DNA of 64,000 nt, from positions 1 through 64,000 of the forward strand of contig JAAPAO010000004.1 in assembly GCA_013115145.1 (NCBI GenBank), written 5' to 3'. The stretch comes from Perkinsus chesapeaki ATCC PRA-425. Its lineage: Eukaryota; Protista; Perkinsozoa. The translations under genes and the position numbers were made by a program. Positions 1-64,000 of this stretch are shown in pieces (positions within the stretch are counted from its first letter, which is position 1; the number at the start of each line of letters is the position of its first letter). Under the pieces are notes generated by a model. It ran no database searches, was not told the DNA's origin, and saw nothing but the letters and a program-made list of their open reading frames with translations.

Positions 1-538
1 CAACTGGAGGAATAATTTGAGCACCATTATCACCATAGACCTTGAAACCATTGTATTGCTTTGGATTGTGAGAAGCTGTCATCTGACCACCAGCAAGGGC
101 ATGAAAGTGAACAATCAAGAATGGATTAGAAGGAGTTACACTGGTCTTGTCGATGAGATACACTTTGGCGCCTTTACTGATAAATACAGCAGAAGCAACA
201 TGAGCAAATTGACGAGAATTATGTCGTCCATCATAACCAAATACAACACCTCTTTGAGAGAGAGCATCTTTCCCAAATTTATCAATCAATTGCATACATA
301 ATCCTTGAGCAGCTTGCATAACAGTCAAACAATTGATACGGTTAAAACCAGCACCCATTTCACCACGAAGACCAGCGGTACCAAACTGCATACGATGATC
401 AGGATTAAGACGATCATCCACCTCATCAGCTAGAAGCTCTTGCGCCTCTTTACGAGTATTCTTATCAAAATCGAGAGAGAGCCAATTCTTAACAGCTAAC
501 GATTCTGATGTACTATTACAAACAGAAGAAGAAGACAT
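1..538 (-). CDS. PGM2: Phosphoglucomutase/phosphomannomutase (PGM2 family), 5' part; runs off the window edge
   Basis: Manual minus-strand translation from ATG at 538: MSSSSVCNSTSESLAVKNW...MQFGTAGLRGEMGAGFNRIN...FGYDGRHNS...TASHNPKQYNGFKVY. FGTAGLRG and the TASHNP phosphoserine motif are present. Absent from the ORF track because there is no stop in the window. Confidence 0.92.
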   Translation of the reverse strand, partial: MSSSSVCNSTSESLAVKNWLSLDFDKNTRKEAQELLADEVDDRLNPDHRMQFGTAGLRGEMGAGFNRINCLTVMQAAQGLCMQLIDKFGKDALSQRGVVFGYDGRHNSRQFAHVASAVFISKGAKVYLIDKTSVTPSNPFLIVHFHALAGGQMTASHNPKQYNGFKVYGDNGAQIIPPV

Positions 539-915
539 AATAATAAATATAAATTAATAAATAGAACTGCAATGACAAACTCATGAATCAACATCATCGT
601 CATTCCAAGTAAGCACCATTCAATCATGCTCGTTCAAGCTCTAATAGATATCCGGTATAAGACAGAGTATCTTTCTGCTAGTGGTAATGCTCAGCCTAGC
701 CGTCGACACAACAACTGCTGTCCCTTTTCGGAGTATCTTTTGTGTCACCGTTCTTCCTATCGTTGCTCAGACTACTTATCCGTTTTCGGTTTGGGTATAA
801 CTTTAAACACAATACCGTCTACATCGTCAAAGCCGTCCTATGCGAACGGAATGAGTTGTTGCAAGCGGTAGCACAGCAGCATTAGCAACACTGTTGTTAG
901 CTTTATACAAAATAC

Positions 916-2736
916 TTATTCGGATCTTGTAGTGAAGTCGCTTTCGGAACCTTCCTTGGCGCTTCCGATCATCTGAACAACAACATGACCATCATAACCA
1001 GTCAATAGTCGCTGCTCACCAATGGTGGCAGTCTATCCGGTACAGCGGCATAAGGACTGTGTATTGGCTTATCGCTAACGGATTCGACAGCGTAACTGGA
1101 AAGGGTGGCAGAGTATGATACCCCATCATAGTCGCCGCCTCCACCGCCTTACGTGTCCCAGCTGATCAACACCACTGCACCGAACATTAGGGCTGACCCC
1201 AGGACATATATGCTCTTGAATGTATGCAAACCCAGAATCGAACCTATGCCAGCAACAGCAGCTATGCTCGCAGTTAGGAGAACAATGTTCGCTACTGTCA
1301 ACCACCAATGACAGTGGGATGGTTAGAGATTGTCCGACAGCAGCTGCAAGCGGTGAAAGGAGGATGACCTAAACATGAATAAGAAGGGGTGAGAACTTAA
1401 CCATCATACGAATCTATCCTACTCCCAGAGAAAGAAAAAAATCCGATGCAACGCTGCCGAATATACCATTGGCCGTTAATACAACAAACTGTCCCCAAGT
1501 CGGAAGGGCCTAAAACGAGTAGCAACTACAAGTGCCGAAACATACAGTATTATTATGATGATGACTTACAAAAGTCTCATAGCCAGTAAAATGACATACA
1601 ACTATGCAGGGCACCTGTGGTAGGGTGTTTAACAATAGACCAGATTGATAGGATGACACACTTACTCCAACTGCCATACAGACTATGCCGAACATTCCGA
1701 ACAATTGGACAACCATTCGCTCATCAGGTACCTTCAAAGACGTAATGGGGCGATAGAAGCAACAGCAGCAGAATCAGCAGCAGTAGTAGTCTACTTACCC
1801 ACAACTTCAAGTAGCAACCAAAAATGCCGTAGCTGCACGCCGATCCCAATGCTATGATATCCCCAAGGACACTCTCATTGACCTGTATAGAAATAATAGG
1901 TGATATAGACGAGAGAGAGGAGGACGATACCGCCAGAGCTGTCTTAGGTGATGGTCTATTAAGAGCTGTAATAAGGACACCAATGACACACATAAGGACG
2001 GCTGATATAGGTGCAGCACGGCATAATGGGTAACCGAGGAGGAGCTGATAAAAGGGAAGGTGATAGTTAATATTAATAAAGGGTTAGATTACTATTGAAA
2101 ATATAAAGGAGAAGACACTTGAACAGCTCGATAAAGAACTGTTAGTGGCCACTGAGATGTACCTAATAAAAGTGCATCGCAAAGGGCATGTACGGTAAGA
2201 CCTCCTTCCTACTTCAGAGAGATGTTGTATGTCAATTGCGCGGTGAACCACATCAGACCTGATAAGCATTATAAATGTATAAATGATAATGTTAAACCCT
2301 TTCACCTAGGGCGCATATCTTGCTGGCCGATGGCAAGCTGAATCGATTGAAAGTATTATTATGATGTCGAGGTAAAGATACTAGCCCTGACTCCATCAGT
2401 AGTGGACTCGACTCGGCAGTGAGGTTATGACCAGGCGTAGGGCTGTGTAGATAATTACGAAAGGCCAATAGTATCACTGATAAGCTGAGTGAGTACACCT
2501 AATGATATTAAAAGTAACTCCAAGGATCCGAAGATAGCTGCTGTAACGTACCGTGAGAGCCACCGGTTTGTTGTAATCACCGTTAGTAAAAAGCAATTGA
2601 ATTGATACACCAGAACCGACGAAGGTGATGACACTTAGAGCCACAGCCTAAACAGAAGGAATTGAGCGAAAGTGATGGAATAGATACGTACGCATAGGCC
2701 CATGGAAGCTCTCTTGGTGACGTTGGTTACAACCAT
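916..2736 (-). CDS. SLC35F5/YML018C-like EamA (DMT) transporter, copy 1, multi-exon
   Basis: Exons: VITFVGSGVSIQLLF...YNKPVALT; WFTAQLTYNISLKYISVATNSSLSSCSSVFSFIFS; LGDIIALGSACSYGIFGCYLK; FGMFG; LSPLAAAVGQSLTIPLSLVVD; YVLGSALMFGAVVLISWD. GT-AG introns. Confidence 0.85.
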
Positions 2737-2887
2737 TTAGTCGAAGGAGGATGATGAGGAGATGGCCACGAGAAGTGGCAAAACCACCACCACAACAACA
2801 ACGCTAACAGAAGATAGTATAAATATGCGCTCCGATGAAATAATTATTGTGGCGAAGCGAAGCGAAAAAGCGTTTCTTAACAAATAT

Positions 2888-2969
2888 GACAGCGTGTCCG
2901 AGTGGTTAAGGAGGTGGACTAGAAATCCACTGGGCTCTGCCCGCGCAGGTTCGAATCCTGCCGCTGTCG
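2888..2969 (+). tRNA. tRNA-Ser(AGA)
   Basis: GACAGCG/CGCTGTC acceptor stem, GTGGA-CT-AGA-AA-TCCAC anticodon arm, long variable arm, GGTTCGAATCC T-loop; 82 nt. Confidence 0.96.
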
Positions 2970-3433
2970 ATTATAAAAATACAACCACATCTACACATCG
3001 AAACTACCTGGGATCGACTACCTACAAGATTTCTTTATCAACATCGAATAACACTATAAAGTCAAATGTGATGAAGTAATGGCAAGAGTGTAAGATTGAT
3101 GAGTGATATACGTCAATACGGAATGAAAGCAGATCCGTAAAACTATTAATTTTAATGGAAGGTTACGAAGTAACCAAGGTTAGTTAAGAGGCAAATACCC
3201 GACCTGCCTCAATTCACGCAGCGAGAGTGTCGGTGCGTGCGTGAATTGTGCAGCGTGTTTCGCACCGCGAAACACGCTTTATTCATTGTGTCATTGTCTA
3301 GCTACAGTTCGAACCCTCAAGTTAGTTTGAGTTGAAATACTACGTTTTCGGGTTCTCTCGAGTTTCTGATTATACTTCAATTCGTGGCACATCGTGCTCA
3401 TTAGTTGTGGCGGTTATTTGGTTATTTTTTTTC

Positions 3434-4642
3434 ATGGGAGTTGATGATGAGACTCCTCCAATTCTTCCTTCGGTCCACCCCACCGACCCGGTCCCTCCCA
3501 AGAGTTCAAGTTCTAAGGTAGAAGTTTCGAGGGTAGAAGGCGCCCCCGGCGACTCTAAGAAATCTGCTAACGATCCTAACTACATCGACCCGCATGAAGA
3601 CGTGGTCAACATGGTGAGAGCATATGCACCGTCTCGTGACATCGCCGATGAACTCATTAGAACTCTTGGTTTGAACGGTTTAACCTCGACTCACCTGCTC
3701 GGGTCGCTTTCGACGACATCTCTCGGTCGGGTCACTGGGAGCTTATCGGTCGCTGCAGCAGCCACGTTAGAGTCTGTTGTGGAAGAAATTGGGGCCGTCA
3801 TTCGCAAGAGGCGCAAGCTCCATGCCGAGGCCGACGCCCTGTCGCAACGATCTACGGTTCAGATTGAGGCCATAGTAAACCAAGCGGTGAAAAATTATCA
3901 CTCACCGTTGCCTCCCAATCTTTTTTATGGCATCTCAGCTTCGGTCATTTCCGCTATTAGTAATATCAAGAATGCCTGCTACGTTCCTTTCAAGGATATC
4001 ATGGAGAAGCCCGGCTTGGATGTGGAAGAAGCTCCTGACAGTTCAATTGGACCTCTATCCTCGACTTCTAGCACCACTCCGCCAAGAAAGAGTAAGTCTC
4101 CTGAATCAGTAGCTGATTGGTTTCAGTGCCGCTTTCGTTTCTCCCTTTTGATCGCTGGTACGATTGACCCTCTGGTTTTATCGCCGGTCGACGTGTTGGC
4201 CTACGGTTCGAGGATTATGAGTCTGGCCAAGTCTCTTCCTTTCTCTGCGGTCGTGGTATACGATGACAAGTACCGTCGCGGCCTAGCAGCAGTTGTGGCG
4301 GCTAACTCCCAGTTAACGTTGAGACAGTGCTTCCTTTCCGATGTTAATCCGACTCTGCTCGTCGAGGTGGCCAATCAATCTATCCGGACCTACAACAATA
4401 ATAACAACAAGCGCCACTTTGGTACCAATAACTCTGGTCATCATCCCCAGAAGTCCCAGGCCTGCAGGAAGTTCGCGATGGGCACTTGCACCTGGGGTGA
4501 TCGCTGCCGATATGTGCACGATACGGCCGGAAAGCCCGGTGGGCGTTCCACCGAGTCCTCGACGTCTGACCCAGCCCGGAGCGGTAAGCGTCAAGGGAAG
4601 CCCCCTGCCAAGTCCACTACCTCCGAAGAAGGTAAGACTTGA
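3434..4642 (+). CDS. Gag-like ORF1 with a CCCH zinc finger
   Basis: First plausible ATG at 3434 (MGVDDE). C-terminal CRKFAMGTCTWGDRCRYVH is C-x7-C-x5-C-x3-H. Lies upstream of RT. Confidence 0.75.
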   Translation: MGVDDETPPILPSVHPTDPVPPKSSSSKVEVSRVEGAPGDSKKSANDPNYIDPHEDVVNMVRAYAPSRDIADELIRTLGLNGLTSTHLLGSLSTTSLGRVTGSLSVAAAATLESVVEEIGAVIRKRRKLHAEADALSQRSTVQIEAIVNQAVKNYHSPLPPNLFYGISASVISAISNIKNACYVPFKDIMEKPGLDVEEAPDSSIGPLSSTSSTTPPRKSKSPESVADWFQCRFRFSLLIAGTIDPLVLSPVDVLAYGSRIMSLAKSLPFSAVVVYDDKYRRGLAAVVAANSQLTLRQCFLSDVNPTLLVEVANQSIRTYNNNNNKRHFGTNNSGHHPQKSQACRKFAMGTCTWGDRCRYVHDTAGKPGGRSTESSTSDPARSGKRQGKPPAKSTTSEEGKT

Positions 4643-4896
4643 AGTTTCGTTTTGCGCATTGGGGTTTCGGCGCTTAGCCCAATCCTCACCTCGATCGTTT
4701 TTCGAGTACATGATACCTAGTCGACTCCGTTCGACCCGCGTCGGGTTTCGGTTGTCTCGCTCTCTCGACTCCGATGATTACTGAGAATGATTTCATTTAA
4801 TCATCAGGTTTTTGCGTTGAAAGTAACCGTTCTGGGGACTGTTCGAAGTCAATAAAAGAAGCAAGCACGAGCGAGGCGCACACACCTGATGACCAC

Positions 4897-6894
4897 GTGA
4901 AGCTGCTCCGTGAGACGGCCTGCGGTGTAGTGCTCGAAAATCAGAGCCAAGTGGGCTATCGTGACGGGACAGGCCTGGTTGCCGCAACCCCATCGGAGCT
5001 GTCTCGTGGTTCTTGTTCCCCGAACCTGCAGCGGGTAGCCGATCTGTTCCTGGCTGAAGCTAAGGTCATTGAGGAATCCGGACTACTTTCCTCGGTTTGT
5101 GGCTCTCTCGCCGAAAGTCAGATACCGAATGTAGCTGCTGCTTTCAACGAGGCAACGGGTCGCCTGGTTCCCGACCTATGTTCGCTGCTGAATTGCTCTC
5201 CCCGGACTTCTTCTTGTGGGAGCCCTGTCAGGGCCGAGCTTGGGAAGGCACTTTGTGAACTGATTGGCGATCCCGACTGTGATATTTTTACCCAAATCGA
5301 TGAAGGCCTCAGTCTTGGAGTTGATCGGCCTCTACAGCCCTCTGGCATCTTTCCGGCGGCTCGGTCGAAAGCTCACATCAATAGAGAAATGGAGGTTTTT
5401 AACCTCAAGAAAGCCCACCGCAATTTCTCATCGGTGGAGGCTGCTCCCGATGTGTGTCTGGCCCTTCTTCGACGTGAAGTTGCTCTTGGGAGAATGTCAG
5501 AGTTGTCATATTTCGAGGCTCAAAAGGATCCCAAGCGTCTTTATGCGCGCATGGCCATGATTCCGAAGTCAGATGGCTCGTATCGGTTGATAGAGGACCA
5601 CACTGCGAGCTCTTTGAACGATGCGTGTCAGCTACCAGAGACCTGTTCCTTACCAAGAGCTTGCGACCTGGCTGCGGGGTTGAAAGATCTCTATCATACG
5701 AGATCAGGCCTTCCGCCCGAGCCACACGCCTGTCACAAAGCATTGCCCTTCGGGGCAGCCGCTTCGCCTTTTCATTGGTGTAGAGGCAGCGCGAGTGTTA
5801 TACGCTTGACGAACGCCTTGCTGCGTTTCATTTTGGCTCATGCGAGGTTTCTCTCAATCATCTACATCGACGATGGTTTATTAGCACTGCTCAAGCGGCA
5901 CTACATCATTGGGTGTGTCGTAGCACTCTTAGTATGGCACGTGCTCAATGTGGAGGTTGCTTGGTCCAAATGCCTCTTTGCCGTAAAATCGGTTAAATAC
6001 ATCGGTTTCGACGTTTCGGTATCGTCACCATTGGGGCCCTCGGTGGTTGTCCACCCCGATATTTGGGCCTCCATCAGGGATCTGCTGGGTGATTTCCGTG
6101 CTTACCGTAAAGTTCATGCGCCGAACCTCGCCAAGGTCCTCGGGAAGCTAGTTTTTGCTACCCAGCTTTTGCGAGAGTTGAAAGGTTTCCTGCAACCCTT
6201 TTATGCTCTACTTGAGACTTTCGAGCAGAAGAGAAGGCAGTCTAAGCCTCTGCGGTCTGTGAGGCTCTCGGAGGAGTCTAAAACCTTCAAGGCCATTGTA
6301 TTTTGGCTGGAGGTCATTTCAAAGCCCAGGGCTCCAATGATACTATCCCCGCGCGGCTTGCCGAAGCCCTTCGTGGTCGGGGCGTCCGATGCCTCGATAG
6401 AATACTTGGCCGGGTGGGCCTCAGATGGTGATACTGGTTTGTGGTTCAGGGTTAGTACGAGTTCGCCCGCGGTCCTTTCTTGGGTGAAAGAGCTAGGTTC
6501 AGTTCCAAGTGGCCCAGCCTCTCACCGAGACATTGCTCTTTATGAATTACTAGCTGCAGTTGCGACAATGCGCATGGTGGCTACTTGGAAGGGCGAGCAG
6601 CGCCCAGAGGGCTCGGCCTTCGCTGCCGAACTAGTTCTGTTTTGCGATAACTCAGCAGTTATTGGATCACTCAAGAGGCTCTACTCCCCGAGCACTAAGC
6701 TAGCCGTGGTCTTACAGGCAGCCGCTCACTGGATTGGAAAGCTACGGTCGTCTACGCATTTTGTCTACATCAAGTCCCAAGCCAACTGGCTAGCTGATTC
6801 GTTATCGAGAGACGGTCATGTCTCCCTCGGTGCACAATGGGCTCAGAACACCGATGCCGTTGTCGCCTTTCAGTCTTCTCGGGTCATAAGTTGA
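4897..6894 (+). CDS. Reverse transcriptase / RNase H (DIRS-type), probably internally deleted
   Basis: RT motifs RLIEDH, ALPFGAAASP, IIYIDDGL, VKYIGF. RNase H motifs ASDAS, IALYELLA, FCDNSAV, NWLADSLSR. The frame is open from 4801. Confidence 0.88.
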   Translation: MKLLRETACGVVLENQSQVGYRDGTGLVAATPSELSRGSCSPNLQRVADLFLAEAKVIEESGLLSSVCGSLAESQIPNVAAAFNEATGRLVPDLCSLLNCSPRTSSCGSPVRAELGKALCELIGDPDCDIFTQIDEGLSLGVDRPLQPSGIFPAARSKAHINREMEVFNLKKAHRNFSSVEAAPDVCLALLRREVALGRMSELSYFEAQKDPKRLYARMAMIPKSDGSYRLIEDHTASSLNDACQLPETCSLPRACDLAAGLKDLYHTRSGLPPEPHACHKALPFGAAASPFHWCRGSASVIRLTNALLRFILAHARFLSIIYIDDGLLALLKRHYIIGCVVALLVWHVLNVEVAWSKCLFAVKSVKYIGFDVSVSSPLGPSVVVHPDIWASIRDLLGDFRAYRKVHAPNLAKVLGKLVFATQLLRELKGFLQPFYALLETFEQKRRQSKPLRSVRLSEESKTFKAIVFWLEVISKPRAPMILSPRGLPKPFVVGASDASIEYLAGWASDGDTGLWFRVSTSSPAVLSWVKELGSVPSGPASHRDIALYELLAAVATMRMVATWKGEQRPEGSAFAAELVLFCDNSAVIGSLKRLYSPSTKLAVVLQAAAHWIGKLRSSTHFVYIKSQANWLADSLSRDGHVSLGAQWAQNTDAVVAFQSSRVIS

Positions 6895-6950
6895 ATTTAG
6901 CTGGGAACCACACCTTCGAGGCATTGTAGTTTGTTTCTGTATCAGGTCTA

Positions 6951-8021
6951 TTGTTGAGTTACCAACCCTTAACTCGGGTTCCCAAGTGCTACCCGGCCTG
7001 GGCTCCTTCGAGTAACCCAAAAAGAGAGAGTGTGCGAGAACTGATAGCCGAGAAAGGACGTGACTCTTCGAGACTGTTGGCCGAAGAATTTGCGGCGACG
7101 GGCTTGGCGCAGAACACGAATGAGCTTTACGACCGGACCGTCCAGTTCTACGCGCAAATGGTCGGGACACCGTGCTTCCCACTGACCGTTTCTGACTTGC
7201 AGTTATTCATATGGGCCTTAACCAAATGTGGCTATGCTTATAATACGATAAAGACTTATGTGTCTGGGCTGAGGTCTAGGAATAAGTCGCGTGGTTATGA
7301 CTTATCAGTCAGTGAGTCGTTCAGATTGTCACACGTTCTCCGCGCGGCAGAGAAGGCATGCAGTTCAACACCCACGAAACAGATGCTGCCTCTGAATAAG
7401 ATGGATATCTTCAAGATTTTCCGTCGCTGGCACCCAAGGCGTGACCTTTCGTCGGCCGCAATTCTGATTGGTATCTTCGGCTTGTTAAGAGCGGACGAGA
7501 TTCTGGCGCTCGAGTGGGATGATATATCTATACGGTGTTCTCCAGCAGGTGCTGTTTCTCCCTGCATCATGGAGGTTAAGATAAGACGAAGCAAAACCGA
7601 TCAGGTAGCAGCTGGGCAGTCGGTGTATATTGCCTGCACGTCTCGGGTTATGGCCTCCCTTCCAGAAGGGATTGGGGAAGGAGCTACCTGCGACCTTTGT
7701 CCTCTCCACGTCCTCTGGGACCGGAAACCAACAGATGGGACGGGGGGAAAGATTTTCCCGCTCTATTACCAGGACCTCTTGAGAACCATTCGAACCCGCC
7801 TGGGCCCAGTTGTTGGCTACGATGTGGTTGACGAGTTCGGCACCCATACCCTTCGACGCACTGGTGCCCAGCTTCTCCATCAGGCTTTGCCGGCAGAGTC
7901 TCCTGTACTGATGCGAGCCGGTCGTTGGAAGTCGCTATCAGTGCTAGAGTACCTCCACGAGAGTTCGGAGGTGAAAGCAAAGTTCGCTACTTGCTATATG
8001 CTAACCGGTAGACTCGAGTAG
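6951..8021 (+). CDS. Tyrosine recombinase
   Basis: Catalytic set present: FGLLRADE (R), RRSKTDQ (K), THTLRRTG (HxxR), GRWKS (W), VLEYL (Y). Confidence 0.9.
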   Translation: MLSYQPLTRVPKCYPAWAPSSNPKRESVRELIAEKGRDSSRLLAEEFAATGLAQNTNELYDRTVQFYAQMVGTPCFPLTVSDLQLFIWALTKCGYAYNTIKTYVSGLRSRNKSRGYDLSVSESFRLSHVLRAAEKACSSTPTKQMLPLNKMDIFKIFRRWHPRRDLSSAAILIGIFGLLRADEILALEWDDISIRCSPAGAVSPCIMEVKIRRSKTDQVAAGQSVYIACTSRVMASLPEGIGEGATCDLCPLHVLWDRKPTDGTGGKIFPLYYQDLLRTIRTRLGPVVGYDVVDEFGTHTLRRTGAQLLHQALPAESPVLMRAGRWKSLSVLEYLHESSEVKAKFATCYMLTGRLE

Positions 8022-8812
8022 TTTCATATCACAGCGGATAAGTTGTTGAAGTATATAGGTGCTAGTGATCGAAAACGGGTTTGTAGTTTCCGAGCTGTTT
8101 TCAACAGTCTTGAGTTTCATGAGTTCGGGGCTTGACGGCTAACTCCGTGGGATGATTTACTGGACAAATCGGGTGAATCGGCAAGTTGAGACCACGCCAT
8201 AGTTGTGCTAGCGTATACATGTGAAATATCGCTAGACCAATAGATAAGTGATAGTCACTTACTACCCAAAGCGAGTTCTCAACTTGGTGATTGACGCACC
8301 CGTAAGTCATCCTCAGGTAAATGGTTTTGAGCCAATAAGATAGTTGCTTCAGCACCATTTTACCTGGTGTGGTACTTACGGGCTTGTTGTCCTGTTCTTC
8401 ATCCCCCTGGATGGGTACGCAAAGGGCATAGGCAATGCTCATTGATATGAGTGTTTCATGATTTGTAATTAGTCCAAGAATGCATTGTATACACGGACAC
8501 TGTCAAATAGAGTTTTCCGGGGGAACGCCCCTTAGTGAGATTCTAGTACGAAGGCTCTTATTGAGAGAAGCTTCGGATGTGAAGGTATCTGCTAGTGAGA
8601 CGCATACTGTGGGTGTGTTATGATCATCTAGTGGTGGCAAATGAGCTTTACCAGTTGAGCTTGTCAAGGAGTACTGACACGAATGTTTATCTGCATCGCA
8701 GGGCAACCTGGCTCGCTAACTAAACACGATGAAACACAATGTCACTTATTAATGGAGACGTAATAGCAGGGCAGCAGCAGCACACACAAGGAACATCATT
8801 ATCAATAATCTT

Positions 8813-10540
8813 TCATACGTTAACAGAGCTCTCTTCTGTCACTTCGGCATTCGCCTTCCCGATAATCTGTCATGGAAAAGTGAATTAACCAATGAAGATG
8901 CTGGGCAGCAGATACGAGCTCAAACTCGCACCAGCGGGGCTCCTTGCTGATGCTTTTGTTCTTGTCTGACTGTTTGTGGACTACTTGGTGGACTTGTCAC
9001 CACTTTTGCTTTATCGGACTCAACGTTGTAACTGAAACCGTGTAATTTGGTCATGACGAATATAAAAGTAAAAACCCCTACGTGTCCCAACTAATGAGCA
9101 CCACAGCACCGAAAACCAACGCCGATCCGAGCACATAGACGCCCTTGAAGGTATGCAGACCAAGTATTGAACCTACCGAGCAACAACACTGGTGAAAAGA
9201 ACGCCACGAAACTTACTGTCAACAACCAAAGACAAAGGGATAGTTAACGATAGCCCAACAGCAGCGGCAAGAGGGGATAGGAGAATAACCTGACAGGACA
9301 TGACACGCATTATGCAGTGATGATGATGACACACCGCCACTGATAGAAGGTAATCTGAAGCAACACTTCCAAGGATGGCATTGGCCGTCATAGCGCCGAA
9401 TTGACCCCAGGTGGGTAGCATCTAACAGAAAGCAATGATAGCAGTAAAGGACTAGGACCTACCAGTGTCTCGAGACCTGTTATGTGGCATACAAGCAGCA
9501 GAGGTATCTAATAAAGATACTAATAGAGTTAATGATGTGAAAGATGATAACATCTTACACCAAGAACAAATGCCACTACACCAAACATGCCGAATACGTA
9601 GGCCACCATACGCTCATCGGGCACCTGAATGTAGAGACGTTGAGGCAGCAGACGGCGAGGATGTGGTACCCAAAGCTTAAGGCAGCACGTAAAGAGCCCA
9701 TAGCAGCATGCCGACCCCAATGCTAGGGAATCACCGAGGATGCTCTCTGGAACCTATACAAGTGAAATGAGCTTATCGGAGAGCATGGTAATAAAAGTAC
9801 GGCTAAGTCTGTCTTAGGTGATGGTCTATTAAGAGCTGTAATAAGGACACCAATGACACACATAAGGACGGCTGATATAGGTGCAGCACGGCATAATGGG
9901 TAACCGAGGAGGAGCTGATAAAAGGGAAGGTGATAGTTAATATTAATAAAGGGTTAGATTACTATTGAAAATATAAAAGTGAAGACACTTGAACAGCTCG
10001 ATAAAGAACTGTTAGTGGCCACTGAGGTATACTTCAATGAGATGTTGTATGACAATTGTGATACAAACCACATTGCACCTGACAACTTGACCATATACCA
10101 ACTTCCACAGTATTCATTCTCACCCAGCGCCCAGACAAGCCTCCTCTGTGGCCACTTGGCTTCCTCTAATGGCACAACTGCTGATGCTGATGCTGATGCC
10201 AGCAATGGACTGGACTCAGTTGGCGGTAGAGTGTCTTGGCCCGGCATGTGGATGAACTTACGGCACCCCAATAATAGAACAGATAGTGTTAATGAGTATA
10301 CCTGCCAGATATCATTCCAAGTAGCTGTAACGTTGATGATGATGATGATGAACTTACAGTGAGGGCCACAGGCTTGTCATAATCGCCACTGGTGAATATT
10401 AATTGTATAGCGGCACCGGAGGCCACGAAGGTTATAACAACCAATGCCATGACCTGAAGTAAATGGAGGGGGAATGACGCAAGAAGGCGCCTCCTCACCG
10501 CCAATCCTAGTAGTGTCCTCCTGCTCGCACTGTTTATCAT
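8813..10540 (-). CDS. SLC35F5/YML018C-like EamA (DMT) transporter, copy 2, multi-exon
   Basis: Paralogous exons: VITFVASGAAIQLIFTSGDYDKPVALT; WFVSQLSYNISLKYTSVATNSSLSSCSSVFTFIFS; ILGSVASDYL; LSPLAAAVGLSLTIPLSLVVD. Confidence 0.85.
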
Positions 10541-10652
10541 ATGGGATAAAAACAACTACCAGAAATACTGCATCGCTCCGCTAATTATAGGTGAACATTG
10601 AAACTCAAGAGGAAGAGGAGGCCAACAACACCTGCAAGGGTTCAGTCAACTT

Positions 10653-11642
10653 TCATGGCTTCTTTATGATGAAGATGATCAACACCAAGCCGTTCAAATC
10701 CACTGGTCCGAATCTCGCTGCATGGCGCACTAGTCTTAGGGCCACTCTTGCTAATCTGAAGTGATGCACTCACCAGGGATTGAACTCAGGGCCTCTCACT
10801 CGATCGATGATACTAGGTCCAGGATGCCGCCGTCCTTCAACCGCTGGGGACGCTATCGACGGTCTCCGACCTGAAGTGTGAATGATCTTATCATGTGGAC
10901 CTGCTGCAAAATTGGCATACATGCAGTCAGGGGGTGAGGAGAGCAAGAAATGTACAAGAAATTTACAGGATTCCAATCCCTCATCTTCGAGGTTTGATGA
11001 TGAAATGAGAAAAGGTGCTACATGGTCTTGCAACATCAGACTACCGACTCACTCAAGGTCGAGGAGGAAGTATCCTCCTTCGGGTGTCGACTACCAAATG
11101 ACATAACACTGGCCCGACGTATCTGATATCAACTGCAGATGAGGAGTTTCAGATACACCCACCTCACTGCTCCCGTCTTCTAAGCCGCTCACAGTAACAC
11201 CCGGGGCATCGCTGCTCAGCTGAGTCGAGTTCGCCAGAGCAGTCGATGATAGTTTACCTAGCAACTCAAGGCCTACCATCTTGATGACACAAAAGGAGAC
11301 AGCCTTACTAAGAGTTGGAGTCCTATCACTTCGAGCCAACGCTTGCTTCTTTAGTGCATCATGACGAATAACATCAAAGCTGCTCCACACCTCCAACGGC
11401 GCGAAGTCCTTCGCATACACCTTAACGGAGCCATTAGTTAGAAGGCCTCGGCAAAGTAACATTACCTGGCATGGCCTTAACGTATCGAAAAGTCTCTTGC
11501 CGTTCCTCAATGCACCATGCTCTATAATATCAGCCGTCCATCTTTTAATCGTTTTGCTCTGCCCACTAAACAATAAAAGTGATGAAGACAGCAGGGAGGA
11601 GACATACTCGGGGAAGAGGGGCTTTCTTGACTTCGGTTTCAC
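10653..11642 (-). CDS. Uncharacterised multi-exon protein
   Basis: 183-aa ORF (11091-11642) followed by spliceable GT-AG segments; no recognisable family. Confidence 0.45.
10756..10799 (-). other. 44-nt intron made of a tRNA-like 3' half (Gly-like end TGCA)
   Basis: GTGAGAGGCC-CTGAG-TTCAATC-CCTGG-TGAGTGC-A-TCACTTCAG. The intron call rests on reading-frame plausibility only. Confidence 0.6.
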
Positions 11643-11888
11643 GTCTCCTATGATCGGTGGCCGCCTATCCGTCTCAATCTTCGTTTCCCGTCTCGCCTGA
11701 GCTTAACCTCTCACTTGGTGCTGTTAGGTCATTATTATCACATTAGTTGCAAAAGGCTCTGGTGGAGGGTCGGTAACTTTAAATGTGACTTCTGCAACTC
11801 TCGATTTGATTGATTTACTGCGACAAGGGTTATCTGAGGGCGAGCGCTAGAGGCTTCCGAGAATAGAAATTAAAAAATGCAGAAGAAA

Positions 11889-11962
11889 TGGTCGATGCAG
11901 GGCTCGAACCTGCGACCCTCGCGTTATTAGCACGATGCTCTAACCGACTGAGCTAAACGACC
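11889..11962 (-). tRNA. tRNA-Ile(AAT)
   Basis: GGTCGTTTAGCTCAGTCGGTTAGAGCATCGTGCTAATAACGCGAGGGTCGCAGGTTCGAGCCCTGCATCGACCA folds as a cloverleaf with anticodon AAT. Confidence 0.96.
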
Positions 11963-12150
11963 TGTTGAATCACATAGTCAAATGTTTCGCCCGACAGAAC
12001 TGAGGGTCTCAGGGCCGAATTAGAGGCAGAACAACGAATTTTATTACTTGGAACATCCCCAGCTGTCCCTCTCTGCAATACCCACCATGGCTCATCCTTC
12101 TCTGAAAACCTGATGACATATCAGCACTTCAACGTCACGCGCCACGAAAT

Positions 12151-13906
12151 TCATCCTGCCGTACGCAGGCATCTTCCGAGGTTCCCTCCGGCAATTGGCC
12201 AGATTATGTTCGATTCTATCTCTTCGACGTTGAAGATCGAGAAGTGTTTTAGTCTTTGATTCGACGCCATCTCCTTTTCTGTATTCGTGAGCCTGACAGA
12301 TCCCTCATCATCACCAACATTTACTATTAACAAACATACCGCTGCTTCCTTTGTTATTGCTCGAACGCTCAACGGTACGAACTCAGCCTCACCTGAGAAG
12401 AGCTGGCCTTGTGACCATATTCAATCTAATTACCTTTATTTCTGCATTCATCTAGATCGTGTTTCAATTTCTCCCTTCGATGCTCCAGCAATTGCGACCT
12501 AGTCTTCACTTCTGGCTCATCTACCCACTTCACGCCTGACAAACTTGTTAACCATCCCCGAGGTCCCTCGGACCAAGAAAGCTCGAAAGTGAACCAAGAA
12601 TGGTGATCCGCACCACAAGCCCATCGAGTATCCTCCCTTCTCACCAATAGCCTTGGATTCCCTATCTGGATTGATATGAGTATTGATAGGCATCAATCCA
12701 GCACACACTCTAGATGCTTCATGGTCTGCTGCTGCTCTCTCCCCTATATGAGTTATCCTATATCAAATCGATCGCTCAATCGATTATACCTCAGCACGTT
12801 CCTCACCTTGGCTGATCCACATAATAATCCTTCGAAGGTGGCTTCTCCGAGACCATCGCCGGGTGAGACCGCTCCCACTCGTTAAACCTACCCCAACAAA
12901 AAATGCCCGGAATTCTCTCAAATTTCAGCTCACAGTTTAGCAGCTGCGTTTTTCATCTCAACTTTCCTATCCAATTCAAGCTCCGTTTTTGTATTATGAG
13001 ATGGTATCACTTTGCTTATAGGATGCGCTGGATATCTACGGACAGAACCAGCAGCAGCATTACCGCGCGCCATGAAATTATATTACGTTTCGCCAAGCTC
13101 AAATGTGCTATCTTGCGTGATTATCTTGCCTCTCCTCTGCTGCACAGCAAACGGCCTCTTCGACCCAGCTTGGTCATGACCGAAGGAGAATCTGAATCCG
13201 CATTTTCTTGCGCGCCACGAAATCCTTATTGCCTATCAAGCCAGCCTTTGGATAGAGCCTCCATGCACCTTTGTCTCTCTTTCTGATTCAACTTGCCATC
13301 TCGGTCATCATCAAAATGTTTCGAGATGAAATAATCCCGGGTGCCCACTACACCATCACCATCAACATCATAAGATATATCAGGTACAAGGTTAGCCCGT
13401 CGTTGGTGCAACCTATCAATCGAATACATTATCTCAAAGTCAACCTACTTCGTATCTTGCACGCTCGGACCTGAGATTCCCTCTTACATCTCAGACCTAG
13501 TCCGATATTTCGGTGCCTTCTCCCAATCATCAACAGGAGCTACATCAGAATACACACCAAGTGACTTCGTAGGGAACCTGAAATCTTGCAATCTTACTCT
13601 CACTTACAATTCCTCAATGTTCGTACCGATGATGCTGGTGTCCATCAGTATTGTAATGTGGCACTCGTCCAGAACTGTGGCGAGCGGAGGATGCAGTCCC
13701 AAGCTCCTCATTTGGTCTGAGCCGCGGAATGAATTTCGTGGCGCGCGGTTTGATGTCCTACTTCCCCTTCACACCTGCGATGTCAGCCATGATGGAAAAC
13801 AAAATCTTAGGTCCAACCTTGCACATCACACAAGTAAAAGATTCCCAGGTAGAATTACAACACAAAACCTTTGAGCACTGAGATACCGGAACATCTTCAT
13901 TATCAT
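12151..13906 (-). CDS. EF-hand-like uncharacterised protein, multi-exon
   Basis: Exon ISYDVDGDGVVGTRDYFISKHFDDDRDGKLNQKE has two DxDxDG-type loops. Ends approximate. Confidence 0.55.
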
Positions 13907-14379
13907 AAAAAAGGAACCAAAGAATAACAGAAATAGTAGCTCAGCACTTGCAGGATTGACCTGAAAAATGTTAACAGCGGCGGCGGCGGGAAGAGGAGGA
14001 GGAATGCACCAATATGTTGTATAACGCGTCTTGTATTAAAACCTCGACGGAGCTGCTGACACCGATAGCCCCAATTAGGAGTGTATGATAATCAATTAAT
14101 ATTGCATATCACACACATATAGTAACTATTATATAGCAGTTGTATGGTAAGAGTAAAGGTAGTAAGAGGTAACATTATGATACCCCTCTGCATCATCATA
14201 CTCCTTCAGAATCCATATAGATACAGCCATATATGCTCAAGATGGTAGCACACTCCCTGCCCCTTCCTTCTTATCCATTTAGATTATCCACGATACTACT
14301 AAGGTACTATTGCATAATGTACAGTAGTTGTAATTAATTACTATACTAATCTCTATTATATAAATACTGCATTACTAGG

Positions 14380-15602
<1,223 letters not shown>

Positions 15603-15951
15603 TTAAAACCAACAATCTTTTTATAACGTAAACTGTATTGTACGAAAATTATCCCTCTGTGATGGTGTTGTTGTTTTTATCATCATTTATTCTACTCCGT
15701 TTGGCTTCTTTTCTCCTAGCAGAGCCGCCAGTCTCCTCCCTTTCCTCAGCTGCCCAACCCTTCTCCTTTCGACGTGTTGCAAAGTCTCGCCAAGATTCAC
15801 CACCTAATAGGTGGTTCTATCAATTATTATTATCTACCACTCTATCGTATTGTAAGCCAAAGACACCATGCAAGACAATTCTTATGAGTATTAAGATCGT
15901 TAATATAATAATAACTTATAAGTAATACATATATGATACTTATAAGTATCG

Positions 15952-16924
15952 TTAATGTTCAATAGCTAAGATATGGTTCGATATGGTTCGATATCTCCAC
16001 TTCACCGGTATACACCACCCTTCATCTTGTGTAACAGTACCTTTAGCCAAGGGTCGATTATCCCTCTGATGTTTTCTCCCAGGACCATTATCTCCACTAC
16101 CACCGCCTGGAGCAGCCCAACGCTCAGCATCCCTAGCCTGGGCATCCATCATACCTAAATACCCATACCCGGGATCGAACCTGCGACCTCCTCACGTTGG
16201 AGCTTTTCTTGATGCTGGCGATCTTTATCGAATGCAGCTCCTTCCTCATGGTTCCTAGTATCTATACTCCTATTATTTTTATTCCAATCTATGCTGCTAT
16301 CTAATCCCTACTTATCCCAAATGCCTTTGCCGCTCTATCCGCTTGTCGTTTTTGCATTTGAAGGTACCTTAATAGGGCTTTATAACACCCCCTTAAACCT
16401 TTTACCATTACTCATGCGTGCTAGCCATTTGATCTGCCTGTAGTTCCCCACCATGGGCCTCGGCATCCGCTCGACGATCATCAAGCTCCTTATACCTTAA
16501 CTTTCCGACTGTAATGGTCACTGGTAAAGCGTAGTACATTTTCTCTCTTTCTTTATCAACCTTTTTCTGTGCAATTTCCTCATCCTCTCCAGCGTCTATT
16601 AAAGTGTCATGTAGATCAATCAGTTTAACCTCAATCTCTCGTTTTTGGTTATGATAACTAATGCCGCATCAAAAGATATTCTTTACAGTGCGCGATTTAA
16701 GTATATATGCTCACATCAACTCAGGATCAGCTTTCTTAGGCTTTGGTGGTGCTGCTGCCGCTGCTTCATTCTCTCTAAATGGTTTAATATCGGTCCTCTG
16801 TGGTCGTAGATATGATTTGTTCCGTTGTACCTGATTAACTACTAACTACTAAGTACTTATATAATATTACATAACCACTGGTTCCACTCCCCCTAGGAGT
16901 CTGCAATCCAATGCCGTTATACAT
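15952..16924 (-). CDS. CWC21: CWC21/SRRM2-N (cwf21 domain) splicing factor, multi-exon
   Basis: Starts MYNGIGLQTPRGSGTSGYV, the diagnostic N-terminus of the family. Confidence 0.9.
16155..16195 (-). other. 41-nt CWC21 intron made of a tRNA-like 3' half
   Basis: GTGAGGAGGTC-GCAGG-TTCGATC-CCGGG-TATGGGT-A-TTTAG. Removing it joins EKLQ-R-MMDAQ in frame. Confidence 0.78.
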
Positions 16925-17973
16925 TATAACAACAACGCCAACAACGACAAATGCAAGGAATGATGAAGATGGTGGTGGTGCTCAACTATAATCGATCAGC
17001 AGGGCGCGCGCTAACTACACCGCCGAGCACTGTCGTAACTGTGGGGCACAATAGTGTACAGTGCCTGCCTGGTTGAAGTTTCAACATTCAATTTTCAGAA
17101 TTTAATGTCAAAGCTCTGAAAATACGAGTTTTAACGTATGGGGAATGTGTTAGTTTGGTGAACACAACCGTTCTTCGAAGAATGGGCGAGCGAGATTGTA
17201 AGCCTTGCGCAACTGTCACAGTCACAGTACGTATACGTACAACAATACACTACGTACACCGCGTACGTTGTACGATAGATACACGCAATTAATGAATTGG
17301 GAGAGATGCAACAGATCTAGCAAACTCATACAAACAACAAGTGCGACTTACTCTTCGAACTACCCAAATTTGACGAATATTAGTAGACCCGAACTTTGAG
17401 GGTTCCACTTGCCACCGGAATTGTCCAGCCTATTCACGAAGTTTCTCTAATACGCCTCTACTGAATATGAGCCTTCACAATGGAGCATGAAGTAAACACA
17501 ATTGGTTCTGTATCGCAGACAGTGTCTCCTCGATTGAAACAGTTGTTGGAAATCGCAGCTATCGAGTGATGCGCTACAACCATCAGGGGTACGCTGGAAA
17601 AGTCAGGCAGACCTAGCTAGTGGCAAACCCGTACAATTAAACAGAACGCCTTTAGAACATTGAAGCTATCGTACATCGTACCAGGCTACGCAAGGCGCTC
17701 TTAAACCTGTTCTTTAACTCGAAAAGATGATGACTCACCGCTTCCTCAACGAGTCGTCTTACGACGATCAATGTCAGCTATCACAAGGGTAAAGCAAACA
17801 TTAAATTATGAATCATAAATAGGCCTATCTATAGCTGCATTGCGGTGTTGTTGGGTACTCGGGAGCTCCACGGCTATGGAAGGCACGCGGACGCTGAGGC
17901 TTCGGTGGCTCCACAGCGATGTAGCTCCTTCTACGCTCGAAGAGGGCCATCTGTCATTCCTATTTTGTTAATA

Positions 17974-18927
17974 ATGTATCCCTTCTCATCACCCCTTATA
18001 TGCGCTATTGCTATCAGCAGCCTACATGGAGCTTATCCGAATGATGAATACTACTGGGCTGAACAGCGGGATTATTTTAATGCGATACGGGTACCTCGTG
18101 CATGGAGAAAATGTCGGGGACATAAGAGAAGTATCAAGACTGTTGCCATCATCGACTCTGGTATGGATTCTACCCATCCCGACTTGAAGGCTAATGCAGT
18201 GGTTGGGTATAACGTGGTTGACAAGAACACTGATACGCACGACAGAGCTAATCATGGAACCGCAATGGCTGGTGTCATTGGGGCGGTAATCAATAATACT
18301 ATCGGCATAGCTGGAATCACTGATTATGTCAATTTGATACCAATCTACGACGGCGAGATCGTCAGTGACAAACACGCCGCTGACGCAATTGATTACGCAG
18401 TACGCGCACAGGCAGATGTAATATTTTACTCGTCACGACAACGAGAACCATTCGGCGGTAGAGTTACTGCAGCTCTGAAGAAGGCTTCTCAAGCGGGTAT
18501 CCCTTTCGTTTGTCCCGCAGGCAACGATGGTAAGAATATCTCTGAGCCTGGGAATGCAGCGTACCCTTGTAAGTACACCAGATCGATGGATGTGGTTATA
18601 TGTGTTGCGGCCACCTTCGAAGATTCTATGGTACTTCGTAAGCGGAGCAACTACGCTCCTTTTATTGATGTCGCTGCTCCGGGGGGTACCTTCACAACTG
18701 CCCCCAAGGGTGGGTATTCGCCCAGTAGGGGCACATCTCCTGCTGCTGCTATCGTAGCTGGAGTAATCGCCATGATGAAGAGTGTTGGAAAATCACCTCT
18801 TACTGTTAAGGAGGTAAAGTCCATTCTCAAGGAGACCGGTGTTCCCGGGGTTACAACACCTGGAGCGGTTCCCGTGGGATTCGGAAGATTGGACGTTTGG
18901 AACGCAATAAAACGTGTTCTTCCATGA
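17974..18927 (+). CDS. Secreted subtilisin (S8) peptidase, intronless
   Basis: Hydrophobic N-terminus; triad IIDSG, HGTAMAG, GTSPAAA; AGND oxyanion motif. Confidence 0.92.
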   Translation: MYPFSSPLICAIAISSLHGAYPNDEYYWAEQRDYFNAIRVPRAWRKCRGHKRSIKTVAIIDSGMDSTHPDLKANAVVGYNVVDKNTDTHDRANHGTAMAGVIGAVINNTIGIAGITDYVNLIPIYDGEIVSDKHAADAIDYAVRAQADVIFYSSRQREPFGGRVTAALKKASQAGIPFVCPAGNDGKNISEPGNAAYPCKYTRSMDVVICVAATFEDSMVLRKRSNYAPFIDVAAPGGTFTTAPKGGYSPSRGTSPAAAIVAGVIAMMKSVGKSPLTVKEVKSILKETGVPGVTTPGAVPVGFGRLDVWNAIKRVLP

Positions 18928-19744
18928 CCTTACTTTATACCATATGGTACCGGTGAATTCTCAACCCCATTTTTATCCACTTCAACAGCTTCAGCATGTA
19001 GTAGGGGTTATCGTAAGCTGATAATTCCGATGCCATCAGCTTGATAATTCGCGCTGGAATGTTATCGACTAGAACTTTGATTTCCATCTGAGGAGTATGT
19101 TAATTGGTAAATGTCAAGTGCTGCATAATATCCAGTGTACCAGCTCTAGCAGTGGCCGCCTTCATCAACGTAACTCCGCCACATTATGGAGTATTTCAGC
19201 TTATTAGGTGTAGCCTATGAAAGTCTTACTTCATAACCTCTAACTGCTGAATTACGAGTGCTGCCCAACGTGTTTGATCATTTTCGACCAAGATTTTAAT
19301 AACTACATACCACTTAAGGGTGCTTTTACTATTTGAGTGAAGATTGGCGGGATGACGTTGACAGTCGCTGTCTCGTATAGATTCGTTCACAACTCCGGCA
19401 ACCTTGTCTCCCATTGCCACGAGGCTATGAGTACGGTGTTGGAGTAGGGTCAGTGTTAGGGTTGGTCATAGAATATTAGCCGTAAGCAACGGAGCCATTC
19501 CTCCATCGTAGACTCTGGTGGGGTGACTTCAACAACACTCGATTTATAACACAACAAATAGAGTAACGTCGAATATGTGAAAAATAAGACCTGCGACATT
19601 GTGAAGTAAAAATAAGAGCCCGAAGATGAGGAACTCAACTCACTTAGTAACGGATCGTATCATAAGCCAGGATGCGTGACACATGCCACACGATACCATG
19701 CCACACAGTAGTCAATAAAGCAGGATTGGGAATTGGAAAAAGGG

Positions 19745-20085
19745 CTATGCGAGGATACCACACTCACCTAAGGAAGGATAAAGTATGATATAGTGACGTA
19801 CAGTACTGAGCACTGAGTGCTCACGTGACAATCTTGCCAATTGTGGAGCAGCATCGTCTAGGCCTACCACTATTAATAATATTGGTAGACCTAAGTCGCT
19901 ATTATTACTAAGATGTTCAGGTCTATCATAGATCTTTTCAGGTCTAGTATTTAAATAATAGTCTATTATCCAACCTAGGAATCCGGAATCACCCCAGTTA
20001 GCACCCAATGGGTTCTTAATTAACGAATACCTAAGTTATATGAGGTAAAGGAATACAACAAGCCGTTCACTCTTTTGGATCTGTT
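19745..20085 (-). pseudogene. Truncated cathepsin L-like 3' fragment (last two exons)
   Basis: YSLIKNPLGANWGDSG and GECGILA are degenerate copies of the last exons of the gene at 22439-23990. NSWG is altered and upstream exons are missing. Confidence 0.75.
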
Positions 20086-20798
20086 TAAAATACGGAAACA
20101 TGATGAATAATACTATGATGTGACACCGCTGGTGTCATAAATTTATAGATAGCCGTTGCGCGGCACGCTATGCGATGCCGGGCTGACACTGTCCGCACAA
20201 GTCGGAGACCCAGAAGGCGCACAGCACAACTCAATATCTTAGCGAACGTTTTCCTATCGTTCCTGTTAGTTCTATTTCGACTGTGCAATACCACTTCATG
20301 GGAGTATTAATTAGCTGAGCAGGTGAAAGGAGGCCCTCCTTAGTAGGGTTGGCTCGCCGTGTCACAGCGGCCGTGACTGGTCCAGACGGTGACTCATCAT
20401 CGACAGGCTCACTGGACTGAGCCCTGAAAGTCTCGCCCGGGGGCCATAGAGGAGCATTGGAAGTTGCCAGATGGAATACATTGGATGCCAACTTTATCTA
20501 GGAACATACTTTCCAGGCAATTCCCCATCGTATCATCACATGAGAAGCATTGACTGATCGCTGAGGAGCAAGCTGCCTTGATGCTAGATCAATCACTAAA
20601 GCTAGACGATTCTGACCAAGAAGAGCCCTGAAAGTAACTATTCAGCTCCACAGTGGAGCATCCACCGCTCCCGATCGAAGGAAGGGACCGAGCGTGAACC
20701 TCAAAGTCGAGGTTAGCTTCCTAAGTCAGGAACACTAGGAATGGTTTAGTATGATGGAGTAGCGAGAATCTTAGTTGCGAAGGCTTATCCGTTCATAC

Positions 20799-21806
20799 AT
20801 GTTGCGTCTCTCTTTCGTGATCGGCTGCATCATTGGCTTCAGCGTCGCTATTGGAGGTCCTGAAGGAGATCTCTTCGGTATGTTAGACGCCACTCCTGTG
20901 AACGACCCTTTCTATCCGAAACAGGCTCCATATCTTGAAGCTATCAATGTGCCGAGAGCTTGGAAGCGTCTGGCTTCCACAAGAGTGATCAGAAAGGAGG
21001 TCACGGTGGCGCTTATCGACAGTGGAGTGAGGCCCAAACATCCGGACCTAGTAGGGAACCTTGTAAAAGGCTATAATGCTATCGATGGTAGCTATGATAC
21101 TCGCGATCGAGATCCTCTCGGGCATGGCACTGGAATGGCCGGAGTACTTGGTGCTACTATCAACAATACAAGGGGTATAGCAGGTGTTATGGATCTTGTT
21201 AACATCATGCCGATCTGCGAAGGTAAACGGCCTTCCCAGCCGACTGTAATAGCTGCTATAGACTATGTTGTTCGTCACAGGGAAGCCAGAGATATAAAGT
21301 TCATATTGCTGGCTGCTTCAGCTGCCGAGTACGAGCCCCAATTGGCTGACAAGATCAGACAAGCAGACCAAGCCGGACTTTCTATCATTGTGACTGCCGG
21401 CAATAAAGGCAAAAATGCCACTACAGAGAAGAGGTACCCCTGCGCTCTCACTGAGCAGTTAAGTGGAGTGCTGTGCGTTGCCGCCACAGAACTGTCAATG
21501 ATGAAACTGGCCTCTTTCTCCAATTATGCGAACTACGTAGATGTCGCTGCACCAGGGGTTGGTATTATGACGACGGGAAATTATATTAACTATGACACCG
21601 TATCTGGTACATCTCCAGCCTCTGCCATTGTTGCTGGTGTGGTTGCAATGCTATACAGTCTTGCTCCTGGCCTGTCACCTGCTGATATAAAGAGGATCAT
21701 CAAGGAGACTTCGAAAAAAGGTCTGAAAGATTCCACTGGGAAGGTTACACTTCCTTTCGGACGAGTCGACGCAGACAAAGCGGTGGCGAAGCTGATACCA
21801 CGATAG
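20799..21806 (+). CDS. Secreted subtilisin (S8) peptidase, intronless, paralog 2
   Basis: Signal-like MLRLSFVIGCIIGFSVA; LIDSG, HGTGMAG, AGN, GTSPASA. Confidence 0.92.
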   Translation: MLRLSFVIGCIIGFSVAIGGPEGDLFGMLDATPVNDPFYPKQAPYLEAINVPRAWKRLASTRVIRKEVTVALIDSGVRPKHPDLVGNLVKGYNAIDGSYDTRDRDPLGHGTGMAGVLGATINNTRGIAGVMDLVNIMPICEGKRPSQPTVIAAIDYVVRHREARDIKFILLAASAAEYEPQLADKIRQADQAGLSIIVTAGNKGKNATTEKRYPCALTEQLSGVLCVAATELSMMKLASFSNYANYVDVAAPGVGIMTTGNYINYDTVSGTSPASAIVAGVVAMLYSLAPGLSPADIKRIIKETSKKGLKDSTGKVTLPFGRVDADKAVAKLIPR

Positions 21807-22438
21807 GCTTTCTTCATTGAGGATCTCAGGGACACTTGCTACACAACATCTGTTGCAAGCATCTTCCTCTAACATGTCTTTCATTAAGGCGATATTTAGT
21901 TCTCAAGAGAGCCGCCGTGATGATACAAATTTAGTCGATCCGTCCATAATGTGCAGCGTTCGTGAGTGTCATAATTCTTCTTTGTCGGGGCTGCCTTTTG
22001 GACATGTGTCTGTTTGCATGTGTTCTCCGCGGTGTAACGGCCCTAATAAAACATCCACGAATGACACTCGTCGTGTGTAGTGGCAAGACAGATGCTTGCA
22101 TGCTTGTGGCAAGGCAGATCTATGAGTCGACTATTTCGTACGAGCATTCTATAGGGTATTGTATTCATTCAATTAGAGTGTCGTACACATGTCCTAACTG
22201 AATCAGAATTGATGGTATGGCATCGACAGCTGGGTGCTATTCCTCTACGGTTGGGCAGGGTTACTCTTCAACACAACAAGTATTGTAACGTTGAAAATGT
22301 GAGAAATACGAGCTGAACGATGTTGTGAAGTGACAACAAGGATCCGAAGATTCAAAACTTAATCAGAATAATGGATCGTATCATAAGCCGGTATTCGTGT
22401 TACACGATACCACGTTGCGCAGCTAAAAGCGCTGACAC

Positions 22439-23990
<1,552 letters not shown>

Positions 23991-24407
23991 GTGTATTAAA
24001 TGCTGGTCACCATTGTGCACTGCTGCTTACTCTATTCTACGCACTTCCGCACCTCATTCCCCATTCCGTTCTAACTTAGCTCACTCCCTTCTCGCCTTGC
24101 CTTTGTCATTACCGACACACGATAATCGAGTCGCTTCAGGGATGACTGCACGCATGCGCAGTTGTTGTGCGCACGCGTGCAACCCTCCTTGATGTGATAA
24201 ATTCGTTATTAGTAAACAGTTGTTGATACTTTTATTAGGACTACAAACCGTTTTATTAGAGTCGTATTGGTGACTGGGGCCCACCCCTATGTAGATGGTA
24301 CAGGGTGATCCTTATGATAGTGAATGAATCGATTTGATAGAGGCTTGATCACCCCAACAACCAACCCCAACCAGCAGCAGCAAGATCTAGCTTCAAGGCT
24401 ACGCTCC

Positions 24408-26418
24408 ATGCTTGCTGCCAAAACTGGTATAACAACTTAACAAAAGTATCGTTATGCCCTCCTTAGCCAACACTCAACCTTGGATGTATCGAAGAGGACC
24501 AGAGCCCACTCAGAAGGCCTTTACCGATCAAGGAGGACTGATGTCCGCATGGTTATCCTTTATAATGTACATATCAATCAGGTGGAGCGCCCCTATCACC
24601 ACCGTCCACAGGAGAGTAGTTGCCACCGTGGAAGACTATATGGCTGCCGAATCAGAGCTAGTAGGGGCGCCTATAGCCATTGGTTCTCGAAGGGGTTCCT
24701 GATAGTTGGCTGCTAACCGAGACCGCATAGCACTCGAGGAGCAACTGAAAGAAGTGAGATCTCGAGATGGCACAACCAATGGGGACAGACTGGAGGTAAG
24801 GGACGGTGACGACGAAGGTGAGAAAATTCTTTAGGATGAGAGAAGATATCTTCTGGCTCAGCGTGAGACGCTGACAATGCAAATTAGAGCAGAGAAGTTG
24901 GATCTGTGGAGGATGCCTGAAAAAGAGAGCCCGTCTCTGAGCGAGAACAGTGGCGTTGGTGGTGACTCACCACCTTCCGCTGCTGAGAGGCAGCAGGACC
25001 CTTCCATGGATTCATTTCACACTCCTATCGCTTTTGAGAAGGAGAACGATAAAGAGGATGACAATGCCGCCGATCGTACGAGGCTTTCTGAGCTCTCTGA
25101 CCGAACCTTGGTGCGAGCCCCAAGGGACATGTTGACAATGGCTGCTGGTCTTAGACTCCTGATGAAGGTTCGCCTACCCCTCACACTCCTCCACCAGCAC
25201 CAGCTCAGTCAAGGCGGAGCCTACCAGGAGGAGGCATGGCACTTAAGTTTGATCCTCCTCCTCGAGAGAAGCTTCCACCACCGCTGCCGAGTTATGCTAA
25301 GAAAACCACTTTCATCAACTTCAATCAATTTGATTCCGGGTACCCCACAGACGGGAACATGTCATTTTCGTAAATGTCTCTGGTAGGCTGAGCCGAAAGG
25401 AATGTTTGGCAGCTATCTCAGAGGATCCACCGAGTGTGGCGATGTACAGCAGGGATGACAACATCAGCAGTGATGGAAAGACAGCAATTATTATTAGTAA
25501 TGACCGAGCAGTCTCTAACATAATGGATGATGAGGATGATGTAATAGTAGTCACAAAGGTGTACCCTTTCAATCATGATTACTGGTATCTAACGTTGACG
25601 CGTGCATGTTAGTCATCGGTCGAAGTATCTAACGTTGACGCGTGCATGTTAGTAATATGTCGAAGTATCTCTTTCTATTTCCTCATTATTAGTGTCCTCC
25701 TCCACTTTTCAGATTATCAATGACCGTGGATGGTTGAAGAGCATGCATGCCTGCCTCTGCGCTAGTAGGCCGCCCCCCTTCCCATCACCATGACTCCTAT
25801 TCTCAGAGTTGGAAAAGGAATGCCCCGCGGGAGGTGAGCCGTTGCCTCGACCCTCTGAAGAGTCGGAGCTGCTGAAGGCTACTGCTCGGCTTCTATTGAG
25901 TGAATGCCAAACATCCATCTTGTCATCCCCTTCACCATATGCAGCTATTGTTCGATTCCTCGGTGATCAAGGTGATAAAAATAATACTACTTTATCTTAC
26001 CCAATGCTCAGTTCCGATGGTAGCGAGTCTGCCGGGGGCACCAGTGGAACCTCTACCACCATCATCCCCTCCAGTGGAGCCTCTACCACCACCAACGCCT
26101 ACATCATCCCCTCCAGTGGAACCTCTACCACCACCAACGCCTACATCATCCCCTCCAGTGGAACCTCTACCACCATCAACGCCTACATCATCCCCTCCAG
26201 TGGAACCTCTACCACCACCAACGCCTACATCATCCCCTCCAGTGGATCCTCTACCACCACCAACGCCTACATCATCCCCTCCAGTGGAGCCTCTACCACC
26301 ACCAACGCCTACATCATCCCCTCCAGTGGAGCCTCTACCACCATCAACGCCTACATCATCCCCTCCAGTGGAACCTCTACCACCATCATGTCCTCCAAGT
26401 GAGGATGTCTTTAATTAA
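24408..26418 (+). CDS. Uncharacterised multi-exon protein with a Pro-rich C-terminal repeat; may be more than one gene
   Basis: Several + strand exon-like ORFs. An intron after ...FLGDQ switches into the PVEPLPPPTPTSSP frame. Confidence 0.4.
25585..25670. repeat. 40-bp tandem duplication (about 2.2 copies)
   Basis: GTATCTAACGTTGACGCGTGCATGTTAGT recurs; GTATCT starts at 25585, 25625 and 25665. Confidence 0.9.
26041..26395 (+). repeat. 42-bp coding minisatellite (about 8 copies)
   Basis: Unit CCAGTGGAACCTCTACCACCACCAACGCCTACATCATCCCCT, encoding PVEPLPPPTPTSSP. Confidence 0.95.
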
Positions 26419-26489
26419 CATGTACGTTTCATCGGTTTTTATGTTTTGTTTTTCTATACTTAATAATACAAATCATTAATCACTCGTAC

Positions 26490-28970
26490 AGAAACACTAA
26501 TAGTAGATTATCGCTTTCTGTTCGCAGACGCCGCCATATTGCCTCCACCGATGAACCCAAAAGCCGATGAGCATGGTCGAACAGCAGGAGCAGCTGCTGC
26601 TGCGGCTTGTTGGGGGTAAACCTACAATACATCACCGTTTTAGTAACCATCATCAACTACTCACATTAGAAGGAGCCGGATGCTGTTGCTGCTGTGCTGC
26701 TGCCGCTTTGGCTGCTTCCTTTGCAAAGATATCATCCAATTGCTGCCCACCAGGTGTATCCAATCCTCCAGAGTATGACCGCGTCGCCACGAAACTCTGC
26801 TGTTGTTGTTGTTGCTGCCGTAATGATCCATTAGTCTGCAGGCTACCCCCTGCCAAATCGGGGAGCAAGGTCGTGGCCTGCTGAGTTGGGAGTATCTTCG
26901 ACGGTGATTGTTGCATTCCAAAGATATCAGACTTTGGAGATAAATCAGGCAGCAGTGTCGTCTGGCTACTGCCAACTTGTGCAGCTGGTTGTTGTTGCTG
27001 CCCCAAATTCAATGCATATAAATCGACCTCGGGCCCTGCTTTAGGCTTCACAATTGGGGCAGCATCAATAAGGTCAGCCTCCCCCATGAGCAGTAGATCG
27101 TCATCTCCCCCCTCCTTTGCCACATCACCTTTCTTCCCATCATCCGTATCACCTCCTCCTAAATCCAACAGGTCCGGCATGGTGGCTGCTTCAGCAGCCT
27201 TGGCTGGTCGATGATGCTGCTGCTGTTGGTGGCCAGAACCCTGGAGTGCTCGGCTAACTCGAGCCGCGGTAGCCCGACAAATTTGAGGGAGACCTTGGGG
27301 ATCGGAAACACACTCTGTACAGATATCCCGGACCTGTCATTAATTTCGTGGCGCAGTGACTACTACGATAAAGGCCTGGTAGTAGTATTACCTCCTCTTT
27401 ATCAGCTAAGCCTTCAACTGCCCTCAATGCTCGAAGTCTGGCCTGGGGCGGACCCTTGGTGATTCGAGCTGCCAACTCGGATGCTATCTCGTTCATGTCG
27501 TACTCAGATGATGAATCACCATTTACTCTGTTTAAAAATACCTACGAGTATCTTTTCGCACCCGGAAGATTTTTGCCCATTTATTACCCCAACAGCAACC
27601 GATCCATTAGCCAGTTGACTGACTAACCGATACTCCGCCGTTCGATGCTCCACAGGCGGCGCTGATACCGATGCTCTATCCACAGCAGCAGCAGACTAGA
27701 TTGGAAATAATACCATTAACTACGGAGCGAAGCAGCAGCAGCCACTACTACTACTTTGTCGACTGATGGTGGGACCCACATTCCTCTATCTGCTGCGTAT
27801 TGCTGATTATACGTATTATTATATTGTCCTTGCTGGGGTGAAGGATACCCTCCATTATAGGTCGGTGTAGGACTGATAACATACTCCTCACACCTCCATC
27901 ATCATATACTAACCCGTAGCCTGAATAGCTGTGCTGAGGCCCGCCAGAGGGAACAGTCGAACCACCGCCATGCCATCTTTGGTAAGCCGATGACAAAACA
28001 CTAGCAGCACTGGCAGCTGCCTGACCGACCTTACCAGCGATCGCGCTGGCTGTCGAGCCAGCCTATAGATGATATCAATATAAATCAAATGCAACATCGT
28101 ACCTGATTGCTGCTGCTGTTGTTGAAGTCATTAAATTCAGGATTGCCAAAGCCTTGCATTCTCCCTGTAGTGATAGGAGGTCCTGGATAGACCCCACCTA
28201 CAGGCTGATGGCTCTTAGCTAATACAAGGTTTGCTATTACCAGGGTAAGGCAAAGGCTGCTGCTGTTGCTGGGGTGCAGCCCCACCCCAGGACGGAGGAG
28301 GAGGAGGCCCAGCGATACCACTACCATCCGATCCGAAACCCTATAAATAATTATACCACATTTCCTCCTGATGATCCCCGTTATAACCTTGATTCGGTCA
28401 TGGAAACCAGAATGGGAGGCCGGAGCAGCTGTGGAGGGCTGACCAATGGTTGTCTCGTTAAATATCATTTTTAAAGCTTCCTCTGCTTCCTCTCGTACTG
28501 CCTTATTTGGGGCATCACCACGAAGAGGATCCACAGGGCCACGGAACATTCGACATGACTTCACTACGTCAGCTCGTCTACATTAACGGCATACCGTAAA
28601 TTCCTTCAATTGTATAGTACCGTTGCATCCTCTTTTTAAAGTCCATACTGGCCTGTACTTGAGCATCGGGATCCAAGATATTTCTGAGGTTGAATGGAGG
28701 TCCTCCATATAGGACAGGAATCTTTCCCACCTTATTATTCTCAGACATTTGAATTTAACATTGGCGTCGTCTTTTGATGCTATCTTGTTGCAAAGGTAAT
28801 CCTCCAATTGATGAGACCCGTTGGGAGCATAGGTCATCTCTGATAGATATCATAGCTCGAATCATGCAAGATAGAGAACAGGTTATATTACTCGCTATTT
28901 CAAGATACATATATCCTGGTGTAGGCTGTGCATCTGCAGTAGTTGCTTTATTAAGCAGTCCTCTATCCAT
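26490..28970 (-). CDS. TEPSIN: Tepsin (ENTH/VHS, AP-4 accessory)-like, multi-exon; 3' end approximate
   Basis: MDRGLLNKATTADAQPTPGYMYLEIA, LEDYL...VKFKCLRII, DPLRGDAPNKAVREEAEEA; second helical domain and a low-complexity tail. Confidence 0.75.
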
Positions 28971-29364
28971 TTAAACAGTCAAACCAGTGGGTGGAAAATT
29001 GACAGAAAGGATAACCACTACATTAAACCTCATCACGAGCCGACAATAGGCATCAAGTTAAAGATGTATTCGATGATTTGTACTATACAAAGAGAGGGTT
29101 CACATCAGTTTAGGAATTGGTATCCAACAATCACAATGAACTACTACATCACTTTAAACAGAAATGTTCACAGGTGGCGGTGATGGCATAATTACATCGG
29201 ACATTATACAAGCTATCTTAGCAGCTTAAGAGCGTGAAAAGTGAATTGGCAGCATTACACTAAGAACGTACTAGTAGTTTGGAGGACAACGGAAAACATG
29301 AATTTCGCGGCGCGTGACTTTATTCCTGTCCATCCATCCGTCTCCTCTCATCGCTGTTGTTATT

Positions 29365-31091
29365 ATGGGTGAGCGTGGTCAACAGATCGTGTCTGGTGTT
29401 AATCATATAGGGTCAGAGGAGGCAACCTTCCCTATAGTTTGTGAGACATGTCTTGGTAATATATTATATATAATAGACAATATTTAAGGTTAGGTGATAA
29501 CCCCTATGTGAGGATGCAAAAGGAGCCTATGGGAGATGAATGTAAAATATGTGAAAGACCATATACATTATTCAGATGGAAGGCTGGATCAAAAGGAAGG
29601 TACCGTATTATGTTGGTGTGCAATAATAATATTATAGTAGACAATAATAAGCCTTGTTGGTTCACGTCGTCCTTAATGATGATGTTGTTGGTATGGTTGC
29701 TGCTGTTATTATCAGATACAAGCAGACTGTCATTTGCCAGAACTGCGCCAGAATGAAGAATGTCTGTCAAGTATGTATCTTTGATTTAGACTTCGGTCTA
29801 CCAGTACAGGTCAGAGATAAGGTGAGCTTCATCCATGCATTTCGTACTCAGAAAGATACCTCACGTTAAATGAATCCACCCTGTGTCCTTCCATCAGTCG
29901 AGGCTCACCCATTTCATTCATCCTCCTCTTTTTTATATAAGATTCTGTCCTTAGTTCCTTTCCGAAGCCGAGAAGTTGTCTCTTCCCGAGTCAACCGTCG
30001 GTCGGGACTACCAAGCCCTCAATAACTCTCAGAACGCTAACCCAGCATTGACCTACGGCAAATTGAAGCATCATCCGATGCTTAAGAAGGTACTTATATT
30101 GCTTAGTGGTGGAACACGTAGTTATCGCAGTTGGCTCGAACAGCACCTTACTACGAACGAAATCAAGCCAGGATATGTTCCTTCTTTGTTAAGGGGACTT
30201 GTAACAGAGGAGATGAATGCCCGTAGGAGTGACAGCTCATATGGGAGGAGTAATGCTATAGGTATCGCCATGAAATGCCTAAAGACAACGGTTTGGATGA
30301 TCAGAACATCCGAGATAGGTGAGTGGCAGTGACAGGAGGGGTGTTAGTAGGGGTTGATGTAGGTATCATGGTACAGATGATCCGGTGGCGAAGAAGATAT
30401 TAAAACAAGCTGCCGAGAAATTCCAATTGGAGGCTCCTGAGGACACGTCAGTGACTACGCTGTATATTGGTAGTATGGGGTACTGCTGGGGGAGGGAGGG
30501 AGGGCCATAGGCATCCGCCGTGGTCCGCCGTGCTAAGGGGTTGCTTATTAGGTGGCATCGATCCAACTGCTCAAATTGCAGAGAGTAATATACGTGCAGC
30601 ATTTGAGGAGTTTGGACAGATTGATTCGATCGTAATGGTCGAGAAATCAAACTGTAAACTGCTTCCTCGTATCCGCATCACCTATGGTCTCTCAGGCGCA
30701 TTTGTCGAGTTCACCAGCCGTCAGTCAGCTGAGAAAGCAGCTGCTGAGAAGGGCGGCAGCAATTTGGTTATCAACGGGGCGGTAGCATTAACCACGTTAT
30801 GCACTATGCGGCTTATCGTCCTCATTTCAGCGTCTCCGAGTGTCCTGGGCCAAGCCTAAGCGGGGTGCTATGTCCTCATCAGCTTTGGTGCAGGCTGCTG
30901 CAGAGGGATCAGCTGTTAAACAGTAATATTAATGATTAGTGGGTTACTAGGTCATCGCTGTGTATAGGACTGCATTGGCACCCGCTGGCTCTGGGGTGTA
31001 TCCTAGTATGAACCCAATGGTACAAGGCAATGCCCCCATCCCTATGGCCACGGCAGAGCAGCGAGCTCGTCAGGATCAGAGGCAGCAATAG
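29365..31091 (+). CDS. RBM22: Pre-mRNA splicing factor RBM22/Slt11 (zinc finger plus RRM), multi-exon
   Basis: [59 protein letters not shown]. Confidence 0.93.
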
Positions 31092-31661
31092 GAGCTCCTT
31101 CAAGTCTATTAAAATGTATTCCTGCTGACGTATTTGAGACACCTCTCTCTCTGGGACCTGATGGTCTCTATTCTGTACCTTTAGAGATTGCCGTGTTTAT
31201 GCGTTATGTCAATAGAAGTTGGGATGAATGACGCTGATCAGTTGTGAAATGTTCAAACCAAACTCTCGCAGCGTCTCTCCGACTAGTTCGTCATCCCCTT
31301 TTGATTGTGTGGCAGAAGTTATGGTTCAATCATGTCCCAAGGGAGGGCTTGCTAGTCCATTGGAAAGGAGTGGGCCGTTGGTGGCAGCCAATCCTTTCCT
31401 GGCTGATTTAGATTCCGCCACTACAGACAGTTATCCATTCTTGCTTGGACGCCATAGAGTTACTGCGAATGCTCCGACGGAATTCGCTTCCATTGAGAAG
31501 GATCAATGCGCGGTTAGCTTCAGCACAGTCTCTAGTGGAACAGACATTATAGCATCCGAAGCTTCGAGTGACGAACCGAAGCCCAGACGATGGCGGAGTG
31601 TACGATGCTTGATGCGAGAGAAAAGCCGAAAAATGAACCGTCAAAATTTGTGATGGATAAG

Positions 31662-31734
31662 TTCCGATGCGGGGACTCGAACCCCGGTCGCGTGGGTGAG
31701 AGCCACGAATCCTAACCAGCTAGACTACATCGGA
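31662..31734 (-). tRNA. tRNA-Glu(CTC)
   Basis: TCCGATG acceptor, CGTGG-CT-CTC-AC-CCACG anticodon arm, GGTTCGAGTCC T-loop. Confidence 0.96.
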
Positions 31735-31795
31735 ATATGATGCTACATGAAGCTGCGGCGGCTCATCAGAGCGAATGTCTGAGCCTCAGTGTAAA

Positions 31796-31869
31796 TACTG
31801 GAACCGAGAATCGAACTCGGGACCTACTGCGTGTTAGGCAGTCGTCATAACCAACTAGACCATTCCAGC
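31796..31869 (-). tRNA. tRNA-Val(AAC)
   Basis: GCTGGAA acceptor, ACTGC-CT-AAC-AC-GCAGT anticodon arm, GAGTTCGATTC T-loop. Confidence 0.96.
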
Positions 31870-32394
31870 TGCTGAATGTTCCGATCTTCATCTGCTGCTG
31901 TGTGATCGGGAAAGCATAACTTAATCACCTATTGCTAATCATATGAAGTAATTTCATGTCTTAACACAGAAACGGTGTGTTTGATGTGCACTTCGAAAGT
32001 CTTTAGTTTAGTCGATACAAAAAGTGGCATAACTTCATCATGAGTTTAATTATCTCGGTGAGTACTCCATCGTTCTGTTAGAACACCATGAAAAAGGCAC
32101 AGTATCTACGCCTTCTGTAGCGCTACGTTACTAACGTAATCACTGAAGAATTGCATGGTTTTCGAATCATCTGGTTTTCCGCGCTTCGTACCGATAATAG
32201 ACCGTTATGATACTCTCTCTTATTGACTTCAGCAATTCGAACACAGCAAAAAGGTACATTTGTGAAACTGTAGGAGTAACGTTGGTTAAGTGAAGTAGTA
32301 GCAACTTGTACACCTTCACTTTAAAGGGGTTCATTAATGAGCCTTCTTCCTGAGTTATCAAATAAGTATCCAAGCCATTCCAGTCTACCGTTCC

Positions 32395-33663
32395 TCACTT
32401 CTTAGAGCCACCGGACTGCGCCTTCTCCTCCTTTCGGGCTGCCTCATGAAGTGTTTGTCCCCATCCTGCTGCCTTCTTCTTATCAACCTTCACTGTACCA
32501 GCAGCAGTGGTCTCACCCTTCAACAAACGACCGACCATCGCAAGATTCTTGGACTTCTCCTCATTAATAGGAGTCTGTCAGTATGAAAAAATAACACCGC
32601 CATTGCCCGCCCCCCTTTGAACGTACAGCTGTGTTAACCTTCCTACGCTTCGAAACTGGCACCTCCTTCTCGTTTTTCTGTCGCTTGTCGAACCTGCGGC
32701 CATAACGGCCTCATGCCAATCATCATAATTAGCCCATCAGACTCACTTGCCACTTGATGCGGAACTTTTTTGGGCTCGAGCTAAACTCTCTCTAAGATTG
32801 ATGGTACCGCGCTTGATAGAGCCCAACTCAGGTCCACCGGATATGCCTAAATAATAGTCTACTACACGTGTGGGATTATCTTACCAGCTGGCATCTTCTT
32901 TCCAACACCCTCGAGTTGATTTCTCATCTCACGGACCTTCTGCTTGGCTTGGCTGAGCTTCTCGATAGCCTTCTGCTTGGCGAAAGGATCCTCATACCTT
33001 CAAGAAATGCCCTTACCGAGGATCGAACCAACGACCTTCCCCTACGGATTGTCTCCACGGTCTTCATTAACCTCCACCAACCAGTTCATCTTCTCCTGGT
33101 TATGCTTAATAGAGTTATGACCCCATCTTGGAACCCAATCCTTAGATGTCTCATCCCACACCATTCTACTGCGCTTCTTCTTAGCGTCCAATCCCTTCTC
33201 CTTAGCAAACTTCTCCCACCTAAATCACTCACTCCCCCAAGCTGTGGAGGTCTACCGTACCTCGTCATAGGCTTGGGCTTAGGAAGAGGCTTCTCACGGG
33301 GCAATCGGACGACCAATCCCTCGGGTTGACGAGCTAGTTGGCTCGCCTAACAAGGAAGGCCCCATGCAAGGCAATCCACTGAAGCCTTGGACTACCTCGG
33401 GCAGTGTGGCAAAGACAGGTCCCTCGGCGGTTCCAGCCGACTCAGTTCGCAAATCAAATATGTGATTGATGAGAAGCTGTGCGTTATCCCGAGCTGAACG
33501 GTACCATAGACACCTCAGCCTTCCAGCAGATACTACCTATAGCTTCCAAATCATCCTTTTTAGGGTCGATATGACCGATATCGAAGGCTGCTAGATCACA
33601 GAGCTGATAGGAGAGATTATCCTCCTTTTCGGGGTAAGGGGAACGAAGAGCTTTTGTGGACAT
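32395..33663 (-). CDS. RRS1: Ribosome biogenesis regulator RRS1, multi-exon
   Basis: DLAAFD, RDNAQLLINHIF, LPREKPLPKPKPMT, WEKFAKEKG, MVWDETSKDWVPRWG. Confidence 0.9.
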
Positions 33664-33749
33664 TATACAGAGATTAACCCCCTAGAGAGGGATAAAGGAG
33701 CCCCCAGGTAACGCAATAAAATGTAGAATAGGACAACACATCAAGATAA

Positions 33750-34640
33750 CAGAGAGGACATGCCACACTACTTATGCTACTTTATTCTGGTCAGCTCCAG
33801 TGAATCCAGATTTAACCTTCACACTACTAGGAAGGGGTTCCTGGCAGTTGAGCTCTCCGTTAATGTTACTCACTTCACAATTACGAAGGTATATGTAATA
33901 CTAAGAATACAATAAAACCGCCCCCCCCCAACATGGTCACTACATTAAGCTCATGATTCTGGCCCTTTACTAAAGATGGTTCATCCAAAAGAGTAAGCCT
34001 GGCAGTAAAGGTCTTCAACTCACCAGAGTCCTTATCACGACCAGGAATGAATACCAGAAGGTGGCCCTTATGTCTGACAGCAGGATAGGCATGGTTGCTA
34101 CGGTGTAGTAGTATAGCTGCTACAGTGTAACAGATGGCTGCTTCTTCCCTTTATCCCAATCACCGTCGTTACACCAATACACTCCACCACGCTTGACGAT
34201 ATCGGCATGCTGAACTCTACAGTTGCTGATAACTCCACTTGCCTGATTCATAGTGGTGACACGGAAATGTGTGTCACCAGTAGTACCTTAATGAAGGTAA
34301 AGTATTCCACCCCGCCGTGGGCAGCAGTTTCGGTAGGATCGGATATGCCGAAGTCGTCGACTTGAGCCTTCTCAACGACGCAGCTGTCCAAATCATTTTC
34401 CTCGCACATTTGAAATGTCACGCTGTGAAGACTTTCTCCAAGAGAGGAGGCAGGAACAGAAGCGTCCCTGATCGAGCAAAGGTTAGCGAGTTGACCTACG
34501 TAGCATCTTGCACGGTCGACCTAAGATAGTACCTCTTTATTCCATCAGCCAGATAAGCTAAAGCCCCTACAATGAGCAGGATTGGTGATGGCATACGAAG
34601 AGGCTTGGAAAGCAAAGCAATGACCTGAGGAAGTAAGCCC
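33750..34640 (-). CDS. Uncharacterised multi-exon protein
   Basis: Exon-like segments GDTHFRVTTMNQASGVISNCRVQHADIVKRGGVYWCNDGDWDKG and GHLLVFIPGRDKDSGELKTF; family not recognised. Confidence 0.4.
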
Positions 34641-35199
34641 TTTCCATCGTGCCACGATTTGTCAAATTTCTGACTTGTTCGAGTTTATAGCGCGCGCCAC
34701 TCTAATCGATTACTGTTGCCGTGACCTCTTCATATCGATCCATCTTGCCTTTTATGATTCCTTTTCAATCGGGAGCTGTTGGAGTAGCCGGTTCGGTGGC
34801 ACGGACGGTTGGTGCGGCAACTAGAGTACAGTTGGGAATACCTACTATAGTCGATGGGTTCAATAGGGATAGGTTTACAATGGCTCATGATGGGGGATTC
34901 AAACTCAATGTGAGCCGTATCTTAGCTTCACGCGAGCAAGATACGTAATAGGTCAAGTTTTAGTTACATTCCTGGCATCTTCTTGGCACCAAAGACCGTT
35001 CCCCTTGGCTAACTCGTAGTCTTATCGATACTTTAACCGTTGGTTTGAGCATCGATGCCCCCGAATTAAAGGATCCAGCTGCCCATATAACATACGATGA
35101 ACGACTGTAAAGGGAACACTAGTGATGCCGTATAACAGATTTAATAGGTATCATTTGGCTACTAGAGGTGGACACTATGGAGTTAGTCCACCTGTTCTG

Positions 35200-38142
35200 A
35201 TGGATGCTGGTGTTATAGTAGCTGATTTGGGGCCTGTTCAGTAGGAAGGGACTCGTTGATACACAAGAAACTGATTGAATAGCTAATTGTGCCATCATCG
35301 CTCCTCAGTGCTCGACTAGTCCTTGGTATGTTCCTAGAGGACATGCAGTTGCCATCGGTGCTGTGGAGTGCCGATATCAGCTCAGTTAAAGGCTTCCGTC
35401 CACAACCGTTTGGAGGTACACCTTTTAGCCACCCTAGAGTCACCATACTGCTCAGAGACCCTTCGATCACGGCTAGAGGAGATGAGGAGGACTCTCGAAG
35501 AGGGAGAAGGTGGTGAAGATATCGGGGATGATGGTGAGCCATTGCCCAGTGTACGGAGAAGGGTGTTTAAGTTTGGGTTATGATTTCATGTGAGTCGTTT
35601 CTGTTGGCGGTATGGTTGAGTTGTATATGAGGTGAAGGATATAGCTGTTGTTGTTTTCAAATGGCTGGTAAAGGAAGGCCACTATCATCGATATTAAATA
35701 ATCGTCCGCTAGAATTGTTGCCTAGTGGATCGGCCAGTATATTACCCGAACAGCTCTTTGCTAGTATGACAGAGATGGGAAGGAATGCTGCTAGTGGTAA
35801 TAGGGAAGAGCGAGGAGGCGGAGAAGGAGGCTTTCAATTATCCCGGAACTTTGTTATGGTTGTCGGGTGTTAATTTCAGCCGGTCTATGGTAACAATATT
35901 ATCGGATTGTTGTCAAGCTGTTGGTAGGGAATGATAGTTAGCGGTAGCAGACTGCTTTGCAGAGGAAGAGCAGCAGCAGCAGCAGGTGGTCGTGGTGGTA
36001 GTCTAAAGCGTGTCACAGATATTCAGGAATCCATTAAATGCTGTAAACCCCTCCTATTAGCTTGTGTACATATTAGACACAGCTTAGACGCCATATATGA
36101 TGTATTAGGTCTGAACGGCTAGTCTGATAGGAACCCATTGTGTGTTTGTAGTTGTACGAGAAGCATTAGTTCCTCTCGAAAGGCCAGGCATGCAGGATGA
36201 GGGTGGTTTCGGGAGGTATCCAATATTTCCACTGGGAGACGAAGAGAGGAGTATCTTGGCTCGAGGGGATCCGATAGGGTTTAAGGCTAAGTTGGAGATA
36301 GAGGATAGCAGCAGCTCTAGCAGTAGCAGCAGTCGTATGGTTGTCAGGGCCTACGATACAGGTAGGGGCAAACGGGGAATATAAAGGAACGAAAGGATGT
36401 TATTAGAAGTAATGTATTTGATGATGTTCACTGTTGTCGTTGTCGTACTAGTAATCCTTTTCGGCTTTTAATAACTATTCGCATTTGTATGACACGAAGT
36501 AGGCGGCGTATTGCACTAGTCAGGGAGTGTATTGAGTGAATGCTTATCAGATAGTGGCTTTCCGATCGGTATTCGATGTCGATGGTACAGGAAGTATCCT
36601 CAATACTGCTGTAAATCCTTGGGTGAGCCGTTGTATGAAATAATGGTTGGAAATAGTAGCTCCTATGAGATCTCTCCGGATGATGTCGGTTGTATGGTGC
36701 TAGTGGAGGTTGAAGGAGTTGGGTGTAGAGGAAGGGCTTTGTTTATGAGTAAAGGGCCAATGGAGATGGATGTCGGGACTAGACGAACAATTGATAATAT
36801 AGTGGCAGCTGGCGGTACACGGTTTCAAGTGCATTGGATATCGGAGAGTGGCGGCGGGGGAGAGGAGGAGGAGTTCGATGCGATCATGCAGCTTGCTAGG
36901 GAAGAGGTAATAATAAAAGAGTGGTTGGGATGGCAGGGATTAGTTGTAGGTTCGGCTGATCGTCACTGCGCCACGAAATTCGCAGTCTCCGAGGGCTTGC
37001 AAGTATAGTAGTGAGTATCCTGTGGTTAGGATAGATCCATGTGGGCATCGTTCGAGATTTGATGTTGTGGTGGGTAGAGGGGAGGTGTGGAAGTTAAGGG
37101 CATTGAGCCGACAGGCAAGGGACTTGGCGGTCCTGGCGATGAGGTCATTGAAAGGGTTGCATCTTTATGCAGTTAGCAGGTCGTTGGTTGAAGGGGAAAT
37201 GGGAGAAGGGGGAGGGAAGATGCTGATGGTTATTGAAATGGAGAGATTGAGGAGTAAAGTGGCGGGGCTTATAGGGGAGGTAGAAGATACGGGGAGAAAG
37301 TGGAAGAAGGCTATGGCTGAGAAACAGGCGTTGGCTGATCAATTAACTGATACTATAGAGGCTTATACTAAGGTAGGGGGGATATATGCAATTTAGATAG
37401 GCAGAGAAAACCTCAGCAACCTTACCGCTACGCTGAGGGATAGATTGGTTGTGATGGTATGTAGTTTTGATAGGTGATGGAATGTGGCAGCAGCAGCCTT
37501 GAGGGGGTGATGTATCGACCGGCTCGGGAGATGGATGCTGAGGCTGGTGATGGAATGGTGGAGGAAGAAGTAGAAGAGGACCTCCGCCTTAATAACAAAC
37601 ATCTAACGGCAGAAGTTAAAACGCTTCGGGCGGAGTTATTGAAAATGAAGGTGATAAAAAAGGAGGGGCTGGGGATAGAACCGAGGACCTTTCGAATGGG
37701 AGTGACCCTTCTTAGCGAGAATCCTCGGCTGATATTACTCTACTGCGGGTGCGAGAAGCAGAAGAACTGAATGCTGAGCTTAATCGTGCGAGGAAGACTG
37801 TTGAGGAAATGCAAGAGGTGCAAGATGTGCAAGTGAAGCGGCTGGAACGGCAGAAGGTGGCGGTTGAAGAGGAGAGAGATCAGCTGAAGGAGGAGGTCGC
37901 AGAGTTGTCGGAAATGTATTTGAAAGTTTGGTATGGGAAGAATCTTCGCAGTGCGAAAAGATTCCTTTAGGTCGTCCAAGGGACCTTGTACGGTAGATGA
38001 CGGATTGGTGAGTGAGTTGATAAAAGAAGTTAATCGATTGAAGGAGGAGAATGTCTCTTTACGGTCGCGGGTTAGGAAGTTAGTGGCGAGGAATGAGGTG
38101 GTTAAAGTGGAAGAGAAGGATGGCTTGCCTGATGGTATCTAA
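35200..38142 (+). CDS. Uncharacterised protein with an Ig-like/PH-like region and C-terminal coiled coil, multi-exon
   Basis: CRWYR...YEISPDDVGCMVLVEV...GPMEMD resembles A9/SCAB-type Ig domains (inference), followed by heptad-rich exons. Start approximate. Confidence 0.5.
37651..37715 (+). other. 65-nt intron containing an antisense tRNA-Ala-like 3' half plus T6
   Basis: Reverse complement: CGAAAGGTC-CTCGG-TTCTATC-CCCAG-CCCCTCC-TTTTTT. Removing the intron joins LKMK|RESSADITLLRVREAEEL in frame. Confidence 0.75.
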
Positions 38143-38469
38143 AAATCTTACGAGTGCGTATTTGATGATAGCATGTATTTGAACATTTCTAGATGCTTTG
38201 TAGTAGTAGTCGTGTTGGGTGGTAGCATGAAGCTACTATTGGATGATGGGGGCTACACTTATTGGGTTATGAACCGCATCAGCACAGCGACTAGAGTCTC
38301 TAATAGAGGACACCCTGCAAAGTTTAATAGATTTTAATGATTAAGCAAATAGAGACAACTTGTCGAATGGACTATGTTATATTGTAATATACAGTAGCTG
38401 ATAGGTTTATATTGTATATAATTGATATAACGCATATTCACAATGTCATCTTAGTAGTTCTTCTCGATT

Positions 38470-41400
38470 ATGCCTCCTCCTCCTCCTCCATCCTGCTACA
38501 TTCAAGTTCAAGTCCGCCTTCGTCCGGCATATGATCCCTTCGGCAGCTCCTCACCGTCATCAGCTAGCACCATTCCATGGCAGGATATTTACGACATTGA
38601 TAAGGAAGCTGTAGTGGGGGAATCGGAGACAACACTGACGGTTAAGGATCCCCTGTCGAATGGTCGATGCGAACACTACTTTCAATTTACCAGAGTACAT
38701 CCGCCTGAGACTGGTCAAAGTGATATTTTCGAGGCGTGCGGGAAACCGCTGGTGGATCGGCTTCTGGAGGGCTACAGCGGATGTGTGTTTGCATACGGTC
38801 AGACGGGCAGTGGGAAAACTCATTCTGTGTTTGGGCCGAATCTTTTGAGGGGAGAGAAGCTCCGCACTGGGAATGATTGGGAGGGCATCTTGCCGAGGTC
38901 AGTAAGGTATCTATTTAAGAGAATTGCAGAGAAGGCCAAGATGAAGGAATGCGGGCTAGTTGCTAGCTTTGTGGAGATTTATTTAGACCAGGTCAGGAGG
39001 AAGGGAGGACAATGTGACCTATTTGGTATCTTTTATATTAACCTAGTATCTGTGGGCTCGAGGCTTTATAGCGATTTATAGCTCAGAGAAGTGGCAATTT
39101 CGTGGCGTGCTGGAATTCACTTAGAAATAACTGGTTAGCAGATACGTGACCTTGGACTGGCATCGTGCTCGATGTCAACTGATCAACAAGTTGGAGCGGG
39201 TCGCCCGCAGCGTCCGGTCAGCGCTCCTGCTGGACACAGTAGAAGCTATAGTAGCCTGGTCGGTAGCAGGAGGCCTAACAGCGCAACTGGAGTAGTATCT
39301 TGAGCTTGACCGTGCAAGATACGGAAGAGGTCAACTACGAATTCTCAGTTACTCTTCGGAAGTTCTCCAGGCAAACAGCCAGCATCAGATTGGGAATCTC
39401 AAAACTTAGAGCTTCACGAAACCCCAACAGGACAGGTGTTCGTGAAGGATTTGACTCTCCTTCCTATAAGGAGCGTTGAGGAAATGCTAGAAATCGTAAG
39501 ATGATCAAGATTTCTCATTAGATCCAGAAGGCTTATTCTACTAGGTTCGCAAAGGCAGTGCTCTAAGAGCTACTTACGAAACGGCTATAAATTCTGTATC
39601 GAGCAGAAGTCATACCATATTTTCGTTGAATCTTGTGACAAGGAGCCGGGGAGTTGGGGAGAAGGAAGGGGAAGTTATATCGGGAATACTCAACTTCGTG
39701 GATTTGGCTGGTTCGGAGAGATTGGCGAAGAGCCGAAGTGAAGGGGTTAGATTCCAGGAGGCTGTTATTGTTAATAGCAGCTTATCAGCACTGAGTAAAG
39801 TTATATTAGCCTTGACATTACAAGAAGCTGCTGCTTCTGGTGGAGGAGGAGGACGGAAGGTTTACGTAATATTCCGGGGACGATCGGCAATAAGACTTAT
39901 TACTATTCTCGCTGTCTAAAGCGTCTCTGTTATATTAAGTAATCTGGTGTATAGAATGACCAGTAGTAGCTGGAACATAATACTTTTATTATTACAACTA
40001 CTGTACAATGCTACCAAAGCCAGCAGAGTGTATAGTAGAGATCGAAGCAGTGCTGAGTGTGTGTTTTATTATTAACTACCAATCTCCTACATAAGCCTCC
40101 TTTATTTTATCAGATACCATATAGGGATTCCAAGTTGACTAGATTACTCTCACCAGCCTTGGGAGGGAATTCCTTTACAACACTTCTTTGCACTATCAAT
40201 CCAGCTACAGCAATGTATCAGGAATCACTTAATACTCTGCAGTTTGCTGATAGATGTGAGTGGATACGTGCTTCGCTCCGCTGAGGAATGTTGATTTTTA
40301 GGCAAGAATGTGAGGAACAGGCCGGTTGTGGGATACTCCAGTGTCGGTGGGGGGTCCCAAGACTGGAGGGTCCGAAGGCTGCTACAGGAAATAACGGAAT
40401 TGAAGGCACAGCTGGCTTTGGCCAAGAGCAGCTTTGAACAGAGGGTTGCGGTTATGAACGAACAGAGGGGAGGAGATTCTGATAGAAAAAGCGTAAAAAA
40501 GGGTGGAGAGGGGGACGAGCCGACGGCAGAAGAGGAGTTACTGATGGAGGCAGAGGCGCTGCGGGGGCAGATAGCAGCTGAGAAGCAAAAGGCACGGAGA
40601 GCAGAAGAGAAGGCTGAAAGGCTGAAGGAAGATTGGCAGCATTCGATGGAGAAGCAGTTTGGTGAAGAGGAAGCTGTTAGAAGGGAGAAGTTGGAGTTTA
40701 TGGACAAGTGTAGGGCGAGGGAAGTGAAGGCTGCGAGGGAAGTGGAGGTGATGAGGGAGGAGAGAGATAAGACAGAGAAGGAAATGAAGGAGAGAATAGG
40801 GAAGATGGAAAATGTTGTTAGGGAGGCATTTTATGGAAGTAAACAGAATAAGCTTACTGATAAGATGAAGGAGTTTATGCAGCAGCTTAGAGGTGAGCTA
40901 ATGAATATCTTTCTCTCTTCAAGCTATGATATGGGCTTTGCGATGTATATTATTTGATTGAGAACTGCTTTACCTGAGCTACTCCAGATCTTTATACGCC
41001 CAGCTTGATAATTTCATCACTCTTTAATCAGATTTGGATTCCTCCTGTCGGTACAGCATTCAGTCGGCGGTGGATCGATTGGATGAGTTGAGGGTAAGTC
41101 AGTTATCTGAGCAAAAGGCGGCCTACGAGGAAGCATTGCGAGCGAAGGAGATTCAGTGGAGGCATTGGAAGGAGGAGGCTGATATGCATAGTGGAAAAAT
41201 CAAAAGAGCATTTATTAGGTGGGGTATCTTGAGGTTAAGCATACATGATACTAACTAGGTTGTTTTGAGGTACCGTGCAGAGAAGCACAGCAAGATAGCA
41301 CTACTTAAGGAGGAGCTTCTTCGGTTATACAGCGTGAATAGGTCACTTTGCCGAGTTGTTGCCGACCTCGAGGACGGAAGATACGCAGTGAAGTTCTCCA

Positions 41401-41573
41401 GTGGTGTGAAGAGGGCGGTCCTGCCGGCTAGCGTGGCGAAGGAAGTGATGGAAGCTCGTCGATTTACTGAAGAGAAATTCCCCATGCTATTCGAGGAGAC
41501 GAGGAAGATTCAGAGGGCCTTGAGGGAGTATGATAGCGAACAGAAGTTGATTGAACATGAAGATTCATTATGA
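38470..41573 (+). CDS. N-terminal-motor kinesin with coiled-coil tail, multi-exon
   Basis: VRLRP, FAYGQTGSGKT, SSRSH, VDLAGSER, IPYRDSKLTRLL. Confidence 0.95.
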
Positions 41574-41658
41574 TGTTGTAATCGATCAGTTGATCGATTT
41601 GGATATTTGTTATGTTGTAGTGTATAAATAAGCTATCGAGGTCTGTTTTATTCTTCTC

Positions 41659-42890
41659 ATGTCTCTTCTGGTAACTGCGGCGGCGGCGGGCGGTGATCGT
41701 CTAGCTAAGATATGTCGGAGCTTGGAGGCCAGTGGGCATATGAAGGGTACATCAGGAGGAGCATCCATTAGAGTAGATAATGATGATAAAGTATTGGTAA
41801 CACCAAGTGGATATTTAAAGGGGGAGCTTAAAGGAGTTGAGGACTTCTTTATGGTAACAACAACAACAGACAGCACATTCAGCAGCAGTTCGTGATGACG
41901 AGTCTTTCACTTGAAGAGTATCTAGCGCACCTCATAGCAGTTGTCTTGTCATCATTTATGTCGAGCAGTTCCCTGAAATAACTTAACCGCTTCAAACTGA
42001 ACTACCTTGGTCGTTTGATTGTTTAGTGAACTGGAGAAGTGGTGCTGATGCTGTTGTTGTCAGGTTTCAGTTTCATCCGGGGAAGTTGTGGAGCATCCAA
42101 AGAATGGTGATGTCCCGAATAAGTTATCTGATTCTTGGGAGGTCATTCGAATGATTTATGAGAAAGTTGGTATGGATGAGTGTGCATGCGTGCTACATTC
42201 CCACCATGAAGCTTTGGTACTGGCTGCTAATATCGATGATATGCGAGTAACGGTGGATGATGAGGTGAGATGGTTATGGAGGGCACCAGAAAAGCAGGAG
42301 ATGTTAAAAGGAATAAGAGGCTATGGAAGTAGGTTGGGCTGCTGCTGCTGCGATAGGGTCACGGCAACAACGGTGGGGAGCTGAAAAGTGAAACACGAGG
42401 GTGAGGTTCTCCCTCTGATCACACTTCAGGGGGGGATGCGTACTTGGAAAAATATCCCCAGGAACTGTTGACAGAAATGTAGACATCTAGTTCAACACAA
42501 GATTCTGAGATAGGCAGGCAAGTAGTCTGGCTCGTGAAGTAGTTCCACATACACTAGTGTACTAATGTATATATTACCAGAGCTTGATGGAGGCCTTCAT
42601 TTCCATATCTTCGGTATGGTCCGCCGTTTCCCTGGGGGAGTGGTCTTCGTTCAGATGATGGTGATCCTTTGATGGTACCAAAAATATCTAATACACCTCA
42701 TGAGAAGGATCTTTGCCCGGAGCTAGCAAGGGTGTTGGATGGTGGTAAAGGAAGGCCACCTGTTGTTATTGTCGAGAACCACGGAGTTTATCTATGGGGG
42801 AGGACATGGCTTGAGGCTGTAAGGCATTTGGAGTGTCTTACATGGTTAGGTGAGATGAGGGGATTCTACAGTCTGCTGCTGGTCTAGGGC
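41659..42890 (+). CDS. mtnB: Methylthioribulose-1-phosphate dehydratase (MtnB/APIP, class II aldolase fold); possibly fused to the next gene
   Basis: GTSGGASIR, LVTPSG..K, VLHSH, SNTPHEKDL, VENHGVYLWGRTW..A..HLE. Confidence 0.85.
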
Positions 42891-43131
42891 TGCTAACTTT
42901 CAAACACACCGTTTGTGGGCATTGCATTCCCATGTTGTTTTATTCTCATTGTCAAGTCTCACGAACTGCTCTCAGCTTTGAACACGTTTGGGACTGGGGG
43001 CCTTGAAATACTCTGATCATGATATACGCTCGGAAATACAGTAGTTTGTCTAATTTTATGCTTACCCTGATTATAATTACGGGTAACTGAGAATCTTTAT
43101 GAGCAGACAGCTGTTGAGCATTGTGCTTCAG

Positions 43132-44537
43132 CCCAATACGCCGTACTGGAGGCAGAGTGCTCCCCAAGACGGAAAGTACGAAGAGTGTCGGCTAGTAAGG
43201 GAGATCTGGCGGGCCGAGTGGTACTGTTGTTCTATGTCCGCTCCTGCTGATAAGGCGGTGGCTTCTAGTTACTCTTTGATGTGGAGGGCACCACTACTCC
43301 CATATCATTTGTTAAGGAAACCCTGTTCCCGTTGGCAGAGAGGAATATTGGAGAGTGGACGAAGAAGCATTGGGAGGATACAGAAGGAGCGCAGGTGAAC
43401 GGGGTGGTGGGAGGACAACTAACAGATGGTTAAAAGTCTGAACGGTCGCAGTAATATCGATGGTTTCATGGTAACTATTGCGGTCGCTTGGGAAGGTGTG
43501 TCCAAGCATAGCAAGGGAAGGCTGGATCACCACTGAGGCATCATTGCAATGGGTTTATATTTCATATTCCCACTTCTCTTAATTTTTGAAAGTTAAAATG
43601 GGGAAGGCATTTGAGCGTTGAGTAGATTGGTGGGCTGTTTTGTATAGGTTAGGCAGTTGCTACCGAAGGGCCTGTCAGGGGAGGGCCCGGAAGGTGTGGC
43701 AGAGGAGATGCGGAGATGGATCAAAGCGGACCGAAAGGAAGCGGCGCTGAAGACAGCACAAGGTCTCATCTGGAGGGAATCATACGAGAATGGCTCCCTG
43801 CGTGCACCGATGTTTTCGGATGTTGAGAAGTGTTGGATGGACTGGATAAATAGAGGAGCTAGAATAGCCATATTTAGCAGTGGCAGTAGGGAGGCACAGA
43901 GGCTCATTTACAAGTATTGTAGAGACGAGGAGGAGGAAGAAGGCAATGACTGTTGTGATCTTACAAGGTGAGTAGCTGCCATCGGTCGATTGCATGAGAT
44001 GTGCGCTGGGGAGGATATTCCTTTGCTTCCTCTCTGAGATGTGCGCTGGGGAGGATATTCCTTTGCTTCCTCTCTGAGATGTGCGCTTGAGTTTACTCGG
44101 AGAATCCCCGAGCAATCGAAGATTCGTAAAACATCACGCATAGCCCGACTCAACGTGGGCTCACCTTTGCTTCTGCTGCTGCTGCTGCAGTAAGCCGCGT
44201 CGTAGTCGTCTGTTCAGGTATATTTCATGTTATTTCGACCCGCCTTCGGTCGGTGGTCACAATAAACAGACACCTCAAGCCTACCAACAGATAGCATTAT
44301 CGATGGGAGCTCATCCGAAAGATATTTTATTTTTTACCGACATACCCGGCGAGGCGACGGCAGCAAAAGAAGTTGGCTGTGAGTTCCGGGTTTTGTGGCG
44401 CGCGGTCAAGTGAATTGTGTATTGTGCTTAGATGGCACAGTTATTGTAGTCCGAAAAGGGAATGCTGCGATCGATCGAGAGAAGTTGATGAAAGAAGGCC
44501 ATCAAGTGGTGGAATCTTTTGAGGAGGTCAAATTATG
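43132..44537 (+). CDS. mtnC: Enolase-phosphatase E1 (MtnC/ENOPH1, HAD family)
   Basis: LLFDVEGTTTPISFVKETLFP, LKTAQGLIW...Y..G, IFSSGSREAQRL, ILFFTDIPGE..AA. Confidence 0.92.
43996..44087. repeat. 40-bp tandem duplication in an MtnC intron
   Basis: GAGATGTGCGCTGGGGAGGATATTCCTTTGCTTCCTCTCT occurs twice, plus a partial third copy (43996, 44036, 44076). Confidence 0.92.
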
Positions 44538-44952
44538 AAAATACATCATGACTGGTTTCTTGAAATCATTAGACTGGTGTTCGAGAGAGAGCAACTGGGC
44601 TAAGCAGCTGCCTGGCGGCGATCTATATCAGTGGATCTTCTCACTCATCACTATATTATCTCTTGCTAAAACCACACTTGACATTGGCTTGCAGCGGGAG
44701 GTCACCTCAGTAGTTGCTGGAATGCCCATTTCGCTTACGTTCTGTTGAAAGATCATTGATTGTAGTCGGAATGGTGTGTGTGTTGGTTAGGCTTCCTTGT
44801 GGGCTTGCAATAGGTCTGCTGGTATTAAATATCGATCCGCTCAACTCAGCCGCTGAGGTAGAGCTCTTCGGGTGTTCCTCACGCGAATGGATTTCGTGTC
44901 GAAAACTTGTTGCAATCAATTTTGGACCGGTCAATATCCAGTTTTATTGAGA

Positions 44953-46210
<1,258 letters not shown>

Positions 46211-46621
46211 GACCACTGTCCTTTCCTCTTCTATTATAGGATTCTTCCCATCATCCTTTCTACTGTGTTGCTATAAAAGTATGTTTCTATATCATCGTCA
46301 CTTGTGGTGCGTTATCTTCTTCTATATTTCATTTTGTAAGGTTTGCCATCCATGCTGCTTGGTGATGGAGGATTTCACTATATGTTAGATATTCTAACAA
46401 CATCCTTCATGTGTCCTTATGGAGTTCTTCTACTTGCTATCTCTCTAACTATATGTGTACACTTTGGATAGGAAAGTTCCTCAAGCGGTGTTATTATGCA
46501 CCAGGCATGCTGCTTCGATCATGTCTTCGATTGAGGACCACTAGGGGTGTCACGGACCTGTTGGTTATATCCGCTAACATTATTCCCGATCTTTGCAGCC
46601 TTCCTTCTTCCCTCACCCTCA

Positions 46622-49429
46622 ATGTCTTACAATCGACTTGCCTTGGCCGCTGTTAGGTCGTCGACGTCATCGTCGGCGACCAGTCCTTCAGCAGCAGTTT
46701 CATCGGTGCTTTGTTGTTCATTATCATCCATCTCGGCCATGTCTTCTGAAAGGCACTTTAATTTGTTTTTCAAGCGAGAAGAAATGAATGGAGGTGAATC
46801 CTCACCTCATCGCAAGTCGATAGTTGTTATTTAGGCCACGGAGCCAACGGGACGTTCTGTAAATCTGTTCTGTTGGCGGCGGCAGCAGCAGCCTTGGTGG
46901 CGTCTTCCGGCGCCGAGACTAGTCTCTGCGATGAACCGCAGCAGCAGCAGTTTCATAGGGATTTTGGTAATCCTGTGAAAGGCTTGAAGACCTATAAAGC
47001 TGAGGAGGTGAGGCAATTGATGGGATCGAGTAAGGTCTGGTGATAGGTTAGGAAGCACAATGCAGAGGGACAGAGTGTGTGGGTTACCTATAAAGAAGGA
47101 GTTTATGATATAACTAACTTTGTTAATGAACATCCTGGAGGAAAGGAGAAGATCTTGATGGCAGCTGGTAAGGGGGTTGGTGGGATGTGCAAGTAGGGTT
47201 GTTGAGTTGTATTTAGGCGGAGCGGTGGATGATTTTTGGAAGCTCTATCGTCAACATTTACAGTTGCCGGAGATAAGCCATATGTTAGAGGAGATGCGAA
47301 TCGGTGAGCTCTGATTCATTATGAACGAATAAGAAGTGACTGCTTGTTACTGCTGTACCACAGGCAACCTCGACCCTGAGGACTACGCCAATGCTCACAG
47401 ACATTCGGATAAGAAAGAGGACGATCCCTTCAAATTCGACCCGGAGGATCGCCATCCGGTAGGTCGAGTGTTCTGAGCATTGTTGATGACCTCCCATTAG
47501 GCGCTCCAGTTCCGTTCGCAGCAACCTTGTAACGCAGAGTCACCACCGGAACTGCTAGTGGATGCATTTGACACCCCGAGCTCTTTGTTCTTTGTACGCA
47601 ATCATTTCCCTGTTCCGCCTCCACCAGAGCGGGAGGTGGTGAGGTTCGAGGGCGGTGGGTTGGCTAAGCCGGTTGAGATTACTGTGGAGGAGTTGAAGAG
47701 TAAATTTGAGCAGCACACCGTGCACGCTGTTATACAGTGTGCCGGCAACAGACGCTCTGAGTTCAATAAACAGCTTGAAGGAAAGCCCCCGGTTAAAGGT
47801 AACTGTCACTTTTGGTCCTCCTCCTGAGATGTGCCCTCGCAGGTCTAAGCTGGACGCTCGGTGCTATATCAAACGGGTGTTGGAGGGGTCCCCTGCTGAG
47901 GGATGTTGTGGAATATATTTATGGAGATGTACCGGAAGATATCGCTACCAGCGGGCATGTCCATTTTTGGGGCAGGGATGGCGATGGTGAAAGTAACTAT
48001 GGCGCAAGTGTACCAGCTGGGAAGGTAAGAAGGATAGCTTATAGGGTTCGGAGTTGGAGAAAGCACATTACTAATGACTGCCATATCTACACAATCATTA
48101 AATCCGTAAGACTTGCCTCGACATTCCTCCTATCCGAGTTGATTATTACATATGAGGAAGGATAAGTTGATAATCTATACTCTGACCAACGCTCATCTAC
48201 CTACAGTCATCATATGTTAAAACCTATAAATTTAAAATTTCAAGTGAAAACTCTAAAAAATGAGTGATGAGGCCCGTTGAAAGTTCAACCGACTTTAGAT
48301 GACGGCTACTGTACCTACAATCTTATGCTACCTCAGATTTTATTACTCCTGCCGTATGCTGATGTTGGATATGTCAGGTGTTCAGTAAAACTGGTGATGT
48401 TATTTTAGCATTGGAGATGAATGGTGAACCTTTATCGGTGGACCATGGATGGCCGGTCAGAGTTGTGGTGCCTGGAACTGCCGGTGCAAGGTGCTGCCCC
48501 TGGGGTTCGAACCCGGGTGGAGTGATGTTACTTTAGGAATGTTAAGTGGTTGTCGAGGATCTCCTTGGAGAAGGAAGAGAGTCCTTCATTCTGGCAAAGA
48601 AATGATTATAAATTTTTACAAGTGGGACTGCGCACGCAATTTTGCGGCGAGTGAAATCTGATCTGGTAGGAACATACTGATGCGGAGGAAGCTCAGGCTC
48701 TTCAGACGATGCCAGTGACAAGTGCAATATGCCACCCCAAGGACGGGGCAACAGTCCAACTGGACGAGCACGGCGAATTTGTCTGTAAAGGGTAGGGTAT
48801 AGGGTTCAAATCCCCCCGGCAGCATTTTGTACAGTTATGCCTACTCCGGTGGAGGTCGTCGTATTAAAGAAGTCGATGTCTCTGTCGATGGAGGTACAAC
48901 ATGGTCCTCGGCTGTCTTGGAGGAGGACCCAGATGACACCGGAGAGTGGGGCTAGCTCATCCGGTCCAGCCATCTTTACTTGTAGATTCGGTCGGTCATG
49001 GTCGTGGGTGCTTTGGTCAGCGGTGTTATCGAAGCCTTCTACAAAATCCGAGGCTTTACTGAAAAATGTTGGAACGTCTAAGGGGGATGTGGTAGAGGTA
49101 AGACCGACGTTGCCGCGCCTCTTTGGCTCCGCGTGAAATGCACGCTCAACCTTGTAGAGTATCTTCAACAATACTCTCACCCACCGGTAGATGTATTATC
49201 TTCTATACTGTAACCTCCTAAAGACCTTTTCCCTGTCAGTTTCCTTTGAATGTATGTCTTCTTCTCATCCTTTATAGATTAATACTATCGCTTGTAGATA
49301 ATTGTTCGAGCAATAGATGATGCCAATAACACCCAACCAGAGAAGGCCTCAACTGTATGGAATGTTAGGGGTTTGGTCAATAATTCTTGGCACAGAGTGG
49401 TAGTCGAGCTAAAGGAGGAGCGAACATGA
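46622..49429 (+). CDS. SUOX: Sulfite oxidase (cytochrome b5, Moco and dimerisation domains), multi-exon
   Basis: Ser/Arg-rich leader; VWVTYKEGVYDIT.F...HPGG; FFVRNHFPVP; IQCAGNRRSE; MNGEPL..DHGWPVRVVVPG..GARNVKWL; GYAYSGGGR; WNVRGLVNNSWHR. Confidence 0.93.
48491..48536 (+). other. 46-nt SUOX intron with an antisense tRNA-like 3' half
   Basis: Reverse complement: CCGGG-TTCGAAC-CCCAG-GGGCAGC-A-C, ending exactly at the 5' splice site. Removing the intron restores the conserved GAR|NVKWL. Confidence 0.75.
48792..48834 (+). other. 43-nt SUOX intron with a sense tRNA-like 3' half plus TTTT
   Basis: GTAGGGTA-TAGGG-TTCAAAT-CCCCC-CGGCAGC-A-TTTTGTACAG. Removing it restores the conserved KG|YAYSGGG. 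Confidence 0.8.
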
Positions 49430-49614
49430 TCCGTTCAGAGGCTTTAGTTGAGAAGTTGGATTTCTTTCCTTTCTACAGTGGGCTTGTGTTCAGAAGAGGA
49501 ATGGGCCACTGGGGGTTCATTAGGCCTTGTTGAGGCCTGCGAGGGTATTATATAAGGAGACCCTCAATGAACTAGAGGAGGAGGTATTTTCTCTAATAAG
49601 GCAGTTATCTTGCT

Positions 49615-52600
49615 ATGGCCCCCCGACGACCATCCGCGAATCGCATCCGAGGAGGCAAGCCGCCGGAGCCAGCTGGCAAACGAAAGAAGAATCTTGTTAC
49701 TAAAGGATCGGTTAATAAGCGACGACGGCCTGTTGAAAAACAGGTTAAGAAGGCTAAGGCCGTGGAAAAGGAAGAGAAAAGGGGGAAGGCTGATGATGAG
49801 ATACAACTGGAGGACTTTCTGGACTTTGGTGGGAATGATGATGGTGTTCCCGATGATGAGTCCATCGCCTCGGAGGATTCTATTGCATCCTCCTCATCTG
49901 AGGGAAGCGATATATCATCTTTGGACTCGGAAGCTGAGGCTGCCTTTATGAAAAGTATAGATGATCTTGGAAAGAAGAAGGAACCAAGTTTAGGGAAGAA
50001 AGAAGGAATGGATGATAAGTAGTAGTAGTAGTACTTGCTAGGTTATCTTATATAACAATAGTATATATAAGATTAGTAGTGTATCGTCCCCCTGTTTCAT
50101 CATAAATTGAATCTCTGCAGTTTCAATCTACCTAACTGAATCCGTCGGGAAATTTGTTATTAATAATCTTTGTCCGAGATTTATTGTTACTGTTTCGAAT
50201 TAGCTGTATCGAATAATTTTATCGTTATTATTATCATTGACCTTCTAGTCTATCCATCTCTCATCCATCAGGCATTCCAACACCACCAGGACTTTCGACT
50301 TCATGGATTCATCTGGATTCCTACCTGAGGGCTCAGCAGCTGCAACGGGGATGGAATCTGAGGGCGGCAGCAACTTATTGGGAGAACTATTGAAGATGGC
50401 TGAAGATGATAAAGGAAAGGATGAAGCCGATGGTAAAGAGAAAGGTAGATCTTCCTCCTCCTTTCAAGAGGTCCTGTACAGCAGTCGTTACCTTTCTTTA
50501 GCCTCATCTAGTACCCAACTCCGCAAACAGTTGGGGATGGTAACGGCCTCAACAGCTGGAGTTGATGAGAATGATAATCTTCCTGAGGCGACTAGGAAAA
50601 GGGCCGATCGAGAGGTGCGGTATGATAGCGCTAAGAGTACTGCTGAGAAGGAATGGATGCCTGCTGTACACGCTGCCAACAACGCAGCTGTTATTGATAT
50701 TGCTGGAGAGCAGAGAGCTAAGCTTGGGGCATCTCAGATCTCTAATACGGCTGTCTTGTCATCATCATTTCAACCAGGTAGGAGAAGGGCGTAGACTCGC
50801 TTACCGTGGCGGATGAAAGGGGCCTTGTTCGTACACCTTACAGCGCTAAGAGCGGGTTTTGGTATTAGTTTATAACTGATAATATTCGTATTGGTTTGGA
50901 AGGCAGTTGAGGAGGACAGATGAGAATATTTGATCACTCTTCTTTAGAGAACGAGTTGGAGAAGGCTATAGTAGCTGCAGTGAAGGAGAGTAACGTCTTC
51001 GCTTATGGTGATAAACAGAAAACTGAAGACGGTCATCAGTTGCCGTTTGGTGAGTTAACAACATGGAAGGAGGGGCAGGGAGGGGATTGGTGGCTTCAGG
51101 TCGAGAAGCCGAGCTGAAGAAGGCCGAGGAGCGCAATACTGTGGCTAGACTGAAGCGGTTGATGTTCCAGGAGCAGAGGAAGAATGCAAGGCTTAATAAG
51201 ATTAAGAGCAAGACTTGGCATAAGCTGCAGAAGAAGAGCCGGGAAAGGGAGCAGGAAAAGTAAAGCAATGGTGATAGGGGAGGGAGGATGAGGTGCTTTG
51301 AGCAGGCTGTTGGAGAAGCTGGAGGCGTCGAATCCTGAGGAGGCGGCTAAGTTAAGAGAAGAACTCGAGAAGAAGTTATCGAAGGTAATGGAGGGCCCTG
51401 TGGGAAGAAACTGATGGAAAAATGGGGAATTAGGTTCGTTTGCAAAGACAATCGATGGCGAGGAAGAAGTGGGCTAAAGCTGCCCAGAGGTAGGAAGGGA
51501 TGTGGTTGAAGAGGCTACTTAACAAGGAGTGTAGGTTCGGTGGCTCTGACATGCGGAACGAAGTGTCCCGGCAAGCCCAGTCAGCCTCTGATGCTCGAAA
51601 GGAGCTTGAGAGGGCTATAAAAGGGAAAAGGCAAGGAGAGGAGGACGACTCAGATGATGAGGGTAAGAAAGGGAGGAGGAGGGGAGGGATAAAGGGTATG
51701 GCAGCACATTCAGATAGCTCTGGTAGTGATGATGATAATGATGTTGAGGAGGATCCTGTGAAAGCAGCTGTGAGCCAAGCAAGGAAGCAAGCAGAGGCTA
51801 TTCTTAGAGGCGAGGGTAATAAAGAGGATGGGGGGGAACTGTATAATAAGTATATAATCAAGTTGAGGGGTAAACGCATATCTATGTCCATCGAGCTTAT
51901 CGTTTTATATTGGGTGCCGTCGGAGAGTCTTCTTTGATGTTATGAATTTATAGACCATCGACGTAGTTGTTGTTTTATCAGATGCTGCGGCCACGGATGA
52001 GGCGGCTGGTAAAGGTGGTTTGTTGGGTATGAAGTTCATGCAAAAGGGGGTAGAGAGGAAGAGAGAGGAGGCAAGACAGCAAGCTGAGGAGGTGTTGGAG
52101 GAGCTAACTCAATGGGAGAAGAAGAAGGCTGCTGCGGCTGAAGAGAAGGACACTACAGAAGAAGAGGAGGAGGAGGAGAGCGATCAAGGGGAAGAGTAGA
52201 AAACCTTTGAAAACATAGAAGTACATATTTCTTATTTAGGGCTTCGCCAGCTCCGTTCATCCCAGCTGGTGAATCCGAGAGGTTGGCTGCTGAAGCTGAA
52301 GACCTACTAGATGGGGGTGGCGCAGCGGTTCATTTGGAGGTGCCAACGCCAGTGGTCGATAGCAAGAGTGCTTCGGTGGGGAAGACAGCAGCGAAGAAAA
52401 TGGCACATAAGGAGAAGCCAGTGGAGGTTGCTGAGGAACAGACCACCGAGTCCGACTCTGAAGATGATGAAGAGGAGGAGGAGACCCAGCAAGACTTGGT
52501 TCGCAGCGCATTCGGCATCAAGAATGCTGCTGACTCTTCCTATGCTCGAGAATGGATAGAAGAGCTCGAGGCCAAGGATGAGGCTGAAAGGTTGGCAGAG

Positions 52601-53202
52601 GAGGAGGCAACCGCGGCTGGGAAGGAGCTACCGGGTTGGGGGAGTGGATGGACTGGAGCTGGTAATGCCAGGGGAGCAGGATGAAGAAGGGAGCGTTGTG
52701 GTAGGTATAGTAGAGAAGGCAAAGGATGATGGTAAGGAGGCGGGCGGGAGGAAGAAAAAGAGAAGGTTCACCGATGTTATGGTTAATGAGGAAGCTGTTA
52801 GTAAGAAGGCAGCAAAGAAATACCAGCTCGCACAGGTGATAGCATCACCCCCACCCTCATCCTTCCTGGGTTAATGATTATTATAAGGTGCCTCGATCCA
52901 TTGGGGGTAAAGCAGCTGCATACGAAAGGGAGATGTCTCGACCGTTGGGTCCTGAATGGCATTCAGCTGAAGCACATGAGAGGCTTATTCAGCCAAGGGT
53001 TATCACTAGAGTTGGCGAGGTAATGAATAATACCTCATCGATTAGCAGGGCAGCTTGTGGCATTCTAATATTACAGGTTATTGCACCTTTACAACGATAT
53101 AAGAAATCATTGGATGCAGCAAGCAAGAAGAACATCCTCAAAGCTTATAGTGAAAGGAAGGCTAATGCTCCATCACACCATAGGACTAAGGCCCGAATGT
53201 AA
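49615..53202 (+). CDS. UTP14: U3 snoRNA-associated protein 14, multi-exon
   Basis: MFQEQRKNARLNKIKSKTWHKLQKK, LPGWGSGWTG, YEREMSRPLGPEW...LIQPRVITRVG. Confidence 0.9.
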
Positions 53203-53386
53203 ACGTCATCACCAAACATCGCGGCGTCACGGCGTCACAGCTGTATCGTTCGTACACGTTGTCTTATATTGTTCCTCTATTTGCCAAAGATGGTTATCAT
53301 CACCATCCTTGGCTGACGTACGTTTCCTTTACCATAAAGTGGAGTTGAATGCAGTTGGTTGATGTCAATGGACGGCATGGAGACTC

Positions 53387-54006
53387 ATGTCTTGGTATCC
53401 CGATGATAGCGACTTTAACGCTTTGAGGAGGCTCCTGGTCTTGGCTCATCGTAGCGGGAGTTCGATAAGCATACCTAACCTTTGTACTGGTAAAAGTGGA
53501 GGGGCAGCTAATAGTAGCAGAATAAAGCTGCCAAGAAGAGGCGGAGAAGTAAGGTACCCAATGGTAGGCGGCCCCTTATAGAGTAATATACTTCAGTCAG
53601 AGGAGGAAGTGGCAATGGTTGTTAACTCAGCGGCTAGGCTACTAGCACCGGAAGCATTGAGAGTGCTGGTTAGAGATACTATACATCATGGTTCATGCGA
53701 AGGTGAGGTTTAGTGTCTTCACAATGGAGAAGTCAAGTAGCACCTTCTGGAGAGGACAGCCTTCTGTTGGATGATGTCGAGCGGTTGCTGAGATCAGCCA
53801 GCCTCTCCGCTGGAGGCGACAAGGTGAAGTGGATGGAATCGGAGGAGCTGTGGCCGAAGGAGGATGAAGGAGGTAGAGGGCTGCTCACTGAAGAAGAGGT
53901 CAGATTCTATGTGGAGTGGCTTGAGCTTAAGGGTGGTAAGGCAAAAAAGGAGCTAGGAGATGGCAGGGGTCGAATAGATAAAAAAAGATGGTTGAAAGAG
54001 CTCTAG
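53387..54006 (+). CDS. Small uncharacterised protein, probably multi-exon
   Basis: Two exon-like ORFs between UTP14 and TatD; no family recognised. Confidence 0.35.
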
Positions 54007-54233
54007 TGGCATGCTGTTTATGTTATCATCACTTGGTGCAGTGTTGGCTAATGTCCTGGCGTGGGGAGGAAATGTGGAAAAGTAGAAAGCTCCGAATGAT
54101 ATGGGAATCTTCGAGCAACGCATTCTTGGCATGGGTGTTCATCGAGAGGGATAGTGTTTGGCTTGCTCAACGCGCACGGCAGATTGTTTTCATGCCCTCC
54201 TTAGTAGGAGGCATTTTAAGGTCGACTGCATCC

Positions 54234-55540
54234 ATGAGTGCTCCACGTCGATATATCGACATCGCCGTCAACTTGACTGATGGCATGTTCCAAGGTGTTT
54301 ATTATGGTGGAAGTCAAAAGCATCCACCCGATGAAGAGGCAGTGGTAGGTGTTGAGGTAGCCATGGTCTTACTAATGTTTTCTTAGATTGAGAGAGCCCA
54401 TCTCGGCGGGTGTAGTAAGATGCTTGTATGTGGTGGAAGTCTGAATGATTCCGTTAAGGCAATTGAGCTATGCAAGAGGCTCGATCCTAAAGGCGAAAAA
54501 CTGTACACGCACTGTGGAGGTTTTCGACGACGGTCGGCTGCTTAGGTTTTGTACCGTTGGGGTGCATCCAACAAGAGTCGGGGAGTTTGAGGGAGAGGGG
54601 ACATCTCCCGAGGAACACCTGAATGCATTACGGGCATTGGTAGCTGACAACTTGGACAGAGTGGCGGCCATTGGTGAGATGGGCCTCGATAAAGAAAGGA
54701 CAGAATTCTGCGACTATGATACGCAAGTGAAGTAAGCAGTCCTGATGTTAGGGATTGCGTAACTGTTCTCCGATCAGGTATTTTGAGCTTCAACTGCAGC
54801 TTGTGGAGGAGTTTCGTCTCCCGATGTTTTTGCACATGAGGGAAGCTGGTGATGACTTTTGTAAGTTGATGACGGAATGAAACTTTGTAGTTCGATGATT
54901 GTGTTAGATCGAATTTTAAAAGAGAACGAGAGGAAGTGGTGTGAAGTCGGTGGAGTAGCTCACAGTTTTACTGGCTCTCAAGAGGAGATGAAGCTCATTA
55001 CATCACTTGGGCTGTGCATAGGTGAAGAACACTTAGCAGACTCGGTCGGCAGTAACTTTGTTATTTACTATATTCAGACATGCTATATGTCCAATGACTG
55101 TTTCCCAGTCAGGTTTGAATGGATGCAGTTTGCGCACTGTAGAGAGCCTTGAGAGAGTGGTGCCACACATACCGATTGATAAGATAATGTTCGAAACAGA
55201 TTCCCCGTAAGACAACACAAATGAGCTAACACTGAGGGTCCATAAGATACTGTGACATACGACAGTCACATCCAAGCTATAAGTATCTAGCAAGCAAGCA
55301 AGATTGGTGGTACCACGGTGAAGTGGTGAAAAAAGCCGAGAAGTGGGAGGAGGGTAAAATGGTAAGTACTTGAACGATGGAAGATACGATAGTTTAATGT
55401 CTCAGGTTAAGAGTCGTAATGAGCCTTGCTTGGTGGGGCAAGTGGCGGCAGTCGTGGCATCGGTCCATCCAGCTGGTGATGAAGTCGTTGATGCTGCTTA
55501 TAATAATACTTTACGTGTATTTACCAAAATGAAAAAATAG
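54234..55540 (+). CDS. TATDN1: TatD-family DNase (TATDN1-like), multi-exon
   Basis: YIDIAVNLTDGMFQG.Y, TVGVHPTR, AIGEMGLD, LPMFLHMR, GVAHSFTG, MFETDSP, RNEPC. Confidence 0.92.
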
Positions 55541-55671
55541 ACTCAGCGGCTCACGTGTGTGGTGTTTCTCGGGCCACGTTCACTCCTTTTTCAGTGTGAC
55601 TGCTGTTTGTGGCTTCGCGGCGGCGATATCGTTTATCGCGGCACCCCTCCTCACCTCCTCCTCTCCCGCTG

Positions 55672-58600
55672 ATGTCCCTCCCCCAGTCCCCCGGATCCCT
55701 CCATGCTATAGTAGAGCAGTTGGCCAAAGACCACTCCGATAGGCCGGCCGTCGACGGATTAGATGGTGATCCGTGGTCGTACAACAAGCTCTATGCTAGC
55801 TCCCTGAGAATGGCATCGGTTCTCCGCAGTCGGCTTGCTGGCTGTACCAAAGCTACCCAAGCTGGCTACTCCCTATCTATTGGTCTGTGTGCTCCTAGAG
55901 GCCCCCGATGGGTAGCAGTGTGTGTGGCGGCATCGATGCTTGGAGTACCATTTGTGCCGATGGTTCAAGATCTTCACCCAAATACGAAGAGTGAAGCTGA
56001 GGCGAAGAAGATCAGAGATACCACTGATGACCGTAACCGTGCCATAATGCGGGACATACAGCCAATGGTGGTGGTGGTAGATGATGCCACCACCCCCAAG
56101 GAGACGATTAAGTTGGTTACCTCCTTCGGACAGTGTACGGTCGTCGATATTAATTCGTTGCTTACTGAAGCGACGTGTTCCTTTTCCAAAGCCGTCGAGC
56201 CCCTCCAACCAGTTCAAAGGGAGTCCCCTCTGTGGTGAGTTTTTCCCTCTTTTGTGAGCCATGATCGTTTGTCTTTCTCAGTCTCCTTTTCACCGGTGGG
56301 ACCACGAAGGCTTCTAAGTGCGCGGTAGTTTCCCAAGGCATGCTAGCCCACGAGTTCAAGTCCTACCCGCTCATCGTACCCGATTCCCAACGAGGCATTC
56401 TAATGGGTGGCGACGGCCCTCGAGTTCTCCAGCAATCATCCTCCTACTGGGGGGCTACCTGCATTGGTCAGCTATCGCTCAGTTTGGCCCTTCAAGGGTG
56501 TCTGGTCATGGTGGACGTATCCTCTCAGAGGTCGTTAAGTGTCGGTATATCCTCGACTATGGACCTTCGCTCGATGATCACCAACTTTGCTATCAACGTG
56601 GTTGGTGCTGTACCGAGTCAATTAGCCGCTACGACTTTGGATGATGATGTCGCTAAGAGTATGCTGGCTGTGTTTACGTGGGGAGAGAAGCTCACGACCA
56701 CTATCGGGGACGAATGGAGCTCGAAGGTGAGGCCTCACTTTTTGGAGAGAAATATGACGCGTCCCGGACTCGAACCCGAGTGGCAGTTTCGAAACGGTCA
56801 CACCACGGGAGCCACGCGGCAACAACACCGACGTCATTCGGATCTCTTCGTCTCTTCCCTTTTGTCATGATGAATCTCTTCTTCCATAGATACCTATCGT
56901 CATCGAGCTGCTTGTTGCCACCGAGTACTGGCTTAGCATGTATCGATTAGTCACTCCCTATCCGACTGCTGGACCTGTCTTCACTGTTGTACCGGGTGTC
57001 CGAGTAACAACACTATCAGAGGATGAAGCAACGACTGATATCACCAAGGGAGAGCTCATCTTGGCCGGCCCAAGTGTCACGGAGACGGGCTATGTTGAGC
57101 AGGCGGAGAACGAATGCCTATTTGTTAAAGTCGATGATCGTAGATTCTTCCGCACCAATGATCTTATAGAGGTCATTGAATGGCGTGCCGAATCCGAGGG
57201 ATGTGCCGAGACGCTAAGGTGAGGGCTGTATGCTCTGCACGGTCTCGGATTTCAGCATTGCCAGATATCTCGGGCGAAGCGACATGTTCATAAAACTGGG
57301 AGGACAATGGGTCGACTTGGAAGTCCTCCAGGAGAAGATATCAACATTGCCGTGTGTAAAGGAGGTTGTCCTACTACAACAACAACCGAAGGTGTTGGAG
57401 GCTGCTAGAGGCACGGAGGGAACCCTAGGGGGGTTGAAGTTGGAAGATAATACAGAGCAGCCCTCCGTCCATGCCTTTATCATAATGAAGTAGTCTGAGT
57501 CTTTGTCAACAGTACCACATGTACCCTCTTCCCTCAGACCCTTCCGAATGGCCCCCATGGCTGAAGTCCAGCGTCTCCTACCCAGTGGTAATGTTGTACA
57601 AGTCCACTGGCTTGCATTACAGACTCTTCCACGCCACACTGCAACCGGCAAAGTCGATCGTCGTGCTCTCCTGGGTATGGTATCTGACGGGGATCTGCCT
57701 TCACCATCTGATGTTGAGCTAAAGCGATGCCGAGGCTACCTGGCGAGATGGTCCCTGATCACCGCAATCATCGCTGTCATCCACTACTTGGTTCTCGGCC
57801 TGTCGGGTATGTTCCTCGCCGCCCATTTCAACATTACCTATTGGACTCTAAAGATGGTCCATGGTAACATCTGGCGAATCCTCGAACACGCTAAGCCTCC
57901 CTATATCGCCGATGAGCCCGGTTTACGTTGGGTGCTTCGCTCCGTCCTCGACTGGTCATTTTCGGTTGTAAGGATGATAGCCAGTCAACTGAAGGATTTG
58001 GAGATCTCGATCAAATCGCGTGCGTGCAGTATTGGTGGCATCTTGGTCAGCTTCTCCTTCACTTTGATGCTTACACTAGCAATGGGTCTCCTATCAGATT
58101 CAGTGGTTTGGTCAGTAGCCTGGCAGAGCGCTATCTTAGTTACTTCTGGTTTGTTATTGGACAGCGCCTTTCCGCCGCTTGATGGGCCCTACAGGAGCCA
58201 GCCGTTGTGGTATAGAGCTTGCCATGGTCTAGTGCTGGTTGTTCAGTTCAATCTTTTATGGTGGTTGTCTATCGGGCGGAGTATTGAAAAAGATTCCGGC
58301 AAAGTAGCGGAGTGGACCAGAGATCCTGGAGCACCATGGTGGATGTCATCATGGCTTAGGGACTGCTCCCTCGACATGGACCAGACTACTAGCGCCCTTC
58401 GAGGATACAGCCTACAGAAGACCGATGCCCAAGAGGAGGACTTCCTAATGGACAGTGTGAGTGGTGAAGCTGCCCAGTTTGGTCATTCCAATCCCCTTGA
58501 TTAGGTATTCGTATCACCTCGAGACCTCCGTCATTGTCGTGATCATGATGAAGTTTTTGAGGGCATGTTTGATCAACGAAGTGGATGGACTACAACTGCT

Positions 58601-60906
58601 GATAAGGCCGATGATGGCTACCAGGAATCCTACTATTACAGCTGGATGGACACCCAGCAGCCCACAGATGGCCGGCGTCATCGTGGTCTCCCACCTACTG
58701 TACAGATAACAAACAAAGAGTGGTCAGAGATGAGGAAAGATGCCGTTGATAATATTGAAAGGTGGTTGCAAGAGGGCGAGCTGGAGACCTTCGATGAGGA
58801 TGTTATTGACGGAGAGAGCTACCATATGGCCAAGGAGAACCTGGGGTATGAGGAGAGAAGACACCTTGGCGGTACAGCTCAGTCTACACCAATGGCACAA
58901 CAACAGCTAGAGGTGTCAGAAACCTCTACAACGCCAACGCTTGGTGCTAGAGACGACGATGATGATTCGAGTACTGATAGTGGTGATGATGAATGGTATG
59001 TGAGCGGCAATGATGCTCCAACTTCTACTGTGACGGACGAGATCGAGGCGCCGGCGTTGAAGAGGTCGAAGGTTGGCGGTGGCACTGAGTCACTGGCGCA
59101 GAGGCTGGCACTGCTGGTGGAGAAGCAATTGTCCTATCCGATCGATGACTATGACGCCGAGGTTGTGTCCAGCATCGACTCCTTAGGGGCAGTTCAGCTA
59201 GCACACAGTATAAGAACTGAGTTAAGGCTTACGGGGTTATTATCGGTTGGTGATGTCCTCAAGTGTCGTACTATCAATGACTTGGTCGCAGTAGTGGACA
59301 GTAAGAGTAAGACCGTAGAGGATACCATTGGCAGCAAGAGTGATGATATGTCGAGCGATTCCTTCACTAGACTCTCTAAGGTCCTGGATGCACTCACTGG
59401 AGTTGATCCCAGAGGTCATGGTCCAAAGTCAGCAGCTGGGTTACCTGTACAAGTGTGGGGTTGGCAAGGAGTCTGTGCTTGGATGCTAGAATGGACAAAA
59501 GGCAACGAAGATGATGATGATGACATTGATCTCGTAGCTTTACAGATGGCCGTTCAAGCGGTGGTGGCTCGTCAGGCGTCTATGAGGGTTGTTACTGATG
59601 TTGGTATCGGCTACTTCACTTTCATGAATGAGTGCTTGTCTGTCCAGGGATTGGTCAAGTACATGGCCCTGACCAGAGGGGGTCGATGGCTCTCTTGGAT
59701 TGCTGATGTTGCCTACGGTATTGGTCGGTGGGTCCTGTGGCCTCTATGGGGAAGGATACACCTAAGCTCTGCAGTCGAAGGTCGACCTGGAGCTGTCAGA
59801 GTTCGTGAATTCACTTCTCGTGATACCTTGAGGCGTTGGATCCAAAGCGAGAAGAGGCAGAACTTCCACTCCCCTTTGGCCATGGATATTGTTCTATTGG
59901 ATGAGAGCTATGATGGTTGTGGTCCTGTTAGAACCTTCGTCCGAGTCTTCGTCACCCATGCCTTCTCAGATGGGTTCAGTGTGGTCCCTCTCCTTAGTGA
60001 TCTCAACGAGGCCTACGCCAGTGCTAAGAGAGGTCGGCATAGAGGTCCTCGGCATCGCTTGCTACCTCCCCTCCGAACGTCTGGTCCACAAGTCCAAAGC
60101 GGCAGACTAAGGCATACCCTATTCGATAGAGCACGTGATGTTCATGGTGACACGCTGTATCCATGCTACACTATCGACCACACCACAGTGTCACACTACT
60201 CAAATGGTTTCGGCCACTGTGTGAAGTTGCTACCATCTGTCCACCTAACTCTGCACAGTATCAGTCGTAAGCTTGGTGCTCCAGTGGATGTTGTGATGCT
60301 TGCGGCTATTGTATTGGCATCAGTTCGAGAGAGGGGATGGCGTAAGGTGGCCAAGGCTACACTTGTGGTGCCGTTAAGGGATGGTCCCAGTGAGCATCAA
60401 CTTGTTGGGTTATTCGCTGACCTGAGGAATGTTGATATCCCTTTGGAAGACATCATAGGTGATGATGATGCAAGGAAGCCTTGTGCCAGCAGTGTCCTTA
60501 ACTTTGTAAGTTCGTCTTCTGTCTGATGTGTTTGATTTATTAACCCTCCTTCCGTTAGGTTTTGACACTCCGTCATATGATTAAGTTTCGACGATGGACG
60601 ATACCGACGCCACTGAGCAGTTGTGAGAGGATGTTGGTCAACCTTCTTCCCGCCCAGTTCCCCTCTGGTGGCGAAGGGCGCTTTGAGCAGAATTTGCATG
60701 TCTCCCCGCTGCCTCAAGGGAGCTCAGTAACAGCCACAAGAGCAATGGAGATTGCTTGTGATCAAACCAGTCGAGATTCTTGGGCCCTCCGTTTTAAATG
60801 CCGCGAGCCTGATTATTCTCGGGAAGATCTGTGCAATTGGTTGGAATATTTTCAGGGTGCCATTAGGGACATGGTGGTTGACCCTATGAGACCCTTATAT
60901 CATTGA
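55672..60906 (+). CDS. Single-module NRPS-like protein: A domain, membrane segment, acidic linker, T (PCP) domain, C domain
   Basis: A: LLFTGGTTKASK, GELILAGP, FRTND, YLGRSD..IK.GGQ, TGKVDRRAL. T: IDSLGAVQL. C: THAFSDG, LVGLFAD. In-frame GT-AG introns at 56235-56281, 56727-56889, 57490-57537 and 58457-58504, plus two more near 57220-57265 and 60506-60558. Confidence 0.82.
56755..56820 (-). pseudogene. 66-nt degenerate tRNA-like element, antisense in an NRPS intron
   Basis: GCCGCGT...ACGCGTC-A pairs 6 of 7 as an acceptor stem; A-box-like TGGCTCCCGTGG; B-box GGTTCGAGTCC. Confidence 0.6.
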
Positions 60907-61042
60907 TAACGTCGTCTAGCTTGTTTAATGCGTCGTGCATTAGTAATTATGATAGTTGTCTTTAAATTGCCTTTTCTATTACCCCACTGCTCTTGTGTAT
61001 TGTACACATTCGGGAATGTATTTTGTCAGGTATTTTCACACA

Positions 61043-61933
61043 ATGCTTCCTAAGAAGTGTTCTATTATGATCGCCAGAGGCTTCCATTACAGTGCCAGTG
61101 GGTTCCTCATATCAGTTGGAGGCTTCACTGCTATATTATCCCTCTACCTTCTATCACAAAGTATCGGTCATCCCCTTGGTTCATCTATGGGTCTCTGCTT
61201 TGGTCTACTGTTCTGTGCCGTAGCCATCGCGGGTCTGTTCGTAACTATCAAACGGAATACTTGGTATCTGTCACTACTACTTCTATTGCAAGCTATTGGT
61301 TATGTTTGCTTCTTCGCAGCTGCTGTGACAATGTCAGTATTCATGCCAACACTCACCGGTATGGATGACTATAGTATGCCAGAACTCAATGGACTATCCG
61401 GACAAGATGGAAGCTTCTACCGCGGCACTCGAACGATCTTCCAATACATCTACAAGCATGCTCAGTGCATTGGCGGCGTCTGCTCATCCCGAGATAACGT
61501 GAGCTCATGTACGACGGTTAAATGCAGCTCATCAAAGGATCTCACGAAGACTGTCAATGACCTACTGAACCGCCGTTGGATCGGTCCCGGCTCCGGGAGC
61601 TCTATGAGCTACTGTGCTGGCTCGGCTCTTGATGATCAAGCTGTGGACAATGTGATAGCCTCATCGGCTACTACATGGTGTGGATGTAGCATGGAAGTGT
61701 TCCGATATATGAAACTGTGGTCCCCTTGGATCCTTGCTGTCCTATGGGTAACCGTCTTCTTTATCTCCATAGTTGCCGCTACTACTCTCAAGGCACTATT
61801 CTTGAAGAAGTTCCACTCCTGGAGGTCTGCTATCAGAAGTGTCGGCCGGAGTGTGGGGCGTAGTGTTGCTCGTAGTAGTGACAGCGCTTCGGTATCCCCA
61901 CCTCCCGCAGATGTGGAGTTTGTTAGGCTGTAA
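61043..61933 (+). CDS. Tetraspanin-like protein, intronless
   Basis: Three N-terminal hydrophobic helices, a Cys-rich large loop (CIGGVC...C...C...C...WC) and a fourth helix. Confidence 0.7.
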   Translation: MLPKKCSIMIARGFHYSASGFLISVGGFTAILSLYLLSQSIGHPLGSSMGLCFGLLFCAVAIAGLFVTIKRNTWYLSLLLLLQAIGYVCFFAAAVTMSVFMPTLTGMDDYSMPELNGLSGQDGSFYRGTRTIFQYIYKHAQCIGGVCSSRDNVSSCTTVKCSSSKDLTKTVNDLLNRRWIGPGSGSSMSYCAGSALDDQAVDNVIASSATTWCGCSMEVFRYMKLWSPWILAVLWVTVFFISIVAATTLKALFLKKFHSWRSAIRSVGRSVGRSVARSSDSASVSPPPADVEFVRL

Positions 61934-62191
61934 GTAGTTAATGTTTTATCGATCACCATGTGAATGGGTCATTTCTATCACCTACTTGTCTTGACTATTA
62001 AATGAAGATGCAAATGCTAATGCAAATTATTTTTATTCTCTCTGGCACCGGTAATGCCGGACTAAAGATATTATGAACGCGTGTGTGTACGTGGAAGTGC
62101 AGGACAAACTATCAGTGTTGCTTTGTTATGGGGAGCGGCATGCACTCGTTTGTCCTTCGTTTTCACAGGACTTTTATTAAGATAATCTATC

Positions 62192-63007
62192 ATGTCCAGC
62201 TGCTGGAAAGCATCTTCTCATCTCCTTAATTACCTAGCTTCAACTATCATCTTCATTCTTGGTGGTATTGTACTTGCTACTTGCATTTATCTGTTCATCA
62301 CTTATGGCGACCAGCTTATGAAGGAATGGTGGCTTTGGGTGTCTGTGGCGATTGGTGTGGCATTACTTATTGTAGCTCTTGTAGGCTGCATATCAACCTA
62401 CAGATACAACCGTTGTCTTCTCTCATTCTACCTCATCTTCAGTGGGGTCTTGCTACTAATACTTCTCGTGGTTTCAATCACTGTTACAGTTTACGGTTCG
62501 GCAATTCATTCCCTTCAAGGAGCTAGTAGCGGAAAGTTGTTAGATTTGAAGGGCCAAGAAGCCACCGTTTACAAGATGGTGAGGTCATTCTACTTGAATG
62601 TGTATGAAGAAGCCGGATGCAGCGGTGGTGTTTGTCGCTTTAATGACAATGGTCTCACCTGCACCCAGGTTAAATGCACTGTAAAGAAGGTTGGCGATAC
62701 TTTCAACTACTGGCTAGAACAAGGTGCGAGAGGCCTAACAACTTCGACCTTTGCTTCTTGTTTGCATGGAACTTCTACCCCACATCCCGGTGCTGCTAGT
62801 GCTTGGTGCGTCAGTGATACTACAATCTTAGACATCATTGGAAAATGGGCTTTGACCACATTCATCATCCTATGGGTTGTTACAGCATTTGTATTATTAC
62901 TATTCACATCGAATTTGTCCCTTGTTTTCTGTCAGCGGAGAAAGCGGGACCGGGCTCAACCCATTCGTATCCGAACTGCACGAGACTTTCAGTCTGTCAA
63001 AGTATAA
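62192..63007 (+). CDS. Tetraspanin-like protein, intronless, paralog 2
   Basis: ALVGCISTYRYNRCLLSFY is a typical TM2-TM3 signature; loop CSGGVC...C...C...C...WC; four TM helices. Confidence 0.78.
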   Translation: MSSCWKASSHLLNYLASTIIFILGGIVLATCIYLFITYGDQLMKEWWLWVSVAIGVALLIVALVGCISTYRYNRCLLSFYLIFSGVLLLILLVVSITVTVYGSAIHSLQGASSGKLLDLKGQEATVYKMVRSFYLNVYEEAGCSGGVCRFNDNGLTCTQVKCTVKKVGDTFNYWLEQGARGLTTSTFASCLHGTSTPHPGAASAWCVSDTTILDIIGKWALTTFIILWVVTAFVLLLFTSNLSLVFCQRRKRDRAQPIRIRTARDFQSVKV

Positions 63008-64000
63008 TATCCGATAATGATTTGTTAATATCCTTGAAGGTACTACTCACTTTGTGATTACAACATTACATGCATGATATGAATATCTCAAAGGTATCTA
63101 CTACAGCCTGTGTGCTGATTGTCTGACACTGTTGCGTCTGTCAGTTGTAGGGCATTGGAAGATAGTCCCCTGTGAAATGGTTAATTAAACCACTCAAACT
63201 CAGACTAGTTGTCACGTGTTAAATGAATCCATACGGGACCGTGCTGACGATCGCTCAACTCTTATGTAATTGAGCTCAAGAAGATTCTATGTATTCTCAG
63301 GCTGAGAATATATCGGATCTTCTGGAGCTCACTTAACGTTCCCCTGAGAATCTCAAGCGAACTCTCCAATTTCAACGTTTCTGTCGTGATTACAGTAATA
63401 AGATTACCTCACGAATCAACGCTGTGATGCTCACAAAGCTCAATACTGTATGGTCTTTACTACGACTACCATGTTACATGACGGTCTATGTGTTGGGCGT
63501 ACTCGTCCTGGCTTACCCTGGTATAGGCATGTTTCATGAAGAAGACTAGAGAGGCTTCTGTCAATAAGGTGGTTGCGAACACAGGTTAGAATATAGCATT
63601 TCGTCCAACACGTACAATCATATTGTTAAGGTGGAATAGAACGTCTAAACTTGGCCGGATGAGCTAAGAACCATAACAGTTCGTTGTATCGAGGGATAAT
63701 AGAGGACAGACTTTGACGCCGGCTTCAGTTGGTTGGTGTGTAATCTGTATGGTGAAGGCATGCAATGCATCCATTGTGTTGAAGTGTGCATGAAACCGCT
63801 AACTTTACACTGTCGACCAGCAGGCTGATTTGTTTTAGTGAATGTTGCAGTTTTCCAGCCTTAGCCGATTAGCTGCCCTGTTTCGGGCTTGTTTGTGACT
63901 TGATTTTAGCTTTACATTTCTGACAGGAAGAAATCGCACTGAACACAGAAATCTGATCAGGGTAGAAGCTGAACTCCACATTGTGGAATCAGAAATGACC

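What the first reader, a model, noticed from the sequence alone, without database searches (positions are those of the whole stretch)
55672..60906. Single-module NRPS with a membrane segment inserted between the A and T domains (A-TM-T-C)
Seen: all exons join in frame to about 1,600 aa. The A domain has a deviant P-loop (FTGGTTKASK) but keeps the A10 lysine (TGKVDRR). About 170 aa of several hydrophobic helices follow (about 57740-58270), then an acidic linker, a carrier motif IDSL and a C domain whose THAFSDG keeps the second His of HHxxxDG. Established: canonical modules are C-A-T with A and T adjacent; membrane-bound poly-amino-acid synthetases such as Pls have A-T followed by TM and C-like domains. 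Inference: a membrane-anchored amide or lipo-amino-acid synthetase of unknown product in a parasite lineage.
Basis: partly seen in the sequence, partly recalled or inferred. Interest (0 to 1): 0.75.

Follow-up and report, generated by a model that had tools for sequence, protein, structure and literature searches.

The report
Membrane-anchored one-module peptide-synthetase-like enzyme
This Perkinsus gene encodes a single-module enzyme of the antibiotic-assembly-line type with a membrane-spanning segment between its loading and carrier parts. It belongs to a large, unstudied family in dinoflagellates and their relatives whose coupling domain standard searches miss.

Summary
Seven exons (55672-60906, + strand) join in frame through short GT-AG introns into a 1612-codon reading frame.

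- **A domain:** Pfam confirms AMP-binding in exons 1 and 2.
- **Membrane segment:** four strongly hydrophobic 19-residue stretches lie at 57749-58273, between the A10 lysine and the carrier serine. These two residues are 494 residues apart, against about 55 in canonical modules.

This is a family trait, not an oddity of one gene.
- A profile search found 1106 relatives.
- The named ones are all Perkinsus or dinoflagellates and carry only generic names.
- Fifty full-length members all have a 235-619 residue insert at this position. It is hydrophobic in 47 of them and has its own conserved motifs.
- Some relatives are single transcripts or uninterrupted ORFs colinear with all seven exons. This supports one gene.

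The substrate pocket lacks the Asp that binds an amino group (Trp instead) and is nearly invariant across the family. This points to a common substrate that is not an alpha-amino acid. The product is unknown. I found no paper describing this architecture. I class it as a new variant of a known kind.

The parts
55672..56234 (+). Exon 1: start codon and N-terminal part of the adenylation (A) domain (A1-like WSYNKLY at 55774-55794)
   Evidence: Pfam AMP-binding E 1.5e-11, profile positions 2-143. Colinear with residues 8-184 of full-length relatives.
56282..56726 (+). Exon 2: A-domain core. P-loop FTGGTTKASK at 56289-56318. YWGAT at 56445-56459, where the W takes the place of PheA Asp235. Pocket residues in VVGAVPS and VFTWGE.
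   Evidence: Pfam AMP-binding E 2e-4, profile positions 167-306. 40% identity to relatives. Pocket mapping through the P0007 to 1amu alignment.
56727..56889 (+). Intron 2 (163 nt, GTGAGG...TAG), the only long intron. It holds a T-loop-like GGTTCGAGTCC on the opposite strand.
   Evidence: In-frame junction EWSSK|IPIVI. Sequence read. No tRNA called by ARAGORN or Rfam.
56890..57218 (+). Exon 3: A5 (ELLVATEYWLS, 56905-56937), A6 (GELILAGPSV, 57049-57078) and A7 (FFRTNDL, 57145-57165)
   Evidence: Weak PDB hits to DltA (E 0.043). Matches the family consensus ELLISTEYWL, GELxxxGP, FRTxDL.
57256..57489 (+). Exon 4: A8 hinge motif GRSDMFIKLGG (57272-57304) and the start of the small C-terminal subdomain of A
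   Evidence: HAFIIM fits the family consensus AFVxL, which fixes the exon end at the weak GTAGTC donor.
57538..58456 (+). Exon 5: end of the A domain with the A10 lysine (TGKVDRR, 57644-57664), then the membrane domain and the start of the linker
   Evidence: Only the first ~80 residues align to relatives by BLASTP.
57749..58273 (+). Membrane domain: four strongly hydrophobic 19-mers (57749-57805, 58040-58096, 58103-58159, 58217-58273). The first hydrophobic stretch is long enough to be a hairpin.
   Evidence: Wimley-White -7.6 to -10.8 kcal/mol against -6.1 at best elsewhere. KD 1.58-2.16. Same position is hydrophobic in 47 of 50 relatives, with conserved motifs. Confident helices in the model of relative P0026.
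58505..59089 (+). Exon 6, first part: long acidic, probably disordered linker (DDDDDSSTDSGDDE at 58952-58993)
   Evidence: 44 D+E against 19 K+R in 195 residues. No family hit.
59090..59330 (+). Carrier (T/PCP) domain, with the phosphopantetheine serine in IDSLG (59174-59188)
   Evidence: Pfam PP-binding 18.7 bits, E 0.002. Ser conserved in 51 of 58 and 50 of 50 relatives. Four-helix carrier fold at the N-terminus of the model, aligned with PCPs of solved PCP-C didomains.
59400..60505 (+). Condensation (C) domain, major part: catalytic motif THAFSDG (59954-59974) and C5-like PLRDGPSEHQLVGLFADLR (60371-60427)
60559..60906 (+). Exon 7: C-terminal part of the C domain and the stop codon
   Evidence: Junction SVLNF|VLTLRH is the same in the P. 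olseni and P. marinus models. 82% identical to P. marinus. Aligns to the C-terminal ends of full-length relatives.

Best explanation
This is one gene for a 1612-residue, membrane-anchored, single-module NRPS-like enzyme. The order of parts is A domain, helical membrane domain, long acidic tether, carrier (T) domain, condensation (C) domain.

Proposed mechanism:
1. The A domain adenylates a carboxylic acid that is probably not an alpha-amino acid. Its pocket has Trp where Asp235 normally binds the amino group, and it is lined by W, F, W, L, L.
2. The acyl group is loaded as a thioester on the phosphopantetheine arm of the DSL serine.
3. The C domain has its catalytic His and Asp intact. No downstream carrier follows it, so it transfers the acyl group to a free amine or hydroxyl acceptor.
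4. The membrane domain starts about 30 residues after the A10 lysine. It holds the enzyme at a membrane, and an even number of spans would keep A and T-C on the same face.
5. The roughly 250-residue tether lets T-C shuttle between A and the acceptor.

Shown: the domains, their order, their folds, the catalytic residues and the family-wide conservation.
Inferred: single transcript, topology, free acceptor, and a membrane-associated acceptor or product.
For: Gene model in frame.

One gene:
- Uninterrupted 1213-1282-aa ORFs are colinear with all seven exons.
- The T-C profile hits dinoflagellate Trinity transcripts of 1274-1491 aa. Pfam finds the A and T domains in P0010.
- The paralogue's orthologue in P. 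olseni is a single 1522-aa model.

Domains:
- A domain by Pfam. The family profile hits NRPS modules best, above CoA ligases: 8xjz at 3e-82 and LgrA at 2e-71, each with 3 matched stretches. The best NCBIfam model is AA-adenyl-dom.
- T-C fold. His290, Asp294, Arg430 and Asp431 are invariant.

Insert:
- 235-619 aa between the A10 Lys and the T Ser in 50 of 50 relatives.
- At least 2 hydrophobic 19-mers in 47 of 50, at four times the density of the rest of the protein.
- Conserved motifs in the insert.
- Helices with pLDDT 80-96 in the P0026 model.

Pocket: 235 W in 49/50, 278 G in 50/50, 301 W in 50/50, 322 L in 50/50, 330 L in 48/50, 517 K in 50/50.

A phosphopantetheinyl transferase candidate exists in the genome (PF01648, 29.7 bits, above cut-off).
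Against: - There is no RNA evidence for Perkinsus. If intron 5 is not spliced, a TAG at 58502-58504 ends an A-TM protein, and an ATG at 58565 could start a T-C protein.
- One P. olseni assembly splits the paralogue's orthologue into two models.
- TM prediction rests on hydropathy scales only. No dedicated predictor and no model of this protein's own insert were available.
- The insert's sequence is not alignable to relatives by BLASTP beyond the A10 region, and a word search with exon 5 was blank.
- Pfam's Condensation model does not hit, and PP-binding is below its cut-off.
- Substrate, acceptor and product are unknown. Genomic neighbours give no help: TatD upstream and a tetraspanin-like gene downstream.
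Confidence: 0.7

Rival explanations
1. There are two adjacent genes: a membrane-anchored stand-alone adenylating enzyme (exons 1-5), and a separate T-C protein (exons 6-7) that works with it in trans or independently.
For: Without splicing of intron 5, the frame stops at 58502-58504, and an ATG follows at 58565. One P. olseni assembly annotates the paralogue's orthologue as two proteins of 619 and 780 aa. P. marinus annotates only fragments.
Against: Intron 5 has a consensus GTGAGT donor, a TAG acceptor and the gene's typical 48-nt length, and it keeps the frame. Relatives carry A, insert, T and C in one uninterrupted ORF or one transcript. The other P. olseni assembly has one 1522-aa model. 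The P. marinus locus is broken by assembly gaps.
Confidence: 0.1
2. The hydrophobic insert does not span the membrane. It is a monotopic or amphipathic membrane-surface domain, a lipid-binding or substrate-channel domain, or a dimerisation domain of a soluble enzyme.
For: In the paralogue the insert is aromatic-rich rather than aliphatic. Kyte-Doolittle finds no TM segment there and only the Wimley-White scale scores it. Conserved motifs such as R...WP..FW.G...W look interfacial. The P0026 model shows one 42-residue helix, too long for a single span.
Against: The window gene has four 19-mers at -7.6 to -10.8 kcal/mol. Its closest clade has KD peaks of 2.1-2.7. These values are typical of true spans and far above the rest of the protein.
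Confidence: 0.15
3. The C-like domain is not a catalyst. It is a scaffold or recruitment domain like the X-domain of glycopeptide synthetases, and the acyl-thioester is released or used by another enzyme.
Against: The second (catalytic) His and the Asp are invariant in 58 and 50 divergent relatives, as are the Arg and Asp of the C5-like motif. Such conservation is not expected for a pure scaffold.
Confidence: 0.1
4. It is a Pls-type poly-amino-acid synthetase that polymerises a diamino acid at the membrane.
Against: Pls and PosA have six TM helices in three pairs after the T domain, interleaved with three ~180-residue segments that are modelled as beta-helices (PMC10522769). Here the helices lie before T and one classical C fold follows. 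The pocket lacks the Asp needed for an amino-acid substrate.
Confidence: 0.03

Closest known systems
Single-module bacterial NRPS enzymes with A-T-C order, e.g. AmbB (T-C structure 7x0f), and PCP-C didomains of TycC, LgrA and the fuscachelin synthetase
   Different: A 494-residue insert with a membrane domain and an acidic tether separates A from T. The pocket is Asp235-less. Sequence is so divergent that Pfam Condensation and TIGR01733 do not reach their cut-offs. The lineage is eukaryotic (Perkinsus and dinoflagellates).
Pls-type homopoly-amino-acid synthetases (epsilon-poly-L-lysine synthetase Pls, delta-poly-L-ornithine synthetase PosA)
   Same: NRPS-like enzymes with one A and one T domain that are integral membrane proteins and use a free acceptor (PMC10522769).
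   Different: In Pls the TM helices (six, in three pairs) come after T and alternate with three non-classical 'C' segments. Here the helices come between A and T, and a single classical C fold ends the protein. The substrate pocket differs.
Fungal TmpL (A domain, six TM helices, FAD/NAD(P)-binding domain)
   Same: A eukaryotic protein in which an NRPS-type A domain is followed directly by transmembrane helices, and the TM part targets it to an organelle membrane (PMC2766074).
   Different: TmpL has no T and no C domain and ends in a flavin reductase-like domain. I found no sequence relationship.
NRPS-like enzymes whose A domain lacks Asp235, e.g. fungal glycine betaine reductase ATRR
   Same: Loss of the amino-group-binding Asp together with aromatic pocket residues. 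In ATRR this marks a substrate that is not an alpha-amino acid, bound by cation-pi contacts (bioRxiv 10.1101/559534).
   Different: ATRR is A-T-R-R and soluble. Its pocket also has an acidic residue (E304), and I could not identify an equivalent here. The resemblance is a lead only.

Membership tests
NRPS module (A-T-C) | Adenylation domain of the ANL superfamily with core motifs A3-A10, including the A10 lysine | tested here: met
   Pfam AMP-binding E 1.5e-11 and 2e-4. Motifs located. A10 Lys invariant in 50 of 50 relatives.
NRPS module (A-T-C) | A domain belongs to the amino-acid adenylation subfamily (TIGR01733 at its curated cut-off) | tested here: not met
   TIGR01733 is the best NCBIfam model for four relatives, but at 84-100 bits against a cut-off of 317. 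The window's exon 2 alone gives no hit.
NRPS module (A-T-C) | Asp235 (PheA numbering) that binds the substrate's alpha-amino group | tested here: not met
   Trp at this position in the window gene and in 49 of 50 relatives.
NRPS module (A-T-C) | Carrier domain with a phosphopantetheine serine at the start of helix 2 | tested here: met
   IDSLG serine lies just before helix 31-45 of the model and is conserved in relatives. The fold aligns with solved PCPs. Pfam PP-binding is 18.7 bits, below 20.8, in the window gene and above the cut-off in relatives.
NRPS module (A-T-C) | Condensation-domain fold (two CAT-like lobes) | tested here: met
NRPS module (A-T-C) | Pfam Condensation (PF00668) at its gathering score | tested here: not met
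   No hit at E<=10 for the window gene or its orthologues. The best relative reaches 26.5 bits against 30.6.
NRPS module (A-T-C) | Catalytic HHxxxDG motif (second His and Asp) | tested here: met
   THAFSDG at 59954-59974. His and Asp invariant in alignments A3 and A4. Aligned to the HHxxxD of a solved PCP-C didomain.
NRPS module (A-T-C) | A and T adjacent (about 55 residues from the A10 Lys to the carrier Ser; figure from my own knowledge) | tested here: not met
   494 residues in the window gene and 235-619 in relatives.
Pls-type poly-amino-acid synthetase | A-T followed by six TM helices in three pairs that alternate with three ~180-residue segments | tested here: not met
   All hydrophobic segments lie between A and T. 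No strong segment lies after T. Architecture of Pls taken from PMC10522769.
TmpL-type A-TM-flavoprotein | C-terminal FAD/NAD(P)-binding domain and absence of T and C domains | tested here: not met
   T and C are present. No flavin or NAD domain found by Pfam.
Acyl-CoA synthetase or fatty acyl-AMP ligase | Stand-alone ANL enzyme that transfers to CoA or to a separate carrier, and closest to CoA-ligase families | tested here: not met
   The family profile scores NRPS modules (3e-82) far above CoA ligases (about 1e-31). A covalently attached carrier domain follows.
Functional holo-enzyme | A phosphopantetheinyl transferase is encoded in the genome | tested here: met
   PF01648 match at G000:C3056:3225-3323, 29.7 bits against a cut-off of 25. 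Only one exon-sized piece was seen, and the gene was not studied further.

The most novel reading that the evidence does not exclude
The whole family, which is large in dinoflagellates and has two clear copies in Perkinsus, may be a lineage-specific class of membrane enzymes. All members would activate one and the same carboxylate that is not an amino acid. The nearly invariant aromatic pocket W-G-x-G-F-W-L-L-x-K would fit a small cationic acid such as a betaine or sulfonium acid, or another conserved metabolite. They would attach it to different membrane-bound or secreted acceptors through their divergent C domains.

This would supply the 'missing' condensation partners of the many dinoflagellate adenylation domains. 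It might also be a route to head-group-modified lipids whose genes are unknown.
Probability: 0.15. Interest if true: 0.85.

Novelty: new variant of a known kind. Interest (0 to 1): 0.62.

Why it matters
[quoted passage not shown] This family shows that at least part of that gap is a detection problem. A real condensation fold with intact catalytic residues follows A and T, but standard Pfam thresholds miss it.

A conserved membrane domain placed inside the A-T linker is, as far as I could find, not described for any thiotemplate enzyme. It raises a mechanistic question: how does a carrier domain shuttle between an A domain held at the membrane and a C domain on a long tether?

The invariant, Asp-less pocket makes the substrate question directly testable in vitro. 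Perkinsus is culturable and has only two clear copies. That makes it a far easier system than dinoflagellates for finding the product.

The family was found only in Perkinsus, dinoflagellates and unidentified eukaryotes among the hits I could name. If it is essential, it could be of interest as a parasite-specific target. Its absence from animals was not tested.

Tried and rejected
- **Single-exon PDB sequence searches.** Exons 1 and 2 gave nothing. Exon 3 gave only weak DltA hits (E 0.043). Exon 6 gave only a 0.38 hit to the TomB C domain. These pieces are too divergent and too short, so profiles and folds were needed.
- **P. marinus syntenic locus (L005).** Exon 1 and the C domain are present, but the middle of the gene is lost in assembly gaps and duplicated scaffolding. 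It is useless for the membrane exon.
- **Word search with exon 5.** Blank. This says little, because of the tool's length window.
- **P0152.** I first took it for the full-length orthologue. BLASTP showed it is the orthologue of the paralogue on contig C1090.
- **ESM Atlas with P0004.** Only generic A-T-C look-alikes.
- **NCBIfam.** No specific name.
- **Literature.** Eight full-text searches found no description of an A-TM-T-C enzyme or of this family.
- **tRNA remnant in intron 2.** Seen by eye only. Not called by ARAGORN or Rfam.
- **Pls-like reading.** Rejected on architecture.
- A local frame check with wrongly typed exon coordinates gave a garbled translation and was discarded. The model rests on the junction-by-junction check.
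- **Joined protein.** All searches used single exons by reference or natural database proteins.


Full report
**What is in the sequence**

The region is a multi-exon eukaryotic gene on the + strand. I enumerated in-frame GT-AG introns between the open segments. For each junction this gave one short intron with a consensus-like donor.
- Exons: 55672-56234, 56282-56726, 56890-57218, 57256-57489, 57538-58456, 58505-60505, 60559-60906.
- Introns: 47, 163, 37 (alternatively 46), 48, 48 and 53 nt.
- The sum is 4839 nt, which is 1612 residues plus a stop.

The weakest donor is GTAGTC at 57490. It is fixed by a stop codon at 57491-57493, and by the family consensus AFVxL...RxxLP...LPRxxxTGKVDR, which the two flanking exons reproduce. 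The exon 6/7 junction (SVLNF|VLTLRH) is the same in the annotated P. olseni and P. marinus proteins.

Every search used one exon by reference or a natural database protein. A first local frame check with mistyped coordinates was discarded.

**Organism**

Earlier agents of this scan call the genome Perkinsus chesapeaki. My own evidence supports the genus. The closest proteins are from P. olseni (74% identity) and P. marinus (73%).

**The domains**

*A domain.*
- Pfam AMP-binding hits exon 1 (E 1.5e-11) and exon 2 (2e-4) at consecutive profile positions.
- The core motifs are all present: FTGGTTKASK (A3), ELLVATEYW (A5), GELILAGPSV (A6), FFRTNDL (A7), GRSDMFIKLGG (A8) and TGKVDRR (A10).

*Carrier domain.*
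- PP-binding scores 18.7 bits, just under Pfam's 20.8. Relatives score 22-25 bits.

*C domain.*
There is no Condensation hit even at E<=10.
- It is nevertheless real. A five-sequence T-C profile hits a solved PCP-C didomain at E 3.5e-6, with a second stretch aligning vTHAFSDGlsvvPLlsDLneaY to cHHIAADEwsfaPLlrDLdtaY.
- An AlphaFold2 model of window:59090-60505, built on a 58-sequence alignment, has mean pLDDT 83.6 and pTM 0.83.
- Foldseek matches the model to PCP-C didomains and C domains. The best are the TomA/TomB complex at 5.6e-12 and TycC5-6 at 8.5e-12, with 132 hits at E<=1e-3.
- His290 and Asp294 of the model (THAFSDG) and Arg430/Asp431 (PLRDGP...VGLFADLR, the C5 region) are invariant in the 58-sequence alignment.

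**The membrane segment**

Two hydropathy scales agree on four strong segments in exon 5, at 57749-57805, 58040-58096, 58103-58159 and 58217-58273. Wimley-White values are -7.6 to -10.8 kcal/mol per 19-mer, against -6.1 at best in the other exons. Kyte-Doolittle values are 1.58-2.16.

The first hydrophobic stretch is 55 residues long and may itself be a hairpin. The A10 lysine and the carrier serine are 494 residues apart. By my own knowledge of GrsA-type modules, the canonical distance is about 55. After the membrane segment comes an acidic, probably disordered linker (44 D+E in 195 residues).

**It is a family**

A full HMMER search with the T-C profile found 1106 proteins at E<=1e-3, 342 at <=1e-10 and 49 at <=1e-30.
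- Many are 1200-1800 residues long with T-C at the C-terminus.
- Every member that carries a name comes from Perkinsus or a dinoflagellate: Effrenium, Polarella, Prorocentrum, Polykrikos and Gymnodinium. The names are only generic, such as 'AMP-dependent synthetase/ligase domain-containing' or 'Carrier domain-containing'.
- The clade closest to the window gene (P0004-P0012) consists of uninterrupted ORFs on compact, intron-poor contigs from freshwater metagenomes. The neighbouring genes are eukaryotic: Per1, WLM and enolase.
- These ORFs are colinear with all seven exons: exon 1 to residues 8-184, exon 2 to 170-325 at 40% identity, exon 3 to 300-400, exon 4 to 392-474, exon 6 to 700-1120, and exon 7 to 1110-1240.
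- The T-C profile also hits dinoflagellate Trinity transcripts of 1274-1491 aa (P0010, P0031, P0035). Pfam finds the A and T domains in P0010.
- Together these are the best available evidence that the Perkinsus exons form one protein.

In 50 full-length members:
- The A10 Lys and the carrier Ser are invariant.
- The interval between them is 235-619 residues (median 385).
- 47 of the 50 have at least two hydrophobic 19-mers there, at four times the density of the rest of the protein.

The insert is not a mere anchor. It has conserved positions across clades that share only about 20-25% identity: a Trp before helix 1, 'LPY.WL', a Pro/Gly pair, and 'R...WP..FW.G...W'. A full-length model of relative P0026 (pLDDT 86.6) predicts this region as helices with pLDDT 80-96.

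The genome has a second clear copy on contig C1090 with the same architecture, and a weak third T-C-like match. The second copy groups with a different clade, so the duplication looks old.

**Substrate pocket**

The alignment of relative P0007 to PheA (1amu) lets the ten specificity positions be read. For the window gene they are W, G, I, G, F, W, L, L, S, K.

Across 50 relatives the counts are 235 W (49), 278 G (50), 301 W (50), 322 L (50), 330 L (48) and 517 K (50). The other four positions vary conservatively.

The Asp that binds the alpha-amino group is therefore absent family-wide. As the ATRR study notes, A domains without it usually activate acids that are not amino acids, such as aryl, keto, hydroxy or betaine acids.

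Such an invariant pocket in such a divergent family suggests one shared substrate. I cannot say which. The family's A domain is nearest to NRPS A domains but falls far below the TIGR01733 cut-off.

**How it most likely works**

The A domain sits within about 30 residues of the first membrane helix. It adenylates the acid and loads it on the tethered carrier domain. The C domain has no downstream carrier, so it passes the acyl group to a free amine or hydroxyl.

Because T must visit both A and C, these domains must lie on one face. I therefore expect an even number of spans. This is inference. A phosphopantetheinyl transferase candidate is present in the genome.

The membrane location suggests a membrane-bound acceptor or product, or export. 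Nothing here shows that.

**Comparison with known systems**

- Pls and PosA are membrane NRPS-like enzymes, but their helices follow T and alternate with three non-classical segments.
- Fungal TmpL has an A domain followed by six TM helices, but has no T or C.
- Canonical A-T-C enzymes such as AmbB share the domains and the fold, but have no insert.

Eight full-text searches found no description of an A-TM-T-C enzyme or of this family. A dinoflagellate survey explicitly notes many A domains without recognisable C domains.

**Verdict**

I class it as a new variant of a known kind: a divergent, lineage-specific NRPS-like family with a conserved membrane domain inserted between A and T.

Main uncertainties:
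- There is no Perkinsus transcript evidence.
- Topology rests on hydropathy only.
- Substrate and product are unknown.

Noticed in passing
G000:C1090, locus L004:2635-7474 (- strand): A second copy of the same A-insert-T-C architecture. AMP-binding exons lie at L004:6408-7474. An uninterrupted 1141-aa ORF holds the end of A, an aromatic-rich insert, T (GGMTSL) and C (RHAWSDA). Its P. olseni orthologue is one 1522-aa protein (KAF4671395.1).
   Followed up: partly
L004:922-2481 (- strand), just downstream of the paralogue: An apolipoprotein N-acyltransferase (Lnt)-like gene: CN_hydrolase at E 1.5e-15 plus a weak LNT_N hit. This is unusual in a eukaryote, and it sits next to the paralogous A-TM-T-C gene. 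Whether the adjacency is conserved or meaningful was not tested.
   Followed up: no
window 56727-56889 (intron 2): The only long intron of the gene. On the opposite strand it contains GGGTTCGAGTCC, a tRNA T-loop-like string. This recalls the tRNA-derived introns that other agents reported in this genome. ARAGORN and Rfam call nothing here.
   Followed up: partly
L006:8856-9983, L007:8845-9999 and L008:4020-5174 (- strand): In two different species of the closest (freshwater metagenome) clade, the A-TM-T-C gene lies head to head with a Per1 (GPI lipid-remodelling) gene, only 2-18 nt away. It is followed by an aldehyde dehydrogenase. This may be plain synteny between related compact genomes.
   Followed up: no
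alignment A4, between the membrane domain and the T domain: Part of the family has a conserved Cys motif, CxxxxxxxxxWxCxxC, possibly metal-binding. The window gene lacks it.
   Followed up: no
L005 (P. marinus GG673601.1:162461-183771): The orthologous P. marinus locus is misassembled. Exon 1 appears twice (3500-3997 and 6998-7495). A piece of exon 7 follows the first copy directly. Three 100-N gaps are present and the middle of the gene is missing. This is why only fragments are annotated there.
   Followed up: yes
window 54445-55540 and 60956-61933 (+ strand): The flanking genes are a multi-exon TatD-type hydrolase upstream and a tetraspanin-like four-helix membrane protein downstream (24.4 bits, below Pfam's cut-off). 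Neither has an evident link to the synthetase.
   Followed up: partly
G000:C2628:21496-22047 (- strand): A weak third match to the T-C profile (E 3.6e-5, profile positions 66-257) in a 308-aa open frame. It may be a fragment or a distant third member.
   Followed up: no
L004:7575-8057 (- strand): An ORF with a FLYWCH zinc-finger domain (E 3e-11) lies directly upstream of the paralogue. It may be transposon-derived.
   Followed up: no
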